From an uncultured archaeon (lineage in GTDB: Archaea; Asgardarchaeota; Thorarchaeia; Thorarchaeales; Thorarchaeaceae), in the NCBI GenBank assembly GCA_964558645.1, contig CAZLEV010000002.1:345350-409349 (forward strand): a stretch of DNA of 64,000 nt. The letters are read 5' to 3'. The position numbers and the translations under genes were made by a program. Shown here piece after piece: positions 1 to 64,000 of this stretch (position 1 is the first letter of the stretch; every line of letters starts with the position of its first letter). The notes beneath the pieces were generated by a model. The model saw nothing but the letters and a program-made list of their open reading frames with translations, ran no database searches and was not told the DNA's origin.

Positions 1-1610
1 CGGTAGATTCTGTAGTGGGATAGGTCACCCTCTGTGTTAGGATCCCAAGACAGATCGATTCTCGACATACTGACAGTCTGAGCAGTTAGACCAGTGACCT
101 GAGCTGGAGGGGTCGTATCAGGTTCGCTAGTCGAGTTCCAGCTTATGAACGCATCCACACTGTAGTGGTCTGACCCTGTGTCTGCAGTTGGTGTGTCGCC
201 ACAGGTCGAATTGATGAGCTTGTCTGCGAAGAATGAGTTTACAACAATGAAGTCAATGCGGGAGGTATACTCCGGGCTCTGATGGCCATAGGAATAACCG
301 GGGTCGGTCGGATTCAGGGTCCGGAAGACGTCTATGAAGGTATGCAGCGAAGAGGCATACTGACCGTATGTTGGATCTGATGGATAGAGCTTCATCGTCA
401 TCGGTCCATATCCGAGATCACCCATCGGGGCCAAGTCACCTGTGTCATCAGGAGAGAATGAGTTCAAGTCGCCCATGTATATGATGGGCACGTCGCCCAG
501 ATTATCCATATAGTTGATAATTCCCTCAGTCTCACGTTCCCTGCGCCACTCGTTTTCGCTTCCTGACATAGCCTTCAGGTGGGAACCGAAGACATGGATG
601 TATGTGCCGTCGATATCAACCACTGCCTCAATGAAGTCATGGGTGACATCATAGTCTGATCCATCATCCAGTGGGACCAAGGGTAGCTGATTGAACTCTA
701 GAACGGGATATCTCGAGAGAATGGCCTCCCCACTTGTGGAATATGTAATATCTTGAGCGCAATATCCAACGTATGGAATCTCGTCAACAAAGTAGGCATT
801 GAACTCGTCAACAACTGAGTTGAGCGTGTAATTGCCACCATCATCCCATGTGCCAGTCTCAACCAGAATGAGGATATCGGGGTTCTCCTCCTTTACTACC
901 TGCTTCCAGTCAGCATTTGCACCGGAGGCCTCGATGTTGTAGGTCATCACCTTGAATGCATCGTCGGTGGGCTCTGATGACCCAGAGTTGTCCACCGTTA
1001 CGGTCACCGAGTCTGAGCCTGTGAGGCCACCAGTATCTGTGACCTCAGCGAAGACGAGATGACCGCCATCAGAATAAGACGTAGTGTCCCAATCGTAGCT
1101 GAAAGCAGTGGCAACATAGATGTCGTCGATGTAAATGTCGGGCACAAGCGAGTCTTCGTCATCCACAGTGACGGTCACAGTGACGGTCCCTGAAACGATA
1201 GAAGACTGAGCCGGGTTTGTGATTGTGACTGTGGGTGCTGAGTTCTGAGCGCCGTTATCAACTGTGACGGTGATTGAGTCCTCGCCCCAGTTCTTTGAGT
1301 TATCACGAGCACGGCAGGTGATTGAGTGTACAGCATCGGCCTCTTGGGTTGTATCCCAATCATACGATTGAGCTGACCCGCGAAGAACACCGTCGATCAG
1401 AATCTCATACTCTACCACAGGATTCTCATCGGTTGCAGTGAAGGAAACCGTGACCAAGCCAGACACATATGTCCCGTCAGAGGGGGAAGTTATTGTGACT
1501 ATCGGGGGCGTGGTGTCCTTTGGTGGTCTTGCTGCAAGAATCGGAAGTGTGTATGCTAGTGTCAACAAGAAACAGAATCCCAGTATGATACAGGTTTTCT
1601 TAATCCTCAA
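1..1610 (-). CDS. Secreted protein: signal peptide, two Ig-like repeats, endonuclease/exonuclease/phosphatase (EEP) domain, fibronectin type III domain; runs off the left window edge
   Basis: Not in the ORF track because there is no stop in the window. Manual translation from TTG at 1610 gives MRIKKTCIILGFCFLLTLAYTLPILA (signal peptide), DTTPPIVTITSPSDG and NSAPTVTITNP repeats, EEP motifs VMTYNI, ENPDILILVE, MGDLNS, SRIDFI, GSDHY, then Fn3 DTTPPAQVTGL...IDLSWDPN. Confidence 0.85.
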   Translation of the reverse strand, partial: MRIKKTCIILGFCFLLTLAYTLPILAARPPKDTTPPIVTITSPSDGTYVSGLVTVSFTATDENPVVEYEILIDGVLRGSAQSYDWDTTQEADAVHSITCRARDNSKNWGEDSITVTVDNGAQNSAPTVTITNPAQSSIVSGTVTVTVTVDDEDSLVPDIYIDDIYVATAFSYDWDTTSYSDGGHLVFAEVTDTGGLTGSDSVTVTVDNSGSSEPTDDAFKVMTYNIEASGANADWKQVVKEENPDILILVETGTWDDGGNYTLNSVVDEFNAYFVDEIPYVGYCAQDITYSTSGEAILSRYPVLEFNQLPLVPLDDGSDYDVTHDFIEAVVDIDGTYIHVFGSHLKAMSGSENEWRRERETEGIINYMDNLGDVPIIYMGDLNSFSPDDTGDLAPMGDLGYGPMTMKLYPSDPTYGQYASSLHTFIDVFRTLNPTDPGYSYGHQSPEYTSRIDFIVVNSFFADKLINSTCGDTPTADTGSDHYSVDAFISWNSTSEPDTTPPAQVTGLTAQTVSMSRIDLSWDPNTEGDLSHYRIY

Positions 1611-1799
1611 TGTATTATCTCCACAATATCTACGAAATACCTGTAACTCGCCACTGTATGGTCAGTATTAAATCTTGGTTGACCTCTACGTCGCCCCGCC
1701 CTGTTTGGCGCGAAGTAGGATAGTTCCATCACTGCCAAAACAACATCAGCTGAACAGATACAGCCAAGCTCTTATCTCCTGAAACGCCATCGAACAGGT

Positions 1800-2456
1800 A
1801 TGTATTCGTTTGAAGAGATAGACATAGTAGGGCAAGCTGGTGAAGTCCCCAATGAGTATCTGCAGCTGAAGACGGACTCAAACAGATATGCAATCACTTT
1901 TCCGGGTAGAGGCTACACGACTCAGGCCCCCCTGCTATACTACACAAACAGATTCTTGCTTCACAGTGGAATCAACGTCTTGAACATCAACTATGACTAC
2001 TCAAACAATCATGAGTTTGCGGCCAAGAGCCAAGAAGAACAGATGGAGTGGCTAAGAGGTGACGCCCTTGCAGCTTACAGGGCCGCAGAGGAACAGCTGG
2101 ACGCAAGGCCCTATTGCCTAATAGGGAAATCTCTGGGTACGATTGCCCTGGCGTACGTCCTTGACGGAATTCCCTCCTCCCGCAATCTCAGATTCGTCTG
2201 GCATACTCCATTGATTCTGCTGCCTCAGATTCAGAAGGCTCTGAAGGTTTATACGCCAGAGTCATTGTTCGTGATCGGTACGAAAGACCCGCACTACGAT
2301 GAGAGCATACTGTCGGAACTTGTGAAAGAAGTAGACGGCATGAAGGTAGTCATCGAAGGCGCAAACCACGGATTGGAGGTCTCGACTGACCCCAAGGAGC
2401 TCTTGCAGGTCATAGAACAGGTGCTCCGAGGCTTGGAACGGTACTTCGATGCTTGA
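1800..2456 (+). CDS. Alpha/beta hydrolase
   Basis: Nucleophile elbow GKSLG, GTKDP Asp, GANH His. Confidence 0.8.
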   Translation: MYSFEEIDIVGQAGEVPNEYLQLKTDSNRYAITFPGRGYTTQAPLLYYTNRFLLHSGINVLNINYDYSNNHEFAAKSQEEQMEWLRGDALAAYRAAEEQLDARPYCLIGKSLGTIALAYVLDGIPSSRNLRFVWHTPLILLPQIQKALKVYTPESLFVIGTKDPHYDESILSELVKEVDGMKVVIEGANHGLEVSTDPKELLQVIEQVLRGLERYFDA

Positions 2457-2490
2457 TGCAACGTACCAAGTTGTTGAAACGTGAACTCCT

Positions 2491-2883
2491 TTACTGTTTC
2501 CCCTTTATCGCCAAGAAATCCTCAAGGAAGAGCAGACCAAATAGCAGGTCACCGGTAACAACCACCAAGACCAGAAGTGATGCCTCCGCAAGGAGGAAAT
2601 AGTACAGCCCAATCACGAAAACCCAGCACTTCTCGAAGATGGCTATCTGGACGAGGCCATGGTTCTCAGCAGTGCTTCTGCTGATGAGGTAGAATCCAAT
2701 ACCGAAACCAAAGACGAGCCCCATGAAGCAATCAAACCACAGCATGGTTGGTGGAATTGTATCCCCTGCCAAGAAGAAATAGCTAATATCTATACGCGGC
2801 AAGGCGAGGAAAACAACAGCGAGAAACCAGTTCCAGACCGCTGCGGCGAGGTACATGTACTTGTGATATCTCTCTCGGTCCAC
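2491..2883 (-). CDS. Small integral membrane protein (about 4 TM), hypothetical
   Basis: Hydrophobic C-terminal part of ORF 2491..3033; GTG at 2883 is my preferred start. Confidence 0.6.
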   Translation of the reverse strand: MDRERYHKYMYLAAAVWNWFLAVVFLALPRIDISYFFLAGDTIPPTMLWFDCFMGLVFGFGIGFYLISRSTAENHGLVQIAIFEKCWVFVIGLYYFLLAEASLLVLVVVTGDLLFGLLFLEDFLAIKGKQ

Positions 2884-3135
2884 GTGAATCCCTTCGGAGG
2901 GGGCAATGGCATATCCTAGATATAACTCCAGTGCCTCTACAAGGAGACCAGGGAGCGAGGGATTCATCTCTGAATCAACAGACGGACGCCATATCTCTCC
3001 TTTCCAGAGAACATCCAACCGTAAATGGGCCATGGGCTTGACGAAATCGTGTTTGATCTACAGAGATTCACAGAAGAATGAGATATCATAGAGTCCCAAA
3101 ACGCCGACTATGTGATGAGCGGATTCTAAAGAGAT

Positions 3136-4062
3136 TCAGAGAAGTATCTGCATGTGCTTTGCAGTTGAAAGGTTATTCTTAGGTGCTTCAAGTTTCGGAT
3201 CCAGTTTCAGGGCACGATTGAAGCACTCTATGGCACGTTTGACCTCACCCTTTTCTCGCAGTAACACACCCAGGTTATTCCATCCTCGGGGGTCATCAGG
3301 AGCGGACGCAGTATACTCTTCCATAAAGGGAAGGGCAGCAGACCAGCGCTCCATGAACCAAAGGCTGTTTGCCAAACGTAGAAGAACAAGAGGACGGTCC
3401 CAATCAATGGCAAGGCACAGTCTGTAGAACTCGATTGCACGTTCGTAGTTTTCTGCTTCGTAGCAGATATCCCCCACCTTCGCTGCGGCGTCGCAAGAGT
3501 CAGAATCGAGCTCCATGGCCACATTCAGACTGATACAGGCCGCGTTGTATTGCGACTTACGTGCCTGACAGATGCCTCTCATCTCCCATACCTCGGCCAC
3601 ATCATCGTCCAGTTCAATGATTGAGGAGGTTGTTCTCAGAACCTTACTGCATAAGTTCAACCTGAATGCAGTCCGGGCCAGAATGAGAAGAGTATCGAGA
3701 TTATCTCCACCCTTCTTGGTGTAGTCCTCAAGGACGGAGAGGGCCTCCTCAAGACAACCCTCCGAGTACTCCAGATTGCCCAGATATGCAAGAGAGGATA
3801 TCCTTTCAGAGTTCAAGGAAACAGCTCTTTGCAGACATTCTCGCGCACGACTAGCTTCCCCTGTTCTAATCGAGAGAACTCCGAGTTGTTCCCAGGCCTC
3901 ATCATAGGAGGGAGATAACCTCACTGCTTCTTGGAGCGAATCAATAGCTGCATCTATCTGGTCAAACTGATGGAATTGCATCGCTCGTTGATAGTAAGCT
4001 GCTGCCTCTTCCCTTTGTTCCTCATGCACGTCCATCCAACATCCATCCCGGGAACTATGCAC
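3136..4062 (-). CDS. Tetratricopeptide repeat protein
   Basis: Multiple 34-aa TPR units, e.g. WNNLGVLLREKGEVKRAIECFNRALKLDP. Confidence 0.9.
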   Translation of the reverse strand: MHSSRDGCWMDVHEEQREEAAAYYQRAMQFHQFDQIDAAIDSLQEAVRLSPSYDEAWEQLGVLSIRTGEASRARECLQRAVSLNSERISSLAYLGNLEYSEGCLEEALSVLEDYTKKGGDNLDTLLILARTAFRLNLCSKVLRTTSSIIELDDDVAEVWEMRGICQARKSQYNAACISLNVAMELDSDSCDAAAKVGDICYEAENYERAIEFYRLCLAIDWDRPLVLLRLANSLWFMERWSAALPFMEEYTASAPDDPRGWNNLGVLLREKGEVKRAIECFNRALKLDPKLEAPKNNLSTAKHMQILL

Positions 4063-4386
4063 GGGATTCCCGTGCCCGAGAGCCTCATCGATATCTTCTT
4101 TGCCTGGGTCTTTTATAACTGACTAGCATAATCATATTCTTTACTAGTGCAATTCGAGTTCAGTATAGGAGAGTTTGCACCAGTAGGAGCACACTCTTTG
4201 GCCTCATAAGCCATCCAATGTCACATGGCATCAACTGTCTCTCTCCCCACACTCCACCTAGAGATGCACGATAGACTTACATAATATTTTATCGCATCTC
4301 CTATTAGAACGGGTCTGAACCGAACCTGCTCGTTGATGCCTGAATAAGGCATTGCCGCCACAAAGACCCAGTCTAGACCCCACCGA

Positions 4387-4773
4387 ATGGAGTGTTCTTG
4401 CCAGATGAAATCACAAGTAGCCGGGAGCTTGGATGAAGTGCAAGCGTGCAAATGCGGTAGGTGTGGATGTGTCGTTGTATACTCCGGAAACCATTGTATA
4501 TTCTGTGAAATGACAATCGAGATGGTATGCGATCTTCTCAAGGAGTTCTCTATGGGGGTTGAGGGTGTGGTGATTGTTGATATTGAGAAAGGATGCAGTT
4601 GTGGATGCTCGGCGGAGGTGACAGCTCTGCCTGCAGTGAGAGTTTGTGACCAAACAGTCGTTGGACTCCCGGACAGGACAAGCCTCAGAGAATTGCTGAT
4701 TAATGCGATGATGAGCGACTGCTTCCATCAGACTTGGGACTTGATGGCGCTCCACTGTTCCCCACAAGTATAA
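4387..4773 (+). CDS. Cys-rich thioredoxin/glutaredoxin-like protein
   Basis: VVVYSGNHCIFC CxxC after a beta strand, cis-Pro-like TALPAV, many extra Cys. Confidence 0.5.
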   Translation: MECSCQMKSQVAGSLDEVQACKCGRCGCVVVYSGNHCIFCEMTIEMVCDLLKEFSMGVEGVVIVDIEKGCSCGCSAEVTALPAVRVCDQTVVGLPDRTSLRELLINAMMSDCFHQTWDLMALHCSPQV

Positions 4774-4789
4774 GACTGACCAGGTCTCA

Positions 4790-5245
4790 TTAGAAATCGA
4801 GTCTCAGAGTTTCCCACTTCACTCTGCCGGCCTCTACAGCCTCCTTAATCCGTCGCTCAGTCTTGTTCAGAGAAGCGTTACCAGTCTTTATGTCGGCAAG
4901 AACTACCGTTATTGGCCTGTCAAGGTTACCGTCCTTCACGGCAGTATACCCGTCGAAGATAAGATAGTCGATAGGAGCGCCGATGAATCGTGCATCAGAG
5001 GGATCATAGCGAAATATGTCGCTCAGTAATGGAACCATGTGTTCGGCAATCTTTCCCTTCAACACGTAGCGACTTCTGTTCGCGGCGTCTTTTCGTATCG
5101 AGGACTCCTGCTCCGCCCATAGCTGTCTGAACTCAGCCTCTACAACATCGATTCGTTGACGGAGGCGCATCTTCATGGCAAAATAGACGACCACTGCAAC
5201 TAGCAATCCAGCGACGAGTCCAAGAATCATATCCTCAATAGGCAT
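4790..5245 (-). CDS. Membrane-anchored Holliday junction resolvase-like endonuclease (COG4741 type)
   Basis: N-terminal TM helix, GKIAEHMVP, RFIGAPIDYLIFDG, ADIKTG PD-(D/E)xK motif. Confidence 0.8.
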   Translation of the reverse strand: MPIEDMILGLVAGLLVAVVVYFAMKMRLRQRIDVVEAEFRQLWAEQESSIRKDAANRSRYVLKGKIAEHMVPLLSDIFRYDPSDARFIGAPIDYLIFDGYTAVKDGNLDRPITVVLADIKTGNASLNKTERRIKEAVEAGRVKWETLRLDF

Positions 5246-5556
5246 GACTCTATGTCATGCTGCGAGAATATAATCCCCCGTAATTGTCAGATATTCGCTG
5301 GGCATTATGTGAACCAAGAGAGGACCGAAATCCCATCCATTTGGTCGGGAGAATTGGCGATGGCTGCGAACTCCTGACTGTGAAATATCCGAGTTCTCAC
5401 ACTCATGGACCTTGGCCCGAAACTATCGATACGGAGAGTCTGGAGTGGGGATTTGGAAGAGAATGATGACTGAAGGAACCACTTCAAAGGATTGAGATAG
5501 AGATATGAAGAGCACGACTTAAGAGCATTGAAACACTGAATCACTGATGATTTCCG

Positions 5557-6600
5557 ATGCCCAGTGACGTGTTTGAAACTCTGAAGCTGCTGTCAGAAAC
5601 ACCTGGTCCCGTAGGACGTGAGGAAGAGGTCCAGAAGAAGTTCATCTCTCATATTGAACCATATTGTGGAAAGATAAGACAGGATAAGATTGGGAATGTA
5701 GTCGCAACACTGGCGGGCTCAGAGAAGCATTTTGCCATTGTGGCTCATGCTGATGAGGTGGGCTTCCTTATTTCAGCGATTGATTCGAACGGGTTCATGA
5801 AAACAAAGTGGAACACGCAGGGCTACATGCCAGACCTGAGATTGCTGCCAGGTCAGCGAGTTCTCATCATGACTGATCAGGGGCAAGTACCTGGCTGTTT
5901 CTGCGTCAAGACTGCCCACATTGCAGGAGCAAAGGGAAAGAAGAAGATTCCCGACTACGATGAGATCTTTCTTGATGCAGGGGAAGACTCAGATGTGGAC
6001 ATAGCAGAGCGGGGGATTAGGATTGGAGACCCCGCAATCTATGATACTAGCTTGCAGCAGATTGGGAAGAACTGGGTTGGCAAGGCGATAGATGACCGTG
6101 TGGGGCTTACAGTCATGATAGAGCTTGCAGGAAGACTCTCAGGACTGGAAATCAGTCAACGGCCCACTGTCACGTTCGTGAGCACTGTCATGGAAGAACT
6201 CGGAGCCAAGGGCGCTGCCGCTGTAGCCGACGGACTGGATGTTGACGGAGTCATTGTCCTTGACATAGGTCTTGCAGACGACTACCCGGGAACCTGTGGG
6301 GAGGCGAATGTAGCGCTGGGAGAAGGCCCTGTCGTTGTTGTGAAAGATAACCAGATGCACTACTCACACCATCTCAATAAGCTAGTCTACCAGGCCGCAC
6401 AGAACAGGGGCATACCCGTGCAACGCGCAGTCTATCACAACTACGCAACGGACGGTCAGAAGATTGCAAGCAGGGGGCAGAGAGTTTCTGCGATTGGTGT
6501 TCCCTGCAGGTACTCTCACAGTAGCTTTGAAACCATCGATCCAGAGGACCTTGATTGGACAATTCAGCTGGTAGAAGAGCTCCTTATGAGCAGGGCGTAG
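5557..6600 (+). CDS. M42 family aminopeptidase (TET-like)
   Basis: AHADEVG, GKAIDDR, MEELG, RYSHS metal-binding motifs. Confidence 0.9.
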   Translation: MPSDVFETLKLLSETPGPVGREEEVQKKFISHIEPYCGKIRQDKIGNVVATLAGSEKHFAIVAHADEVGFLISAIDSNGFMKTKWNTQGYMPDLRLLPGQRVLIMTDQGQVPGCFCVKTAHIAGAKGKKKIPDYDEIFLDAGEDSDVDIAERGIRIGDPAIYDTSLQQIGKNWVGKAIDDRVGLTVMIELAGRLSGLEISQRPTVTFVSTVMEELGAKGAAAVADGLDVDGVIVLDIGLADDYPGTCGEANVALGEGPVVVVKDNQMHYSHHLNKLVYQAAQNRGIPVQRAVYHNYATDGQKIASRGQRVSAIGVPCRYSHSSFETIDPEDLDWTIQLVEELLMSRA

Positions 6601-6669
6601 ATTGAATATCCTAGTCACACCATACCTGATATAAAGCAGACACAGCAGCACATCATCTGGGAACTTATC

Positions 6670-7800
6670 GTGAAGACCGAAACCATTCAGGTCATGGCCG
6701 GAGCAGCAAGCCTTGCTGCATTCACATATGTCCCAATACTGGCTCGAGATGTGCTTGGTCTTAGCGAGTTCTATGTTACTCTCCTAGTAGGATCGTATGG
6801 TGCAGCCGGATTCGTTTCAAGCTATATCTTCGGGAGAGCAGGAGATATCTATGGGCGCAGAATTATACTGCGTTTTGGACTTCTCATGGGGACCATGAGT
6901 TTCGGACTTTTGTGCCTAGCTTCGAATCCGGAGATTCTCTTCATTGTGAGAACGCTGAATGGGTTTGCCATAGGCATGTATCCAGGAGCGCTAGCTGCGT
7001 ATGCATACGATTCCAAAATGAAGATGGGGAGGTTTGCATCATTTGGCGCCCTTGGATGGGGATTTGGAACTGTGCTTGCCGGTTATGCAGCCGGACTCAA
7101 CATATATTACGCCTTCCTGGTATCGTCACTGTTCTTCATGGTTGCATTTGCCAGCGCCCTGACTCTCCCCACGGTACAAGAGATACAGATTGATGTCCCC
7201 CGATTTCCCGTTGAAACCATCAGACAAAACGCACCAGTCTATCTCGCAGTACTGATACGCCACAGTAGCGCCTTTGCCCTCTGGACACTCTGGCCACTCT
7301 TCCTGCTAGACCTCGGAGGAACCCTCTTCACGATTGGACTTGTTCAAGCAACGAACTCCATCGCCCAAGTCGTGTTCATGGTCGGGATAACTGATAGGAT
7401 GGAGAAACAACATCTCTTACCTTTGGGACTCCTCAGCACCGGAGCCACATTCGCATGGTTTGCATTGGTGACGGACATATACCAGATATTCCCAGCTCAG
7501 GTCTTGCTTGGATTCTCGTGGGCATGTCTGTATGTTGGAGCCCTCAAGTACGTGACCGAAGAGAACGAAGAACGTGCAACCGCATCGGGTATACTGACGT
7601 CCGTCATGTCCATGGCACAGGTCATTGGCCCAGCTATTGCTACAGTTCTCTACTTCATCTGGCCGGGATACACAGCGATTCTGCTCTTTGGCGTTGGAAT
7701 GTCAGTGATCGCATCGCTTGTTTTCATGGTAGCCAACAGAAGAAGAGACCTGAGACCGGGACGTCAGCTTGCAGACCACGAGGTCATTACTTCACGGTAG
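6670..7800 (+). CDS. MFS transporter
   Basis: About 12 TM helices, motif A GRAGDIYGRR. Confidence 0.88.
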   Translation: MKTETIQVMAGAASLAAFTYVPILARDVLGLSEFYVTLLVGSYGAAGFVSSYIFGRAGDIYGRRIILRFGLLMGTMSFGLLCLASNPEILFIVRTLNGFAIGMYPGALAAYAYDSKMKMGRFASFGALGWGFGTVLAGYAAGLNIYYAFLVSSLFFMVAFASALTLPTVQEIQIDVPRFPVETIRQNAPVYLAVLIRHSSAFALWTLWPLFLLDLGGTLFTIGLVQATNSIAQVVFMVGITDRMEKQHLLPLGLLSTGATFAWFALVTDIYQIFPAQVLLGFSWACLYVGALKYVTEENEERATASGILTSVMSMAQVIGPAIATVLYFIWPGYTAILLFGVGMSVIASLVFMVANRRRDLRPGRQLADHEVITSR

Positions 7801-8542
7801 CTTTCACAAACCAGTAGTCCTGTTCTCGGCCACCTGTACCTGAAACAGTGGGTGTGATGTCTATTATCACAAACTCTGAACTCAATAACTCTCGAATCTC
7901 ACTCGCGGAGAAAGCATAAGGCTGGGAATCAGGCTTCGGATGCCTCGGCCCTCGTACAATCGCGAGATACATCCCATCAGGATTCAGATAACCAGCCACA
8001 GAGTCAATGTATTTCTTCCTGAGACTCGGAGGTAGTGTCTGTAGAAAGGATCTCTCGAAGACATAGTCGTATTTGGAATAAGGTAACTCAACATCATCCA
8101 TGAAATCGCCGACCACGGTATGAATCGAGATATCCATCTTCTCAGCGTTCTCTCGGATCTTGCTGATAGCTGCTGAGGAGATGTCTACTGCAGTAACATC
8201 AAAACCATTTGCAGCCAGAAAGAGAGCATTCTCGCCGTTACCTGCCCCGGGCTCTAGTAACGTGCCCGGGGTGATTGCTTCATTCTTCGTGAGGCTCACT
8301 ACTACCGGATGAGGGAGACCTGTTGACCAGGGTAGTTTTTCTCGTTCGTAGGCGATTGCATTTGCCATAAACGCCATGCATGAATAGTGGGCAAGCCCTT
8401 CTTCTCCAGTCATGTCCGCCACCCAGCCCCTGACGGGTACCGGCGGATCCTCCTCTGTGAAGGGGACATCACATAGAACACATCGCCCTTTGTTTTCGTG
8501 GTTCATCTTAGCTCTTTCCAAGTCATGGGGTGTCGTAGACAT
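7787..8542 (-). CDS. Class I SAM-dependent methyltransferase (TPMT/TehB-like) with N-terminal Zn-finger-like extension
   Basis: LEPGAGNG motif I, VDISSAAI, YDYVFERS; N-terminal CVLC...HYSC. Confidence 0.8.
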   Translation of the reverse strand: MSTTPHDLERAKMNHENKGRCVLCDVPFTEEDPPVPVRGWVADMTGEEGLAHYSCMAFMANAIAYEREKLPWSTGLPHPVVVSLTKNEAITPGTLLEPGAGNGENALFLAANGFDVTAVDISSAAISKIRENAEKMDISIHTVVGDFMDDVELPYSKYDYVFERSFLQTLPPSLRKKYIDSVAGYLNPDGMYLAIVRGPRHPKPDSQPYAFSASEIRELLSSEFVIIDITPTVSGTGGREQDYWFVKATVK

Positions 8543-8841
8543 TTGAACAGGAACGCGGCACCCTTATAGATACATGGGCGAGTGACGGAAAATAGTAAAG
8601 TTCCCCCTTTTTTCTTCGAATCTGTCCAAGTTTCTTCTCTGCAAGTGAACACTCTTCTGAAAGACTATCATGGTAGGACACGGGAGCACGGTCATATAGA
8701 TGAGCGCATGGAGTCTCAGAAGATTCTCGCGCGGATCAGAAGGGCCTAGAATCATGATGACAGGTCTTCACACAAGGAAAACCATTTGTAACTTCGTGTG
8801 CAACACACCCGTGATTATCTGCTAAGCGATGAGGGTGTTAT

Positions 8842-9843
8842 TTGAGCCGTAGAGTGCTAATCAGTTACGCAATCAGAGCAATCGGGCTCTTCTTGTTCGT
8901 CTACATAGTCATGAGTATCGACATTCAGCGAATGGTTGTATTAGCACTCGATTTGGACTTGGCCGTGCTCCTCGTGATGATATCGATTGTCGCCGCTATA
9001 GTTATTCTGAGAGGTATAAGGTGGCAAGTTCTTGGTGAAGAGATGGGATTGTGTTTCACAAAAAGAGAGGCTGTTGATGCGCTCTGTGTGTCTCAAGTGA
9101 CTGGTCTGGTCCTGCCCGGAGCCCTCGGGGATCTGATTCGCGTTCCCTATCTTACTTCGAGGGGAAATTCAACGGATGTCGCAACTCTCAGCATTCTTGT
9201 AGATGCGATAACAGCATCTGTCATTCCCTATTCTGTGGCCATACTTGCCCTCATCCAGATCTTTGAAATCCCTGTCACCGTGAGTTCGCTCTTGATTCCC
9301 ATTCTCTGGATTGGAGGACTCTATCTAGTCTACAGAGTTCTGAAGGCAACCTTGTGGCCATGGATAGTAACAGCACGGCTCAGGAAACTGATGACCTCCG
9401 GAATCACCGGCAACGTTCTCTTCGATATACCTGCCACAATTCGGTCTATCGGACTGAAGAAGACAGGACTTGCGATAATCCTAGCAGCAAGCTCGTGGTT
9501 TCTGTATACGGTGCAAGGATACCTCCTTGCAGCTGCGATGGGGTTGAACATAACATGGAACTATCTAGCAATCTCTCTGAGTGTTTCAATAATGCTCACA
9601 GCAATCCCCGTCTCGATAGTTGGTCTGGGAATTCGAGAGGGAACTCTGCTGTTTATGTTCGGACTCGTGGGCATTGAGGCGGTGACTACGGTCGCATTCT
9701 CACTAACTCTTCTCGTGACATCTCTGACTCCGTCCATTGCAGGCATCATTAGCTGGATGAGGGATCCGTTTCTAGATGCGGAAACCCATCCCATGAGTCT
9801 CTCACTAGGAGCAAGTCGTCCAGCCAATTCTGAACATGAGTAA
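8842..9843 (+). CDS. Lysylphosphatidylglycerol synthase TM domain / flippase-like protein (UPF0104)
   Basis: RGIRW, LPGALGDLIR, PVSIVGLGIREG motifs, polytopic. Confidence 0.85.
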   Translation: MSRRVLISYAIRAIGLFLFVYIVMSIDIQRMVVLALDLDLAVLLVMISIVAAIVILRGIRWQVLGEEMGLCFTKREAVDALCVSQVTGLVLPGALGDLIRVPYLTSRGNSTDVATLSILVDAITASVIPYSVAILALIQIFEIPVTVSSLLIPILWIGGLYLVYRVLKATLWPWIVTARLRKLMTSGITGNVLFDIPATIRSIGLKKTGLAIILAASSWFLYTVQGYLLAAAMGLNITWNYLAISLSVSIMLTAIPVSIVGLGIREGTLLFMFGLVGIEAVTTVAFSLTLLVTSLTPSIAGIISWMRDPFLDAETHPMSLSLGASRPANSEHE

Positions 9844-9955
9844 GAACTGTCATGCCGAGAGAGATTGCGAGAAAGCATGTCTTTGATAACAGAGACAGGA
9901 TGTCTATAGATCAGACAGTTGCATCGTCAGGAGAAGACCTCGGAGATTATCGACG

Positions 9956-10798
9956 TTGATGGAAATCAGGCCGATGGAGAAGAAAGATATTCCTTTTGCA
10001 GTGGGGCTGACAACCTCAGAGGGCTGGTCAAGCATTCCTTTGGATTTTGAGGCTCTTGTGAGTTATCATCCCACTGCTGCGTTTGTGGCTGAGAGAAGAA
10101 GCGAGAGACTCGGCATGGTGAGTGCAGTCTCATACGGCTCTTTTGGATTCATAGGGAATCTGATAGTAGAGAAGGAGCAGCGAAAAAGAGGGATAGGAAC
10201 CGACCTGATGAACCATGGAATAGACCACTTAGAACGGCTTGGCAATGCGAGTATCTTCCTTGATGCCGTGCAAGAAGCTCAGCCTCTCTATCAACAGCTG
10301 GGCTTCAGACGCCTCTGCGAGTCTATGCGCTTTAGTGGCTGCATCCAGTGCAAACAGGACAGGAGTACAAGAGTCATCCAGAACCAAGACACTACCTCCA
10401 TCTTCAACATGGACAGGAGAGCCTTTGGAGCTGACAGGAGCTTCTTCCTTATGAATACTCTACAGCATCATCGTAGTACCTGCAAAGTAGCAGTTGATGA
10501 TAAGGGAGTGAGAGGATACTGCCTAGCCGTCCAAACTCCGGACTGGCTGAAGATTGGGCCTCTCATAGTTGAAGAGGACGCCGATGTTGTTGGAAATCTG
10601 TTGAGAGCGCTGCTTGAAGACTGGAAGACTGCACGAGTAAAGGTTGGTGTCCTAGAGGAGAACACCGAGGCAGTCAAGCTCTACCGAAGTATTGGGCTTC
10701 AAGAAGCATCTCCGTCGATTCGGATGATAAGAGGCGAACAAGTCCCTGAGAGAAAACACGGTAACGAGTTTGCCATTGGTTCGCCTGCAAAGGGGTAG
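9956..10798 (+). CDS. Tandem GNAT N-acetyltransferase
   Basis: QRKRGIGTDL acetyl-CoA motif A, LYQQLGF and LYRSIGL. Confidence 0.88.
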   Translation: MMEIRPMEKKDIPFAVGLTTSEGWSSIPLDFEALVSYHPTAAFVAERRSERLGMVSAVSYGSFGFIGNLIVEKEQRKRGIGTDLMNHGIDHLERLGNASIFLDAVQEAQPLYQQLGFRRLCESMRFSGCIQCKQDRSTRVIQNQDTTSIFNMDRRAFGADRSFFLMNTLQHHRSTCKVAVDDKGVRGYCLAVQTPDWLKIGPLIVEEDADVVGNLLRALLEDWKTARVKVGVLEENTEAVKLYRSIGLQEASPSIRMIRGEQVPERKHGNEFAIGSPAKG

Positions 10799-11050
10799 CA
10801 GACAGAGAGTAACCAACAGAACAGAAGCTTGGAGTATCGCAGCTCGAACAGTCAGCTACAGTAACGAGCAACATAGCTGAAACTGAAAGGCAGACAGACC
10901 TGAACAGATCCGTGGTCTCGGAGATTCGTTCAGATGCCATTGTGCAGAAGTATCAGTCTACTATCCAGGATTGGCCAGTTCGCAGCGAACAGCGGGCAGA
11001 TCCCATCATCGGTATCAGTGAGAATTAGCAGAAAATATTGATAGAAGTAC

Positions 11051-11173
11051 TCAAGTGGCTTCCCACGCGAGTACTTCTTCGCGGGTGATTATGTCTTCAT
11101 GACGTTCTGAGGGAGAGCCGTGCTCTTCTTGGGCAAATGCTCTCATTTGATCAATATCGTTATTCAAGGTCAT
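11051..11173 (-). CDS. 40-aa acidic micro-ORF, fourth gene of the micropeptide cluster
   Basis: ATG directly after the TAG of the upstream ORF; MTLNNDIDQMRAFAQEEHGSPSERHEDIITREEVLAWEAT*. Confidence 0.45.
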   Translation of the reverse strand: MTLNNDIDQMRAFAQEEHGSPSERHEDIITREEVLAWEAT

Positions 11174-11266
11174 CTACCTGTATAGATACGAGTAAGCAAG
11201 CGCCCGTGTTGACACTTCCATTCTATCCTTCTTTGATCCAGTTACACAGTCATTGTTGGTGGTCAA
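11174..11266 (-). CDS. 30-aa micropeptide, paralog 3
   Basis: TTG start after AGGAGG; MTTNNDCVTGSKKDRMEVSTRALAYSYLYR*. Confidence 0.65.
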   Translation of the reverse strand: MTTNNDCVTGSKKDRMEVSTRALAYSYLYR

Positions 11267-11271
11267 TTCAT

Positions 11272-11370
11272 TTACCTCCTGTATGCAAATGCATAGCCTA
11301 CAGCCTCAGTTGAAACAGCTCTGACTCTGTTCATCTTTGCGTCGGACTCGTTTCTTGTGAAATATGCCAA
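11272..11370 (-). CDS. 32-aa micropeptide, paralog 2
   Basis: TTG start 8 nt after GGAGGT; MAYFTRNESDAKMNRVRAVSTEAVGYAFAYRR*. Confidence 0.65.
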   Translation of the reverse strand: MAYFTRNESDAKMNRVRAVSTEAVGYAFAYRR

Positions 11371-11376
11371 CTACTA

Positions 11377-11481
11377 CTACCTCCGGTATACATAGGCGTA
11401 GGCAACAGCCTCGGCCTTCATCATTCGCGAGTCCAGATTCTTTCCAAGGGATTCCTTTCTAGTGTTCTTTGCTAATGCCAT
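11377..11481 (-). CDS. 34-aa micropeptide, paralog 1
   Basis: ATG with GGTGA SD 6 nt upstream; MALAKNTRKESLGKNLDSRMMKAEAVAYAYVYRR*, followed by TAGTAGTAG. Confidence 0.7.
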   Translation of the reverse strand: MALAKNTRKESLGKNLDSRMMKAEAVAYAYVYRR

Positions 11482-11496
11482 TGTTTTTCACCGTTT

Positions 11497-11560
11497 TAGT
11501 TTGTCAAACAAACTATTCTTACAGTATTAGTTGTGTACCTTTACCAATATAAAGGTTTGC
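11497..11560 (-). promoter_or_regulatory. BRE/TATA promoter of the micropeptide operon with two palindromic operator candidates
   Basis: Minus-strand GCAAACCTTTATATT (11560-11546); inverted repeats ACCTTTA-N6-TAAAGGT (11537-11556, overlaps the TATA box) and TAGTTTGT-N3-ACAAACTA (11497-11515). Confidence 0.55.
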
Positions 11561-11963
11561 CTTCCAAACTATATATGCCTATTTTGGTGTATCTGATGCA
11601 CTTTAAGCATGTTGTGCATTTATGCATGGAACTGAACCTTGAACTGTCTGCAACCCCACAATCAATTAGACGTTCCAAGCACTATGTGAATCATCAGCAC
11701 TCTCTGTCGCGCATCAGACTTGAGAGTGACAGAGATTTCGACTCGTCACGAAATGACACTACTCCACAGAACTGTCTAGATGTGCAAGAAGGGCGGAATC
11801 AGTTTGGTCTAGGATCAGCTTCTTCGCAGAGTGGCTTGCGATTGAGAACCAACACCACTTAGGTCGTGCCGCCCTCCCAGATGCAAGGGAGGAGGACATT
11901 CACGTATTGCCCTTCAAGATATGGTTTATCGAATCAACTGGTAGGTGCTAGATAGTTTTATAC

Positions 11964-11978
11964 GCAAACGTTTATATT
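11964..11978 (+). promoter_or_regulatory. BRE/TATA promoter candidate for the ArsR-type regulator
   Basis: GCAAACGTTTATATT, 14/15 identical to the divergent micropeptide promoter. Confidence 0.5.
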
Positions 11979-12044
11979 AGAAGCTGCAGACTTATACAGC
12001 TGTACAGAGGGTTGTTCTGTAGTAGTTCCAGCGGTGAGATGTGA

Positions 12045-12794
12045 ATGAATGAAGAAGAAATCACCGACTCGCTAAAGAGCGCGGATGAGATTGAGTTCTA
12101 CGACAAGGGAAAAATCCAGAACGAGCTCATATTTATCACGCATGATGATAAGATGCAGGCTCTAGACGACCCTGTCCGGTTAACCATAGTCACCGTTCTT
12201 CGCAAAGGCGTCCCTGACACCCTTACCACAAAGAGGGTAGATGAGAAAACAGGGGATACAATCATACGACAACGCGAAGTGCAGCGTCATGCACTATCTG
12301 TAGTTGAAATAGTCAAGATGTCACAGGAACATGCCGATGTGGAAGAGATAACAAAGAACCAAGTCTATCACCATCTTCCAAAGCTTGAAGACGCCGGTCT
12401 GGTTGTGAAATATTGCACAGCAAGAACTGGGAAGCGAACTACGGACTATTATCGACGTACAGCCAAGGGCTTTGTGATTGCTGCCGGCTTTCTATCAGCT
12501 GACAAGAAGCAGCGAGAAAATAAATTGGAACTGCTCGTTGAGAGACTCGACAAGGTTTTCGGGGTAGAACTCTCCAAGGAGGAGGCTCAGGAAGTGGAGC
12601 GCCTCATAAGAGAGGAATGGGAGATTGAAGCCAAGGGACGGTCCAAAGTTGCAAACATGATTCGCGGGGACGTTGTGGACAGCGACGTTCTCGACCTGTA
12701 CGGTTACCTTGTCGATTTGTGGTCCCTAAAGGATGAGCGGCTTCTTGAGATCAAGGAGAAGCTACGAGCCATAGTCTTCTCTGACAGCGAGTGA
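12045..12794 (+). CDS. ArsR-family winged helix transcriptional regulator with C-terminal helical domain
   Basis: ALDDPVRLTIV, NQVYHHLPKLEDAGLV, DYYRRTAK wing; GGTGA SD. Confidence 0.8.
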   Translation: MNEEEITDSLKSADEIEFYDKGKIQNELIFITHDDKMQALDDPVRLTIVTVLRKGVPDTLTTKRVDEKTGDTIIRQREVQRHALSVVEIVKMSQEHADVEEITKNQVYHHLPKLEDAGLVVKYCTARTGKRTTDYYRRTAKGFVIAAGFLSADKKQRENKLELLVERLDKVFGVELSKEEAQEVERLIREEWEIEAKGRSKVANMIRGDVVDSDVLDLYGYLVDLWSLKDERLLEIKEKLRAIVFSDSE

Positions 12795-12843
12795 TGACAA
12801 TAGTTTTCTAGGCCAGACGTCGACTGTCTGCCGATCCTCTCAA

Positions 12844-13080
12844 TCAGCATTCAGCGCATATATTCGTCTGTGTTTCAAGAATGCCCGGAATAGCCTTCAG
12901 CTTTTCCGAAAGGAACCGCCCCATATCCTCCTTACTCTTGAATTCTCCTTTGATAATTATATCATAGGCCCCAAAGAGGATGAAGGCTTCCAAGGTTTCA
13001 TCAAGACTCTTGATTTTATCAAGAATCTTCTTGTTTCTATCAGGTCCGACCTTGAGCAGGATGTAGGCATATATAGGCAT
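12844..13080 (-). CDS. Stand-alone Lrp/AsnC ligand-binding (RAM) domain protein
   Basis: AYILLKV...LFGAYDIIIK...IPGILETQT. Confidence 0.85.
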   Translation of the reverse strand: MPIYAYILLKVGPDRNKKILDKIKSLDETLEAFILFGAYDIIIKGEFKSKEDMGRFLSEKLKAIPGILETQTNICAEC

Positions 13081-13156
13081 CTGGTCACACTCTTTTCAAG
13101 AATTGGAACAGCGTGAGATATTCCTCTTTATTACTGTTGCAGTGCCAAGACCAGTA

Positions 13157-13528
13157 TCACATGATGCCCTTGAGTGCAAGGGCGGTCATCTCAAGGTCTA
13201 TGATTGCCAAGGCGGGAACCGCACTTCCATCAACCCAAGCAATGACCCATGTGTCGCCGATGACCTGCGCCATCATCAAATGTCCTTTCTTATCACCTGC
13301 AGTTCCGGCATAACGATTTTCATCGTCTATCACGGTGCTGTATTCGGTGTCACCCAGTGTGATGTGCGATCCGGTCCTCAAGGAGTCACGAATCTGTTCA
13401 ATCTCGCCTACCAGGTTCCAGTTGGATGTCTGCCATATTACCGTTGAGTCGGTACTCACTGCAAACGCTTGGAATTTCGAGTTGTTGTGGTATAGAGAGT
13501 TCCAAGCCTTGTCGATAGTTGACTCCAA
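13157..13528 (-). CDS. Asgard profilin-like protein (paralog B)
   Basis: 123 aa; VIWQTSNWNL, ITLGDTEYSTV, GHLMMA, WVIAW; aligns by eye with the upstream paralog and the profilin topology. Confidence 0.7.
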   Translation of the reverse strand: MESTIDKAWNSLYHNNSKFQAFAVSTDSTVIWQTSNWNLVGEIEQIRDSLRTGSHITLGDTEYSTVIDDENRYAGTAGDKKGHLMMAQVIGDTWVIAWVDGSAVPALAIIDLEMTALALKGIM

Positions 13529-13618
13529 GTTTCATCCCCAGGGGATATTATGTTCAGTATTGAAGGGAATTGGAAACGCATTCCACGAGAAGGAATCTAG
13601 CCCGAGAAGCACTCGAAA

Positions 13619-13999
13619 CTAGATTTTCCCTTTGAGGGCCTTGGCTGCACGATCTACGTCAACGTAGATCCCATCAGGTGATGCATTGGGGTCAGCCCAT
13701 GCGACCACAAACTTCTCACCCTCAATCTTCGCCAACACAAGGATACCATTCCCAGAAACGCTTCGAGCAACCAAGCTGTCTGGCGTTGTCCTGAGTGTGC
13801 TATATTTGACTTGGTTCTGAACCACCGAAGTGGCATTGTTCTTGACAGCCGAACCTAGGGCTGCAGCGTCCTCTGCTAGGTCCCAATTGTCGCTCTGCCA
13901 TAACACGTTACCTGATGTGGTTATTACACCGAAGGCCTGAACCATCTCTTTCGAGTCGTTGTATGCTTGCGTATATGCTTCCATAACTGGATCTGCCAT
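13619..13999 (-). CDS. Asgard profilin-like protein (paralog A)
   Basis: 126 aa; GVITTSGNVLWQSDNWDL, VKYSTLRTTPDSLVARSVSGNG resemble the conserved Asgard profilin pattern. Confidence 0.8.
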   Translation of the reverse strand: MADPVMEAYTQAYNDSKEMVQAFGVITTSGNVLWQSDNWDLAEDAAALGSAVKNNATSVVQNQVKYSTLRTTPDSLVARSVSGNGILVLAKIEGEKFVVAWADPNASPDGIYVDVDRAAKALKGKI

Positions 14000-14139
14000 T
14001 CTGAATTCACCCCGATTCAGTCTAACTGTCGGTCTATAGGCAGGAAGAACAGTGATTCCATTTTAACTTAATCACGATAGCCTCCTTTCACTTCCGATAA
14101 CATAATAGTGGAGCGCCACCTCAGTCAGAGAGACTAAGA

Positions 14140-14442
14140 ATGAATGATGAAGCTATCTGGGAAGGTGAGGCCGGCACCTTTGTCAGGGTTGTTGTGAAGA
14201 CGCAGTCAAGAGATGAAGAGTTTGTGGCTGATGTTTCACCAGACTTCATTGAGGTGAATCTTCGTAGTGCGCCCCGAAAGGGCAAGGCAAACAGGGAGCT
14301 CTTGAAGCAGTTCTCTGATCTTTTTGATTGCTCCACATCAGAAATCGTGATTGCATCAGGTCATAGGTCGCGGGAGAAGGTACTTCTTATCTTAGGACGG
14401 CACGCCGAAGAAGTCAGAAAGACGCTGGTCGAAAACGTATAA
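14140..14442 (+). CDS. DUF167 / UPF0235 protein
   Basis: SAPRKGKANRELL, IASGHRSREK. Confidence 0.88.
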   Translation: MNDEAIWEGEAGTFVRVVVKTQSRDEEFVADVSPDFIEVNLRSAPRKGKANRELLKQFSDLFDCSTSEIVIASGHRSREKVLLILGRHAEEVRKTLVENV

Positions 14443-14456
14443 ATGACACAGTCATT

Positions 14457-16739
14457 GTGCCAGAGCAACCTCGACATGCTTCGGTACAATCTCGTAACTT
14501 CCACCTTGGCCGTCGAACCCGGAGGCTTCATCGACTGACCGAGAGAACTCAATCTACGCTAAGACTGCTGGCGGGACTGTATGGAGCCAGCCTCTTCTAT
14601 GTAGTTCTGGTGATGTTTGAGGGGAGATGGCAAGACCCTGCGATACTTGTGGCACTGACAATCAATGTGTTCCTTCTTTTCTCTTCCATTACTGGACGGT
14701 ATGTCACCAAGAAGGGGCTGGCGGTCATTATTGCAGTGATGGGGGGCTATACGGTTTCTTCTGTAGCAATCGGCAGTTTCTCTGAGGTTGTTATCATGAC
14801 CTCAGGGGGGCTGGCATTGTACGGTGGTATGATGAGTGAGCCAAGGTTCCCCTTGACAAGGAGGGCCATGACAACGGGCATTGCTGTCGCAGTCATAATG
14901 ACGTTTCTGGGAATATATCTGGCATTGAAACTAGGAGTAGTTTATTTCGTGGGTGCCGAGATGCTGGGTGCGATAGTCCTCAGCGCCAATGGTCGATATA
15001 CCAAAGAAGAGAATACAGTGGTGGTTGCGATAGCTAATACCTCGGCTATGGTCGCGGTCGGCGTTCTCATCGCGTTTCCAGTGATAGCAATATTCCAACC
15101 TGCGATAGCTCCTGTACTCATAACCTATCCATTCATTGCATTTGTCACCGGAACGAGCGCGACATTCGGCCTCATTCTTCTTCTGCCCTTCCGCGATCGT
15201 TTCGACGATGAAAGATGGCCCCAGGTGAGACCACAAGCTCAATGCATAATCTCTCTTGGTGAGGACACTGAAGCAAGAAAGAACGTGGGAAAAGGGGTAA
15301 TCGCTTCAGCCGGATGGGTAGGGGCAACGAAAGTAGCCGAATATGCAACAGGAGCAAACTTGAGCTCACTGCCTCACGCGCTCGGACCAATAGTCCCGGA
15401 CGCAGCCACGATACCTGACTGGATAGGTGTCTCAAATTCACCGTTGATTGCAGCTATCGGGTTCTTTGTGGGCTGGAAGAGAGCAATTGTTCTCGCAATC
15501 GGGAGCCTCGTTTCGTTCTTGATATGGGGGATTCTTGAAGGAGCAGCCCTCATTACATTCGGGACACACTTGAGTAGACCGGAGATTCTGTATCTAGCCC
15601 TTGGCGTATTTGCCAGCGTCATTCTAAGTGATGTTCTCTTAGGAAATAGAAAGAGGAAATCAAGGCAAGAAGACGGTGAACAGATATCTGAGGAGATGTG
15701 TCGGGCAGAGCCCATGGGGGATGAAGAGGACAAGCCCTCCCGACTGGCAAGGGTTGGTAGGGTCAGGGAGGAGTTGTTCTCGGTAGAGGCCTTCAAGTAT
15801 GAGATTTGTCAGATGATTCGGAATCCGAAAGAGTATCTGAGAACGCGACGGGGGCAGCTTCCGCCCTGGATTACATTTCTCTCTCTGGCGCTCTATGTCA
15901 TAACTGGCATCGTCGTGTTTTCGTTGCTGAGACCGTTTCCAGCAATCGAGATTCACTGGCTGCTGTTCATTCTCGGAGCTCCACTGGCAATGATCTCAGC
16001 CTATTTCACTGCACGAGCAATCAGTGAAACTGGCATGCTCGCAGGATATATTTCGGATGCTGTGGCAATTCCAGCCGTCTTGTTCTTCAGGGTTTCATTT
16101 CAAGCGATTACCACTTTCATGTCAATGCTTGGAGCGCTCCAGGATGCAGCGATTGCATTGCTTGCTCAGTTGAAACTAGGCAAAATGACCGGTGTCAGAG
16201 GAAGAGACATATTCAAGGCAGTGGTCATCGGCGTGGTCGTGGGGACGTTTGTAGGATCGCTGATAACTTACATGATATACATTACATACGGTTTCGGTAC
16301 AGCAGATTTTCCAAGCCCTGCAGCCCAGCTATTTGGTTTTCTGATAATTGGTCTAAGGGGAATAGGGGAGTTCCAGATGCCAGGACTCGACGAGTTCACA
16401 ACATTACATCCTGCAATCGGATTTGCATATCTCCTAGGGTTTGGCGTGTTGGGTTTTCTCTTGGGACACGAAGTGAACAAACGAGATATGAGTGCAATGA
16501 GCCTTGCAGTGGGCTTACTCATTCCTCCAGCAACATCAGTTACAATACTGATTGGAGGTCTAATAGATTACCGCCTTAAGAAAATGAGGGATAGAATCCC
16601 CGAAAGTGATCAGGTTAGACAATCCCGTCATGAGGGGACGCGAGAGAGGTATGGCAGACTCCTCAGTGGTGTTCTCGCAGGAGAAGCAATTGTAACGGTT
16701 ATCTGGGTCTTCTGGAGTGCCATTGCTCTGTTTTTCTAG
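14457..16739 (+). CDS. OPT/YSL oligopeptide transporter family protein
   Basis: LTRRAM...YLALKLG, TKEENTVV, AISETG, DFPSPAAQL, SGVLAGEAI; many TM helices. Confidence 0.78.
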   Translation: MPEQPRHASVQSRNFHLGRRTRRLHRLTERTQSTLRLLAGLYGASLFYVVLVMFEGRWQDPAILVALTINVFLLFSSITGRYVTKKGLAVIIAVMGGYTVSSVAIGSFSEVVIMTSGGLALYGGMMSEPRFPLTRRAMTTGIAVAVIMTFLGIYLALKLGVVYFVGAEMLGAIVLSANGRYTKEENTVVVAIANTSAMVAVGVLIAFPVIAIFQPAIAPVLITYPFIAFVTGTSATFGLILLLPFRDRFDDERWPQVRPQAQCIISLGEDTEARKNVGKGVIASAGWVGATKVAEYATGANLSSLPHALGPIVPDAATIPDWIGVSNSPLIAAIGFFVGWKRAIVLAIGSLVSFLIWGILEGAALITFGTHLSRPEILYLALGVFASVILSDVLLGNRKRKSRQEDGEQISEEMCRAEPMGDEEDKPSRLARVGRVREELFSVEAFKYEICQMIRNPKEYLRTRRGQLPPWITFLSLALYVITGIVVFSLLRPFPAIEIHWLLFILGAPLAMISAYFTARAISETGMLAGYISDAVAIPAVLFFRVSFQAITTFMSMLGALQDAAIALLAQLKLGKMTGVRGRDIFKAVVIGVVVGTFVGSLITYMIYITYGFGTADFPSPAAQLFGFLIIGLRGIGEFQMPGLDEFTTLHPAIGFAYLLGFGVLGFLLGHEVNKRDMSAMSLAVGLLIPPATSVTILIGGLIDYRLKKMRDRIPESDQVRQSRHEGTRERYGRLLSGVLAGEAIVTVIWVFWSAIALFF

Positions 16740-17704
16740 CCCTGCTTTTCTACATAATCAGTGAGAGCTTGAAGAAAAATAGGGAGATCATCCGCTTTCA
16801 TGCCGGCACCGGCGGCTTGGGGATGCCCACCCCCGTGAGCATCGGTTATGTCAGAAACAACTTCCCTCACCGCTCTATTCAGATTAATGCGAGAATTCCT
16901 TAGCCGTATGGACAGATCGATCTCGGCGTTGTAAGAACGAGCGCTAATCCCAATTTGAGAATCTGTCGCATATGCCGCGAACTTAGCACTCTTTCCTCGG
17001 TATCCACCAATCGGCATATCAAGTATATAACCGACCTGCCCAAGCTTTCGAGCGTTGTTATTGACATAACGCAAGACCTCATGCTCTATTCGCGTTGCTT
17101 TCATAGCAAGTGTCACAATATCAACCATCGAGCTTGGACTCATCCCGAGCGTCAAGAAGCGCACCAAATCCTTTGCCGCTCGTTGATAGTCAATCTCTTG
17201 GAGGGCCTGAACAAGGATTCCCGATTCCAAGTAGAGAGTCCTTTTGTCAAAATCCTCGAAGTGTTCTCGGGCAAAGGGCGTGTTGTCACAGAAGTCACCA
17301 ATTGCGCCGTAGAGGGCAAGATGCAAGGCATGCTCAGGTAGTCGCTCAGAGAACTTGCGATAGGTTAGCTCTGCAGCACTGGGTCCCCGCTCATGGAAGA
17401 AATCAACTCTCTGCTGGAGTCTCTTCTTCAGTCTACTTGGTATTGGATGGTGGTCGATCCAATGGATTGTGGTAGTCTCAGGGAACCGCTCAATCGCCTG
17501 AAGAATCTTGTCAAATCGGGACGTGTTGATTGCTATATCACTTATTGAGACCACTTCGGGATCATCTTTTGCAATCCGGAACAGATCATGGTGAATCTGG
17601 GAAGGTCTGGTAAAATAGAAGTCGGCTCCAGGAAACGCAAGCAATGCTATTGCGCCAGAAGTGATTCCGTCAAGGTCTCCATGTGAAAGGACAACGGACT
17701 TCAT
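16736..17704 (-). CDS. DHH/DHHA1 family phosphoesterase
   Basis: SHGDLDG, WIDHH, GGGHPQAAG. Confidence 0.88.
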   Translation of the reverse strand: MKSVVLSHGDLDGITSGAIALLAFPGADFYFTRPSQIHHDLFRIAKDDPEVVSISDIAINTSRFDKILQAIERFPETTTIHWIDHHPIPSRLKKRLQQRVDFFHERGPSAAELTYRKFSERLPEHALHLALYGAIGDFCDNTPFAREHFEDFDKRTLYLESGILVQALQEIDYQRAAKDLVRFLTLGMSPSSMVDIVTLAMKATRIEHEVLRYVNNNARKLGQVGYILDMPIGGYRGKSAKFAAYATDSQIGISARSYNAEIDLSIRLRNSRINLNRAVREVVSDITDAHGGGHPQAAGAGMKADDLPIFLQALTDYVEKQG

Positions 17705-17725
17705 GCTGTTCCAACTCTCAGTTCA

Positions 17726-19099
17726 TCAACGCTTGTATGTTTCTTCTAGAGCCCTGTCCCATTCGTCCTCCCCATCCTTCAGTCTGCTCTTGCGTGCTTC
17801 AGCACGTTCCCTTCTAGACTTGGCAGCTTCTCTTCTCCTCTTCTTGATCTTCTCTTCGCGCTTCTTGCTGAGAGACTCTTCTTCTTCGGACACAACGCGT
17901 TTTGCTTCCTCTCTCTTGGTCATCCAGCTGATGACCATCGCGGCAAAGACAAAAGTAAGGGTTGCGGGTACTAGGAACAGGAGGACAATCTCTGGTTGGA
18001 GAAGCTCGGCGCTATTCTCAATTCCCGGGGGCAATGATAGGATTTGTACAAAGATGTTAGGGCTCATCAAGAGGAATGAGAGCGCAACTACTGCCAAGAA
18101 ACGAATCGCAGACCCCATCAAGGTGGATGATACAACATATCCCACAGAGGGGGCTGCAGCTCTCGCAGTCAATTCGTTCTTAGCATTCGGGTCCTCATTC
18201 AGTAACTCATCTATGAAGATCTGCAGACGGCGTACATCACTGATGGCATCCAAGTTCTCCAAGGCACTGGTACCACCCGCAACCTTTCTCTCGATTGCCT
18301 CTCTCAGGAAAGAAAAGGCCGTTGCTCCTGTGGTTCGACTCATGGCAGAATGGGAAGCGATGTCTCCGCGCTCAATGGCGCTCTGTTTCTTGGTGGCAGA
18401 CCTCAGAGCGAGCAATTGCTTCTTGAGGGTTTCCTCCCGGTCTTCCACGGGTTTCCCCACAGAATGGCTGTAGATCATCTGGTAGCTAATCTCAAGATAT
18501 GCAAATGAAACAAGAACAAGGATTTGAAGCTCAGAAGTGACGAACTCAACAAAATCCGTGGGGAATAGAGCGTAATCATAGATTGGCAATTCTCGGAATG
18601 CAGCCACAATCAGGATGGCTTGTATTGATACAAAGGCGGCACCAACAAACTTGTGCTCCATTCTGACCAGTGACTGAAGGAAGAACGCAATACCCAAGGC
18701 TGCAAATAGGAAGTACAGAAAAGTGAATGTGCTATCGTAAAGCTCAAGGGCTATTGACATGATATTGCCAGCAAATGAGATGAACACCTCATTCACATTG
18801 GTGACTGGATCTGTTATCGCATAAGGCTGGAGATACCACATTCGAAGAATTATGGTATTATACAGACCGCTGAGAAGAGTGTTCAGGCTCTGACCTCCTG
18901 TGAATATGGCACCCAATCCATTCACAATCAAGACAGCAACGAAGAAGACGATAAAGGAGAGCAGTCGAAATACAGTTACTATGAAGATGTAAGGAGCATC
19001 CCAGTCCCAATAACCTGACAGAAGCGAATAGACGGTATACGCCATGATTGAGAACATGATTATAGACAGGATTCGGAGAACCCAAGTAACAACCTTCAA
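17726..19099 (-). CDS. Polytopic membrane protein of the MoxR operon, hypothetical
   Basis: Several TM helices, charged C-terminal tail; overlaps the DUF58 stop. Confidence 0.7.
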   Translation of the reverse strand: MKVVTWVLRILSIIMFSIMAYTVYSLLSGYWDWDAPYIFIVTVFRLLSFIVFFVAVLIVNGLGAIFTGGQSLNTLLSGLYNTIILRMWYLQPYAITDPVTNVNEVFISFAGNIMSIALELYDSTFTFLYFLFAALGIAFFLQSLVRMEHKFVGAAFVSIQAILIVAAFRELPIYDYALFPTDFVEFVTSELQILVLVSFAYLEISYQMIYSHSVGKPVEDREETLKKQLLALRSATKKQSAIERGDIASHSAMSRTTGATAFSFLREAIERKVAGGTSALENLDAISDVRRLQIFIDELLNEDPNAKNELTARAAAPSVGYVVSSTLMGSAIRFLAVVALSFLLMSPNIFVQILSLPPGIENSAELLQPEIVLLFLVPATLTFVFAAMVISWMTKREEAKRVVSEEEESLSKKREEKIKKRRREAAKSRRERAEARKSRLKDGEDEWDRALEETYKR

Positions 19100-20448
19100 A
19101 ACAGAGCAACCCCCCGTTGCTTGGCAAGATTATACTGTCGGATGATTGTGGGTAGAAAATCTTCGGGGCCGACGTTCACAACCTCTATTCCAAACCTCGC
19201 CAGAGCTCTGGCAATCTTCCTTCTCCGTTCCCACAGCTCCTCAGAAACAGCCTCAGCAAGGACCTTCTCGACTGGACCAAACTGGCCCACCGGAGCCTCA
19301 AACCACGGTCCGAAGGGACTGATGACCTGAGCCTTATGACCATTGGCAACAACAGCCTTCATGGCATTCAAAAGGGGAGCCGGACTCTCCTCAAGGTCTG
19401 TAAGAAATATGAAGAGGGTGCGTTTCCTCGTGTTCTCAATCACATGTGCTACTGCATTCTCATAGTCGCTCCATCCCGTCGGCTCGGCCATTGCAAGTGC
19501 CTCAAGTACATCATACATATGATTGGGCTTCAAACTAGGCTTCACATAGGAGTGGACAATGTCAGAGAATATACAGGCCCCAATGAGGTCCTTGCGCTCT
19601 AGACCCATGTAGGTGAGAAGCACAGCCGCCCGGATGGCATACTCAAGTTTTGTGTTATCTGGATAGCCATTTCCCATGCTACCCGATGTGTCAATCATGC
19701 AGACAACCTGAACATTCTTCTCCATCTCGTACTGCTTCACGATGAGATTGCCACGCTTTGCACTGGTCTTCCAGTCAATCTTGCGGAATGCGTCACCTGG
19801 AGTATACGGTCGAAAGCCAGCAAAATCAGTCCCCATTCCGACCACCCTTGTTCGGTGCGCACCAAACATCAGTCCAAGCTGTCTCTGTTTTCCCAGAGAC
19901 TCCATCCGCCGTACATCTTTCCAAGTGGGATACACCAGAATCTCGGTCTCGGCCTCAAGAGTCCGGGTATAGTAGTGAAACCCAAGTCGGTCACGCATCA
20001 CAACCTCGGTGGGTCCCAAGTAGTATCTGCCGCGGTTCTTCGCCTGTAGAATATACGAGAAGGTTATGCTGCTTCCGGGTTCTATTCTAGAAGCCATGAA
20101 ATTCTCACCAATGGCCAGAATCCATGTCTCGGGATATCTATCCCATACCTCAATGAAGTCGAAGTGTCGTCTTGACTTGTTCCGAATGGTGACCCTCACC
20201 CTCAGAAAATCACCTGAGAATACCTTTACTTTGTCGACCTTTCGATCCACTTCAATACCAGAGATGTTCGCAGTAGTCGCAAATAGAGGTAAGGTAACAA
20301 CTAAGCCTACAATGAGATATACTCCTAGGGTGGTCAAGTAGAAGTTCGAAAACGCAAATCCACTTGTGAGGAGTAGAACTCCTGCAAAGACAACCACGAA
20401 ACCTCTCTCTGTAATCACTTTGGACCTTCTCCAGAACAATCCACACAT
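19096..20448 (-). CDS. DUF58 (vWA-containing) protein
   Basis: FRPYTPGDAFRKIDWKTSAK, MIDAS DTSGS, FLTD. Confidence 0.9.
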   Translation of the reverse strand: MCGLFWRRSKVITERGFVVVFAGVLLLTSGFAFSNFYLTTLGVYLIVGLVVTLPLFATTANISGIEVDRKVDKVKVFSGDFLRVRVTIRNKSRRHFDFIEVWDRYPETWILAIGENFMASRIEPGSSITFSYILQAKNRGRYYLGPTEVVMRDRLGFHYYTRTLEAETEILVYPTWKDVRRMESLGKQRQLGLMFGAHRTRVVGMGTDFAGFRPYTPGDAFRKIDWKTSAKRGNLIVKQYEMEKNVQVVCMIDTSGSMGNGYPDNTKLEYAIRAAVLLTYMGLERKDLIGACIFSDIVHSYVKPSLKPNHMYDVLEALAMAEPTGWSDYENAVAHVIENTRKRTLFIFLTDLEESPAPLLNAMKAVVANGHKAQVISPFGPWFEAPVGQFGPVEKVLAEAVSEELWERRRKIARALARFGIEVVNVGPEDFLPTIIRQYNLAKQRGVALF

Positions 20449-20449
20449 A

Positions 20450-21436
20450 CTATCTTGGACAATCCACTTCTCCCAGAATCTTTGAAACTAGCCTTTCAAC
20501 TGTGAGGCCCTCGAGTTCAGCCTCAGGCTTTAGCATCAAGCGATGATTCATAGTCTGCACACAGAGCCTGCGTACATCCTCGGGGATAACGTAGTTCCTG
20601 CCTTGCATAGCAGCCCGAGCCTTGGAGGCGTTCATGAGAACCAGTGAGGCCCGCGGAGAGCCCCCAAGCAGTATCTGAGGATCATTTCGCGTTCTAACTA
20701 CAATATCACGAATGTACTCTATGATATCCTCGTCGATGAAGACCGTCTTGCATGTGTTCTGCATCTTTATGATGGTTTCCGGATTCGCCAGAACCCTCAG
20801 ATTCTCAGCTTCGCCAAGATGTTTTCGACGGATGACTTCAGCTTCTTCCGTTCCCGTTGGATAGTCTAGTACAAGTCTGAACATAAACCGATCCAGCTGT
20901 GCCTCTGGGAGCGGATAAGTACCCTCCTGCTCCACCGGATTCTGGGTGGCGATGATGAGGAAAGGCTTCGGTAGTGGGCGTGTGACCCCCTCTATGGATA
21001 CTTGGCGCTCCTCCATCACTTCCAGTAGAGCACTCTGCGATTTTGGTGGGCAACGATTAATCTCGTCCGCCAACACCAGATTTGCAAACACAGGGCCCTT
21101 TCGGAACCAGAACTCGCCTGTACTTTGATTGAAGACATTGCTGCCAAGCAAGTCTGCAGGCAGTGTGTCCACAGTGAGCTGAATCCGTCTAAACTCGCAT
21201 CCTAGAATAGATGCAAATGTGCGGGCCATGTACGTCTTAGCCAACCCCGGAACGCCCTCCAGTACAACATGGCCGTTGGACAGCATTGCAATCAGGCAAT
21301 CCGTCAGTATGTCGGTCTTGCCAACAATGATCCGCTGCACTTCCCGTATTATCTCAGTAGTCAAATCGTGTACCTCTTCGATACTCAGCATCTCCGACGT
21401 TCCACCTATCTGCCCACTTGTTTCGTCAACTGTCAT
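20450..21436 (-). CDS. moxR: MoxR family AAA+ ATPase
   Basis: Walker A GVPGLAKT, LADEINR, ATQNPVEQEGTYPLPEAQLDRF. Confidence 0.95.
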   Translation of the reverse strand: MTVDETSGQIGGTSEMLSIEEVHDLTTEIIREVQRIIVGKTDILTDCLIAMLSNGHVVLEGVPGLAKTYMARTFASILGCEFRRIQLTVDTLPADLLGSNVFNQSTGEFWFRKGPVFANLVLADEINRCPPKSQSALLEVMEERQVSIEGVTRPLPKPFLIIATQNPVEQEGTYPLPEAQLDRFMFRLVLDYPTGTEEAEVIRRKHLGEAENLRVLANPETIIKMQNTCKTVFIDEDIIEYIRDIVVRTRNDPQILLGGSPRASLVLMNASKARAAMQGRNYVIPEDVRRLCVQTMNHRLMLKPEAELEGLTVERLVSKILGEVDCPR

Positions 21437-21447
21437 TTCGTGTTACC

Positions 21448-22848
21448 TCACCTTTTTGCATTGATAAGTTTAGATTCGATGTTTCTTACAAAGAAGAAGA
21501 TCTCCATCATCTCATTCTCACCAATCTTCATATCTGGATTGGATGAGATCTCTTCGATTCGCTCGATTTTCTCGAAGAAGTGTTCTTGCTTCAGTTTAGG
21601 ATCTTTATGTTTCATCATCTCCCAGACTCCATGTGGGTCATACTTCGTCCACATATTCTTCTTCATGATGTCCCGACGCAGTTTCCGGTATATCATCTTC
21701 ACAACTCGGGCATAGTTACCCTCATGTCTGTAATAGGACATTCTCTCACTGAAATACGTCTGACCCTTGCGCATGAAGACTTCCGAAACGGCCTTGACCT
21801 CAGGTTTCTTCATGTCAGGAAGATACTTCCTGATTCCCACAGCTGTGACAAGGGGGTACAGGGCCGAGAAATATGGCATTGTTGAAAGCCAGAAGGCCCG
21901 TGCTAGATAGAGACCATAGAAAAACTCCGCAGAGGTTGGGGGTACTTCTAGCAGATGCTCACAGAATACTATCGGAATACTGGCATTACCCCGAGACAAC
22001 CACCGAACGGTATTGCTCGCAAAACGAGCATTGTCTGGCCATAGCCCGATCATGTCATTTGTAAACACACTTGGATCGCTCACAGCGACAATTCTACCTG
22101 TCACCGATGACGCACCGCCAAATCCAAGGTCTATTGCTCCAACAACAGGAAGAGAGCCATTCCATTCTCCCTCACTGGGCCAGGGGTCCTCCTTCTCAAT
22201 ATCAGTTTCACACCACGCACGTTCGGTGGTCCATGCTATACCTGCCAGCCCCAAGGCTGAGCGCGGACTGAGGGCTGTGGCCCAGTTTAGATGCAGACTG
22301 TTCACCCCTTGAGTCAGAGCACCTCCATCGAGTCCTGGCCGCAAGTCAGTTATGACAGGGAGTTTCGGGCTCTTGTCATAGGAATCAAGATCGAGAAGAA
22401 CACCGCCAGTGAATGACAATATGCCACTGACAGGAAACGGACTCGAATCGCCCCATGCATTGGAGATCAGAGTATTTAGCAGGAAGAATGAGTTGTTTGC
22501 AGTACCAAAGTCGTCTGCAATAAGCACGCTGCCGCCTGCCATCAGGTGATCGAATAGAACGAGTACTGCGTCAACACTGAAGTCACGAACTGGCCCCATA
22601 ATCACGAGGACCGCATCACCTTCGTATCGAGTAATCACACTCATAGAAGACTGAATTGCGTGTGTCTCATGCCCTTGCGCCTCTATCTGTTCTCTGAAGC
22701 TGCTTAGGCCATTCCAGTCTTCGTTGTAGATTCCAAAGTCTTGAGGATACGTTTCCGTGACATCAAACGCAGTAGTCGCAACTAACATGCCTACGGGAAA
22801 CCAGGCAAATACGAACAGTATCATCCAGAGTCCGTCTTTCCAGCCCAT
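21448..22848 (-). CDS. DUF4350 domain membrane protein
   Basis: YNEDWNGLS, GGSVLIADDFG, VSDPSVFTNDMI; typical MoxR operon member. Confidence 0.78.
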   Translation of the reverse strand: MGWKDGLWMILFVFAWFPVGMLVATTAFDVTETYPQDFGIYNEDWNGLSSFREQIEAQGHETHAIQSSMSVITRYEGDAVLVIMGPVRDFSVDAVLVLFDHLMAGGSVLIADDFGTANNSFFLLNTLISNAWGDSSPFPVSGILSFTGGVLLDLDSYDKSPKLPVITDLRPGLDGGALTQGVNSLHLNWATALSPRSALGLAGIAWTTERAWCETDIEKEDPWPSEGEWNGSLPVVGAIDLGFGGASSVTGRIVAVSDPSVFTNDMIGLWPDNARFASNTVRWLSRGNASIPIVFCEHLLEVPPTSAEFFYGLYLARAFWLSTMPYFSALYPLVTAVGIRKYLPDMKKPEVKAVSEVFMRKGQTYFSERMSYYRHEGNYARVVKMIYRKLRRDIMKKNMWTKYDPHGVWEMMKHKDPKLKQEHFFEKIERIEEISSNPDMKIGENEMMEIFFFVRNIESKLINAKR

Positions 22849-22881
22849 TAGTATTCACATCATTGGTCGACTCATATTCAT

Positions 22882-25800
22882 CTACTCGGACATTGCTCCA
22901 ACATCTATTCGGGGATAGATATCGGTGAATATACGGACTGCCTCCTCATACTGCTCTCTGGACATCTCGGACCCCGAGAACCGCGCCTCTTCGTAGATAT
23001 ACATGAACTGCTCCGCGTCGGCACTGTCCAAGGGGAGAGATTTGAGAACTCTGTCGAGGTATTCTCGAGCGGTCTCGGAGGCAAGTCGTTCCGAACCTAT
23101 TTTCATTCCGCACATCTGTTCAAAAGTTCTGTACGCAAGTGTGATAGATTGGCCGTACTTACCTGCACCTGCGAGTTTCTTGATATTGCGGAGCTTACTT
23201 GGTATGTCCATTCCCGTTCTCTTTGTGGGACTTCTGAACATTCCCTTCACATAGTATAGGTACAGAAGCACAACAATCACTGCTCCAGCAAGTGCTATGC
23301 TCGGTACCAAAATGTCAATCAGACTTTGCATGAAACCACCTGTATTGGTTTGAATTTGAAGTGTATAAGACCCAACGGTCATGTTATTGGCATCGGAAAG
23401 AATCGTGATTGTGTAAGTGATAGATCCATTCCCTAGTTGCCCTAACCATCTGTGACTGAAGTTCCCGTTGTCATCGGTGACGGCAGTTTCCTCGCGACCC
23501 CCGATGGAAATCACCAACGTACGCCCAGCAATCGGCAACCTCGTACTGCCGCCATCATTGTACAATGTGCCGCTGATTATCAAGTCGTTCCCGTATTGGA
23601 TGCGTTCAGGGGTTGCGTTATCAAGATCTGCGCCTATGAAGACATGAATCGCCCCGGTAGACTGAGCCTCATCACCGTTGATGAAACCTCCACCATCATA
23701 TGCAATATTCACAAAATAGAGTCCACTGGCGCCTGACCAGTCAAGAGGAATGGTGATAGTAATGGTCGTCCAGTTCGGGGAATTAATGCGTCGACTGCCC
23801 AATTCGGTGTCGTTGAGAAACAAGAGCACAGTGCCATCGATTGCATTACCATCTTCGTCGAGAAGACGGATAACGATCCGAATCGTTTCTCCAGGCATGA
23901 CGTCTTCGTTGGTCAGTAGGTCTACAGACAGCTCAGAACGTAGATGTATCTCAACGGTCCAGAAATCAGGACTACTCTCAACATCAACAAGTGAGGACTC
24001 GGCAGTCACGGTTATCTCGTAGATGGCCGGCTGTGCATCTTGGGGAATAATAATGTCAATTGAGAACTCGCCAGCAGTGTCAGTCACGGCGCTCTGACCC
24101 GTGGATGATCCATTTGCATAGACCAAGATGGTTATGTCAACGGCGGCGCCCCCCTCATTGGAGGCTGTTCCAGTGATAGTCAGGGTATCACCGCGCTCCA
24201 ATGTGAAGACTGATTGTTCATCGAGAGTTATCACAACGAGGTCGCGGACCTGCAAGATTTGAGGAGAGGTCTGGGCATCTTCATAGGCATCTGATGGAGA
24301 AACAAACGTGACAACAAAGGGCACCTCCCCCAACCAGTGATCCCATGGAATTTCAAATGAAAGGGTGAAACCTCCACTACTATTTGTGGGCGATGTGGCC
24401 TCCACAGAGCCATCCCAGACAAGTTCGACAGTGTAGCCAACCATGGCGCTTCCGTTTCCAAAGGACAATGTGCCCGTTACAATCACGTCTTCTCCCCGGT
24501 AGAGTGAAGTGGAAATAGAATCGGCTGCGATTGTAACTGGAATGAGCTGGATATCGACAGACATAGAGTCAGACTGGCTCGGACTCACGAAAGAATCAGG
24601 AGGTAGACAATACGCCCAGACGATTGTTGTGCCTAGTGGTGTGGTGCTATCCAGTGTGAAGACATACTGGAAGACTCCATTGATATCTGTCTGCACGGTC
24701 CCGAGGAGGATCTGACCTTCTGCATCAGACGAATGATCCCAGTAGACATCGACATCAACGAAGCCATAGGGAGTTCCGTTATCCAGAACCATTGTGCCGG
24801 TAATATTGAGCGAGTGCTCCCGATATACAACAGAGGGTGTGGCCTCAATCGTCCAGACAATGGTCATGGCACTGATATTGAGAGTGCTCACATCAGACGT
24901 GGTACCTGCAATCCAGTTCTCCGTCGGTTGGAGTTCGATCCAGATGTCATAGATGCCTGGGCTCGTCGATTGTGGAATCTGCCATTGAATGTAGAAGTAG
25001 CCATCAGGGTCCGTTGAAACTGTGCCGACATTGTTGCCATCGAAGATAATCTGTAAGGTCGCATTTGCATATGGGACATCCGTGCCAGATAGGTCGTAGA
25101 AGAGGGTACCATTCAAGGGAATGTAATCGCTGATGTAATAGTCCGTAGAACCTCCTGTCATGAATCCGCTGATCAGGGTCTGCCACTGCTCAAGTTGGAG
25201 AGGCTCATGGATCGACTCGTTGGTAGACAGGAGAAGCGTACCTGCAAAGGTTCCGTATATCTCGATTCCGGTCCATTGTGTGTGCTCCTGAAAGCCCGTG
25301 TAGTTGAGGGTGTGCTCGCCATTCTCATCAGTCAAGATCCAGCCTATCGCATATTCGGTTCCGTTATACCACCATATAGTCACATTCTCGCCCGAGATAT
25401 CTGTTCCATTGGAGAAGTAGAGATGAACATAGATTGACAGAGACTCATTGAGTTTGACAGAGCTGGAGCTGATGCTGATGTCCAGATTCACCAGGTATCT
25501 CTGAGCGTTCACTGTAATCAGGGAGCTCGTGGCATTGGCATCAAGAGGGCTTGTGCTTGTGTAGTTGCACTTGAAGTCGTACAATCCCTCACTCTGGTCA
25601 CCAAGCGTGAAATCATAGAGGTAACGAAAACCTCCCGAAGAGTTTGTCTGGACCGTATCAAGAAGAACCCAAGTACCGCTCTCAAAGAGATAGATTCGAA
25701 CATCGGCTTCTGTGAGTGGTGGAGTACCGCTGCTGTATGTCAGATTCCCTTGGATAACGAGAGTTTCATCCAGATAGACTGCTCCGGGAACGTCCATGCT

Positions 25801-28800
25801 GAAAGTGGGCTGATACAGAACTAAATCGAAACCGACACCGGGCGTGGATGACGCATTGTCCCAGAGCGCCTCGGTCGATGTATACTCCGCCCAGACGGTG
25901 ACAGCACCAGGAGAGTCATTGGCGGGAGAGCAGGTATAGAAGAAATTGAAGAATCCGGATGAGTTAGTCGTCAGTCCATGATACGAGTCTATTGTCCCGT
26001 CCCCCCAGTCCCAGTAGAGTGTCACATTCTCCCCGGCTACTTCAGTACCGTCCAGAAAGGCAAGTTGACCGTATACCCAGACTGTTTCATTCAGATGATA
26101 GGATGTCGAGTTTACGCTGGTGGTCAGAGTCAGCTCATAGGGAATAAGATCCACATCGCGGTTCGCAGACTGAGCATCCGCCCATAGATCAGGTTTGCTA
26201 CTGTTATACGATGCCCACAGGCGCACGGTCTCGAAACTGTCAGTCCCGACGCTTAGATTGTAGAAAAAGGTGAAAGCGCCGGCACTGTCTGTCAGTCTTG
26301 TGAAGTGATATGTCGATGTGGAGTTTTGGTAGGATATGGTGATTGTTGCACCAGAGATAGGAGCACCGTTCTCATCGAAGGTCAGAGTGCCGGAGAACGT
26401 TATTATTTCATCGAGATGATACTCAGTACTATCGGTGTTAGCATTCAGGTTCAGCTGATACAGCTGAAGCGTAATAGCAGGAGTAAGAGTGCTGCTGGAA
26501 TTGCCATACAGCCGACTCCAAGAAGTGAAAGCAACAGTGAGATTCACAGTACTGGGGCCATCAGAGGTGTCAAGCTCGTACGTGAAGTTGTACCAGCCAG
26601 TTGAATTTGTGAGTCGCTGAAATGACTGTTGAAGGGTGCCGTTGTCCCAGTAGATATCAATTGTAGCACCGGAGATTGCGGTCCCGTTTGTGAACTGAAG
26701 TTGCCCCCAGATATACGCGGTCTCATTGAGATGGTAATAGGTGCTGTTTGAGAAGACAGAAACTGCCGTCGGATAGTAAGTGACCGTGATAGGGACATTA
26801 TCTGATATGTCATCAGCGAAGACATCAGAGTCAGGGGCAAATTCTGCCCAGATACTGAAGGTCTCATATCCATGGTCGAAGGGGATCTGATGGGTGAACT
26901 GGTACTGACGGTTTCCCCCGTCCGTCAACACAACTGTCAGATTATGCGGGCCCGTGCTATTGCCCCACCAGATTGTGACAGGTACACCTCCCAAGAGGGC
27001 GCCCATCTCAGGAACTGAAACATTCCCTGTGATATTCACATATTCAAGCGGATGAAGCGTCGATTCATCAACATCTATCAACACTTCGGTGGTCCATTTC
27101 TCAACTGAGATTGTCATATTAGATGAACGACTGCCATCATATTCTGGATCCGACGAGATGAACTCAGACCAGTAGGTCACAGGACCAAGATAACCCACCG
27201 GTACTGTGTAGTTCAGTTCGTAATAGCCGCCATCTGTTGTATCCACTGTCCCAATCAACTGAGGGGTGGTTCCATTGTCCCAGTAGATATCAACTTCCTG
27301 ACCAACAAGGCCAGAACCATTGAGAACATCTGTCAGATAGCCAAAGATTGTGATATTCTGGTAGGGATGGACTACTTCTGGGGCTCGTGGTGTTGAATCT
27401 ATCGTGAGACTGCTTGCACGAATAGTGACTTCAATCTGAACTGTATTACTCCAGTTTCCAAGAATGCCTGACAGGGTAGCTGTCCAGTTGGCCACAGCAT
27501 CATAGGTACCTGTTTCTTGCCCAGCTGGGATGGCATAAGAACCACTGAAGCCACCAGTAGAGTTGGTCAAGTCGGAGTCTACTAACACCCCATCAAAGAA
27601 CATGTTGATGGTTTCGAAACTAAGAGGGGTGCCATTGAGCATCTCGGCACTTCCATCGTAGAGAAGGACAGCACCGGGATATGCACTTGTGGGTGTCACG
27701 GTGAGAGCGATCTCTATCTTCCCCCAGAGGGTGATTGTGGAGTTTTCTGCCGAACGTGCTGGAAGGAGGATCGGGATTCCCTCTTCGTTGTATTCTCCCG
27801 CATAGCTTGACCATACCTCATGTGGACCCGGCGCCATACGAGGGGCATTGGGGTCGACGAATATGTCAAGTTCATACGTGCCGTCCGCTTGGATTGTGGC
27901 ATTGCCCATCCATGTTTCGTCCCACATGATCTGCATCTGGTCGTTGTTCAGGGTTGTCCCATCTACCGGTTCTCCCCCCACCGTCATGAGCCCATGGGCA
28001 TGTACGGTATCCTCCCAAGCTCCGGTGTAATTGTCCAGACCCAGTTTGAGGTTCATATCTATCGTTTCGGCAGGGGAGAAGACAGCATCGGAAGATGAAG
28101 AGATGGGTTGCAGAGGATCCGGCTGAGCGACAACATAAAGCAGAGTAAAGTTTCGAACATCATAGGTTGGGGCGTGGTATGTGGCAGTGATGTTGTGGAG
28201 GCCAGGAGTTGCTCCCGGTTCATAGGTATAGGTGATATTTGCGAGAGGTAACGTTGAGCCCTGCTCAATCATCGTACTACCCAACAGCATGTTATCAGTC
28301 AAATCACGAAAGACAATGAACTCTGATGTGGAGACAGGGACATAGTCAACCATGAGGAGGGCACTCAGAGTGAATTCATCGCCTATCTCTACCCAACCTT
28401 CTGGAACATTCGCCCAGACCCATAGCTGAACATCCCCTTGTTCTACATTCTCGGGTATCTCATCTCCACCCATGTCAGGAGGGAGGGGGATTGGAAGTAT
28501 CTGTCGCCATTCTCCACCTTCTGACGAGTCAGACATAGGGATGAAGACTTCGGCCCAGAACATCATGTGCTTCACCTTGAGAACACGATAGCCGTCCTGT
28601 GCATCACCGATTGCATAGCCCTTTGCGATCCGTGCAGGGATATCCAGGTATCGCATGAAGACGCAATATGCGGTGGCAAAGTCCATGGGTAAACCACCAC
28701 CTCGTTCCAAGAACCAATCAGTGACTTCTTGGTCTGAATCTGGACGTTCAAAGACCTCTGGTTCCTCGATCATGAGTTCGAACGTGCTCCGGAAGTAGCT

Positions 28801-29691
28801 TTCGACAACGGATGCAGTCTGAAAAGCATTATCGCCAACGTCCTCAAACTGAGTGATGTTGTCAATAACCCTTGTTGTCAACGATAGGCCAGCAAGAGTG
28901 GGAAGACCATATGTGTTGCGAATAGAGACCGGTGCTAGACTGCCTTCTAGAGCGCTTGCGGCCATATTGGCGAGATCTTGCTGCTCAAAGGTAATCTCAT
29001 AGCTGATGAGAACATGCTCACCCGTCGGCGCCTCCAAGAGGGGACTGAAGAGCAGAGTACCATAGTCGTCCGTTTCTAGATCATACCGCACCAACCTGGA
29101 TTCTGCATCTGGCTGGTAGCTTCCGGCTTCAACATGTCCCGTTGTGAAGGAGTCTTCGATTACCAGGATTGCGGGAAAGAGGGTGGGTAGTTCTATCTCA
29201 CCAACATTGGGGCCTGCGGTCACGTTGATGACAACGGTGTATATCTCGTTACCAAAGACTTCTGCCTGAGATCGAGTGATGATCTCAGGTCCCACGTCAC
29301 GGATTGAGTCCCCCAGCGTCTTCCCCCAGCTCGAGCCGTCGTATTCGTCGTATGCACCAGTCCGCCAGAGCTGAGGGGGGTGGTCGGGATAGACGTAGAA
29401 GACCACGTCATCTAAGTGATCAAGAATGTCGGGGGGGAGCTCTTGGTCCATGGGAATGTCTGTGTAGTTGACATTCTCAAACCAGTTTGACTGCCCTCCA
29501 GCCCAGCTTATGTCATATGGCCAAGGAGTGACATCATCATACTGCTCATGTGGAGTATTCGTCCGAACTGCCCCCATCTGTATCACAATGAAGGTGTTTG
29601 CGGCCCATATGATTGTCAACAGAAGAAAGATAGAGCTGAGAATGGTTGTGATACCCATCTTACGTTTGGGCTTGACTTCGGCGGCACTCAC
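22882..29691 (-). CDS. 2269-aa surface protein: transglutaminase-like domain, many Ig-like beta repeats, C-terminal TM and DUF4129
   Basis: LWRTGAYDEYDGSSW, DFATAYCVFMRYLDIPARIAKGY, repeated TNSSGGF/TDxxG beta units, SETAREY...YEEARFS. Confidence 0.85.
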   Translation of the reverse strand: MSAAEVKPKRKMGITTILSSIFLLLTIIWAANTFIVIQMGAVRTNTPHEQYDDVTPWPYDISWAGGQSNWFENVNYTDIPMDQELPPDILDHLDDVVFYVYPDHPPQLWRTGAYDEYDGSSWGKTLGDSIRDVGPEIITRSQAEVFGNEIYTVVINVTAGPNVGEIELPTLFPAILVIEDSFTTGHVEAGSYQPDAESRLVRYDLETDDYGTLLFSPLLEAPTGEHVLISYEITFEQQDLANMAASALEGSLAPVSIRNTYGLPTLAGLSLTTRVIDNITQFEDVGDNAFQTASVVESYFRSTFELMIEEPEVFERPDSDQEVTDWFLERGGGLPMDFATAYCVFMRYLDIPARIAKGYAIGDAQDGYRVLKVKHMMFWAEVFIPMSDSSEGGEWRQILPIPLPPDMGGDEIPENVEQGDVQLWVWANVPEGWVEIGDEFTLSALLMVDYVPVSTSEFIVFRDLTDNMLLGSTMIEQGSTLPLANITYTYEPGATPGLHNITATYHAPTYDVRNFTLLYVVAQPDPLQPISSSSDAVFSPAETIDMNLKLGLDNYTGAWEDTVHAHGLMTVGGEPVDGTTLNNDQMQIMWDETWMGNATIQADGTYELDIFVDPNAPRMAPGPHEVWSSYAGEYNEEGIPILLPARSAENSTITLWGKIEIALTVTPTSAYPGAVLLYDGSAEMLNGTPLSFETINMFFDGVLVDSDLTNSTGGFSGSYAIPAGQETGTYDAVANWTATLSGILGNWSNTVQIEVTIRASSLTIDSTPRAPEVVHPYQNITIFGYLTDVLNGSGLVGQEVDIYWDNGTTPQLIGTVDTTDGGYYELNYTVPVGYLGPVTYWSEFISSDPEYDGSRSSNMTISVEKWTTEVLIDVDESTLHPLEYVNITGNVSVPEMGALLGGVPVTIWWGNSTGPHNLTVVLTDGGNRQYQFTHQIPFDHGYETFSIWAEFAPDSDVFADDISDNVPITVTYYPTAVSVFSNSTYYHLNETAYIWGQLQFTNGTAISGATIDIYWDNGTLQQSFQRLTNSTGWYNFTYELDTSDGPSTVNLTVAFTSWSRLYGNSSSTLTPAITLQLYQLNLNANTDSTEYHLDEIITFSGTLTFDENGAPISGATITISYQNSTSTYHFTRLTDSAGAFTFFYNLSVGTDSFETVRLWASYNSSKPDLWADAQSANRDVDLIPYELTLTTSVNSTSYHLNETVWVYGQLAFLDGTEVAGENVTLYWDWGDGTIDSYHGLTTNSSGFFNFFYTCSPANDSPGAVTVWAEYTSTEALWDNASSTPGVGFDLVLYQPTFSMDVPGAVYLDETLVIQGNLTYSSGTPPLTEADVRIYLFESGTWVLLDTVQTNSSGGFRYLYDFTLGDQSEGLYDFKCNYTSTSPLDANATSSLITVNAQRYLVNLDISISSSSVKLNESLSIYVHLYFSNGTDISGENVTIWWYNGTEYAIGWILTDENGEHTLNYTGFQEHTQWTGIEIYGTFAGTLLLSTNESIHEPLQLEQWQTLISGFMTGGSTDYYISDYIPLNGTLFYDLSGTDVPYANATLQIIFDGNNVGTVSTDPDGYFYIQWQIPQSTSPGIYDIWIELQPTENWIAGTTSDVSTLNISAMTIVWTIEATPSVVYREHSLNITGTMVLDNGTPYGFVDVDVYWDHSSDAEGQILLGTVQTDINGVFQYVFTLDSTTPLGTTIVWAYCLPPDSFVSPSQSDSMSVDIQLIPVTIAADSISTSLYRGEDVIVTGTLSFGNGSAMVGYTVELVWDGSVEATSPTNSSGGFTLSFEIPWDHWLGEVPFVVTFVSPSDAYEDAQTSPQILQVRDLVVITLDEQSVFTLERGDTLTITGTASNEGGAAVDITILVYANGSSTGQSAVTDTAGEFSIDIIIPQDAQPAIYEITVTAESSLVDVESSPDFWTVEIHLRSELSVDLLTNEDVMPGETIRIVIRLLDEDGNAIDGTVLLFLNDTELGSRRINSPNWTTITITIPLDWSGASGLYFVNIAYDGGGFINGDEAQSTGAIHVFIGADLDNATPERIQYGNDLIISGTLYNDGGSTRLPIAGRTLVISIGGREETAVTDDNGNFSHRWLGQLGNGSITYTITILSDANNMTVGSYTLQIQTNTGGFMQSLIDILVPSIALAGAVIVVLLYLYYVKGMFRSPTKRTGMDIPSKLRNIKKLAGAGKYGQSITLAYRTFEQMCGMKIGSERLASETAREYLDRVLKSLPLDSADAEQFMYIYEEARFSGSEMSREQYEEAVRIFTDIYPRIDVGAMSE

Positions 29692-29889
29692 CAGGTTTTC
29701 ACTCTCATAGACTCAGCGTGCACATTCTCAGTATGGAGATGGCGGTCTCTGACTAGTCCGGTTCGATGTGTCTTCCTGAGGATTAAAGGATTTCTTGTCC
29801 AGTCTCAACAGCATCGCTGAAGAAGACGCCTACAGAGCGAAAGAGCCAAGAAACCGAGCTCTTGCTAGAAGATAAGATGGTGAAGGTCC

Positions 29890-30498
29890 TTGAACGATTA
29901 TCTTGAGACAATTCATGAGAGAGTCAAAGCTGCATTACAGGGTAACGAGCTGGGAGCACATACCTATGACCATTCATTGCGTGTTCTCAGGATTGCCTTC
30001 AGAATAGGTCATGAAGAAGGTGCTGATCTGAGAGTTTTGTCTGCAGCTGCACTGCTCCACGACATCGGTCGAGTACGGGAGAGGGAGACTGGTACATCCC
30101 ACGCCGTCCTGTCAGGACAGATGGCACGGCCAGTCCTCGAGGAAGCAGGCTATGCAGATGATGAGGTTTCTCTTGTCGTTGACGCAATCAGAACACACCG
30201 CTTCAGCGAAGGACTGACTCCAAACACTCTGGAGGGGAAAATACTGAGTGATGCGGATAAGCTGGATGCTATGGGGGCCATAGGAGCATATCGTGCAATT
30301 GCTCAATCGGCAATCACTGGTGTTGGTATAGAGGGCTTCTTGAAACACGCAGACGAGAAGCTGCTTCGACTCTATGAACTCCTCTACACTCAGACAGCAA
30401 AGCAGCTAGGCAAGCAGCGTCATCGTATCCTGGAGATGCTTGTTGAAGAGATGAGAAGAGAGGTTGCTTCCACAGAACAGACTATGATTCAGGACTGA
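29890..30498 (+). CDS. HD domain phosphohydrolase
   Basis: HSLRV, LLHDIG, HRF, DADKLD. Confidence 0.9.
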   Translation: MNDYLETIHERVKAALQGNELGAHTYDHSLRVLRIAFRIGHEEGADLRVLSAAALLHDIGRVRERETGTSHAVLSGQMARPVLEEAGYADDEVSLVVDAIRTHRFSEGLTPNTLEGKILSDADKLDAMGAIGAYRAIAQSAITGVGIEGFLKHADEKLLRLYELLYTQTAKQLGKQRHRILEMLVEEMRREVASTEQTMIQD

Positions 30499-31060
30499 GC
30501 AGTAGTTCCAGATAAGACAGTCGTACTGAACGCTCAGGATCCAATCCCAAGCTCTCTGCCAGTTCAAGCAGATGGTCTCGTTTCGCTTCAATCTGAGACT
30601 CATACTCGGTCTCGGTCTCGAGTTCTATGAAATGGCCGAGAGAGTCCACTCTATCCACTGAAACGTGAGTTCCCTGCAAGAGATAGTCATGCCGCTCCTT
30701 GCGCACTGTATGGACCTTAGTGAAGCCCAATGCGAGCAGTAATGACTCGGCAAACTCTCCCTTGTCAATGGGTACCGAAATCTCAACCCTTGTCTTGGAC
30801 TTGTCATCGACCTTGGGCCCCTTATAGGTCAACTCGATATGAGGAGGGGAGCTCGTGCCCGCATCAGATTCGGGGCGCTGATATCTGATTCGTAGGGCCT
30901 CATCAGTCTCGGCAAAGGCCCGACAGGGATGATCATAGTAGATATCCTCTTGGAAGACTGATTCAGCCCTTGTCCCGCCCGCATCCATTAACCGTTCTAT
31001 CACGTTTTCTACCTGATCTTCGAACACTCTGAACTTGGTCTCGACTTCGAACACATTCAT
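30482..31060 (-). CDS. cyaB: Class IV adenylate cyclase / CYTH domain protein
   Basis: EVETK, DEALRIR, TYKGPK, FIELE; ATG at 31060 follows a GGTGA SD. Confidence 0.88.
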   Translation of the reverse strand: MNVFEVETKFRVFEDQVENVIERLMDAGGTRAESVFQEDIYYDHPCRAFAETDEALRIRYQRPESDAGTSSPPHIELTYKGPKVDDKSKTRVEISVPIDKGEFAESLLLALGFTKVHTVRKERHDYLLQGTHVSVDRVDSLGHFIELETETEYESQIEAKRDHLLELAESLGLDPERSVRLSYLELLLSPES

Positions 31061-31165
31061 GTAGGTCACCTTGTTCTCAAGACTCCTGTGCGCCATACCC
31101 GTTGTTGCACCGAGGCCGTAACTCACTTAACCATGGATATATGTCGTGCATATGTTGGTGACGGT

Positions 31166-32413
31166 TTGGCCAAATACAAGCAAATACAGTGTGCGGGATG
31201 TGGAAAGACCTATGACTTCAATGAAGTGCCCCCCAATGATGGGTGCGGAGGACGGATAGACTTCCATCTCGATATCGATACACTTCGGAATGCAACTGAA
31301 AAAGAACGAGACAAAGCAACTGCTGGTATATGGAAGTACTTCGATTTCTTACCGCTTCGTCACAGAAACAACGGATTGACTCTGGGAGAAGGTAACACAC
31401 CATTGGTGAGGAGTCAAAGACTTGCCGCATATCTCGGGGTGAAGAATCTACACTTGAAGATCGAAACAATGAACCCCTCCGGATCATTCAAAGACAGACC
31501 AATCTGTGTCGGCGTGAGCCGTGCTGCAGAAGACGGAGTGAAGACCGTAGCTGCGGCATCGTCAGGTAATGCCGCTGCTTCGATGGCAACGTATGCCGCT
31601 CGAGCAGGGCTTGATGCCGTTGTTCTTGTACCCGAAAAGACACCAGTCGGCAAGACAGTCCATCTGCAGACACTGGGAGCCCACGTCTTTAGGGTCAAGA
31701 AGGAAGAAGAGGGGGTGGATCCGACAACCACGCTCCTCAAGAAAGCATGCAACGAGTTTGGCTGGGTACCGGTTCCGTCCTTCGGACCTTTCAACTGCTT
31801 TCAGTTCGAGGGAAACAAGACAATCGGATATGAGGTGTCAGAGCAGATGGAATGGAAACCCCCAGATTGGATCCTCTTTCCCACAGGTAGCGGGGGGCTG
31901 ATGGCAGGTACGATGAAGGGGTTCGTCGAATACGAAGAGCTTGGCTTCATAGAAGATATACCACGACCTGTTGTGGTTCAACCAGAGGGCTGTTCACCTA
32001 TAGTGCGTGCCTTCAAAGAGCAGGTTGAGCCGAATAATATCATGCCCTGGGATTCGAATGAGACTGTCGCAGGAGGGCTCGCAGACCCCTTTCCTTGGGA
32101 TGGGGACGCAGCGCTCAAGTACCTAGATGACCTCGAAGGGGAGGCAGTCTCAGTCACTGATGAGAAGATAAAGGAGTATATGCTTCGTCTTGCCACCCTT
32201 GAGGGGATATTTGCGGAGCCAAGTGGAGTCGCGGCACTGGCAGGTCTCGAAGTTCTGCTCTCCGATGGAGTCATCGACTTAAGAGATTCAGTATTAGTGC
32301 CAATAACCGGTTCGGGGTTCAAAGATCTCGCCCTCGCTCAGACCCTTACTCCTGAAGCTCCTATAATCAGACCAGGAACAGAAGATCTCAGCAAGCATCT
32401 TGGAGCAGACTAG
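31166..32413 (+). CDS. thrC: Threonine synthase
   Basis: TLGEGNTPL, NPSGSFKDR, ASSGNAA, ITGSGFK; TTG at 31166 follows GGTGA. Confidence 0.88.
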   Translation: MAKYKQIQCAGCGKTYDFNEVPPNDGCGGRIDFHLDIDTLRNATEKERDKATAGIWKYFDFLPLRHRNNGLTLGEGNTPLVRSQRLAAYLGVKNLHLKIETMNPSGSFKDRPICVGVSRAAEDGVKTVAAASSGNAAASMATYAARAGLDAVVLVPEKTPVGKTVHLQTLGAHVFRVKKEEEGVDPTTTLLKKACNEFGWVPVPSFGPFNCFQFEGNKTIGYEVSEQMEWKPPDWILFPTGSGGLMAGTMKGFVEYEELGFIEDIPRPVVVQPEGCSPIVRAFKEQVEPNNIMPWDSNETVAGGLADPFPWDGDAALKYLDDLEGEAVSVTDEKIKEYMLRLATLEGIFAEPSGVAALAGLEVLLSDGVIDLRDSVLVPITGSGFKDLALAQTLTPEAPIIRPGTEDLSKHLGAD

Positions 32414-32414
32414 C

Positions 32415-32864
32415 ATGAATGCGGAGATGGGGCAATTCATGGGTGAAGCTATCCGAGAAGCAGAGAAGAGCCTAGAAGAGGGTGGAATTCCTATTGGCTC
32501 GGTTCTAGTGATTGACGGAGAGATAGTTGGTAGAGGACACAACAGACGCGTACAGAAAGGAAGCGCCATTCTTCATGCAGAGATGGACTGTCTTGAAAAT
32601 GCGGGCAGAAGGCCTGCCGCCGAGTATAGATGCTCTGCTCTCTATTCAACATTATCTCCATGTGATATGTGTAGCGGAGCGCTATTGCTGTACGGAATAC
32701 CCAAGGTCGTAATCGGTGAGAACAAGAATTTCAGCGGGCCCGAAGACTATCTGAGAGAGCGCGGAGTCAACGTAGTCGTCCTCGATGACACACGATGTGT
32801 TACATTGATGGAGAGCTTCATCAAATCCAGACCGGATGTCTGGAGAGAGGATATTGGAGAGTGA
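32415..32864 (+). CDS. Cytosine/nucleoside deaminase
   Basis: HAE...SPCDMC zinc motif. Confidence 0.9.
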   Translation: MNAEMGQFMGEAIREAEKSLEEGGIPIGSVLVIDGEIVGRGHNRRVQKGSAILHAEMDCLENAGRRPAAEYRCSALYSTLSPCDMCSGALLLYGIPKVVIGENKNFSGPEDYLRERGVNVVVLDDTRCVTLMESFIKSRPDVWREDIGE

Positions 32865-32897
32865 GGCTCTCCGAGTTGCGGTCGGTGGTAGTGATTC

Positions 32898-33866
32898 ATG
32901 AAGACAAGGGATAGGAAACAGAAAGCGAGGGAACTGGCACAGAGATTCGGATATCTTCCCTACATGACCGAGAGATACCTGGCCCTCTGGGGAGAGAACG
33001 AAACAGTGGAGTTCCTGCAGGCATGTGAGAAACCCCCCAGAACATCAATTCGAGTCAACACCCTGAAGACGAAAAAGGACGAGCTCATAGAAGCACTCGA
33101 CGCGAAGAATGTGGCTCTGGAGGAGATTCCATGGCTCGAAGAGGGCCTGTATGCCGACTTCAAAGGATTCTCCCCAGGTTCGCTCACAGAGTATATGCTA
33201 GGACACTACTACGTCCAAGGAGTCCCTTCGATGGCTGTTGCGAAGGCGCTTGATCCTCAACTGGACGAAACGGTCTTCGACTTGGCGGCTGCACCGGGAG
33301 GGAAGACAACTCACATTGCTCAGCTGATGAATAACTCAGGCAGAGTCGTTGCCATCGAACAGGACCGTGAGAGAATCAGGAGCCTTGAAAGCAACATCCT
33401 CCGTTGCGGAGTAAAGAATTCGATTGTTCTGAGAGGAGATGCCCGCAAATTGGATGAGCTTGACATAGAACCGGACAGAATTCTGTTGGATGCTCCCTGT
33501 TCCGGGGAAGGGCTCCTAGCGGTTGACCCCGAACGTAAGACCAGCAAGAGCATGGCTGATATCAGATTCTGTGCCACTATCGAGGATCAGCTCCTTGACG
33601 CAGCAGTCCAATCCCTCCGCCCGGGCGGAGTCATTCTCTACTCGACATGTTCCATTGCACCTGAGGAGGGCGAGTACATTGTGGATGGAATGCTACGTAA
33701 GCATCCGAATCTCAAACTCGTTGACATTGAACCGGAGATGGGTGTACCTGCTTTCACATCTCCATATGGTGTACAGATGGACGAGTCATTAGAGAAGGCA
33801 AGAAGGTTGCTACCGCACCTACACGGAACTGAGGGATTTTTCGTTTGCAAGATGATGAAGGATTGA
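32898..33866 (+). CDS. NOL1/NOP2/Sun RNA m5C methyltransferase
   Basis: DLAAAPGGKT, DAPCSGEG, YSTCS. Confidence 0.93.
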   Translation: MKTRDRKQKARELAQRFGYLPYMTERYLALWGENETVEFLQACEKPPRTSIRVNTLKTKKDELIEALDAKNVALEEIPWLEEGLYADFKGFSPGSLTEYMLGHYYVQGVPSMAVAKALDPQLDETVFDLAAAPGGKTTHIAQLMNNSGRVVAIEQDRERIRSLESNILRCGVKNSIVLRGDARKLDELDIEPDRILLDAPCSGEGLLAVDPERKTSKSMADIRFCATIEDQLLDAAVQSLRPGGVILYSTCSIAPEEGEYIVDGMLRKHPNLKLVDIEPEMGVPAFTSPYGVQMDESLEKARRLLPHLHGTEGFFVCKMMKD

Positions 33867-33931
33867 AATGACCATGAAATGGATCTCAACAACTCCGCAA
33901 CCAGATCAGAAAAGAATGACGAGGGAAACGC

Positions 33932-34471
33932 ATGGTTAGTCTTATTGAACCACACTTCTGGGATGACATTAAGAGACAGATTGACAGAGACTTCGGAGAA
34001 GGAGTGACACAGAAACTACTGGGAAAGAGAGCCCCTGTGGTCATCGAACGTGGAAAGAAGCAGTCGGTCTATTTCATCCCGATGGATTGGGTCCAGCTCG
34101 TTGACTCTGATTTTGGAACCTTCAGGCTTCGATACCTTGGGACTTGGCTCGGCGAGATGTCGGGAGATACGCTCATGCTCAGCATCGGCATTCTTGCAGA
34201 ACTGGACCCTTTGACTGACAGCAAGATAACAGTACATAGAAGGGGTGCAGAGGCATTCACCTATGGAAGAAGCATTCTAAAGGAGTCTGTGTTCTCTCTT
34301 CCGAGTCATCTAAGCCGCGGACAACGTGTCCTTGTCATCGATGAGCATGGTGCCTGTATTGGACTAGCTGCTCTGGCCATTGATGCATCACTTCTTGACC
34401 GCTTGGGAAAGGAGAAGCTTGTGGCCAAGAATCTCGTTGATATCGGCTGGTATCTAAGACGCTATAGTTAG
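33932..34471 (+). CDS. NIP7-like PUA domain ribosome biogenesis protein
   Basis: AEAFTYGRSI, C-terminal NLVDIGWYLR; adjacent to the NOP2 homolog. Confidence 0.75.
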   Translation: MVSLIEPHFWDDIKRQIDRDFGEGVTQKLLGKRAPVVIERGKKQSVYFIPMDWVQLVDSDFGTFRLRYLGTWLGEMSGDTLMLSIGILAELDPLTDSKITVHRRGAEAFTYGRSILKESVFSLPSHLSRGQRVLVIDEHGACIGLAALAIDASLLDRLGKEKLVAKNLVDIGWYLRRYS

Positions 34472-35211
34472 ACGAACATGTCCGTGGAACGATCTTCGGA
34501 CTCTATGGACTTTCGCATCTTTTCCAAGCGTTCGATCTCCTTGCTCTCCTCAAGGAGCTGGTCTACGTCTGCATCCAACCCGTATACTTCGTTGATCTTG
34601 CCGAGCATAGCAGCCGCTGAGCGCGGGTCGGGCCTACCACGAGTGGCATAGGTCAAGAGGCCAAGTGCAGGTGCGTTGCGCATCTCGAGTTCGGCCAGAA
34701 GGAGAGCCAAGGGTCCGGCCACGAATAGACCTTCCTCCAAGACCGGGACATTCCACTTCTCCAGCTGCGGAGCATAGGCGGATGTGGGAACGCATCGCAT
34801 ATCCTCATCATCTTCTTGGAAACTGGCATCCAGCCCGCCCAGAAGAAGTATGTCTGCGAATTGATGTATACTGATCCATTCAGCAAGACGGCCGACAAAA
34901 TTCCATTGTTCTGACTGATGAGGCTGGAAACGCGGGACGAGGAATACAATCTTCTCGTGGATATATATCTCGAAGGGTAGAACTAGTTTCTCTTCTTCTA
35001 TGGAAACAAAGAGGGGGAGCATGTCGCTACGTATGAAGCCAATCCGTTGAGCATCCAGTGTCCGAGCTAGATGCGCAGTGCTCAAGAATCCGACTTCGCC
35101 AAGTCCGTGGAATCCACATACAAATGTAGCATTCTTGGGTATCTTGACCCCTTCTTTCAGAATTATCCCGAAATGCGAATCCCTTGTTGATACGAATGCC
35201 ATTGCGGTCAA
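34468..35211 (-). CDS. PAC2 family proteasome assembly chaperone
   Basis: GFHGLGEVG, PDPRSAA. Confidence 0.85.
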   Translation of the reverse strand: MTAMAFVSTRDSHFGIILKEGVKIPKNATFVCGFHGLGEVGFLSTAHLARTLDAQRIGFIRSDMLPLFVSIEEEKLVLPFEIYIHEKIVFLVPRFQPHQSEQWNFVGRLAEWISIHQFADILLLGGLDASFQEDDEDMRCVPTSAYAPQLEKWNVPVLEEGLFVAGPLALLLAELEMRNAPALGLLTYATRGRPDPRSAAAMLGKINEVYGLDADVDQLLEESKEIERLEKMRKSIESEDRSTDMFV

Positions 35212-35502
35212 ACCTCATGTCTTCAAACGGACAGTCTCACGTAGACTATCTGTGTTCATCAAGGAGGCACTGAGGACGTCCTTTTGTATCTGTGTATCAT
35301 GCCGTTCTTGCAGGCATCATTGAGTAGCCCCGTCAGAAACCTCGCCACTTCACCAGCACCTATCATGATTCGCAGACCGAATCGCTCACTTTCTTCATTC
35401 ATTGGAGACCCGGACTTTTTGTCGAGAGAGAATGCGAAAAACTAATAGCAATTGATAAGCTCTACTATATACTGGATACGCTATCAGGGGGGCTAGACCA
35501 CC

Positions 35503-37722
35503 TTGAGTACGCTAAGAGAACTGGAACTTGAACGGATATCTCCACATCTGCTGGAGATACTAAGAAGACAGGGAAACGTATCACTTAGTGAGTTCCAGAA
35601 GAGTGCACTAAGAGCGGGATTGATGCGTGACGAAAACATCATCATGCAGACCCATGACTACGATGAGGCGTACAAGATAGGTGAAATTGCGCTACTAAAC
35701 CAGGTGACATCAAACTTCCGAGCAAGAGGCATCATCCTCTGTCAGAACCCTCATCAAGCGGAGAAACGACTCTCCTCGGTGAGCAGAAAGTGCAGCAGGC
35801 TTGGCATTAGGGTGACTCCGATAATACGGAGGAGAAAAGCGACCGGCATCCTAGCAACACGCGAAAGAGTCATTGTGGCTACAATTCGCTCACTAGGTAT
35901 TGCCATTCAGTCGCAGCCTGGCCTGCTAAATGATGTCAAGTCGATACTAGTAGAGAGGATAGATAGGATAGGACAATCGAATTATGGTGCAACTCTCGAG
36001 GGGATTCTGGTCAACCTCATGGGTGTTTCTGAGAGGGTTCAGTACATCGCCACATGTCCTCCTGTGGCGGACATAGATGATCTGAGTAGATGGTTGAAGG
36101 CGGAGGTCGTTGAAGATCCAGAACCAGAGATCAAGCGAATCTTTAGTGTGAAGGCCTTCCCTAGCATGGCTGAGTCACTCGCGGATCTTGCAGAGTTTGT
36201 CCATTACAAAGAGGGACAAATCATGATACTCTGCTCAGACATCGATTCCGCGGAAGAGCTCGCGTATCAACTCACTGGCCTTGATGATGTTCACGAAGAC
36301 GCAGTACTAGACCTGCGGCTCCTGCCTGAGGACCGCGATGAGTTAACTCGACTTGCACAACAGATTGGAGGGCATTTCTTCGATTGCGAGCTGACTGACA
36401 GACTTCAGGATGTTGTTTCTAGAGGGGTTGCATTCTTCCACGAGGGAGTGCCCAGAATCCAAAGACGGATGATATCAGAGGCGTGGGAAGAACAGGTTCT
36501 CCCGGTTCTTGTAATGCCAACCCGTTTCGCGATTGCAAGCGGCCTCCGCGCCACGGTTGTCTTCCTCCTTGGCGCATACATGAAGGATGCGTATTCGGAT
36601 CTATCTGGTCAAGAGGATCTCACAGTCTTAACAGAACTTCAGCTGTCCGACCTTCTCGAAAAGGCCGGTAGACCAACACTGGATAAAGAAGGGTTTGGAA
36701 TAGTAGTAGTGGGCAGCGATGCGGAAAGGAAGCGCGTACTTGAGAGATATTTCATCAAACACGAGGACGGAAACATATCCCCAAGGCTCGGAGAGGTTGA
36801 CAGCTCCATGGACGACCCTGAGAACTTTCAGGATCTCCTCTTGAGTCAACTTTGTGCGGATTCCGACGGCTCAGATACCCCCTTCTCAATTCTTGACCGA
36901 ACATACTGGGCCGCCTCGAAACGCAGAGTCGGCATCACAGCCGACGTGATGTCTCCAGTTGAAAACGCCAATGCTGAAACACTGATAGACTTCAGGACTA
37001 ACAAGTCCACCCTCAATCGAGCGGCAGACATTCCAGATTCAAGTGTCAGAATAGTATCAGTTACCCCATCCAAAATCGAAGGCTTGGTCCATAGTGGCTC
37101 ACGGGAGCTGTGGCACTTTGTGACCCTAAGAGCTGCCGAGGGCGTATCTTGTTCATGTGAAGCATGGAAGTATCAGGGTATAAGCAGGCATCGCCTTTGC
37201 AAGCACCTTGTGAAGTTCTCGAAGTTTGCTTTAGAAGACGAAGATACGCGGTCCTATGCAGCTTCAGTTATCGAACAGGCACTTCGAGGGCTCAGCCTAA
37301 TCGACGAATTGGAACAGGAAGGTCTAGTTGTAAGAGAAGATAACAGAATCAAGTGCACAGTGCTCGGAGGTAGCGTCGCAAGACTAGGAGTTCCGGTCGG
37401 CGATGCGAGACAGGCCCTAAAAGCACTCTCCGATAAGAAGGGTGATCTCTCCTCCATCCTACAGAAACTCTTGGTGAGTCGAACGGGTCTATCGGAAGAC
37501 CTCATCCATGAAGTGCTCTCGTCCGTTCCCGCAGATTCCGTTGAGCAGATAGGAAAGTGTGCAGAGCACATGCCCGGTGTTGTTGAGAACCTGCTCGAAG
37601 AAGCTCAATATGTGAATTCCATTCTCCTAAGCCTCATGGCTAAAGACAAGCGGAATGAACTCAGTCGAAGAAGCCTCAAGTTGCAGGACTCACTCATGAC
37701 TCTCCTAGAAGACCATTCTTAG
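35503..37722 (+). CDS. Degenerate Hel308/Ski2-like helicase with SWIM zinc finger
   Basis: Helicase scaffold (RGVAFFHEG, KAGRP) but Walker A/B lost; CSC...CKH SWIM motif. Confidence 0.75.
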   Translation: MSTLRELELERISPHLLEILRRQGNVSLSEFQKSALRAGLMRDENIIMQTHDYDEAYKIGEIALLNQVTSNFRARGIILCQNPHQAEKRLSSVSRKCSRLGIRVTPIIRRRKATGILATRERVIVATIRSLGIAIQSQPGLLNDVKSILVERIDRIGQSNYGATLEGILVNLMGVSERVQYIATCPPVADIDDLSRWLKAEVVEDPEPEIKRIFSVKAFPSMAESLADLAEFVHYKEGQIMILCSDIDSAEELAYQLTGLDDVHEDAVLDLRLLPEDRDELTRLAQQIGGHFFDCELTDRLQDVVSRGVAFFHEGVPRIQRRMISEAWEEQVLPVLVMPTRFAIASGLRATVVFLLGAYMKDAYSDLSGQEDLTVLTELQLSDLLEKAGRPTLDKEGFGIVVVGSDAERKRVLERYFIKHEDGNISPRLGEVDSSMDDPENFQDLLLSQLCADSDGSDTPFSILDRTYWAASKRRVGITADVMSPVENANAETLIDFRTNKSTLNRAADIPDSSVRIVSVTPSKIEGLVHSGSRELWHFVTLRAAEGVSCSCEAWKYQGISRHRLCKHLVKFSKFALEDEDTRSYAASVIEQALRGLSLIDELEQEGLVVREDNRIKCTVLGGSVARLGVPVGDARQALKALSDKKGDLSSILQKLLVSRTGLSEDLIHEVLSSVPADSVEQIGKCAEHMPGVVENLLEEAQYVNSILLSLMAKDKRNELSRRSLKLQDSLMTLLEDHS

Positions 37723-37803
37723 TTGCCGGCACTCAAGCTTTTTATGGTAGCTCCTTTTGGCCCCGACTAGAAGCAATGTTCATTTTCCCATTGGTGAAAG
37801 GTA

Positions 37804-38949
37804 ATGAAACTGTTCGAACATGAGGCAAAGGATATCTTTCGGGAGTTCAAAATGCCAACACCTCCAGGAGGTGTTGCAAAGACACCCGGAGAAGCAAAGA
37901 AGAGAGCCGAAGAGGTTGGCAGACCGGTTGTTGTGAAGGCTCAGGTTCTCTCAGGTAAGAGAGGAAAGGCAGGCGGAGTGAAATTTGCAGATACTCCTGA
38001 AAAAGCTGAGAAACTCGCAGCAGAGATCTTGGAAATGCGAATTAACGATCTTCCTGTGGAAGCAGTTCTGGTCGAAGAAAAACTGAATATCGCTCAAGAG
38101 ATATATGCAGGAATAACCATCGACCGAAATACACGACAGTATGTCGTTATTGGGAGCTCTTCAGGTGGAATGTCGATTGAAGAGCTTGCTGAAAGGAGTC
38201 CCGAGAAAATCATCAAAAGACGTGTTGATCCATTTCTCGGGTTCCAAGCATACGAGGCCCAAGAGATGGCTGTGGCAATGGGCTTTGAGGGCAAGGATAT
38301 TCTGAAACTTGCTGGTTTTTTCCTGAAACTCTGGAAGATAGTCGAGAAGTACGATGTCGAACTGACAGAAATCAACCCCCTGATACTTACGGGTGAAGGA
38401 GAGTTTCTTGCAGCAGATGCGAGGCTCAATATAGACAACAATGCTCTGTACAGACATCAGGACCTGATGAAGAGCCTCGAAAGAAAGCCTCACGAACAGA
38501 ATGAGAGAGAGCGCTTGGCTACTGAGGAGGGAATGGCATACGTTGAGTTAGACGGCAACATAGCCTGTATCTGTAACGGTGCAGGACTCACTATGGCCAC
38601 CCTCGATGCGGTTGACCTCTATGGAGGCAAGGCAAGTACGTTTCTCGACCTCGGTGGAGGAGCAGATGCTAAACGGGTGGAACGCGGTGTGGAGATAGCA
38701 TTGATGTATCCGAAGGTCAAGGCCATACTGGTCAACATCATGGCCGGTATTACTCGTTGTGATGAGGTGGCCCAAGGTCTGATATCTGCTCGAGCTGATG
38801 GAGATATTACTGTCCCCCTAGTTGTCAGAATGGTCGGAACCAATGAAGAAGAGGGACAGAAGATGTTGAATGAAGCAGGAATACCTTTCTTGGAAACCAT
38901 GGAAGACGCGGCCAGAAGGGTGGTTGATATCGTACGGGAGGAGAAATAG
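37804..38949 (+). CDS. sucC: Succinyl-CoA ligase beta subunit
   Basis: MKLFEHEAK, KAQVLSGKRGKAGG, NGAGLTMATLD. Confidence 0.96.
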   Translation: MKLFEHEAKDIFREFKMPTPPGGVAKTPGEAKKRAEEVGRPVVVKAQVLSGKRGKAGGVKFADTPEKAEKLAAEILEMRINDLPVEAVLVEEKLNIAQEIYAGITIDRNTRQYVVIGSSSGGMSIEELAERSPEKIIKRRVDPFLGFQAYEAQEMAVAMGFEGKDILKLAGFFLKLWKIVEKYDVELTEINPLILTGEGEFLAADARLNIDNNALYRHQDLMKSLERKPHEQNERERLATEEGMAYVELDGNIACICNGAGLTMATLDAVDLYGGKASTFLDLGGGADAKRVERGVEIALMYPKVKAILVNIMAGITRCDEVAQGLISARADGDITVPLVVRMVGTNEEEGQKMLNEAGIPFLETMEDAARRVVDIVREEK

Positions 38950-39819
38950 ATGGCGGTATTGGTAGACAAGGACACAAGAGTTATCATCCAGGGAATCACG
39001 GGCTCTCAGGGCACATTTCATTCTCAAGCCATGAAGGAGTACGGTACCAAAGTTGTGGCGGGGGTCACCCCAGGCAAGGGAGGGCAAGAGATTGCAGGGA
39101 TACCGGTCTATGACACTGTTGCACAGGCAAAAGAGGAGGAGAACGCTACAGCCTCAGTCATCTTCGTTCCCGCCCGTTTTGCAACCGATGCTGCAATGGA
39201 AGCGATCGCAGCAGACCTGAACCCTGTGGTAATAATAACGGAGCACGTACCTGTCCGTGACGAAATCCGCGTGATACACGCTGCAGCAAGAAAGGGTATC
39301 ACCATAATCGGCCCGAACACACCGGGCATTATCACTCCAGGAGCAAAACAGAAGCTTGGAATCATGCCAGGTCATGTCTTCTCGGCTGGCGATATAGGAC
39401 TGATGTCCAGAAGCGGTACACTGACCTATGAGATTGCAGCAGGTATGACTGATGCGGGTATCGGTATAACCACGGCAATCGGGCTGGGCGGTGACCCCTG
39501 CGTTGGCCTCACCACGCTCGAAGCAGTCAAACTCTTCGAGGAAGATAAGGACACCAAGGGTATGGTCCTCGTTGGCGAGATTGGTGGTGATGCCGAAGAA
39601 CGGGCTGCTGTGTACATCAAAGAACACATCAATGTCCCTGTTATTGGCTTCATCGCAGGGCGAACGGCACCTCCAGGCAAGAGAATGGGTCATGCAGGAG
39701 CAATAATTAGCGGCGGATCAGGAACAGCGGCCTCCAAGATTAAGGCGTTGAACTCAGCAGGTGTGGAAGTCGCTAAGAAGCCCAGTGACATCGCTCGGCT
39801 GCTCGAAGAAGCCATGTAG
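38950..39819 (+). CDS. sucD: Succinyl-CoA ligase alpha subunit
   Basis: QGITGSQG, RMGHAGA phospho-His. Confidence 0.97.
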   Translation: MAVLVDKDTRVIIQGITGSQGTFHSQAMKEYGTKVVAGVTPGKGGQEIAGIPVYDTVAQAKEEENATASVIFVPARFATDAAMEAIAADLNPVVIITEHVPVRDEIRVIHAAARKGITIIGPNTPGIITPGAKQKLGIMPGHVFSAGDIGLMSRSGTLTYEIAAGMTDAGIGITTAIGLGGDPCVGLTTLEAVKLFEEDKDTKGMVLVGEIGGDAEERAAVYIKEHINVPVIGFIAGRTAPPGKRMGHAGAIISGGSGTAASKIKALNSAGVEVAKKPSDIARLLEEAM

Positions 39820-39937
39820 GACATCTGTTCTTCAGCTGAGTCGATGTTGGAACGATAGTTTTTTAACACGACTCGGCTGGGAAGCCTGAGGCGGCTCACG
39901 AGACCATCAACCGCCTTTACGCAAAGAGGTCTACAAA

Positions 39938-40096
39938 ATGCCAGTTGCAGATATCGAAAAGCGCAGGTTAGCTCAACACTACTTGCTCTACAAGTCGGTG
40001 TGTCGTGAGTGCGGAGCAACAAATCCGTATAAGGCTAAAAAGTGCAGAAAGTGCAAGGGCAAGGACCTCCGACCGAAAAGGCGCTCCAGAAGATAG
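39938..40096 (+). CDS. rpl40e: 50S ribosomal protein eL40
   Basis: Below the ORF-track cutoff; [52 protein letters not shown]. Confidence 0.93.
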
Positions 40097-40125
40097 TTAC
40101 CGTCTTGCGTGGCCGGTCTTAGGAT

Positions 40126-40201
40126 GGGCCGGTGGTCTAGGGGTCATGACATCGCTCTCACACAGCGAGAATCAGGAGTTCGAATCTCCTCCGGCCCACC
40201 A
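40126..40201 (+). tRNA. tRNA-Val(CAC), CCA encoded
   Basis: GGGCCGG/CCGGCCC acceptor, TCGCT-CTCACAC-AGCGA anticodon arm, TTCGAAT T loop. Confidence 0.96.
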
Positions 40202-40237
40202 CAACCAACCGCAGCACACTTGAAAGAGGCTCAACAC

Positions 40238-40453
40238 ATGCCAAAGCAGATCCACGATGTCGAGAAATTCCTTGAGATGACCGAGGATGCAACTGAATGC
40301 CGCGTCAAGAGGGGTTCAGACCAGGTCAAGCTCAAACTACGAACCACCAAGTATCTCTATACACTCATTTTGGAGCCACAAGAGGCCGAAACAGTTATTG
40401 AACAGGTCAAGTGTCAAGTTGTTGAGGCACGACCAGAACCAGAGGAGATCTAG
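40238..40453 (+). CDS. rpl38e: 50S ribosomal protein eL38
   Basis: MPKQIHDVEKFL...VKLKLRTTKYLYTL. Confidence 0.88.
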   Translation: MPKQIHDVEKFLEMTEDATECRVKRGSDQVKLKLRTTKYLYTLILEPQEAETVIEQVKCQVVEARPEPEEI

Positions 40454-40932
40454 AAAGAAGCAATCCCCCTCCTTTTCTAGTTGAAGTGTGCAACAAGAAT
40501 GTCATATTACTGTCAGATACCCCTATTCATTCACAGTCTACATCTTATAGGAGAATAAATGCCCGTAGCCAGACTCAATTCTGGGCTAGGCAAGTGGGCC
40601 AGTGCAGTTGCACGGAGCTCGCGGCCGAGGACCTGAGGGAAGTCTACTTCTCGACGTTGGCAACAACATCAAGATAGGTGATGATGATCCCGCCGTGGGA
40701 AGTACTGCGGAAACCCTCGCTGTGGCCGGGAGTGATGCCCCGGTACAAGCACAGGAGGAGGACACCCGGTCAGTGGGAGGGATACCATCCCCATCCTCAC
40801 GGACGATGCCCCTGTTGACTCGGATGTCCTCTGGACGTCTGGGAGTGGTGACACTGGCAGGGGAGGGGTGGAACGCAGAAGTCTCTTACAGGTGACGTTC
40901 ACTCACCAGATTGTAAGACACGGATTATCTAG
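40448..40932 (+). mobile_element. ORF-less 479-bp insertion element (long copy) bounded by ATCTAG direct repeats
   Basis: ATCTAG at 40448-40453 and 40927-40932; both ends align without gaps to the insertion at 59063-59245; removing it leaves rpl38e and the convergent gene 2 bp apart. Confidence 0.7.
40566..40918 (+). ncRNA. Large structured RNA of unassigned class inside the insertion element
   Basis: GNRA hairpins GTTG-GCAA-CAAC (40656-40667) and AGTG-GTGA-CACT (40844-40855); long stem GAGGACACCCGGTCAGTGGG/CCTGTTGACTCGGATGTCCTC (40758-40831); long-range ACCTG/CAGGT and ACTTC/GAAGT; GC-rich with G-U pairs on the plus strand. Confidence 0.6.
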
Positions 40933-40934
40933 CG

Positions 40935-42200
40935 TTAAATCTCCACGGTTTCATCAGTTTCGGGGACATGAGCAGTTCTGCCTTTCTTTGTGAGTTTCTC
41001 CTGAAGTGCATCAGCTGATTCCGACTCACCGTGTACAATATGGAACTCAGGCTCGCCGGGGATTTTCATGAGCAAGTCCAAGAGACCCTCTGAGTCAGAG
41101 TGGCTACTCAGATGATGATACATGATCTGAGCCTTCACGTCGTACTCTCTATTGCGGATAGTGACCTTTTTCTTCTCGAGAAGTTCTGCACCGGGTGTTC
41201 CAGGAATCTGATAGCTCACCAGCACAATGGCATTGTTAGGATTATCATGCACATCCAAGAAATACCTGTGTGATGCACCACCCTTGAGCATGCCTGCAGG
41301 TGAGATGATGATGCCATTGGACTGTGCGGCCATCTTACGGTCCTTGTTGGTCCGAATAGTCCGAGTCCTCTGCATCGCCTGCTTGAATGCCTTTGGCGAG
41401 CCTATGTAGTTCGGATGCTTCAAGATTATCTCATTCACTTTGCGGGCCATTCCATCAACATAGATAGGGTACTCTTTCGGAATGTCATACTGCTCAAGGA
41501 TACACATGATTTCTTGGCTACGACCCACAGCAAACGCTGGAATCAAGACTGTGCCACCTCGTTCTAGGGTTTCGAGAACTGTATCAACGAGAGCATGTTC
41601 GATTTCTTCTCGGTCCGGGTTTCGTCTTCTGGCATATGTGCTCTCAGTGACGACCACGTCGTGCTTTGGCAAATTCTTCCTCGCACCGGAACAGAGTCTT
41701 GATTCGTTTCCATTGAAATCGCCAGTGAATAGCACTCTCTTTCCATTCACTCTAACCGATACCATAGCGCTTCCAGGAATGTGGCCTGCATTGAAGAGCG
41801 TTATCTCAAAACTGCGGCCCAGTGGAAAGGTTTCTTCGTAGGGTGTATGGTTGTACTGCCGCCTCAGGCGGGTTATGTCTTTTCGGGTGAATGGAAGACG
41901 ACCTTTAGAGATATGATACATGTCACGAAGAAGGAGCATCGTAAGATCACGAGTTGCAGGAGTGCAAAAGAGTTGAACGTCAGGATTTTTCAGGATGATT
42001 GGGACGCCGCCCGAATGATCAAGATGTGCATGAGTGATTGCAACGCCCTGTAGGTCATGAGTTGGTACAGTGGCAGGAAAAGCTGGGGGGTTCTGGAATT
42101 TGACGCCGTAATCTACGAGCATGGATTCTCCGTTTTCTTCGATAAGGAATCCTGAGCGTCCAATCTCTCTACAGGAACCCAGAAATGTCAATTTTGTCAT
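40935..42200 (-). CDS. MBL-fold beta-CASP ribonuclease (aCPSF2-like)
   Basis: THAHLDH, AGHIPG, FTGD, SSHSD, VHGE. Confidence 0.9.
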   Translation of the reverse strand: MTKLTFLGSCREIGRSGFLIEENGESMLVDYGVKFQNPPAFPATVPTHDLQGVAITHAHLDHSGGVPIILKNPDVQLFCTPATRDLTMLLLRDMYHISKGRLPFTRKDITRLRRQYNHTPYEETFPLGRSFEITLFNAGHIPGSAMVSVRVNGKRVLFTGDFNGNESRLCSGARKNLPKHDVVVTESTYARRRNPDREEIEHALVDTVLETLERGGTVLIPAFAVGRSQEIMCILEQYDIPKEYPIYVDGMARKVNEIILKHPNYIGSPKAFKQAMQRTRTIRTNKDRKMAAQSNGIIISPAGMLKGGASHRYFLDVHDNPNNAIVLVSYQIPGTPGAELLEKKKVTIRNREYDVKAQIMYHHLSSHSDSEGLLDLLMKIPGEPEFHIVHGESESADALQEKLTKKGRTAHVPETDETVEI

Positions 42201-42388
42201 CTATTCTACTTCCAAGGACAAGGCCGCGGGGTTCTGAAGAAAAGGTTTGCGAAACAGTACATTACGCATCTATCGAAAACTGTGCGAGTCTTTCTCCTTC
42301 ATATTTGCCAACATAAACGAAATCAATATTAGAACCACCACACCCTATCAATCAGTCATACATAGCAACGACTGCGGAGAGAGCTTGG

Positions 42389-42697
42389 GTGACGGAGGAA
42401 AAATCCGGGAGCAGACCAAGAAAGAAACACAGCGAATCTACGATTCTCGTCGGGTCCAAGAACGTAATGTCCTACGTACTGGCGTGCAAAACGCTATTCG
42501 ACAAGGGTGCATCTGAAGTCTCAATCAAGGCGAGGGGACGGCTGGTGAGTAGAGCAGTAGACGTGGCAGAGATCACGCGGCACAGATTCATGCCTGACCT
42601 TGAGGTGAAGGACATCATAATCGGCACTACTACGGTGAAGACAGACAAAGGTAGCGACCTGAACGTTTCTACCATCAACATCATTCTAGCAAAGTAG
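42389..42697 (+). CDS. albA: DNA/RNA-binding protein Alba
   Basis: [25 protein letters not shown]. Confidence 0.93.
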
Positions 42698-42766
42698 TAA
42701 ACAGAACGTTCATATGGTACTCGACACGAACTAGTTGTGTCCAGAGCTTGGGCGAGGTTTCATTTC

Positions 42767-43351
42767 ATGCGTTTACCTGTCTGTATATTTGATTTAGAGT
42801 CTGATATGCTATGCCCAAACTGTCAGAATAGGCTGGAAACTGGACAGATAACTCAATTTGATGTTGATTTTTCAAAATGGCTTCTGAGCGAGTCGGATGA
42901 GCATCCATCTCTGAGAGATCTGAGTTTACGAAGAGCTGTTAAGGCGGGACCACGTGTTGTACTGGTTGTCAAGAAGGAGAGGGACAAGGCTATTCTGGAG
43001 TCAGCAGAAGGTCTACTGGATCAGATAGCTGACCTCTACGGGAAGCCGCTGATACTTACAGGACCAGTCAAGCTGCGTCGCGTGATAAGAACGCTCATAG
43101 ATCCTGTCATCGAAGTGGGTGTGAACAGTCTTTATCTGCCTGATGGAACTCGAGAGAGTATCGTAATGCTCCGACCGGAAGACCGGAAGAGAATAGATTA
43201 CACTCCAAATGAATTGAGAATCATTGCATCGGCCGTCATAGGAGAAAGTGTCCTCTTCGAGTTCCAAGAGAAAGAGCAAGATAAAGAAGAGCAAGAAGAC
43301 GCCTTTGACGAGAAGATGAGAGAGTTCAGTTCCCGACGGAGAACCCGATAG
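42767..43351 (+). CDS. Archaeal NusA-like protein with N-terminal Zn-binding motif
   Basis: MRLPVCIFDLESDMLCPNC N-terminus of the archaeal NusA-paralog family; next to alba. Confidence 0.6.
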   Translation: MRLPVCIFDLESDMLCPNCQNRLETGQITQFDVDFSKWLLSESDEHPSLRDLSLRRAVKAGPRVVLVVKKERDKAILESAEGLLDQIADLYGKPLILTGPVKLRRVIRTLIDPVIEVGVNSLYLPDGTRESIVMLRPEDRKRIDYTPNELRIIASAVIGESVLFEFQEKEQDKEEQEDAFDEKMREFSSRRRTR

Positions 43352-43357
43352 GAGACC

Positions 43358-44716
43358 TCACACCCTTTCTATGGGATGATTCTTCATTATCTCCCTGAGT
43401 ACCACGGTGGCATAGCACCCCTTCCGCAACCTGAACCTCAACTGCAGGCCCCTGTCCATAGACTTAGCTTCCAGATCTGGAACAGAGATTGATATCAGAT
43501 GAAGACCTCCTGCAGAATCGATTGCTCTCGAGTTCTCGTTTCTGAAGTCAAGAAGAGTGATACCCTCATCATCAAGAATTGAACGGAGTGCTTCCGTCTG
43601 AGAGGTGGGGGGCATCTTCGTGGCATAGCCCGGTACAGGAGCTGCAATGCCAAATCGGTCCGTCTCCACCAGTCTGGTCCTTTCGTCTAGATTCTTCTCA
43701 GTAACGTACAGCCATGAATCGCGACCAGAATGAGGTTCATCCAGTTGTATCAGGAAGTCTCCAGGGATAGGCGAATCCAGGGGTAGTCTGTCCTCATGTC
43801 GTCTGCTAATAAGGCGGTTGAAGAGGTAGGATTGATAGGCATGAACAAAGAGAGTCCGAATTCGTGGAGGTATCTGTCTGAAAGCTCGTTCATACTCGCC
43901 AGGATTCTTCGTGAGAAAGCGTGCGATGTCCTTCTCATATCTCAATCCATTAGGGAGGGCTTCAACGACTGACTCGTCAAAAACAAGCTCTTCCGCGAGC
44001 TGTTTCCGAATTAGAGTGGTATTCTCATCTTCATATTGACTCAGAGTGGTAAGCATGATACGAACTGCCCCTTCAAAATCACCTGTTACAGCAGCCTTTC
44101 CGACCAAGTGAGTATAGGGGCGGACTACACCGAATCGCTGTTCACCGAAGTAGTTGAGGAGAGTGGTCGTCCGCACTGCCTCTGCGGCATCTAGAGCAGT
44201 CTCCGCAGATTCTATCTCCTGGAGATATATTGAGAAACGGTTACCCCAAAGATCCCCAATACGCACCGGCTCGGGATTGTAGCATATATCCCTTAGGCAT
44301 ATATGATACAGCTGTAACTGGTTGAGTTCAGCAGCAGACTTTGCAGGTACTGACATTGCCTGTGTGGTTATTGCCCTCTTGTCCTTAAGTCCGGCATACG
44401 AAACTAGATGCCGTGAAATACCAAGTTCTGCCGCGATTATGTTCGCCACATCGAGAGTGGTGAGACCCATCTTCTGTACAACAAATCGTACATACTTTGC
44501 TGGTTCTCCTGAAATGGAAAGAGTTTCTTCTGTCGGTCGTTTATTGCTGTCTGACCACGCTCCTATCTGAAGAACTCTACCGGCAGGAGTGATCTCTTCG
44601 ACCAGAAAATCTTCGAAACGTGCTTTCAGACGTCCTCCCACACCTTGTACATTTGTAGAGTAGTACTCCATGCCAAGACTGCTTTCCAAAGGATAGGTGC
44701 TACGCATCAGCATCAC
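43358..44716 (-). CDS. truD: tRNA pseudouridine(13) synthase
   Basis: YAGLKDKRAITTQ, GNRF, NYFGEQRFG, GCYATVVLRE. Confidence 0.95.
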   Translation of the reverse strand: MMLMRSTYPLESSLGMEYYSTNVQGVGGRLKARFEDFLVEEITPAGRVLQIGAWSDSNKRPTEETLSISGEPAKYVRFVVQKMGLTTLDVANIIAAELGISRHLVSYAGLKDKRAITTQAMSVPAKSAAELNQLQLYHICLRDICYNPEPVRIGDLWGNRFSIYLQEIESAETALDAAEAVRTTTLLNYFGEQRFGVVRPYTHLVGKAAVTGDFEGAVRIMLTTLSQYEDENTTLIRKQLAEELVFDESVVEALPNGLRYEKDIARFLTKNPGEYERAFRQIPPRIRTLFVHAYQSYLFNRLISRRHEDRLPLDSPIPGDFLIQLDEPHSGRDSWLYVTEKNLDERTRLVETDRFGIAAPVPGYATKMPPTSQTEALRSILDDEGITLLDFRNENSRAIDSAGGLHLISISVPDLEAKSMDRGLQLRFRLRKGCYATVVLREIMKNHPIERV

Positions 44717-44717
44717 A

Positions 44718-45086
44718 TCAGAGTAGCTTCAGGTCACCTGTGATTTTATCGACTTCATTTGACCTCGCGGGGCCTATGCCAATCACAGTGGTAGTGCCAG
44801 GTGCAAGTTCGGTCATACCGGCATCTCGAATCACAGCCCGAGGAAGCCCTTCAGCAATGGCCCTTCGTTCCAGATCTAATATGGCCTCCTCAGAGTCAAC
44901 CTTGACAACCACTTTCTTTTGGCCCTCTTCCATCCATGCACGCCAGACCTCATGCCGACCTGATCTGGCCTTCTCGGCGGCGCTCACTGCACCATGAGCG
45001 ACCTGTACTGCAATCTTACCTCGCGTCATGCTAAGATCAGTCCTGACAGCTATCACTTGTTTGAAGGCAAAGGATCTACTGGTCAA
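44718..45086 (-). CDS. pth2: Peptidyl-tRNA hydrolase Pth2
   Basis: KQVIAVRTDL, GKIAVQVAH, DAGMTE. Confidence 0.95.
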   Translation of the reverse strand: MTSRSFAFKQVIAVRTDLSMTRGKIAVQVAHGAVSAAEKARSGRHEVWRAWMEEGQKKVVVKVDSEEAILDLERRAIAEGLPRAVIRDAGMTELAPGTTTVIGIGPARSNEVDKITGDLKLL

Positions 45087-45165
45087 TCATAATCAACTCC
45101 ACAGGTTCCTCACGAAACCCAACCCGGGCCACAGATAAAAAGGATGGTATGTGTGTGGAGAAGAG

Positions 45166-46371
45166 ATGGTTTCGTTGAAGTATGACGCTATTGTTGTTGG
45201 TGCCGGTCCCGCTGGGCTTCTCTCAGCCGGTACCATTGCACACAGAGGGTTCGACGTTGCCGTCTTTGAAGAGCATGGAACTGTCGGAAAGCCGGTTCAT
45301 TGTGCGGGTCTGTTGAGTACCTCAGGACTCAAGACTTTGGGGTTGAATCCACCAGATCATGTCATTCAGAATCAGGTGAAGGGAGCAAGAATATACTCGC
45401 CTTCATGTGATAGTATCGAGATTCAACGCGGAAAGAGGGAGGCCCTTGTGGTTGACAGAGGTTCCTTCGATAGATGGTTGGCCGAGAGAGCAAGAGATGA
45501 AGGAGCTACGATTATCACTGACTCCAAGGTCGAAAGCGCGTCTATCACCGAAACAGGAGTTGAGTTACGTTTTCAACAGAGCAGACCGATTGCGAGGGGG
45601 GAATTGATAGTGAATGCAGAGGGGAGCAGATGTCAGATTTCGCATAGTCTTGGGCTTCCAGTGGTCCCTCGCACATCGAAACTTCCTGCATATCAATACG
45701 AGATGAACAACGTTGATGTAGATGAGGAACAAGTTGAGATGTTCTATGGGAGACAACTTGCCCTGGGCTTCTTTGCATGGATTATTCCGATTGGCAACCG
45801 ACGTGCACGAGTAGGTCTTGCATCGTACGATAGGACGATGACTAGGCTGCGAGGGGCCATGAAACACCACCCAGTCTTGTCAAGAAGACTAGAGAAGGCA
45901 TCAATTGAGAAGGGATTTGGAGGAATTGTTCTGGTGGGGACCCCCATAGAGAGGACCTATACGACAAAAGCAGTTGTAGTGGGAGATGCAGCAGGTCACG
46001 TCAAGGCAACCACCGGTGGAGGAGTGATACTTGGTGGTCAGGCTGCGAAGATAGCGGGTGAAACGGTAGCAGAATCCCTTGAAAACGGCGATCATTCAGG
46101 CAAATTTCTTGCACGGTATGAAGCCCTCTGGAGAGAGGAGCTGGGCTCAGAGTTTCTGACCATGTGGCTTGCGCAGAAGACCCTTACCTCGCTATCCGAC
46201 AAAGGCCTAGATAGACTGGTTGTCGGGGCAAGAAACATGCACCTAGAGAACATCATCGGAAAAAAGGGCGACATGGATAGACAGGCAAGAGTCATTCGGT
46301 CCTTGTTGCGGGAACCTCGGATGCTTCTTCTTGGGTTCGATGTCATCCGTTTCTTAAGCCCTCTATTTTGA
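45166..46371 (+). CDS. Geranylgeranyl reductase family flavoprotein
   Basis: GAGPAG, HCAG, AWIIP, GDAAGHVKATTGGG. Confidence 0.88.
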   Translation: MVSLKYDAIVVGAGPAGLLSAGTIAHRGFDVAVFEEHGTVGKPVHCAGLLSTSGLKTLGLNPPDHVIQNQVKGARIYSPSCDSIEIQRGKREALVVDRGSFDRWLAERARDEGATIITDSKVESASITETGVELRFQQSRPIARGELIVNAEGSRCQISHSLGLPVVPRTSKLPAYQYEMNNVDVDEEQVEMFYGRQLALGFFAWIIPIGNRRARVGLASYDRTMTRLRGAMKHHPVLSRRLEKASIEKGFGGIVLVGTPIERTYTTKAVVVGDAAGHVKATTGGGVILGGQAAKIAGETVAESLENGDHSGKFLARYEALWREELGSEFLTMWLAQKTLTSLSDKGLDRLVVGARNMHLENIIGKKGDMDRQARVIRSLLREPRMLLLGFDVIRFLSPLF

Positions 46372-46400
46372 TGCGATAGAACACTATTTTTAGGAACACG

Positions 46401-47807
46401 ATGATGACTGTATCCCTGAAGAGTGCCCCCATGTCGAATGAGCATAAGTATGTGTTACTAGAGAAGGCAATCAGTGTTCTAGAAGACCACGTGCTTTGTG
46501 ACCGTTGCTTGGGGCGGCTTTTCGCCTGGTTGAGTACTGCTACAACGAATCCCGAACGAGGAGCCTCGCTCAAACTCGTTCTCTCCATGATTGCGAGCCG
46601 TGAGCTGAAAGCAGGAAACCGTGAGGAGGGAATCAGACTGCTTCGACACCTTGGCGAGAATGGGCTATCAAAACAGGCTAGAGCACTTGCAGTGAAAGAG
46701 GGCATACCCGTCGGTGCATCTGGTGACTGTGAGATCTGCAATACCGATGGAAGTAGTATCTTCCGGATGATTCCGGCCATCGCCGGCAGGATCTTGGAAT
46801 TGGCCGCCGGGGCCGAGTACGAGACCCTGCTGGTTGGAAGCGTACCAATAGCAAGAATGGCAGAGAGGGAAGAAGAGATTCGAGGAAAATTCGATCTCCT
46901 CTATGGAGAACCATTGAAGTCTGAATTCAACCGGGTGCTGGGCAAAGAGATACTCGACAGAACCGGCAAGAAAACGGACTTTGAAACGCCTGACATTGTC
47001 TTCATATATGATATGGAAAAAGATGATGTCTCCCTCCAGATCAATCCGGTGTTCATCTATGGCCGATACCGGAAACTGCAGCGAGGAATACCGCAGAGTA
47101 GATGGGATTGCAGCGAGTGCAGAGGGAAGGGCTGCGAGGTCTGCAACGGAACCGGCCGTAGATACCAAGACTCAGTTTCTGAATATATTGGGGAACCCCT
47201 TCAAGAGATGGCAAAGGGCACGAGGTTCAAGTTTCATGCAGCGGGAAGAGAGGATATCGATGCGCTGATGATAGGGGCAGGTAGGCCATTTGTGTTGGAG
47301 ATTTCAGAGCCGAAGGTGCGACAGCTTGACCTAGATGAGGCAACACGGAGAGTCAATGAGCTGAGCAAGGGGAAGGTGGAGGTGCAGGGCTTAGAGATGA
47401 CTGAGAAGAGCCGCGCTCAAAATTTGAAGGCGGAATCGTCGAAGAATATCAAGGAGTATCGAGCACTCATCGCCATTGAAGGTAGAGTGTCGAAAGAAGA
47501 TTTGAATCGGGCAGCGGATGCACTCTCAGATATAAGCATTCAGCAAAGAACCCCAAGACGCGTTGCACATAGAAGAAGTGATAGAGTCAGGGAGAAACAG
47601 GTCTATGAAGTCAGACTGACTCAGGTCGATAAAGAAACTGTGGAAGGGTACTTTCGTGTTCAGGGAGGCACCTACATAAAGGAACTCATATCGGGTGATG
47701 AGGGGAGAACGAAGCCTTCAATAGCAGGTGTTCTTGGAGTCAATACAGTCTGCAAGGAACTCAATGTGACAGCCATCCATTCATTGGATGCACACCATAA
47801 TGCTTAA
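46401..47807 (+). CDS. pus10: tRNA pseudouridine(54/55) synthase Pus10
   Basis: LCDRCLGR, GRYRKLQRGIPQ, AGREDID, GTYIKELISGD. Confidence 0.95.
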   Translation: MMTVSLKSAPMSNEHKYVLLEKAISVLEDHVLCDRCLGRLFAWLSTATTNPERGASLKLVLSMIASRELKAGNREEGIRLLRHLGENGLSKQARALAVKEGIPVGASGDCEICNTDGSSIFRMIPAIAGRILELAAGAEYETLLVGSVPIARMAEREEEIRGKFDLLYGEPLKSEFNRVLGKEILDRTGKKTDFETPDIVFIYDMEKDDVSLQINPVFIYGRYRKLQRGIPQSRWDCSECRGKGCEVCNGTGRRYQDSVSEYIGEPLQEMAKGTRFKFHAAGREDIDALMIGAGRPFVLEISEPKVRQLDLDEATRRVNELSKGKVEVQGLEMTEKSRAQNLKAESSKNIKEYRALIAIEGRVSKEDLNRAADALSDISIQQRTPRRVAHRRSDRVREKQVYEVRLTQVDKETVEGYFRVQGGTYIKELISGDEGRTKPSIAGVLGVNTVCKELNVTAIHSLDAHHNA

Positions 47808-47898
47808 GTGGCGACTCCGGGGGTTTTGCTGGACCTCAGATATGCCGCTCTATATTGCATCCTGCAGCACGATGAAGAAAGTTCGAGGTTGATGCCCC

Positions 47899-48195
47899 AT
47901 GGTCAAAAAAAGTCACGGATACAGAGCACGAACACGTAGTCTCATGACTAAGAAGGTACGGAAACGTGGACTACGCCCACTTAGTCAAGTGCTTGTTGAT
48001 TATAAAATGGGAGACAAAGTCGATATCATCATCGACCCCGGCTTCCACAAGGGGATGCCTCACAGGCGTTATCATGGGAGAACCGGTACTGTATCTGGTA
48101 TCCGTGGACGCGCAGTACAAGTCAAAGTGTCTCTTGGCAAGGCTGTTAAGAATCTTATAATCCGACCTGAGCATCTCAGACCAAGCAGAGGTTGA
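47899..48195 (+). CDS. rpl21e: 50S ribosomal protein eL21
   Basis: SHGYRARTR, KGMPHRRYHGRTG. Confidence 0.97.
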   Translation: MVKKSHGYRARTRSLMTKKVRKRGLRPLSQVLVDYKMGDKVDIIIDPGFHKGMPHRRYHGRTGTVSGIRGRAVQVKVSLGKAVKNLIIRPEHLRPSRG

Positions 48196-48205
48196 GTGGT
48201 AGAAT

Positions 48206-48541
48206 ATGCCGAAGAAGGTCATCAGTGAAGAAGAGGTTTCATTGCCTCAGGTTAAGAAGATCCTTAGTAAACGCTCCAAGGATGGAGAGTTGTCCTTTCA
48301 GCAGACAATAACATTGGAACATGCGAACATGTTCTCAAGGATGGCTCCATCTGTATCCATAAAGACCGTGGAGCGTTTGATGAAGAATTATGATCTCTCC
48401 AGAGCACAAGCAGTTCAAATTGTGAACATCGCTCCCACTACAGAAGAGGAGATGAAGACGGTATTGGATACTCGCAAGACAGACCTCACCGAAGACCAGA
48501 TAGCAGAGATAGTTGAGATCATCCAGAAGGCACGCTCATAG
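48206..48541 (+). CDS. rpoF: RNA polymerase subunit Rpo4 (RpoF)
   Basis: ELSFQQ, AVQIVNIAP; conserved position after rpl21e. Confidence 0.9.
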   Translation: MPKKVISEEEVSLPQVKKILSKRSKDGELSFQQTITLEHANMFSRMAPSVSIKTVERLMKNYDLSRAQAVQIVNIAPTTEEEMKTVLDTRKTDLTEDQIAEIVEIIQKARS

Positions 48542-48654
48542 AGGATAAGGAGAACACAGAAACGTTCTCGGTCTTCTTCTTGCCCGATTCATTTTTATCA
48601 TAAGGCTGTTCATTCAAATCTAATGCGGTTATACAACGCCAGGAGAACAACAGG

Positions 48655-49251
48655 ATGGAGAATCATCAGGGTAGAATGTACGAGAGTCACGCATATATCC
48701 TGGCAGTGATACCGCCGAAGATGTATCTCAGAGACTCTCGACCTCACAGCGGAACTCTTGTCCAAGCTATAGGTGAGAGCTATTTCACACTCCTCGAACT
48801 CGTCCCGCAGAAGAACGTGACTCTGAACCCCCAGGAGAGAGTCTCTATCGAAAAGAGCGCTCGTGGCAAGATCGATCATGTTCAAAGACGAATCGCCTAT
48901 GAGGATTTAGCTGCAGAGAGTGAAGCTGAACTGCCTCTTGTTGTCGAGATTATCGTCACGAAACGTGAGCAAAACTACGTTCGCTTCTTCAACGAGGCCA
49001 AGCCAATTACAACTAGGATGCACTCGCTTCAACTCCTTCCCGGAATAGGCCAGACCATCATGTGGGCGATTCTGGAGGAGAGAAAGAGGGAGCCATTCAA
49101 GAGCTTTGATGATATCGCCGAGAGAACAAAGCTGCAGAATCCAAAGAAAGTTGTCACTGGACGAATCATTGAAGAGCTCCAGGGCGATGTCAAGCGTTGG
49201 CTCTTCGTGCGCCCTCCACCACAAGACAGCGACAGAAGCCGTTCTAGGTGA
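48655..49251 (+). CDS. DUF655 domain protein
   Basis: QAIGESYFTLLE, RMHSLQLLPGIG; conserved gene order. Confidence 0.9.
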   Translation: MENHQGRMYESHAYILAVIPPKMYLRDSRPHSGTLVQAIGESYFTLLELVPQKNVTLNPQERVSIEKSARGKIDHVQRRIAYEDLAAESEAELPLVVEIIVTKREQNYVRFFNEAKPITTRMHSLQLLPGIGQTIMWAILEERKREPFKSFDDIAERTKLQNPKKVVTGRIIEELQGDVKRWLFVRPPPQDSDRSRSR

Positions 49252-50123
49252 GACCTCTGAATAGGCACAGCATCAGGTCTGAATTGAACAAGTATGGAGT
49301 GAGGCCCAAGAAGAGCTTGGGGCAGAGTTTCCTTATTGACAGCCGAATCGCCCAGAGAATCGTCGATGCAGCGGAGATAACTCATGATGAATCTGTACTA
49401 GAGATAGGTGGCGGTCTTGGAATTCTCACTGAGTTACTGGTCACTAAAGCAAAGAGGGTCTATGTGGTTGAGATTGACAGGAATCTAGCACTTGCCCTTA
49501 CAGAGAGACTCGGAGATGCTGACGAACTCTCTATTATACATGGAGACGTTCTGAAGATTGATCTGCCCGATGTATCGAAAGTGGTTTCAAACCTTCCATT
49601 CAGTATTTCTTCTCCCATCACTTTCAGGATATTGCGAGAACTGAAACCCAAAGTTTCTATTCTAACATATCAGAAGGAATTCGCACAGCGACTAATAGCG
49701 GAACCAGGGTCGAAAGAGTATTCACGTCTCACAATCACGGTGAACTACCTCGCCGAAGTAGAACCTCTGTTTGAGGTGCCGTCAGATTCATTCTATCCGA
49801 AACCTGCAGTTGACTCACTTGTCGTCAGGATGATTCCTCGAGAGATTGGCCCGAAAGCGAAAGACAACAGGGTCTTCTATTGGATGATACGAGGGCTCTA
49901 TTCATATCCAAACAAACAGCTAAGACGAGCATTGCGAATCTGGTTGAAGAACATAGGAATGAAAAGAGAGATGGCCGATGATATTCTTGAGTCAGTGGAA
50001 CAGGTTGATAGTAAGGCACGACTAAGAAACCTCACTATCAATGAACTGGTGAGCTTATCAGACCGAATCACCTCTCTGATTGAAGAGGGAATAATACCTC
50101 ACCCTGAGGAAGCAAAGATATGA
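49248..50123 (+). CDS. rsmA: 16S rRNA dimethyladenosine transferase
   Basis: KKSLGQSFL, LEIGGGLG, SNLPF. Confidence 0.94.
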   Translation: MRPLNRHSIRSELNKYGVRPKKSLGQSFLIDSRIAQRIVDAAEITHDESVLEIGGGLGILTELLVTKAKRVYVVEIDRNLALALTERLGDADELSIIHGDVLKIDLPDVSKVVSNLPFSISSPITFRILRELKPKVSILTYQKEFAQRLIAEPGSKEYSRLTITVNYLAEVEPLFEVPSDSFYPKPAVDSLVVRMIPREIGPKAKDNRVFYWMIRGLYSYPNKQLRRALRIWLKNIGMKREMADDILESVEQVDSKARLRNLTINELVSLSDRITSLIEEGIIPHPEEAKI

Positions 50124-59395: not shown

Positions 59396-61081
59396 ATGAG
59401 AATGTGTGACGACAGGGAAGGATGCCTGTACGGTACACAGAGCCGTGGTCTTCCGAGTAATAGGGAGGTCAGGTATTCTGGGAAATCAGGTGACAGACTG
59501 TTTCAGCGCAGAGAGCTAACTTTGAGAAAAGGAATTCGAGATATCCGCCATCAGAGGAACGAAGCAGACAAACAGGAATGTCTGGAAGGCAGGAGATTTC
59601 GAGTCGCCGTCAAACAATATGGCTCTATTCTGAACATCGAGAAACTCGCAGATACTCTATGTTATCTCGTTGAAGGAGATAATGGGCGGGTCACTTTCCG
59701 CGAGCTCAATCTTGATGGTCTAGACGATAGGAGCCTGAGAAGATTCAAGCAAGCAGCCGACGAGAACAAGAGTGTTCTTGAAGCGAGTCTCGGAGAACGG
59801 ATTCGGCTGAAGGGTCGCCATGAAGAAGTCAAGGTTGGCCTAGCCGGTGATCGTGTGTATGTCTGGAGGGTCAATCGGACGCCAAACGATATGCTCAATG
59901 TCTGGGGCGACCGACATTTCCACTTCAAGAAGGACGAATATGCCAAGATTATCGATAGCCTGAGTTCAGAATTGCAGCTGCCCGAGGGCAAGTCGGAGAG
60001 AGCTCAGTATCTCAACGAGCTTATTCGAAACATGGTTTCTGTTGATGCCACAAGCAAGATTCTACATCGCAAGGCGAAACCACATCTAATCGGGGACATG
60101 CTCCACTTTGTTCGTGATACGATAGGTGTCGACAATGAGTACTTCGAAGGAAAAATGACCAAGGTGACGTCACGATTCAATAGAGGTGCGATAGATAATC
60201 CCAAGCTTCCTACAGGGCAGACGCTTGAGATACTACGTGCGAAACTTGGAGCCGTTGTCAATAGTGATTGCTGGATTGGCGGAAATGGAATAATGTGGTA
60301 CTATGAAGGCAATGTTGATCGAATTAGAATCGTCGAGAAGATGTTCCAGCAATTCGGTGATATCAAAATGAAGATGGCAGAGGCGGAAAACAACACAAGC
60401 TACAGAATGCTTATGCCACGACACATCGGTAGAGCATTCATCTATTGGGGGTTCGCGACCGATGACAAGTCAATTCGAAATCAAAGACTAGTTGAGAGCA
60501 TTCGAGAAGGCTCTAGAGAAGCATGGATTCATTATCTCAGAGAACTAATACCGGAGGATGGGTCCTTCAACAGCTGTAGTGGTTTTCAGTGGAGCCGATC
60601 AGTTGTGCTGAATCCCGGCAGGCAGGATGCAAAATACCGATTGACTCCCAAACTGGATGATAATCAAATCTCGTTCATCAGAGAGAACGGGCGTCATGAC
60701 AAGAAGAGAGGGTATGTTCACCTCCAGCTTGCTGAATATCTCAAGGCTGACGACAAATCAAAGACTGATATTGTCAAGAGTTTTGAGAGGGAAGTTTCGG
60801 AGAACAGATGCAACCTCTTAGATGATGAGGCGAGTCTTGCACAGAACCTAGGGATAGGAGTAAGAGTCTATCCAGAGTGCATAACGTTATACAAAGAAAC
60901 CGGAAGGGTTTCGATCAAATGGGTTGCTTCGACTCAGAATGTGGAGAATACCATCAAATGGTGTCTGATTGCGATGCCAGATGACATACGAAAACGTGGA
61001 CTTGTGCAAGAATGGCTCGCGCAAAGGCCAGATAATGCCGAGAGAGTAAGAAAAGAACTCGAGAGTCGTGGAACTCTGTAA
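59396..61081 (+). CDS. Free-standing protein with a divergent two-motif LAGLIDADG endonuclease-like domain
   Basis: LGAVVNSDCWI and YLRELIPEDGSF about 100 aa apart, with an intervening WGFATDDKS...LVESIREGSREAW segment typical of DOD endonucleases. Confidence 0.6.
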   Translation: MRMCDDREGCLYGTQSRGLPSNREVRYSGKSGDRLFQRRELTLRKGIRDIRHQRNEADKQECLEGRRFRVAVKQYGSILNIEKLADTLCYLVEGDNGRVTFRELNLDGLDDRSLRRFKQAADENKSVLEASLGERIRLKGRHEEVKVGLAGDRVYVWRVNRTPNDMLNVWGDRHFHFKKDEYAKIIDSLSSELQLPEGKSERAQYLNELIRNMVSVDATSKILHRKAKPHLIGDMLHFVRDTIGVDNEYFEGKMTKVTSRFNRGAIDNPKLPTGQTLEILRAKLGAVVNSDCWIGGNGIMWYYEGNVDRIRIVEKMFQQFGDIKMKMAEAENNTSYRMLMPRHIGRAFIYWGFATDDKSIRNQRLVESIREGSREAWIHYLRELIPEDGSFNSCSGFQWSRSVVLNPGRQDAKYRLTPKLDDNQISFIRENGRHDKKRGYVHLQLAEYLKADDKSKTDIVKSFEREVSENRCNLLDDEASLAQNLGIGVRVYPECITLYKETGRVSIKWVASTQNVENTIKWCLIAMPDDIRKRGLVQEWLAQRPDNAERVRKELESRGTL

Positions 61082-61090
61082 AAGAATGAA

Positions 61091-61227
61091 TGGTGGACCG
61101 GACGTGATTTGAACACGTGACCTCTTCCATTTTGGAAGTCAGGCTAGTCCTTGACGGTTGCCAAGGAAGCAATCTATATCCCTGTGGCCTCAAGAGGGAG
61201 GGCACAACCGGGCTAATCTACCGGCCC
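61091..61227 (-). tRNA. tRNA-Ala(GGC) with two BHB introns (D-loop 61177-61207, 31 nt; canonical 37/38 61130-61158, 29 nt)
   Basis: GGGCCGG/CCGGTCC acceptor with G3:U70, CTTCC/GGAAG anticodon stem, TTCAAAT T loop, CCA; removing both introns gives a 77-nt cloverleaf. Confidence 0.9.
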
Positions 61228-61970
61228 ACGGGTTGATTTCGAGTTCATGAACAGACGGTTAAAAGAATTGTGGAGTGTATTGTAATGGATTCAGCAATCA
61301 CTCAGCTGCGTTTCTCATAGTCCCCATCTGGTGCTACAACAGGTTTGTCATCTGATCTGTAGTTCGTTTCTATCGCAAGACCGTAGCGGTAGAGGAATCG
61401 ACACAGTCTTGGCAACCAAAGCCGAGTGACAAAGTACTGCAACCTGTGAAAGGAACTAGTACAGTGCCAATACCTCATAATCATCTGTAGTGATTTCAGC
61501 AAAGTAGAGCAGGCCGTGCCAATTGTCACAAGGTCTAATCAGGAAGCGTTCTCGTTCAAACCCATAGTTCCAGCCAAGAGGGCCCTCGTCCTGTTGGAGG
61601 TATAGCAAATCGGAGAGGCAGGTGGGATTGATTCGGCCATTCTTGTTTACACATCTAACTGATCTTAATCGACTCTGTATTGACACATTCACCTCTGAAA
61701 GCAAAGATAAATGCTGAGAGGTTCTTATCGCTATTATCCCAGAGCCAGAAGAGAAGGGAAATTGCTCTAGGTGTGATGTGATGGTGGCCTGAGTAATCCG
61801 GTGATGTCTTAAGAATCAGGCAGAACAAGTTAGATGTCCCACCACTATCCCCAGCATTGACGTACACTGTTTCAGGAAAGTCATGATAGAGGAATTGCGC
61901 AGATTCCATCCGATTCATCATCCGCGTTTCAACAACGTATTGAAAAAGCCTGAAGGTAGAGAGAAACACT

Positions 61971-62543
61971 ATGAGCCGCGAGTCTGACATATTCACGACA
62001 CCTGTTCAGAGAATTCCACTCAGATGCATACCTGAAGGGGGGCTAGTCCTAGACATCGGTGGAGGCGGTGAGGGGTTAGTATCAAGGCTGGAAGGAGAGC
62101 GAGTTTGTGCTGTGGATATTCTTCTGAACAAGATTCGAGAGGCTCAAATCTATGGTGTCAACTCGCAGTGGGTCCAGGGCGATGCGAGAGCTCTCGGAAT
62201 CAGAAACGTAACGTTCGGTTTCGTGACCTGTTGGTTCTCATTGAGCTACTTGCCTGAGAAGCAAGCAAAGCACAAAGTACTCAGAGAGACGCATCGTGTC
62301 CTCAAGAGAGAAGGACTATTGTCAATCATGGGGATAAACATACTTGAGAATACAGTGAGGCATGTGTTCAACGCTGAATTCGTCTTTCCAGACGGCTATA
62401 TCTCAAAGATGAGTTATGCGGTATCGGGAACTCAAGATCAAACGATGGAGTCGCTCATCAATCTAGGGGAAGAGATCGGATTCACTCTTCAACGTGCGTT
62501 GGACCATGAGTACTGGTTTGAAGTCACCATGAAGAAGACATGA
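61971..62543 (+). CDS. Class I SAM-dependent methyltransferase
   Basis: VLDIGGGGEG, GDARAL, HRVLKREG. Confidence 0.85.
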   Translation: MSRESDIFTTPVQRIPLRCIPEGGLVLDIGGGGEGLVSRLEGERVCAVDILLNKIREAQIYGVNSQWVQGDARALGIRNVTFGFVTCWFSLSYLPEKQAKHKVLRETHRVLKREGLLSIMGINILENTVRHVFNAEFVFPDGYISKMSYAVSGTQDQTMESLINLGEEIGFTLQRALDHEYWFEVTMKKT

Positions 62544-62607
62544 GAGGCTCTGTTCCAAAAGCTTAAAGTGCGGACCAAAATCCTAGCGAATAGACTGACT
62601 CTTCAGG

Positions 62608-63135
62608 TTGAGAATCATGAGCCTAGCAGTTTGGTGGAGACGCGGAAGTAAGCCTGGACTGATTATCATGTTCCTAGGGATTGCTGGATTTGTACAGGTT
62701 CCCGTGCTGTGGCATGCACAGACCTATGTGAAAGTTCTGAGTGCAGAGTTGCAGCTTATTGTTGCACTTGGTGCCATGGCTGTGCTTGGCGGTGCCTTCG
62801 TCATCATGGCTGAAGCGATGTACAGGTGGGCGCACATCGTTTCCAAGCGCAAGGTAAGAAGACGGCAGAGGTCTCAAGCAGGGTTCATCGCCAAGCTGTC
62901 AGAAGCAGCCAGGTCATATGCGGACTTGCCCGCATTCATCGGAGTTGCCCTCTTGAGCTGTGTGTTCCTGACGTTCTACTTTGTTCCCTTTGGAGTTGCA
63001 GACTTCACACAACAACCGTCATGGCTCGCCCCGATAGTTTTCTTGGATTCGCTCTACGTGTATCCACTTGCCGTGAACGTCTCGGCCGTCCTCAGCGCAC
63101 TTGTTGCGAGTTACATGAATCATAAGATCAAGTAG
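62608..63135 (+). CDS. Hypothetical membrane protein (about 4 TM)
   Basis: Hydrophobic segments separated by a basic loop. Confidence 0.6.
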   Translation: MRIMSLAVWWRRGSKPGLIIMFLGIAGFVQVPVLWHAQTYVKVLSAELQLIVALGAMAVLGGAFVIMAEAMYRWAHIVSKRKVRRRQRSQAGFIAKLSEAARSYADLPAFIGVALLSCVFLTFYFVPFGVADFTQQPSWLAPIVFLDSLYVYPLAVNVSAVLSALVASYMNHKIK

Positions 63136-63218
63136 CTCCTCTCTTCTGATTCTGCAGAGGCCTCTCCAAACGAAATGTTTAAGACGCATATACTTTAACT
63201 ATAGTTTAGTTGATACCA

Positions 63219-63695
63219 ATGAGCGGCGGTCCAAAGATAGGAACAAAAGCACCAGACTTCACACTTCTGGAGGCGCCTGGTGAATCAGTATCCCTAAACG
63301 AAGAGCTGAAGAGAGGGCCTGTTGTATTAGCATTCTATCCAGCTGACTTCTCCTCAACCTGCCAAGAGGAACTCTGTAGGCTCAGAGATGCACTTACGGA
63401 CTTCAACGAGCTCGGAGCAAATGTCCTAGGAGTATCAGTGGATGGAATCTTCAGCCATATGGCCTTCAAGAAAGCGAATGACATACAATTCCCGTTATTA
63501 TCAGACTGGGAGAAGGATGTTATCCACAAATATGATGTGGTCCATCCAAACTTGGCAGGAATGAAAGATGTGGCCAAGCGATCCGTATTCGTCATCGATA
63601 CAGACGGCACTATTGTCTACAAGTGGGTGAGTGATGATCCAAGCAAGTTGCCACCCATTGATGAGATAGAAGAGGCAGTTCGGGACCTACAGTAG
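63219..63695 (+). CDS. Peroxiredoxin (AhpC/TSA, Bcp/AhpE-like)
   Basis: APDFTL, FYPADFSSTCQEELC, FPLLSD, RSVFVID. Confidence 0.9.
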   Translation: MSGGPKIGTKAPDFTLLEAPGESVSLNEELKRGPVVLAFYPADFSSTCQEELCRLRDALTDFNELGANVLGVSVDGIFSHMAFKKANDIQFPLLSDWEKDVIHKYDVVHPNLAGMKDVAKRSVFVIDTDGTIVYKWVSDDPSKLPPIDEIEEAVRDLQ

Positions 63696-63769
63696 GCAGG
63701 CAATGTCCACTACCTCTATATCAGACTTAGAGCCGAAAAAGGGATGCGGCCTCTCTCAGGCTCAGATTT

Positions 63770-63831
63770 GCCGAGATAGATTAGCCCGGGAGATCGCGCG
63801 GCTGAAGACCGCGTTGTCGAGTGTTCAAATC
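63770..63831 (+). pseudogene. 3'-truncated tRNA-Phe(GAA) copy
   Basis: GCCGAGA...CGCGG-CTGAAGA-CCGCG...GAGTG-TTCAAAT-C, then diverges; lacks the 3' T-stem and acceptor strands. Confidence 0.75.
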
Positions 63832-63945
63832 GAATGGGAATTTCCCCATCAGGGATAGATATCGTCCTGGTTTTGCATCAATGCCGAGAGTAGTTGTGTT
63901 GACTACGTTATCTTTATATCTCGACAACCGCGGTAGTAGTTCTGA

Positions 63946-64000
63946 GCCGAGATAGATTAGCCCGGGAGATCGCGCGGCTGAAGACCGCGTTGTCGAGTGT
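63946..64000 (+). tRNA. tRNA-Phe(GAA), cut by the window edge
   Basis: 55 nt identical to 63770-63824; TTTATAT box at 63913-63919 about 26 nt upstream. Confidence 0.75.

Follow-up and report, generated by a model that had tools for sequence, protein, structure and literature searches.

This locus raises two questions: whether four very short open reading frames (ORFs) in a Thorarchaeota genome are genes and, if so, what their products do. The window analyzed here is the whole 64,000-nt stretch of one contig of this 3.6 Mb host genome. A preliminary description of the window had reported the ORFs as an operon of paralogous coding micropeptides, with possible signaling, proteasome-directed or RiPP-like roles; all four lie on the minus strand between positions 11051 and 11481, as it had reported (Table 1).

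Table 1. Features of the peptide operon and its divergent regulator gene (positions in the window; ".", no strand assigned).
Feature	Position	Strand	Remarks
Peptide P1 (ORF1)	11377..11481	-	34 aa, ATG start; basic; family core present
Extra family peptide (ORF2)	11272..11370	-	32 aa, TTG start
Peptide P2 (ORF3)	11174..11266	-	30 aa, TTG start; same core as P1
Peptide P3 (ORF4)	11051..11173	-	40 aa; acidic; separate family ending [ED]-E-V-L-x-[LW]-E-[APC]-T
Shine-Dalgarno GGTGA of P1	11488..11492	-	Sequence; conserved in relatives
Shine-Dalgarno GGAGGT inside the Arg-Arg-stop codons of P1	11379..11384	-	8 nt before ORF2 start; sequence, codon bias
Shine-Dalgarno GGAGGT inside the Arg-Arg-stop codons of ORF2	11274..11279	-	7 nt before P2 start; sequence
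RNA hairpin	11044..11077	-	15-pair stem, one mismatch, GAAG loop; over P3 end, then T-rich tract
TATA-like box of peptide operon	11546..11553	-	Sequence; conserved upstream in relatives; function inferred
Operator A site 1, GTTTG-N5-CAAAC	11555..11569	.	Directly upstream of TATA box (BRE position)
Operator A site 2, GTTTG-N5-CAAAC	11499..11513	.	Near expected transcription start
Operator A-like site, one mismatch	11955..11969	.	Before TATA-like box of regulator gene
ArsR-type winged-helix regulator, PH1932 homolog	12045..12794	+	Pfam HTH_20; PDB 1ULY E=6e-9; Foldseek 1e-8

Coding status and distribution of the peptides

P1, ORF2 and P2 belong to one family (P1/P2), the conserved part of which is an internal core of nine residues with the consensus S-T-x-A-[ILV]-x-[YHF]-A-[YF], followed by a short variable tail (108 distinct copies). 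Information in the core is codon-periodic, with 0.96, 1.26 and 0.34 bits at codon positions 1, 2 and 3, respectively. The core Ala is invariant (108/108) and is encoded by all four of its codons, the core Ser alternates between TCN and AGY codons among copies, and all three stop codons occur. Comparison with sister species whose DNA is 90% and 80% identical shows no indels across the 431-bp operon, against 4 and 16 gap columns, respectively, in the 200 bp downstream; the frames are intact at 80% identity, with no frame-disrupting variation in the homologous DNA. Relative to the 80%-identity genome (G002), the last 13 codons carry 9 synonymous and 7 nonsynonymous differences and the remaining codons 11 and 33, indicating that the N-terminal part evolves near-neutrally, although its length and basic charge are kept.

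These patterns bear on the idea of a structured non-coding RNA whose repeats merely resemble ORFs. Such an RNA would be in keeping with the conserved hairpin at the 3' end of the operon and with the folding of the whole region (z = -2.1); the free third codon positions, the switching of Ser codon families, the use of all three stops and the absence of any Rfam match make it the least credible of the explanations considered here. Metatranscriptome contigs from four runs of two salt-lake studies match within 11084-11448 at 97-99% identity, with neither strand nor level readable from them; the three variants listed are all at third positions, and two are synonymous. The RNA contigs did not span the flanking GNAT gene or intergenic DNA, which is not evidence of silence there. 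Together with the coupled ribosome-binding sites (Table 1) and the RNA contigs, these sequence comparisons indicate that the four ORFs are real coding genes that annotation has missed.

With a P1/P2 profile built from 21 peptides, relatives were detected in 82/86 genomes of a single Asgard family (Thorarchaeota) and in 0/191 searched genomes from other families of the Asgard phylum. The proposed operon of paralogous coding micropeptides is borne out by these profile relatives, as well as by the codon-periodic conservation. The host genome has five peptide loci with ten P1/P2 genes. The usual operon order is P1 (33-37 aa), P2 (27-32 aa), P3, a hairpin and a T-tract, and some operons have no third gene; most other loci carry two P1/P2 members, and ORF2 is a third member present in the genus of the window. 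No peptide match was found in Pfam, NCBIfam, PDB sequences, the ESM Atlas or Rfam, whereas a search of a 1.84-billion-sequence library gave 42 matches, all of 31-63 aa. Literature searches found no paper that describes the family. Thus, no database family, structure or paper that we found appears to cover these peptides.

Copies inside one genome are often each other's nearest relatives, with identities of up to 94-100% in genome G010. In that genome, promoter-plus-peptide cassettes at unrelated sites (L088, L093, L097, L104, and L105) are 85-100% identical and have a sharp 5' edge at the operator; these near-identical cassettes would reflect recent duplication or gene conversion. Other loci vary in content. 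In genus g3 (L021:2592-2681, minus strand; also L032), a 29-aa ORF rich in His, Cys, Tyr, and Asp precedes P1 and has the same Shine-Dalgarno overlap at its end. On contig C8 of the host genome (L065:1700-1850), a copy between SMC-cluster genes consists of a drifted P2 followed by what seems by eye to be the decayed start of a transporter gene (MFS3, see below), which is intact at the matching locus of genome G076.

Operon architecture, operators and linked genes

The conserved C-terminal Arg has an explanation at the DNA level. The terminal Arg codon is AGG in 107/129 peptides, compared with 17% of Arg codons genome-wide, and the residue is conserved because AGG, together with the preceding codon and the stop codon, spells the Shine-Dalgarno sequence of the next ORF. 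This bears directly on the suggestion in the preliminary description that the peptides open the 20S proteasome gate through a C-terminal HbYX motif, as in the tail of archaeal PAN. ORF3 of this genome does end in Leu-Tyr-Arg, but ORF1 and ORF2 fail the motif, only 18 of 132 distinct peptides comply (114 do not), and ORF3 orthologs have QYR, FRR or YNR as their last residues. Past the core, the tail varies in length and sequence, and the invariant residues lie 4-10 positions inside the C-terminus. No proteasome gene was seen at any peptide locus; elsewhere, the genome encodes a 405-aa AAA ATPase that has an HbYX end of its own. A proteasome role, whether opening or blocking the gate, is consequently very improbable.

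ORF4 fits the preliminary description by its position in the operon, but it belongs to a separate acidic family rather than being a fourth relative of ORF1-ORF3. The MTxNND start that it was said to share with ORF3 is lost in G002, and the most likely start of ORF4 is instead a TTG at 11167 (giving 38 aa), because a start 6 nt past the P2 stop is present in 35/45 P2-P3 junctions. The P2 stop is TAG in 35/45 of these junctions, and P3 is in frame with P2 in 36/45 (nine exceptions), compared with 21/67 for P1-P2 junctions; the fixed 6-nt spacer is sufficient to account for the in-frame arrangement. Pyrrolysine genes were sought with amber readthrough in mind, and no PylS or PylB above cut-off was found in five genomes. 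Two apparent P2-P3 fusion proteins (P0045 and P0047) are gene-caller artefacts, in which a TAG present in the DNA was read as Gln. P1 itself ends in three tandem TAG codons (11371-11379) in frame with ORF2, of which sister species keep one or two. The hairpin is itself conserved: 78% of cells pair, compared with 33-44% when the alignment is slid, and there are 20 double-sided changes, although relatedness of the sequences inflates the shuffle test. It is likely to be a 3' end or terminator element.

Upstream, the operon is divergent from the regulator gene (Table 1). This synteny with the ArsR gene, which the preliminary description had considered worth examining, is found in 28/30 genomes, where the peptide operon lies within 1.5 kb of the best ortholog of the regulator; the operon in the window is the near-universal copy of the family and is regarded here as its founder. 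This genome contains three exact copies of operator A, and two of these lie in the promoter of the peptide operon. Allowing up to one mismatch, it is found upstream of 28/30 regulator/peptide loci, 13/30 loci of the transporter gene MFS1 (in 11 of which a TATA-like box follows on the MFS1 strand), 1/28 bactofilin loci and 0/12 MFS3 loci, against 0.7% of random windows; these counts, like the operator and linkage counts that follow, come from kindred genomes and therefore reflect conservation, not independent events. We infer from gene linkage and site position that the regulator binds operator A. The operator A-like site before the regulator gene might allow autoregulation. A complex prediction for the regulator dimer with P1 (score 0.01, mark 0.32) speaks neither for nor against binding.

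Several further features were observed around the regulator. In G002 (L014:2100-14080), ~11 kb separates the peptide operon from the regulator, and both retain operator A sites; by eye, the insert contains a hydrogenase/heterodisulfide-reductase cluster and a chloride-channel-like gene. The regulator adjoins profilin-like genes in the window (13157-13999), and its paralog on contig C4 of the host genome (L068:1146-5236) adjoins gelsolin, an MFS gene and actin; these cytoskeletal neighbors may be a matter of synteny only. A 109-aa plus-strand ORF over the promoter (11533-11862) is absent from the long-ORF lists of sister genomes and is probably spurious. Elsewhere in the window (17726-29691), a MoxR AAA / vWA-type cluster with a 2269-aa transglutaminase-like surface protein is recognizable by eye.

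A second motif, operator B (GTCAC-N5-GTGAC, with further half-sites every 13 bp), has only six strong sites in this genome (scores 29-47; the next score is 14.6), located at four peptide operons, MFS1 and a gene for a 428-aa bactofilin-like protein. Operator B precedes the bactofilin-like gene at 28/28 loci that have upstream DNA (background 0.3%) and MFS1 at 16/30 loci, with peptides present at 12/30 MFS1 loci. Peptide genes lie directly upstream of MFS3 orthologs in 13/13 cases, usually with MFS3 a few bases past P2, where it occupies the P3 slot; among MFS3 paralogs (42-46%), upstream peptides occur in 0/4, a fifth being without upstream DNA. MFS3 matches DHA3/Mef/EntS-type efflux models, below the model cut-offs. 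The preliminary description had pointed to a nearby OPT peptide transporter gene; that gene lacks an operator site and, in two genera, is not among the neighbors, and the transporters tied to the peptides are instead these two MFS pumps, encoded elsewhere in the genomes. Peptide copy number may track MFS number: rho is 0.66 across genus means, and r is 0.44 (p 0.09) once genome size is allowed for. In G017 (genus g16, 95% complete), the regulator is present, and no peptide, MFS1, MFS3 or bactofilin-like match was found at the thresholds used; joint loss of the four in this one genome is possible. In G005 (L090:332-1438, minus strand), operator B lies upstream of a gene whose product, at least 369 aa long, matches nothing in Pfam or NCBIfam.

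Candidate roles of the peptides

The reading that we favor, at a probability of roughly 0.4, is that these are Thorarchaeota-specific, multi-copy, unmodified leaderless peptides, encoded in short operons with translational coupling, that would be exported by co-regulated MFS pumps. It is preferred because two unrelated efflux-type pumps are repeatedly coupled to the peptides by gene order and by both operators. By this mechanism, the regulator would bind operator A and repress the operon, as suggested by the sites that cover the BRE position and the start region, and a second factor, for which there are candidate paralogs, would act through operator B. Activity would reside in the C-terminal core (9-13 residues), with the basic N-terminal segment serving as a soluble spacer or pro-region. 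Either the whole peptides or just their cores would leave the cell via the MFS pumps, to function extracellularly as a signal or as a surface-active or matrix component, their release belonging to a program that would also change the cytoskeleton and raise the bactofilin-like polymer. Bactofilins shape cells in Haloferax (PMC11459167). A signaling or secreted role for the peptides is plausible.

Several points count against export. DHA3-type pumps are known for small molecules and are not known to carry 30-residue peptides. The host genome lacks an intact MFS3, and its MFS1 is no longer preceded by a peptide gene. No protease is consistently linked: an S41 peptidase, considered as a processing enzyme, was rejected, as it follows a peptide gene in only 1/5 loci. 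Shared regulation is no proof that the peptides are substrates of the pumps, and the counts come from genomes that are kin. The peptides are also hydrophilic over two thirds of their length, unlike phenol-soluble modulins (PSMs) or bacteriocins. A separate observation concerns genome G044 (L092), where a peptide gene, the S41 peptidase, a second promoter, a peptide gene and MFS1 follow one another, unlike the four other S41 loci.

The main rival, close behind export and itself tentative, is that these are intracellular small proteins whose core, as a short binding motif in helical or extended form, would dock into a partner; candidate partners are the C-terminal domain of the regulator, an MFS pump, the bactofilin-like polymer, the ribosome or nucleic acid. 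The peptides have no signal peptide. They are rich in Lys, Arg, Thr, Ser, and Asn, with hydrophobicity limited to the core. P1/P2 have a mean net charge of +5, compared with -2 for P3; the acidic P3 may partner the basic P1/P2. Side-chain size alternates strictly in the core, with aromatic residues at +6, +8, and +10 and small residues at +3, +5, and +7 (those at +3 and +7 being invariant); this alternation suits a strand, whereas AlphaFold models P1 as a helix, with pLDDT of 81-86 over the core. The close relatedness of same-genome copies resembles that of dosage-driven families, and on this account many copies would supply dosage in a stress or dormancy program, for which the strict co-regulation with the bactofilin-like gene also speaks. 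What an intracellular role leaves unexplained is the presence of two unrelated MFS genes behind the peptides, one of them directly in the P3 slot.

Modification has also to be weighed. The peptides could be RiPP precursors that an enzyme encoded at another site modifies in trans (e.g., by aromatic cross-links) before their export through the MFS pumps; some RiPP clusters typically combine spaced aromatic residues with MFS exporters. Convergent to the type A operon there is often a gene for a SAM methyltransferase or GNAT, but these convergent genes vary, and in the sister species G001 (L015:8610-9200, oriented) the GNAT gene (window 9956-10798) is broken and the peptides are intact. The preliminary description noted that no modifying enzyme adjoins the operon, which holds, and neither is there one beside the other loci, among the genes that carry operator A or B in the host genome, or downstream of 27 operator B sites in eight further genomes. 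Apart from a semi-conserved M-A-L in the N-terminal part, nothing resembling a conserved leader or cleavage motif is present. The RiPP idea is accordingly improbable.

A further alternative is that P1 and P2 are cis-acting leader or ribosome-arrest peptides that control translation of the third slot (P3 or MFS3). In its favor, conservation is limited to the last 13 codons, after a near-neutral N-terminal part of maintained length; each core region can fold over or beside the next Shine-Dalgarno, and a Mef-like pump lies downstream in some loci. The distance from core to stop, however, varies by up to 2-3 residues, the tails differ, most operons end in P3 and a hairpin without a larger gene, and some lack any third gene. 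We regard control in cis as improbable too.

If the favored export reading is extended, the locus could represent an Asgard-specific peptide signaling and differentiation circuit (MFS export, a PH1932-type sensor and a second regulator that couples the output of peptides to a bactofilin-like cytoskeleton), or the peptides could assemble on, or cap, this beta-helical polymer; both extensions are speculative and rather unlikely. Within the signaling circuit, a PH1932-type regulator acting as peptide receptor would be a class not described so far.

Related systems and biological meaning

A close parallel is the PSM/Pmt system of S. aureus (PMC5354552, PMC5080381), in which tandem short leaderless peptide genes likewise occur at several loci, modifying enzymes are absent and a dedicated exporter is under a repressor, as is proposed here; the PSM peptides release the repressor from the exporter operon (PMC5354552). 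The likeness to the PSM-PmtR-Pmt circuit would be one of logic, not ancestry. There is no sequence relation in Pfam, NCBIfam or PDB, and PSMs are amphipathic along their full length, whereas the thorarchaeal peptides are hydrophilic with a short aromatic core. Pmt is an ABC exporter rather than an MFS pump, and PmtR is a GntR regulator, unlike the ArsR/PH1932-type regulator here. In the thorarchaeal system, operator A is shared by the promoters of the peptides, the regulator and MFS1.

Among other systems, the multi-peptide leaderless bacteriocins, such as aureocin A70 and garvicin KS, are comparable in that one operon encodes three or four cationic homologs, each 30-34 aa long. They differ from the present family, which has no Pfam or NCBIfam match, is accompanied by neither an ABC exporter nor an immunity gene, is chromosomal, family-wide and multi-copy, and has N-terminal two thirds that are hydrophilic and near-neutral. 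SHP-Rgg and ComS-ComR, which belong to RRNPP-family peptide signaling, share a peptide gene divergent from its regulator, a conserved C-terminal core and an oligopeptide transporter nearby. In contrast to their TPR repeats, the regulator here has a PH1932-type helical domain; there are several peptides per operon, and the OPT gene, which lacks an operator, does not always lie nearby. The neighboring regulator is a homolog of Pyrococcus PH1932 (PDB 1ULY), and operators A and B share their 5-N5-5 geometry with that reported for Archaeoglobus HSR1 (CTAAC-N5-GTTAG; PMC9133787). The half-sites are different, and the regulons here comprise peptides, MFS pumps and the bactofilin-like gene instead of chaperones. 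The likeness to the HbYX tail of archaeal PAN lies in the Leu-Tyr-Arg ending of ORF3; in the family as a whole such an ending is not conserved, and the conserved motif is internal.

This analysis adds the motifs and regulons of operators A and B, the link to bactofilin, the numerical case against HbYX and the recognition that the P2-P3 fusions are false. Because the peptides can be synthesized, and the regulator and operators are accessible in vitro without culture, the question of their role is directly testable. Across a whole Asgard family, up to about a dozen peptide genes per genome have gone unannotated, and, with its two sharply defined operators, this is one of the rare Asgard regulons derived from sequence. 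Should the peptides prove to be exported, these relatives of the ancestor of eukaryotes would have a dedicated peptide system that acts between cells or at the surface and is linked to a cell-shape polymer.

Follow-up and report, generated by a model that had tools for sequence, protein, structure and literature searches.

A window of 64,000 nt (the whole stretch of DNA that was analysed) from the genome of an uncultured archaeon of the Thorarchaeaceae contains about 350 nt that an initial annotation took for a structured RNA resembling, but not fitting, RNase P or SRP RNA, which raises the question of what this RNA is and how it came to lie where it does. Our analysis indicates that the segment 40454-40928 is probably an ORF-less element, non-autonomous and derived from a transposon family of Thorarchaeota, that carries a gene for a TnpB omega RNA. 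Its RNA is of a known functional kind, the stand-alone TnpB omega RNA, found here in a little-studied family of Cas1-TnpB transposons. An early suggestion that the locus holds a guide or bridge-type RNA on a mobile element was therefore essentially right, the unit being the omega-RNA module of a TnpB element. A new RNA class, which had also been proposed, is not supported, as full-length copies have the unit joined to tnpB without a break, and omega RNAs that stand alone have already been described (Altae-Tran et al., 2023, PMC10691335, citing Altae-Tran et al., 2021; Meers et al., 2023, 10.1101/2023.03.14.532601).

The insertion can be read directly from two genomes of the same genus (G006 and G022), in which the locus is uninterrupted and a single ...GAGATCTAG runs directly into the right flank. 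Compared with these empty sites, the window has gained 475 bp (40454-40928) and a second CTAG, leaving copies of the target (unstranded) at 40450-40453 on the left and 40929-40932 on the right; the window copy was inserted after its species split from the two sister species. The TAG of the left CTAG is the stop codon of a gene for ribosomal protein L38e (Pfam match, E = 2.7e-13), and the insertion point coincides exactly with this stop; a convergent, minus-strand gene for a beta-CASP RNase (40935-42200; its beta-CASP domains are Pfam matches) has its stop 2 nt away. None of the ORFs in the 475-bp insert matches Pfam. The adjacent 421-aa minus-strand ORF was considered as a TnpB and rejected, since by Pfam it is the beta-CASP/metallo-beta-lactamase RNase, and minus-strand coding of the segment itself, plausible by eye, was rejected for lack of a consistent frame.

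The element belongs to a repeat family. Whole-genome BLAST recovered long copies with identities of 77-93%, about a dozen in all, together with several short copies that match the last ~80 nt only. These mini-copies are ~170-174 bp long and retain ~98 nt of the left end plus the last 80 nt; one further member lies in the window itself (59063-59240, equal to C2:404412-404589, + strand), where ATCTGGAAT stands on both flanks of a ~98-nt left end joined to an 80-nt right end, with the RNA core absent. As mini-copies transpose with the last 80 nt and the left end, the RNA core is dispensable for movement. The RNA unit was found in 40 of the 61 sampled genomes of the same taxonomic family, mostly in multiple copies. 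Gene callers miss the repeat family or label its copies as 100-aa hypothetical proteins.

Identical C-N-N-G sequences occur on both flanks in nine of the 12 copies with both ends defined, the variants being CTAG, CAAG, CAGG, CTTG and CTGG, always preceded by T; they are target-site duplications of 4-5 bp. IS200/IS605 transposition by a Y1 transposase leaves no target-site duplication. We rejected Y1 peel-and-paste movement of the IS200/IS605 type, given the C-N-N-G duplicated on both flanks and a search for the Y1 transposase domain (PF01797) that found none in this genome, which is 92.8% complete. Nor was a transposon-adjacent motif (TAM) distinguishing filled from empty sites evident, CTAG being duplicated on both sides. 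The short C-N-N-G duplication fits a Cas1-type integrase.

What the family encodes becomes apparent from its full-length copies, in which the RNA unit is ~435 nt long. Two copies of the unit are continuous with ORFs of 558 and 561 aa for which Pfam Cas12f1-like_TNB, NCBIfam guided_TnpB and solved structures of TnpB are all matches. Starting just past the RuvC-III motif NADRNGAINIA, the unit covers the last ~100 tnpB codons (which end in ...GGIPS[RQP] and a stop codon at +296) and continues for ~140 nt to the right end of the transposon; it lies on the tnpB strand and reaches the right end in C26, in C2:431076-432761 and in many loci of relatives. TnpB omega RNAs are placed and oriented in just this way, overlapping the 3' end of tnpB in the direction of the gene and reaching the right end. 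This genome contains four TnpB genes of the family (C26, C2:431094-432749, C10:75244-76809 and a partial gene on C28), and a protein-profile scan recovered 80 TnpB loci, almost all from Candidatus Thorarchaeota MAGs.

The arrangement parallels the omega RNA (reRNA) of ISDra2 and the IS200-IS605-IS1341 group, which is likewise encoded on the tnpB strand, from within the 3' end of the gene to the right end, by elements whose TnpB shares the RuvC fold and the zinc ribbon (TNB domain). The Thorarchaeota scaffold is two to three times larger than the characterised TnpB omega RNAs of the ISDra2 type. The Thorarchaeota proteins also differ from that group in a C-terminal tail of ~110 aa and in a RuvC-II Glu-to-Gly change, and the elements in their target-site duplication. 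The aspartates of RuvC-I (LGIDLG) and RuvC-III (NADRN) are invariant, and glycine, in a GR motif, replaces the canonical RuvC-II glutamate in all 13 aligned TnpBs; a Glu in the motif PE(x)WTS is invariant as well. For TnpBs with a rearranged RuvC-II, a compensating Glu has been predicted, in a configuration predicted to be active (Altae-Tran et al., 2023, PMC10691335).

In the short copies, a left end of ~130 nt takes the place of tnpB upstream of the RNA unit. The left end of the window element (40454-40582, + strand) is 92-93% identical to that of the copy on contig C9 and carries TGTCATAT/TGTCAGAT boxes. The AT-rich, promoter-like sequence noticed at first inspection, TTATAGGAGAATAAATG, is indeed present; it is a BRE/TATA-like sequence at ~40545-40561 that precedes the RNA start by some 25-35 nt and takes the form GGAGAATAAATG in the window, and other subfamilies have GGAGGAGATTATATA at an equal distance from GGACTAGG. 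We regard this box as a putative promoter, and because it stands ~25-35 nt before GGRCTAGG, a transcription start near the first helix is plausible.

The strongest support for a conserved RNA comes from comparative analysis. We aligned 35 Thorarchaeota units over 476 columns (alignment A1) and derived the structure with RNAalifold, which returned 94 pairs in 17 helices, 44 of the pairs with compensatory changes. Standard pairs form in 96.3% of the cells at these paired positions, against 42-45% when the 3' partners are slid, and 270 cells are changed on both sides, against 30-56 when slid; none of 500 shuffles reached the observed value of either measure. Individual pairs covary, as at A1 339-399 (CG in 20 units, UA in 15), 181-198 (AU 17, GC 16), 187-192 (GC 22, AU 13) and 348-378 (UA 16, CG 15), and the long-range pair 236-412 (UA 30, CG 5) connects the coding part with the region past the stop codon. 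Two further helices are supported, 156-160/205-209 (96.6% paired) and 298-303/328-333, in which two pairs carry 11 double changes each. The hairpin 121-125/134-138 has double changes at all five pairs, but shifts of register from one sequence to the next hold its pairing to 66%; it is probably genuine. The many conserved G-U pairs would read as C-A from the opposite strand, which places the RNA on the + strand. A brute-force search for additional helices gave results too noisy to rely on. The window sequence by itself folds modestly better than shuffles (z = -2.28; 2 of 100 shuffles). The strong structural evidence thus comes from the relatives rather than from the window sequence.

Mapped onto the window, the RNA unit spans 40583-40928 on the + strand, so the structured RNA reported by the initial annotation is real, with its borders of 40566-40918 corrected accordingly. 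Its 5' domain (40583-40646, mapped through A1 and its covariation counts) is followed by the junction of an internal deletion (40647-40655), by the intact 3' two-thirds of the omega-RNA scaffold (40656-40878), in which all pairs of the covarying helices named below form, and by a right-end module (40879-40928) conserved in all copies. A long-range helix, 40705-40709/40874-40878, is intact in this copy, and pairs that covary in relatives also form at 40716-40724/40750-40757, 40726-40729/40740-40743, 40764-40766/40867-40869, 40809-40816/40856-40863 and 40819-40824/40838-40843 and in the hairpin 40779-40783/40787-40791. A GNRA loop was confirmed: GTGA (40848-40851) caps 40844-40847/40852-40855, where relatives covary (UA 27, CG 8). 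Of the irregular stem proposed for 40758-40831, the core is borne out: it comprises the hairpin 40779-40791 and, outside it, the helix 40769-40774/40799-40804, two pairs of which show 11 double changes each.

Other elements of the first reading take on a different meaning. Motifs quoted at the outset are all present, GAGGGAAGTCT at 40635-40645, GCAGAAGTCTCTTA at 40875-40888 and GATGATGA at 40679-40686. The proposed long-range pairing of ACCTG.../...CAGGT and of ACTTC/GAAGT, reminiscent of P4, fails in the 35 relatives, being 55% and 79% paired with no real covariation, and these columns belong to other covarying helices. The box-C-like motif does not mark a C/D-box RNA and is instead a strand of a helix: GAUGAUGA adjoins the covarying helix strand GGUGA, and the Rfam snoRNA matches (E = 1.3-7.9) score far below gathering.

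The window copy also lacks 87 nt (A1 columns about 89-175) that are present in all other long copies and in the relatives, a deletion bounded by the 9-nt direct repeats CTTCT[CT]GAC. It removes five helices, one of them invariant: the partners of helices 1, 3 and 4 are gone, their 5' strands remaining in 40583-40646, as are helices 5 and 7 in full, and the invariant CCGCGGC/GCCGUGG helix has lost its 5' strand. Helix 2 (40589-40599/40617-40626) and all helices between 40692 and 40878 are intact, and an intact sister copy lies at C9:22650-23220. With five helices lost, including the invariant one, the window copy is most likely a recent insertion that survives as a crippled relic.

The conserved tail of the element, ...GGATTAT, ends at 40928, the family terminus being ...GTAAGAAAYRGGTTAT. 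Just before it, arms TCTTACAG (40884-40891) and TTGTAAGA (40911-40918) form a terminal hairpin that encloses GTTCACTCA (40897-40905), a motif found in 50 of 51 scanned matches from related loci, with TTAACTCA in the remaining one. The variable stretch before GTTCACTCA has been suggested as a possible spacer-like guide (Altae-Tran et al., 2023, PMC10691335). In our data this stretch is 9-15 nt long, semi-conserved and nearly identical among the copies within one genome, and it is complementary to the sequence past the motif (TCTTACA/TGTAAGA, CTTTCAG/TTGAAAG, TTCTTGT/ACAAGAA, TCACAGT/ACTGTGG). RNAalifold predicted no structure in the 3'-terminal 70 nt, owing to the variable linker length, and the hairpin was instead evaluated by complementarity within and between sequences: arms match better within a sequence than between sequences (mean 5.65 against 5.14; 3 of 2000 permutations). 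Near-identity within a genome and arm complementarity together make this supposedly hypervariable stretch look like one arm of a terminal hairpin rather than a per-copy guide. Canonical TnpB systems suggest, by analogy, that the guide would come from the unique flank past 40928/40932. The candidate source, should the RNA extend past the right end, is 40933-40952 (+ strand), a stretch that is unique in the genome and takes in the final codons of the gene for the beta-CASP RNase.

The autonomous parent of these elements, about 8 kb in size, appears to pair tnpB with a second, much larger gene. In 39 of the 80 related loci a divergent gene for ~1420-1600 aa lies ~230 nt upstream of tnpB, and this genome has one, C2:426258-430829, adjoining the tnpB at C2:431076. 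An AlphaFold2 model of the first 300 aa of the giant protein (pLDDT 88) was compared with known structures: the top 24 Foldseek ranks were all Cas1, Cas1-fusion or casposase chains, and VIA-align placed 39 Cas1/casposase PDB entries at Z = 9.1-13.3 (rmsd 3.3-4.4 A over 149-195 residues), the best unrelated entry after this group scoring Z = 6.3. The N-terminal 230 aa are thus predicted to fold like Cas1. An alignment of the giant proteins contains the motif H...LDFxDMIR, presumably akin to Cas1, and further on GRADLV...E.KT, which we take to resemble the PD-(D/E)xK motif of restriction-type nucleases.

Sequence-level searches did not reach this relationship. Pfam gave no match on the giant protein, with PF01867 (Cas1) undetected, an HMM profile of its N-terminus matched no PDB sequence, and tblastn of the CRISPR Cas1 against the 80 related loci gave no significant match. 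In this genome PF01867 matches the canonical CRISPR-linked Cas1 only; in a wider scan, 18 of the 61 family genomes had a match, whereas three genomes scanned besides had none. Fold comparison was the only approach that revealed the Cas1 likeness of the giant protein. BLAST of the left ends of the short copies against the 80 related loci found no match beside any autonomous copy, and three loci (L081, L106 and L130) contain a second conserved coding region beyond the giant gene, which places the autonomous left end further out.

These loci match, in gene neighbourhood and motif rather than by phylogenetic placement, the aCas1-associated TnpB loci reported from Asgard archaea, in which GTTCACTCA occurs downstream of tnpB (Altae-Tran et al., 2023, PMC10691335; for aCas1, Makarova et al., 2020, as cited there). 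The groups Cas1H-Asgard-1 and Cas1H-Asgard-2 of that study likewise have Asgard hosts, a tnpB beside a Cas1-like gene, a conserved GTTCACTCA region downstream of tnpB and repeats flanking the locus. Our results differ in that the stretch before GTTCACTCA behaves as a covarying hairpin arm and not as a spacer-like guide, and the ORF-less derivatives, the 17-helix RNA model and the C-N-N-G duplication go beyond what the available portion of that article describes.

Taken as a derivative of such a transposon, the element would descend from an autonomous form comprising the giant Cas1-like gene and a divergent gene for the TnpB RNA-guided nuclease, and would have retained the two transposon ends, the BRE/TATA-like promoter of the left end and the ~435-nt omega-RNA gene. 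Transcription of the + strand would begin at about GGRCUAGG (40583), and the transcript would then fold into a multi-helix scaffold. TnpB supplied in trans by full-length copies in the same genome may bind this RNA, with the sequence transcribed from the DNA just past the right end presented as the guide. Insertion duplicates the short C-N-N-G target of 4-5 bp. The 5' and 3' ends of the RNA, its binding by TnpB and the position of the guide are placed here by analogy with known systems.

The same structure could instead serve the transposon in cis, as a regulator of tnpB or of the Cas1-like gene, as a cofactor of transposition or as a DNA end structure for the Cas1-like integrase, without acting as a guide scaffold. 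The unit is unusually large at about 435 nt, a terminal hairpin surrounds GTTCACTCA at the extreme end of the element, and the mini-copies that transpose keep the last 80 nt only, which implies that at least this part serves transposition; the guide function, for its part, is drawn by analogy. Yet the same mini-copies show that movement does not need the whole unit, which lies beside tnpB in exactly the place, and points in exactly the direction, that omega RNAs do. The G-U pairs and long-range helices further point to a structure in RNA rather than DNA, and the ORF-less elements retain the whole unit together with a promoter-like box, neither of which a mere transposase-binding end would need. 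We therefore consider a purely cis-acting role unlikely.

Conservation of the unit might also reflect protein coding, the stretch being a pseudogene of the TnpB C-terminal tail or a gene for a ~100-aa peptide with no RNA function. The tail is open and ends in ...GGIPS[RQP] and a stop in all full-length genes, and the 100-codon frame is still open in many ORF-less copies. The first ~296 nt of the unit are indeed also under coding constraint, with indels in multiples of three and a fixed stop codon, so that part of the conservation is not due to RNA and the stretch is dual-use. Against coding as the sole explanation, ORF-less copies have no start codon at the beginning of the frame, the window ORFs are without Pfam matches, and covariation reaches about 120 nt past the stop, with the pair A1 236-412 tying coding to non-coding sequence. 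ORF-less copies with broken frames (C9, C4_5 and C15_57) also retain 98-99% of their pairs, which argues for the RNA rather than a peptide as what such copies keep. We regard a purely coding origin of the conservation as highly improbable.

The reading as a relative of RNase P or SRP RNA with a housekeeping role, or as a SINE-like derivative of the latter, has next to no chance of being correct. Superficial motif resemblances are all that favours it; Rfam gives no match at E <= 10 in the window copy or the intact copy, the genome has its canonical SRP and RNase P RNAs at other loci, the P4-like helix is not upheld in relatives, and the SRP-like 5' part is TnpB coding sequence. The last of these, GGRCTAGG...GCGGCC, encodes ...GLGKWASAVARSSRP... 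of the TnpB tail. The observation that the stretch fits neither RNA was accurate: neither RF00373 (archaeal RNase P RNA) nor RF01857 (archaeal SRP RNA) matches the window or the intact copy. A permissive scan of both strands of 40200-41300 (E <= 10) assigned no family, and it and a scan of the intact paralogous copy returned chance-level matches only; at gathering level the whole window has a single match, a tRNA at 40126-40198. This lack of a full-length match is explained by Rfam holding no model of the RNA family. The proposal of a mobilised, Alu-like SRP derivative fails likewise, the genuine SRP RNA lying at C6:184495-184807 (102.5 bits) and the RNase P RNA at C4:209083-209421 (153.9 bits), as the search for canonical genes elsewhere in the genome established. 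The omega RNA resembles RF00373 and RF01857 in length, G+C-richness, multi-helical form and a few chance motifs, and differs from them in being multi-copy and mobile, in overlapping a protein-coding tail and in matching neither covariance model.

The closest functional parallels to the ORF-less omega-RNA elements are stand-alone omega RNAs and the PATE-like, ORF-less derivatives of IS200/IS605 (Altae-Tran et al., 2021, as cited in PMC10691335; Meers et al., 2023, 10.1101/2023.03.14.532601). Both are protein-less, multi-copy and mobile, keep their ends and a guide-RNA scaffold, have a compatible TnpB elsewhere in the genome and are presumed to act in trans. The Thorarchaeota elements differ in their 4-5 bp target duplication and absence of a Y1 TnpA partner, in a scaffold of about 435 nt as opposed to roughly 100-250 nt, in a BRE/TATA-like box of their own in the left end and in their Asgard archaeon host.

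For annotation, these results remove a false lead, as this Asgard archaeon has no second RNase P- or SRP-like RNA at the locus, and they explain a repeat family. The family supplies a model, backed by covariation, of a TnpB guide-RNA scaffold of exceptional size, and its natural mini- and deletion variants separate what transposition needs (the last 80 nt and the left end) from the parts of the RNA. It also offers exact junctions and sister-genome empty sites for a transposon whose presumed transposase, a computational prediction, is a Cas1 homolog, together with evidence that the 'hypervariable' possible spacer of the literature is instead a hairpin arm. Asgard archaea are of interest for the origin of the eukaryotic Fanzor nucleases, a link that lies outside the present data. 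More tentatively, the ORF-less elements may be working, self-promoted guide-RNA genes with which a few Gly-for-Glu TnpBs police, or home to, the many insertion sites of a Cas1-driven transposon. If so, the ~435-nt scaffold would be among the largest TnpB guide RNAs known, and the family would provide the first concrete definitions of target site and ends with which to test an Asgard Cas1 homolog as a true transposase.

The 475-bp ORF-less element (40454-40928), which carries a TnpB omega-RNA unit, uses a CTAG target that includes the TAG stop codon of a small ribosomal protein L38e gene on the forward strand (40205-40453; Pfam E = 2.7e-13), itself located directly after a tRNA (40126-40198). 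In one of the two sister genomes in which this site is empty, a near-perfect palindrome, GGAGATCTAG-CTCTAGATCTCC, forms the ends of the two convergent genes that meet there.

Members of the same family also occur as short copies, one of them within the window at 59063-59240 (~174 bp), where ~98 nt of the left end and 80 nt of the right end are joined without the RNA core and both sides are flanked by ATCTGGAAT. Another mini-copy, at positions 184840-185008 of contig C6 of the source genome, is situated downstream of the genuine SRP RNA gene (C6:184495-184807), ~30 nt from it, and is one of three element copies that lack matching flanks. The sister genome with the palindrome also carries an ORF-less copy ~1.2 kb downstream of a cas1 homologous to that of the canonical CRISPR locus of the source genome (C4:107677-111516), in which at least 18 repeats of 37 nt are followed by cas1 and by ORFs of 96 and 212 amino acids, probably cas2 and cas4.

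Within the omega RNA itself, an alignment of 35 units from Thorarchaeota (476 columns) revealed that an internal GUUCACC(A/U)U strand (columns 153-161) and the terminal GUUCACUCA motif (columns 439-445) are near-duplicates, and that a GGGUGA/GAGUGA strand (columns 204-209) is a potential partner for both. This arrangement may reflect alternative pairing or a pseudoknot.

About 17-23 kb past the window end, on the same contig, lies a full autonomous-type copy (C2:426258-432850; loci L132 and L014), in which a 561-aa TnpB with its own omega-RNA unit is divergent to a 1527-aa gene whose N-terminus is Cas1-like and which also has a PD-(D/E)xK-like motif. A second fragment similar to the right end of the omega RNA (…GGAACACAGAAGT…ATTCACTCC…; L132:1290-1440, C2:~426050-426200) occurs just past the giant gene's stop codon, where it adjoins a tRNA gene at the latter's 3' end. 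The source genome contains five more paralogs of the giant gene, with 28-30% identity, on contigs C10, C6, C30, C27, and C14. At three loci (the first ~500 nt of L081, L106, and L130), the giant Cas1-like gene is followed past its 3' end by another conserved coding region on the opposite strand, so the autonomous element probably carries at least one further gene.
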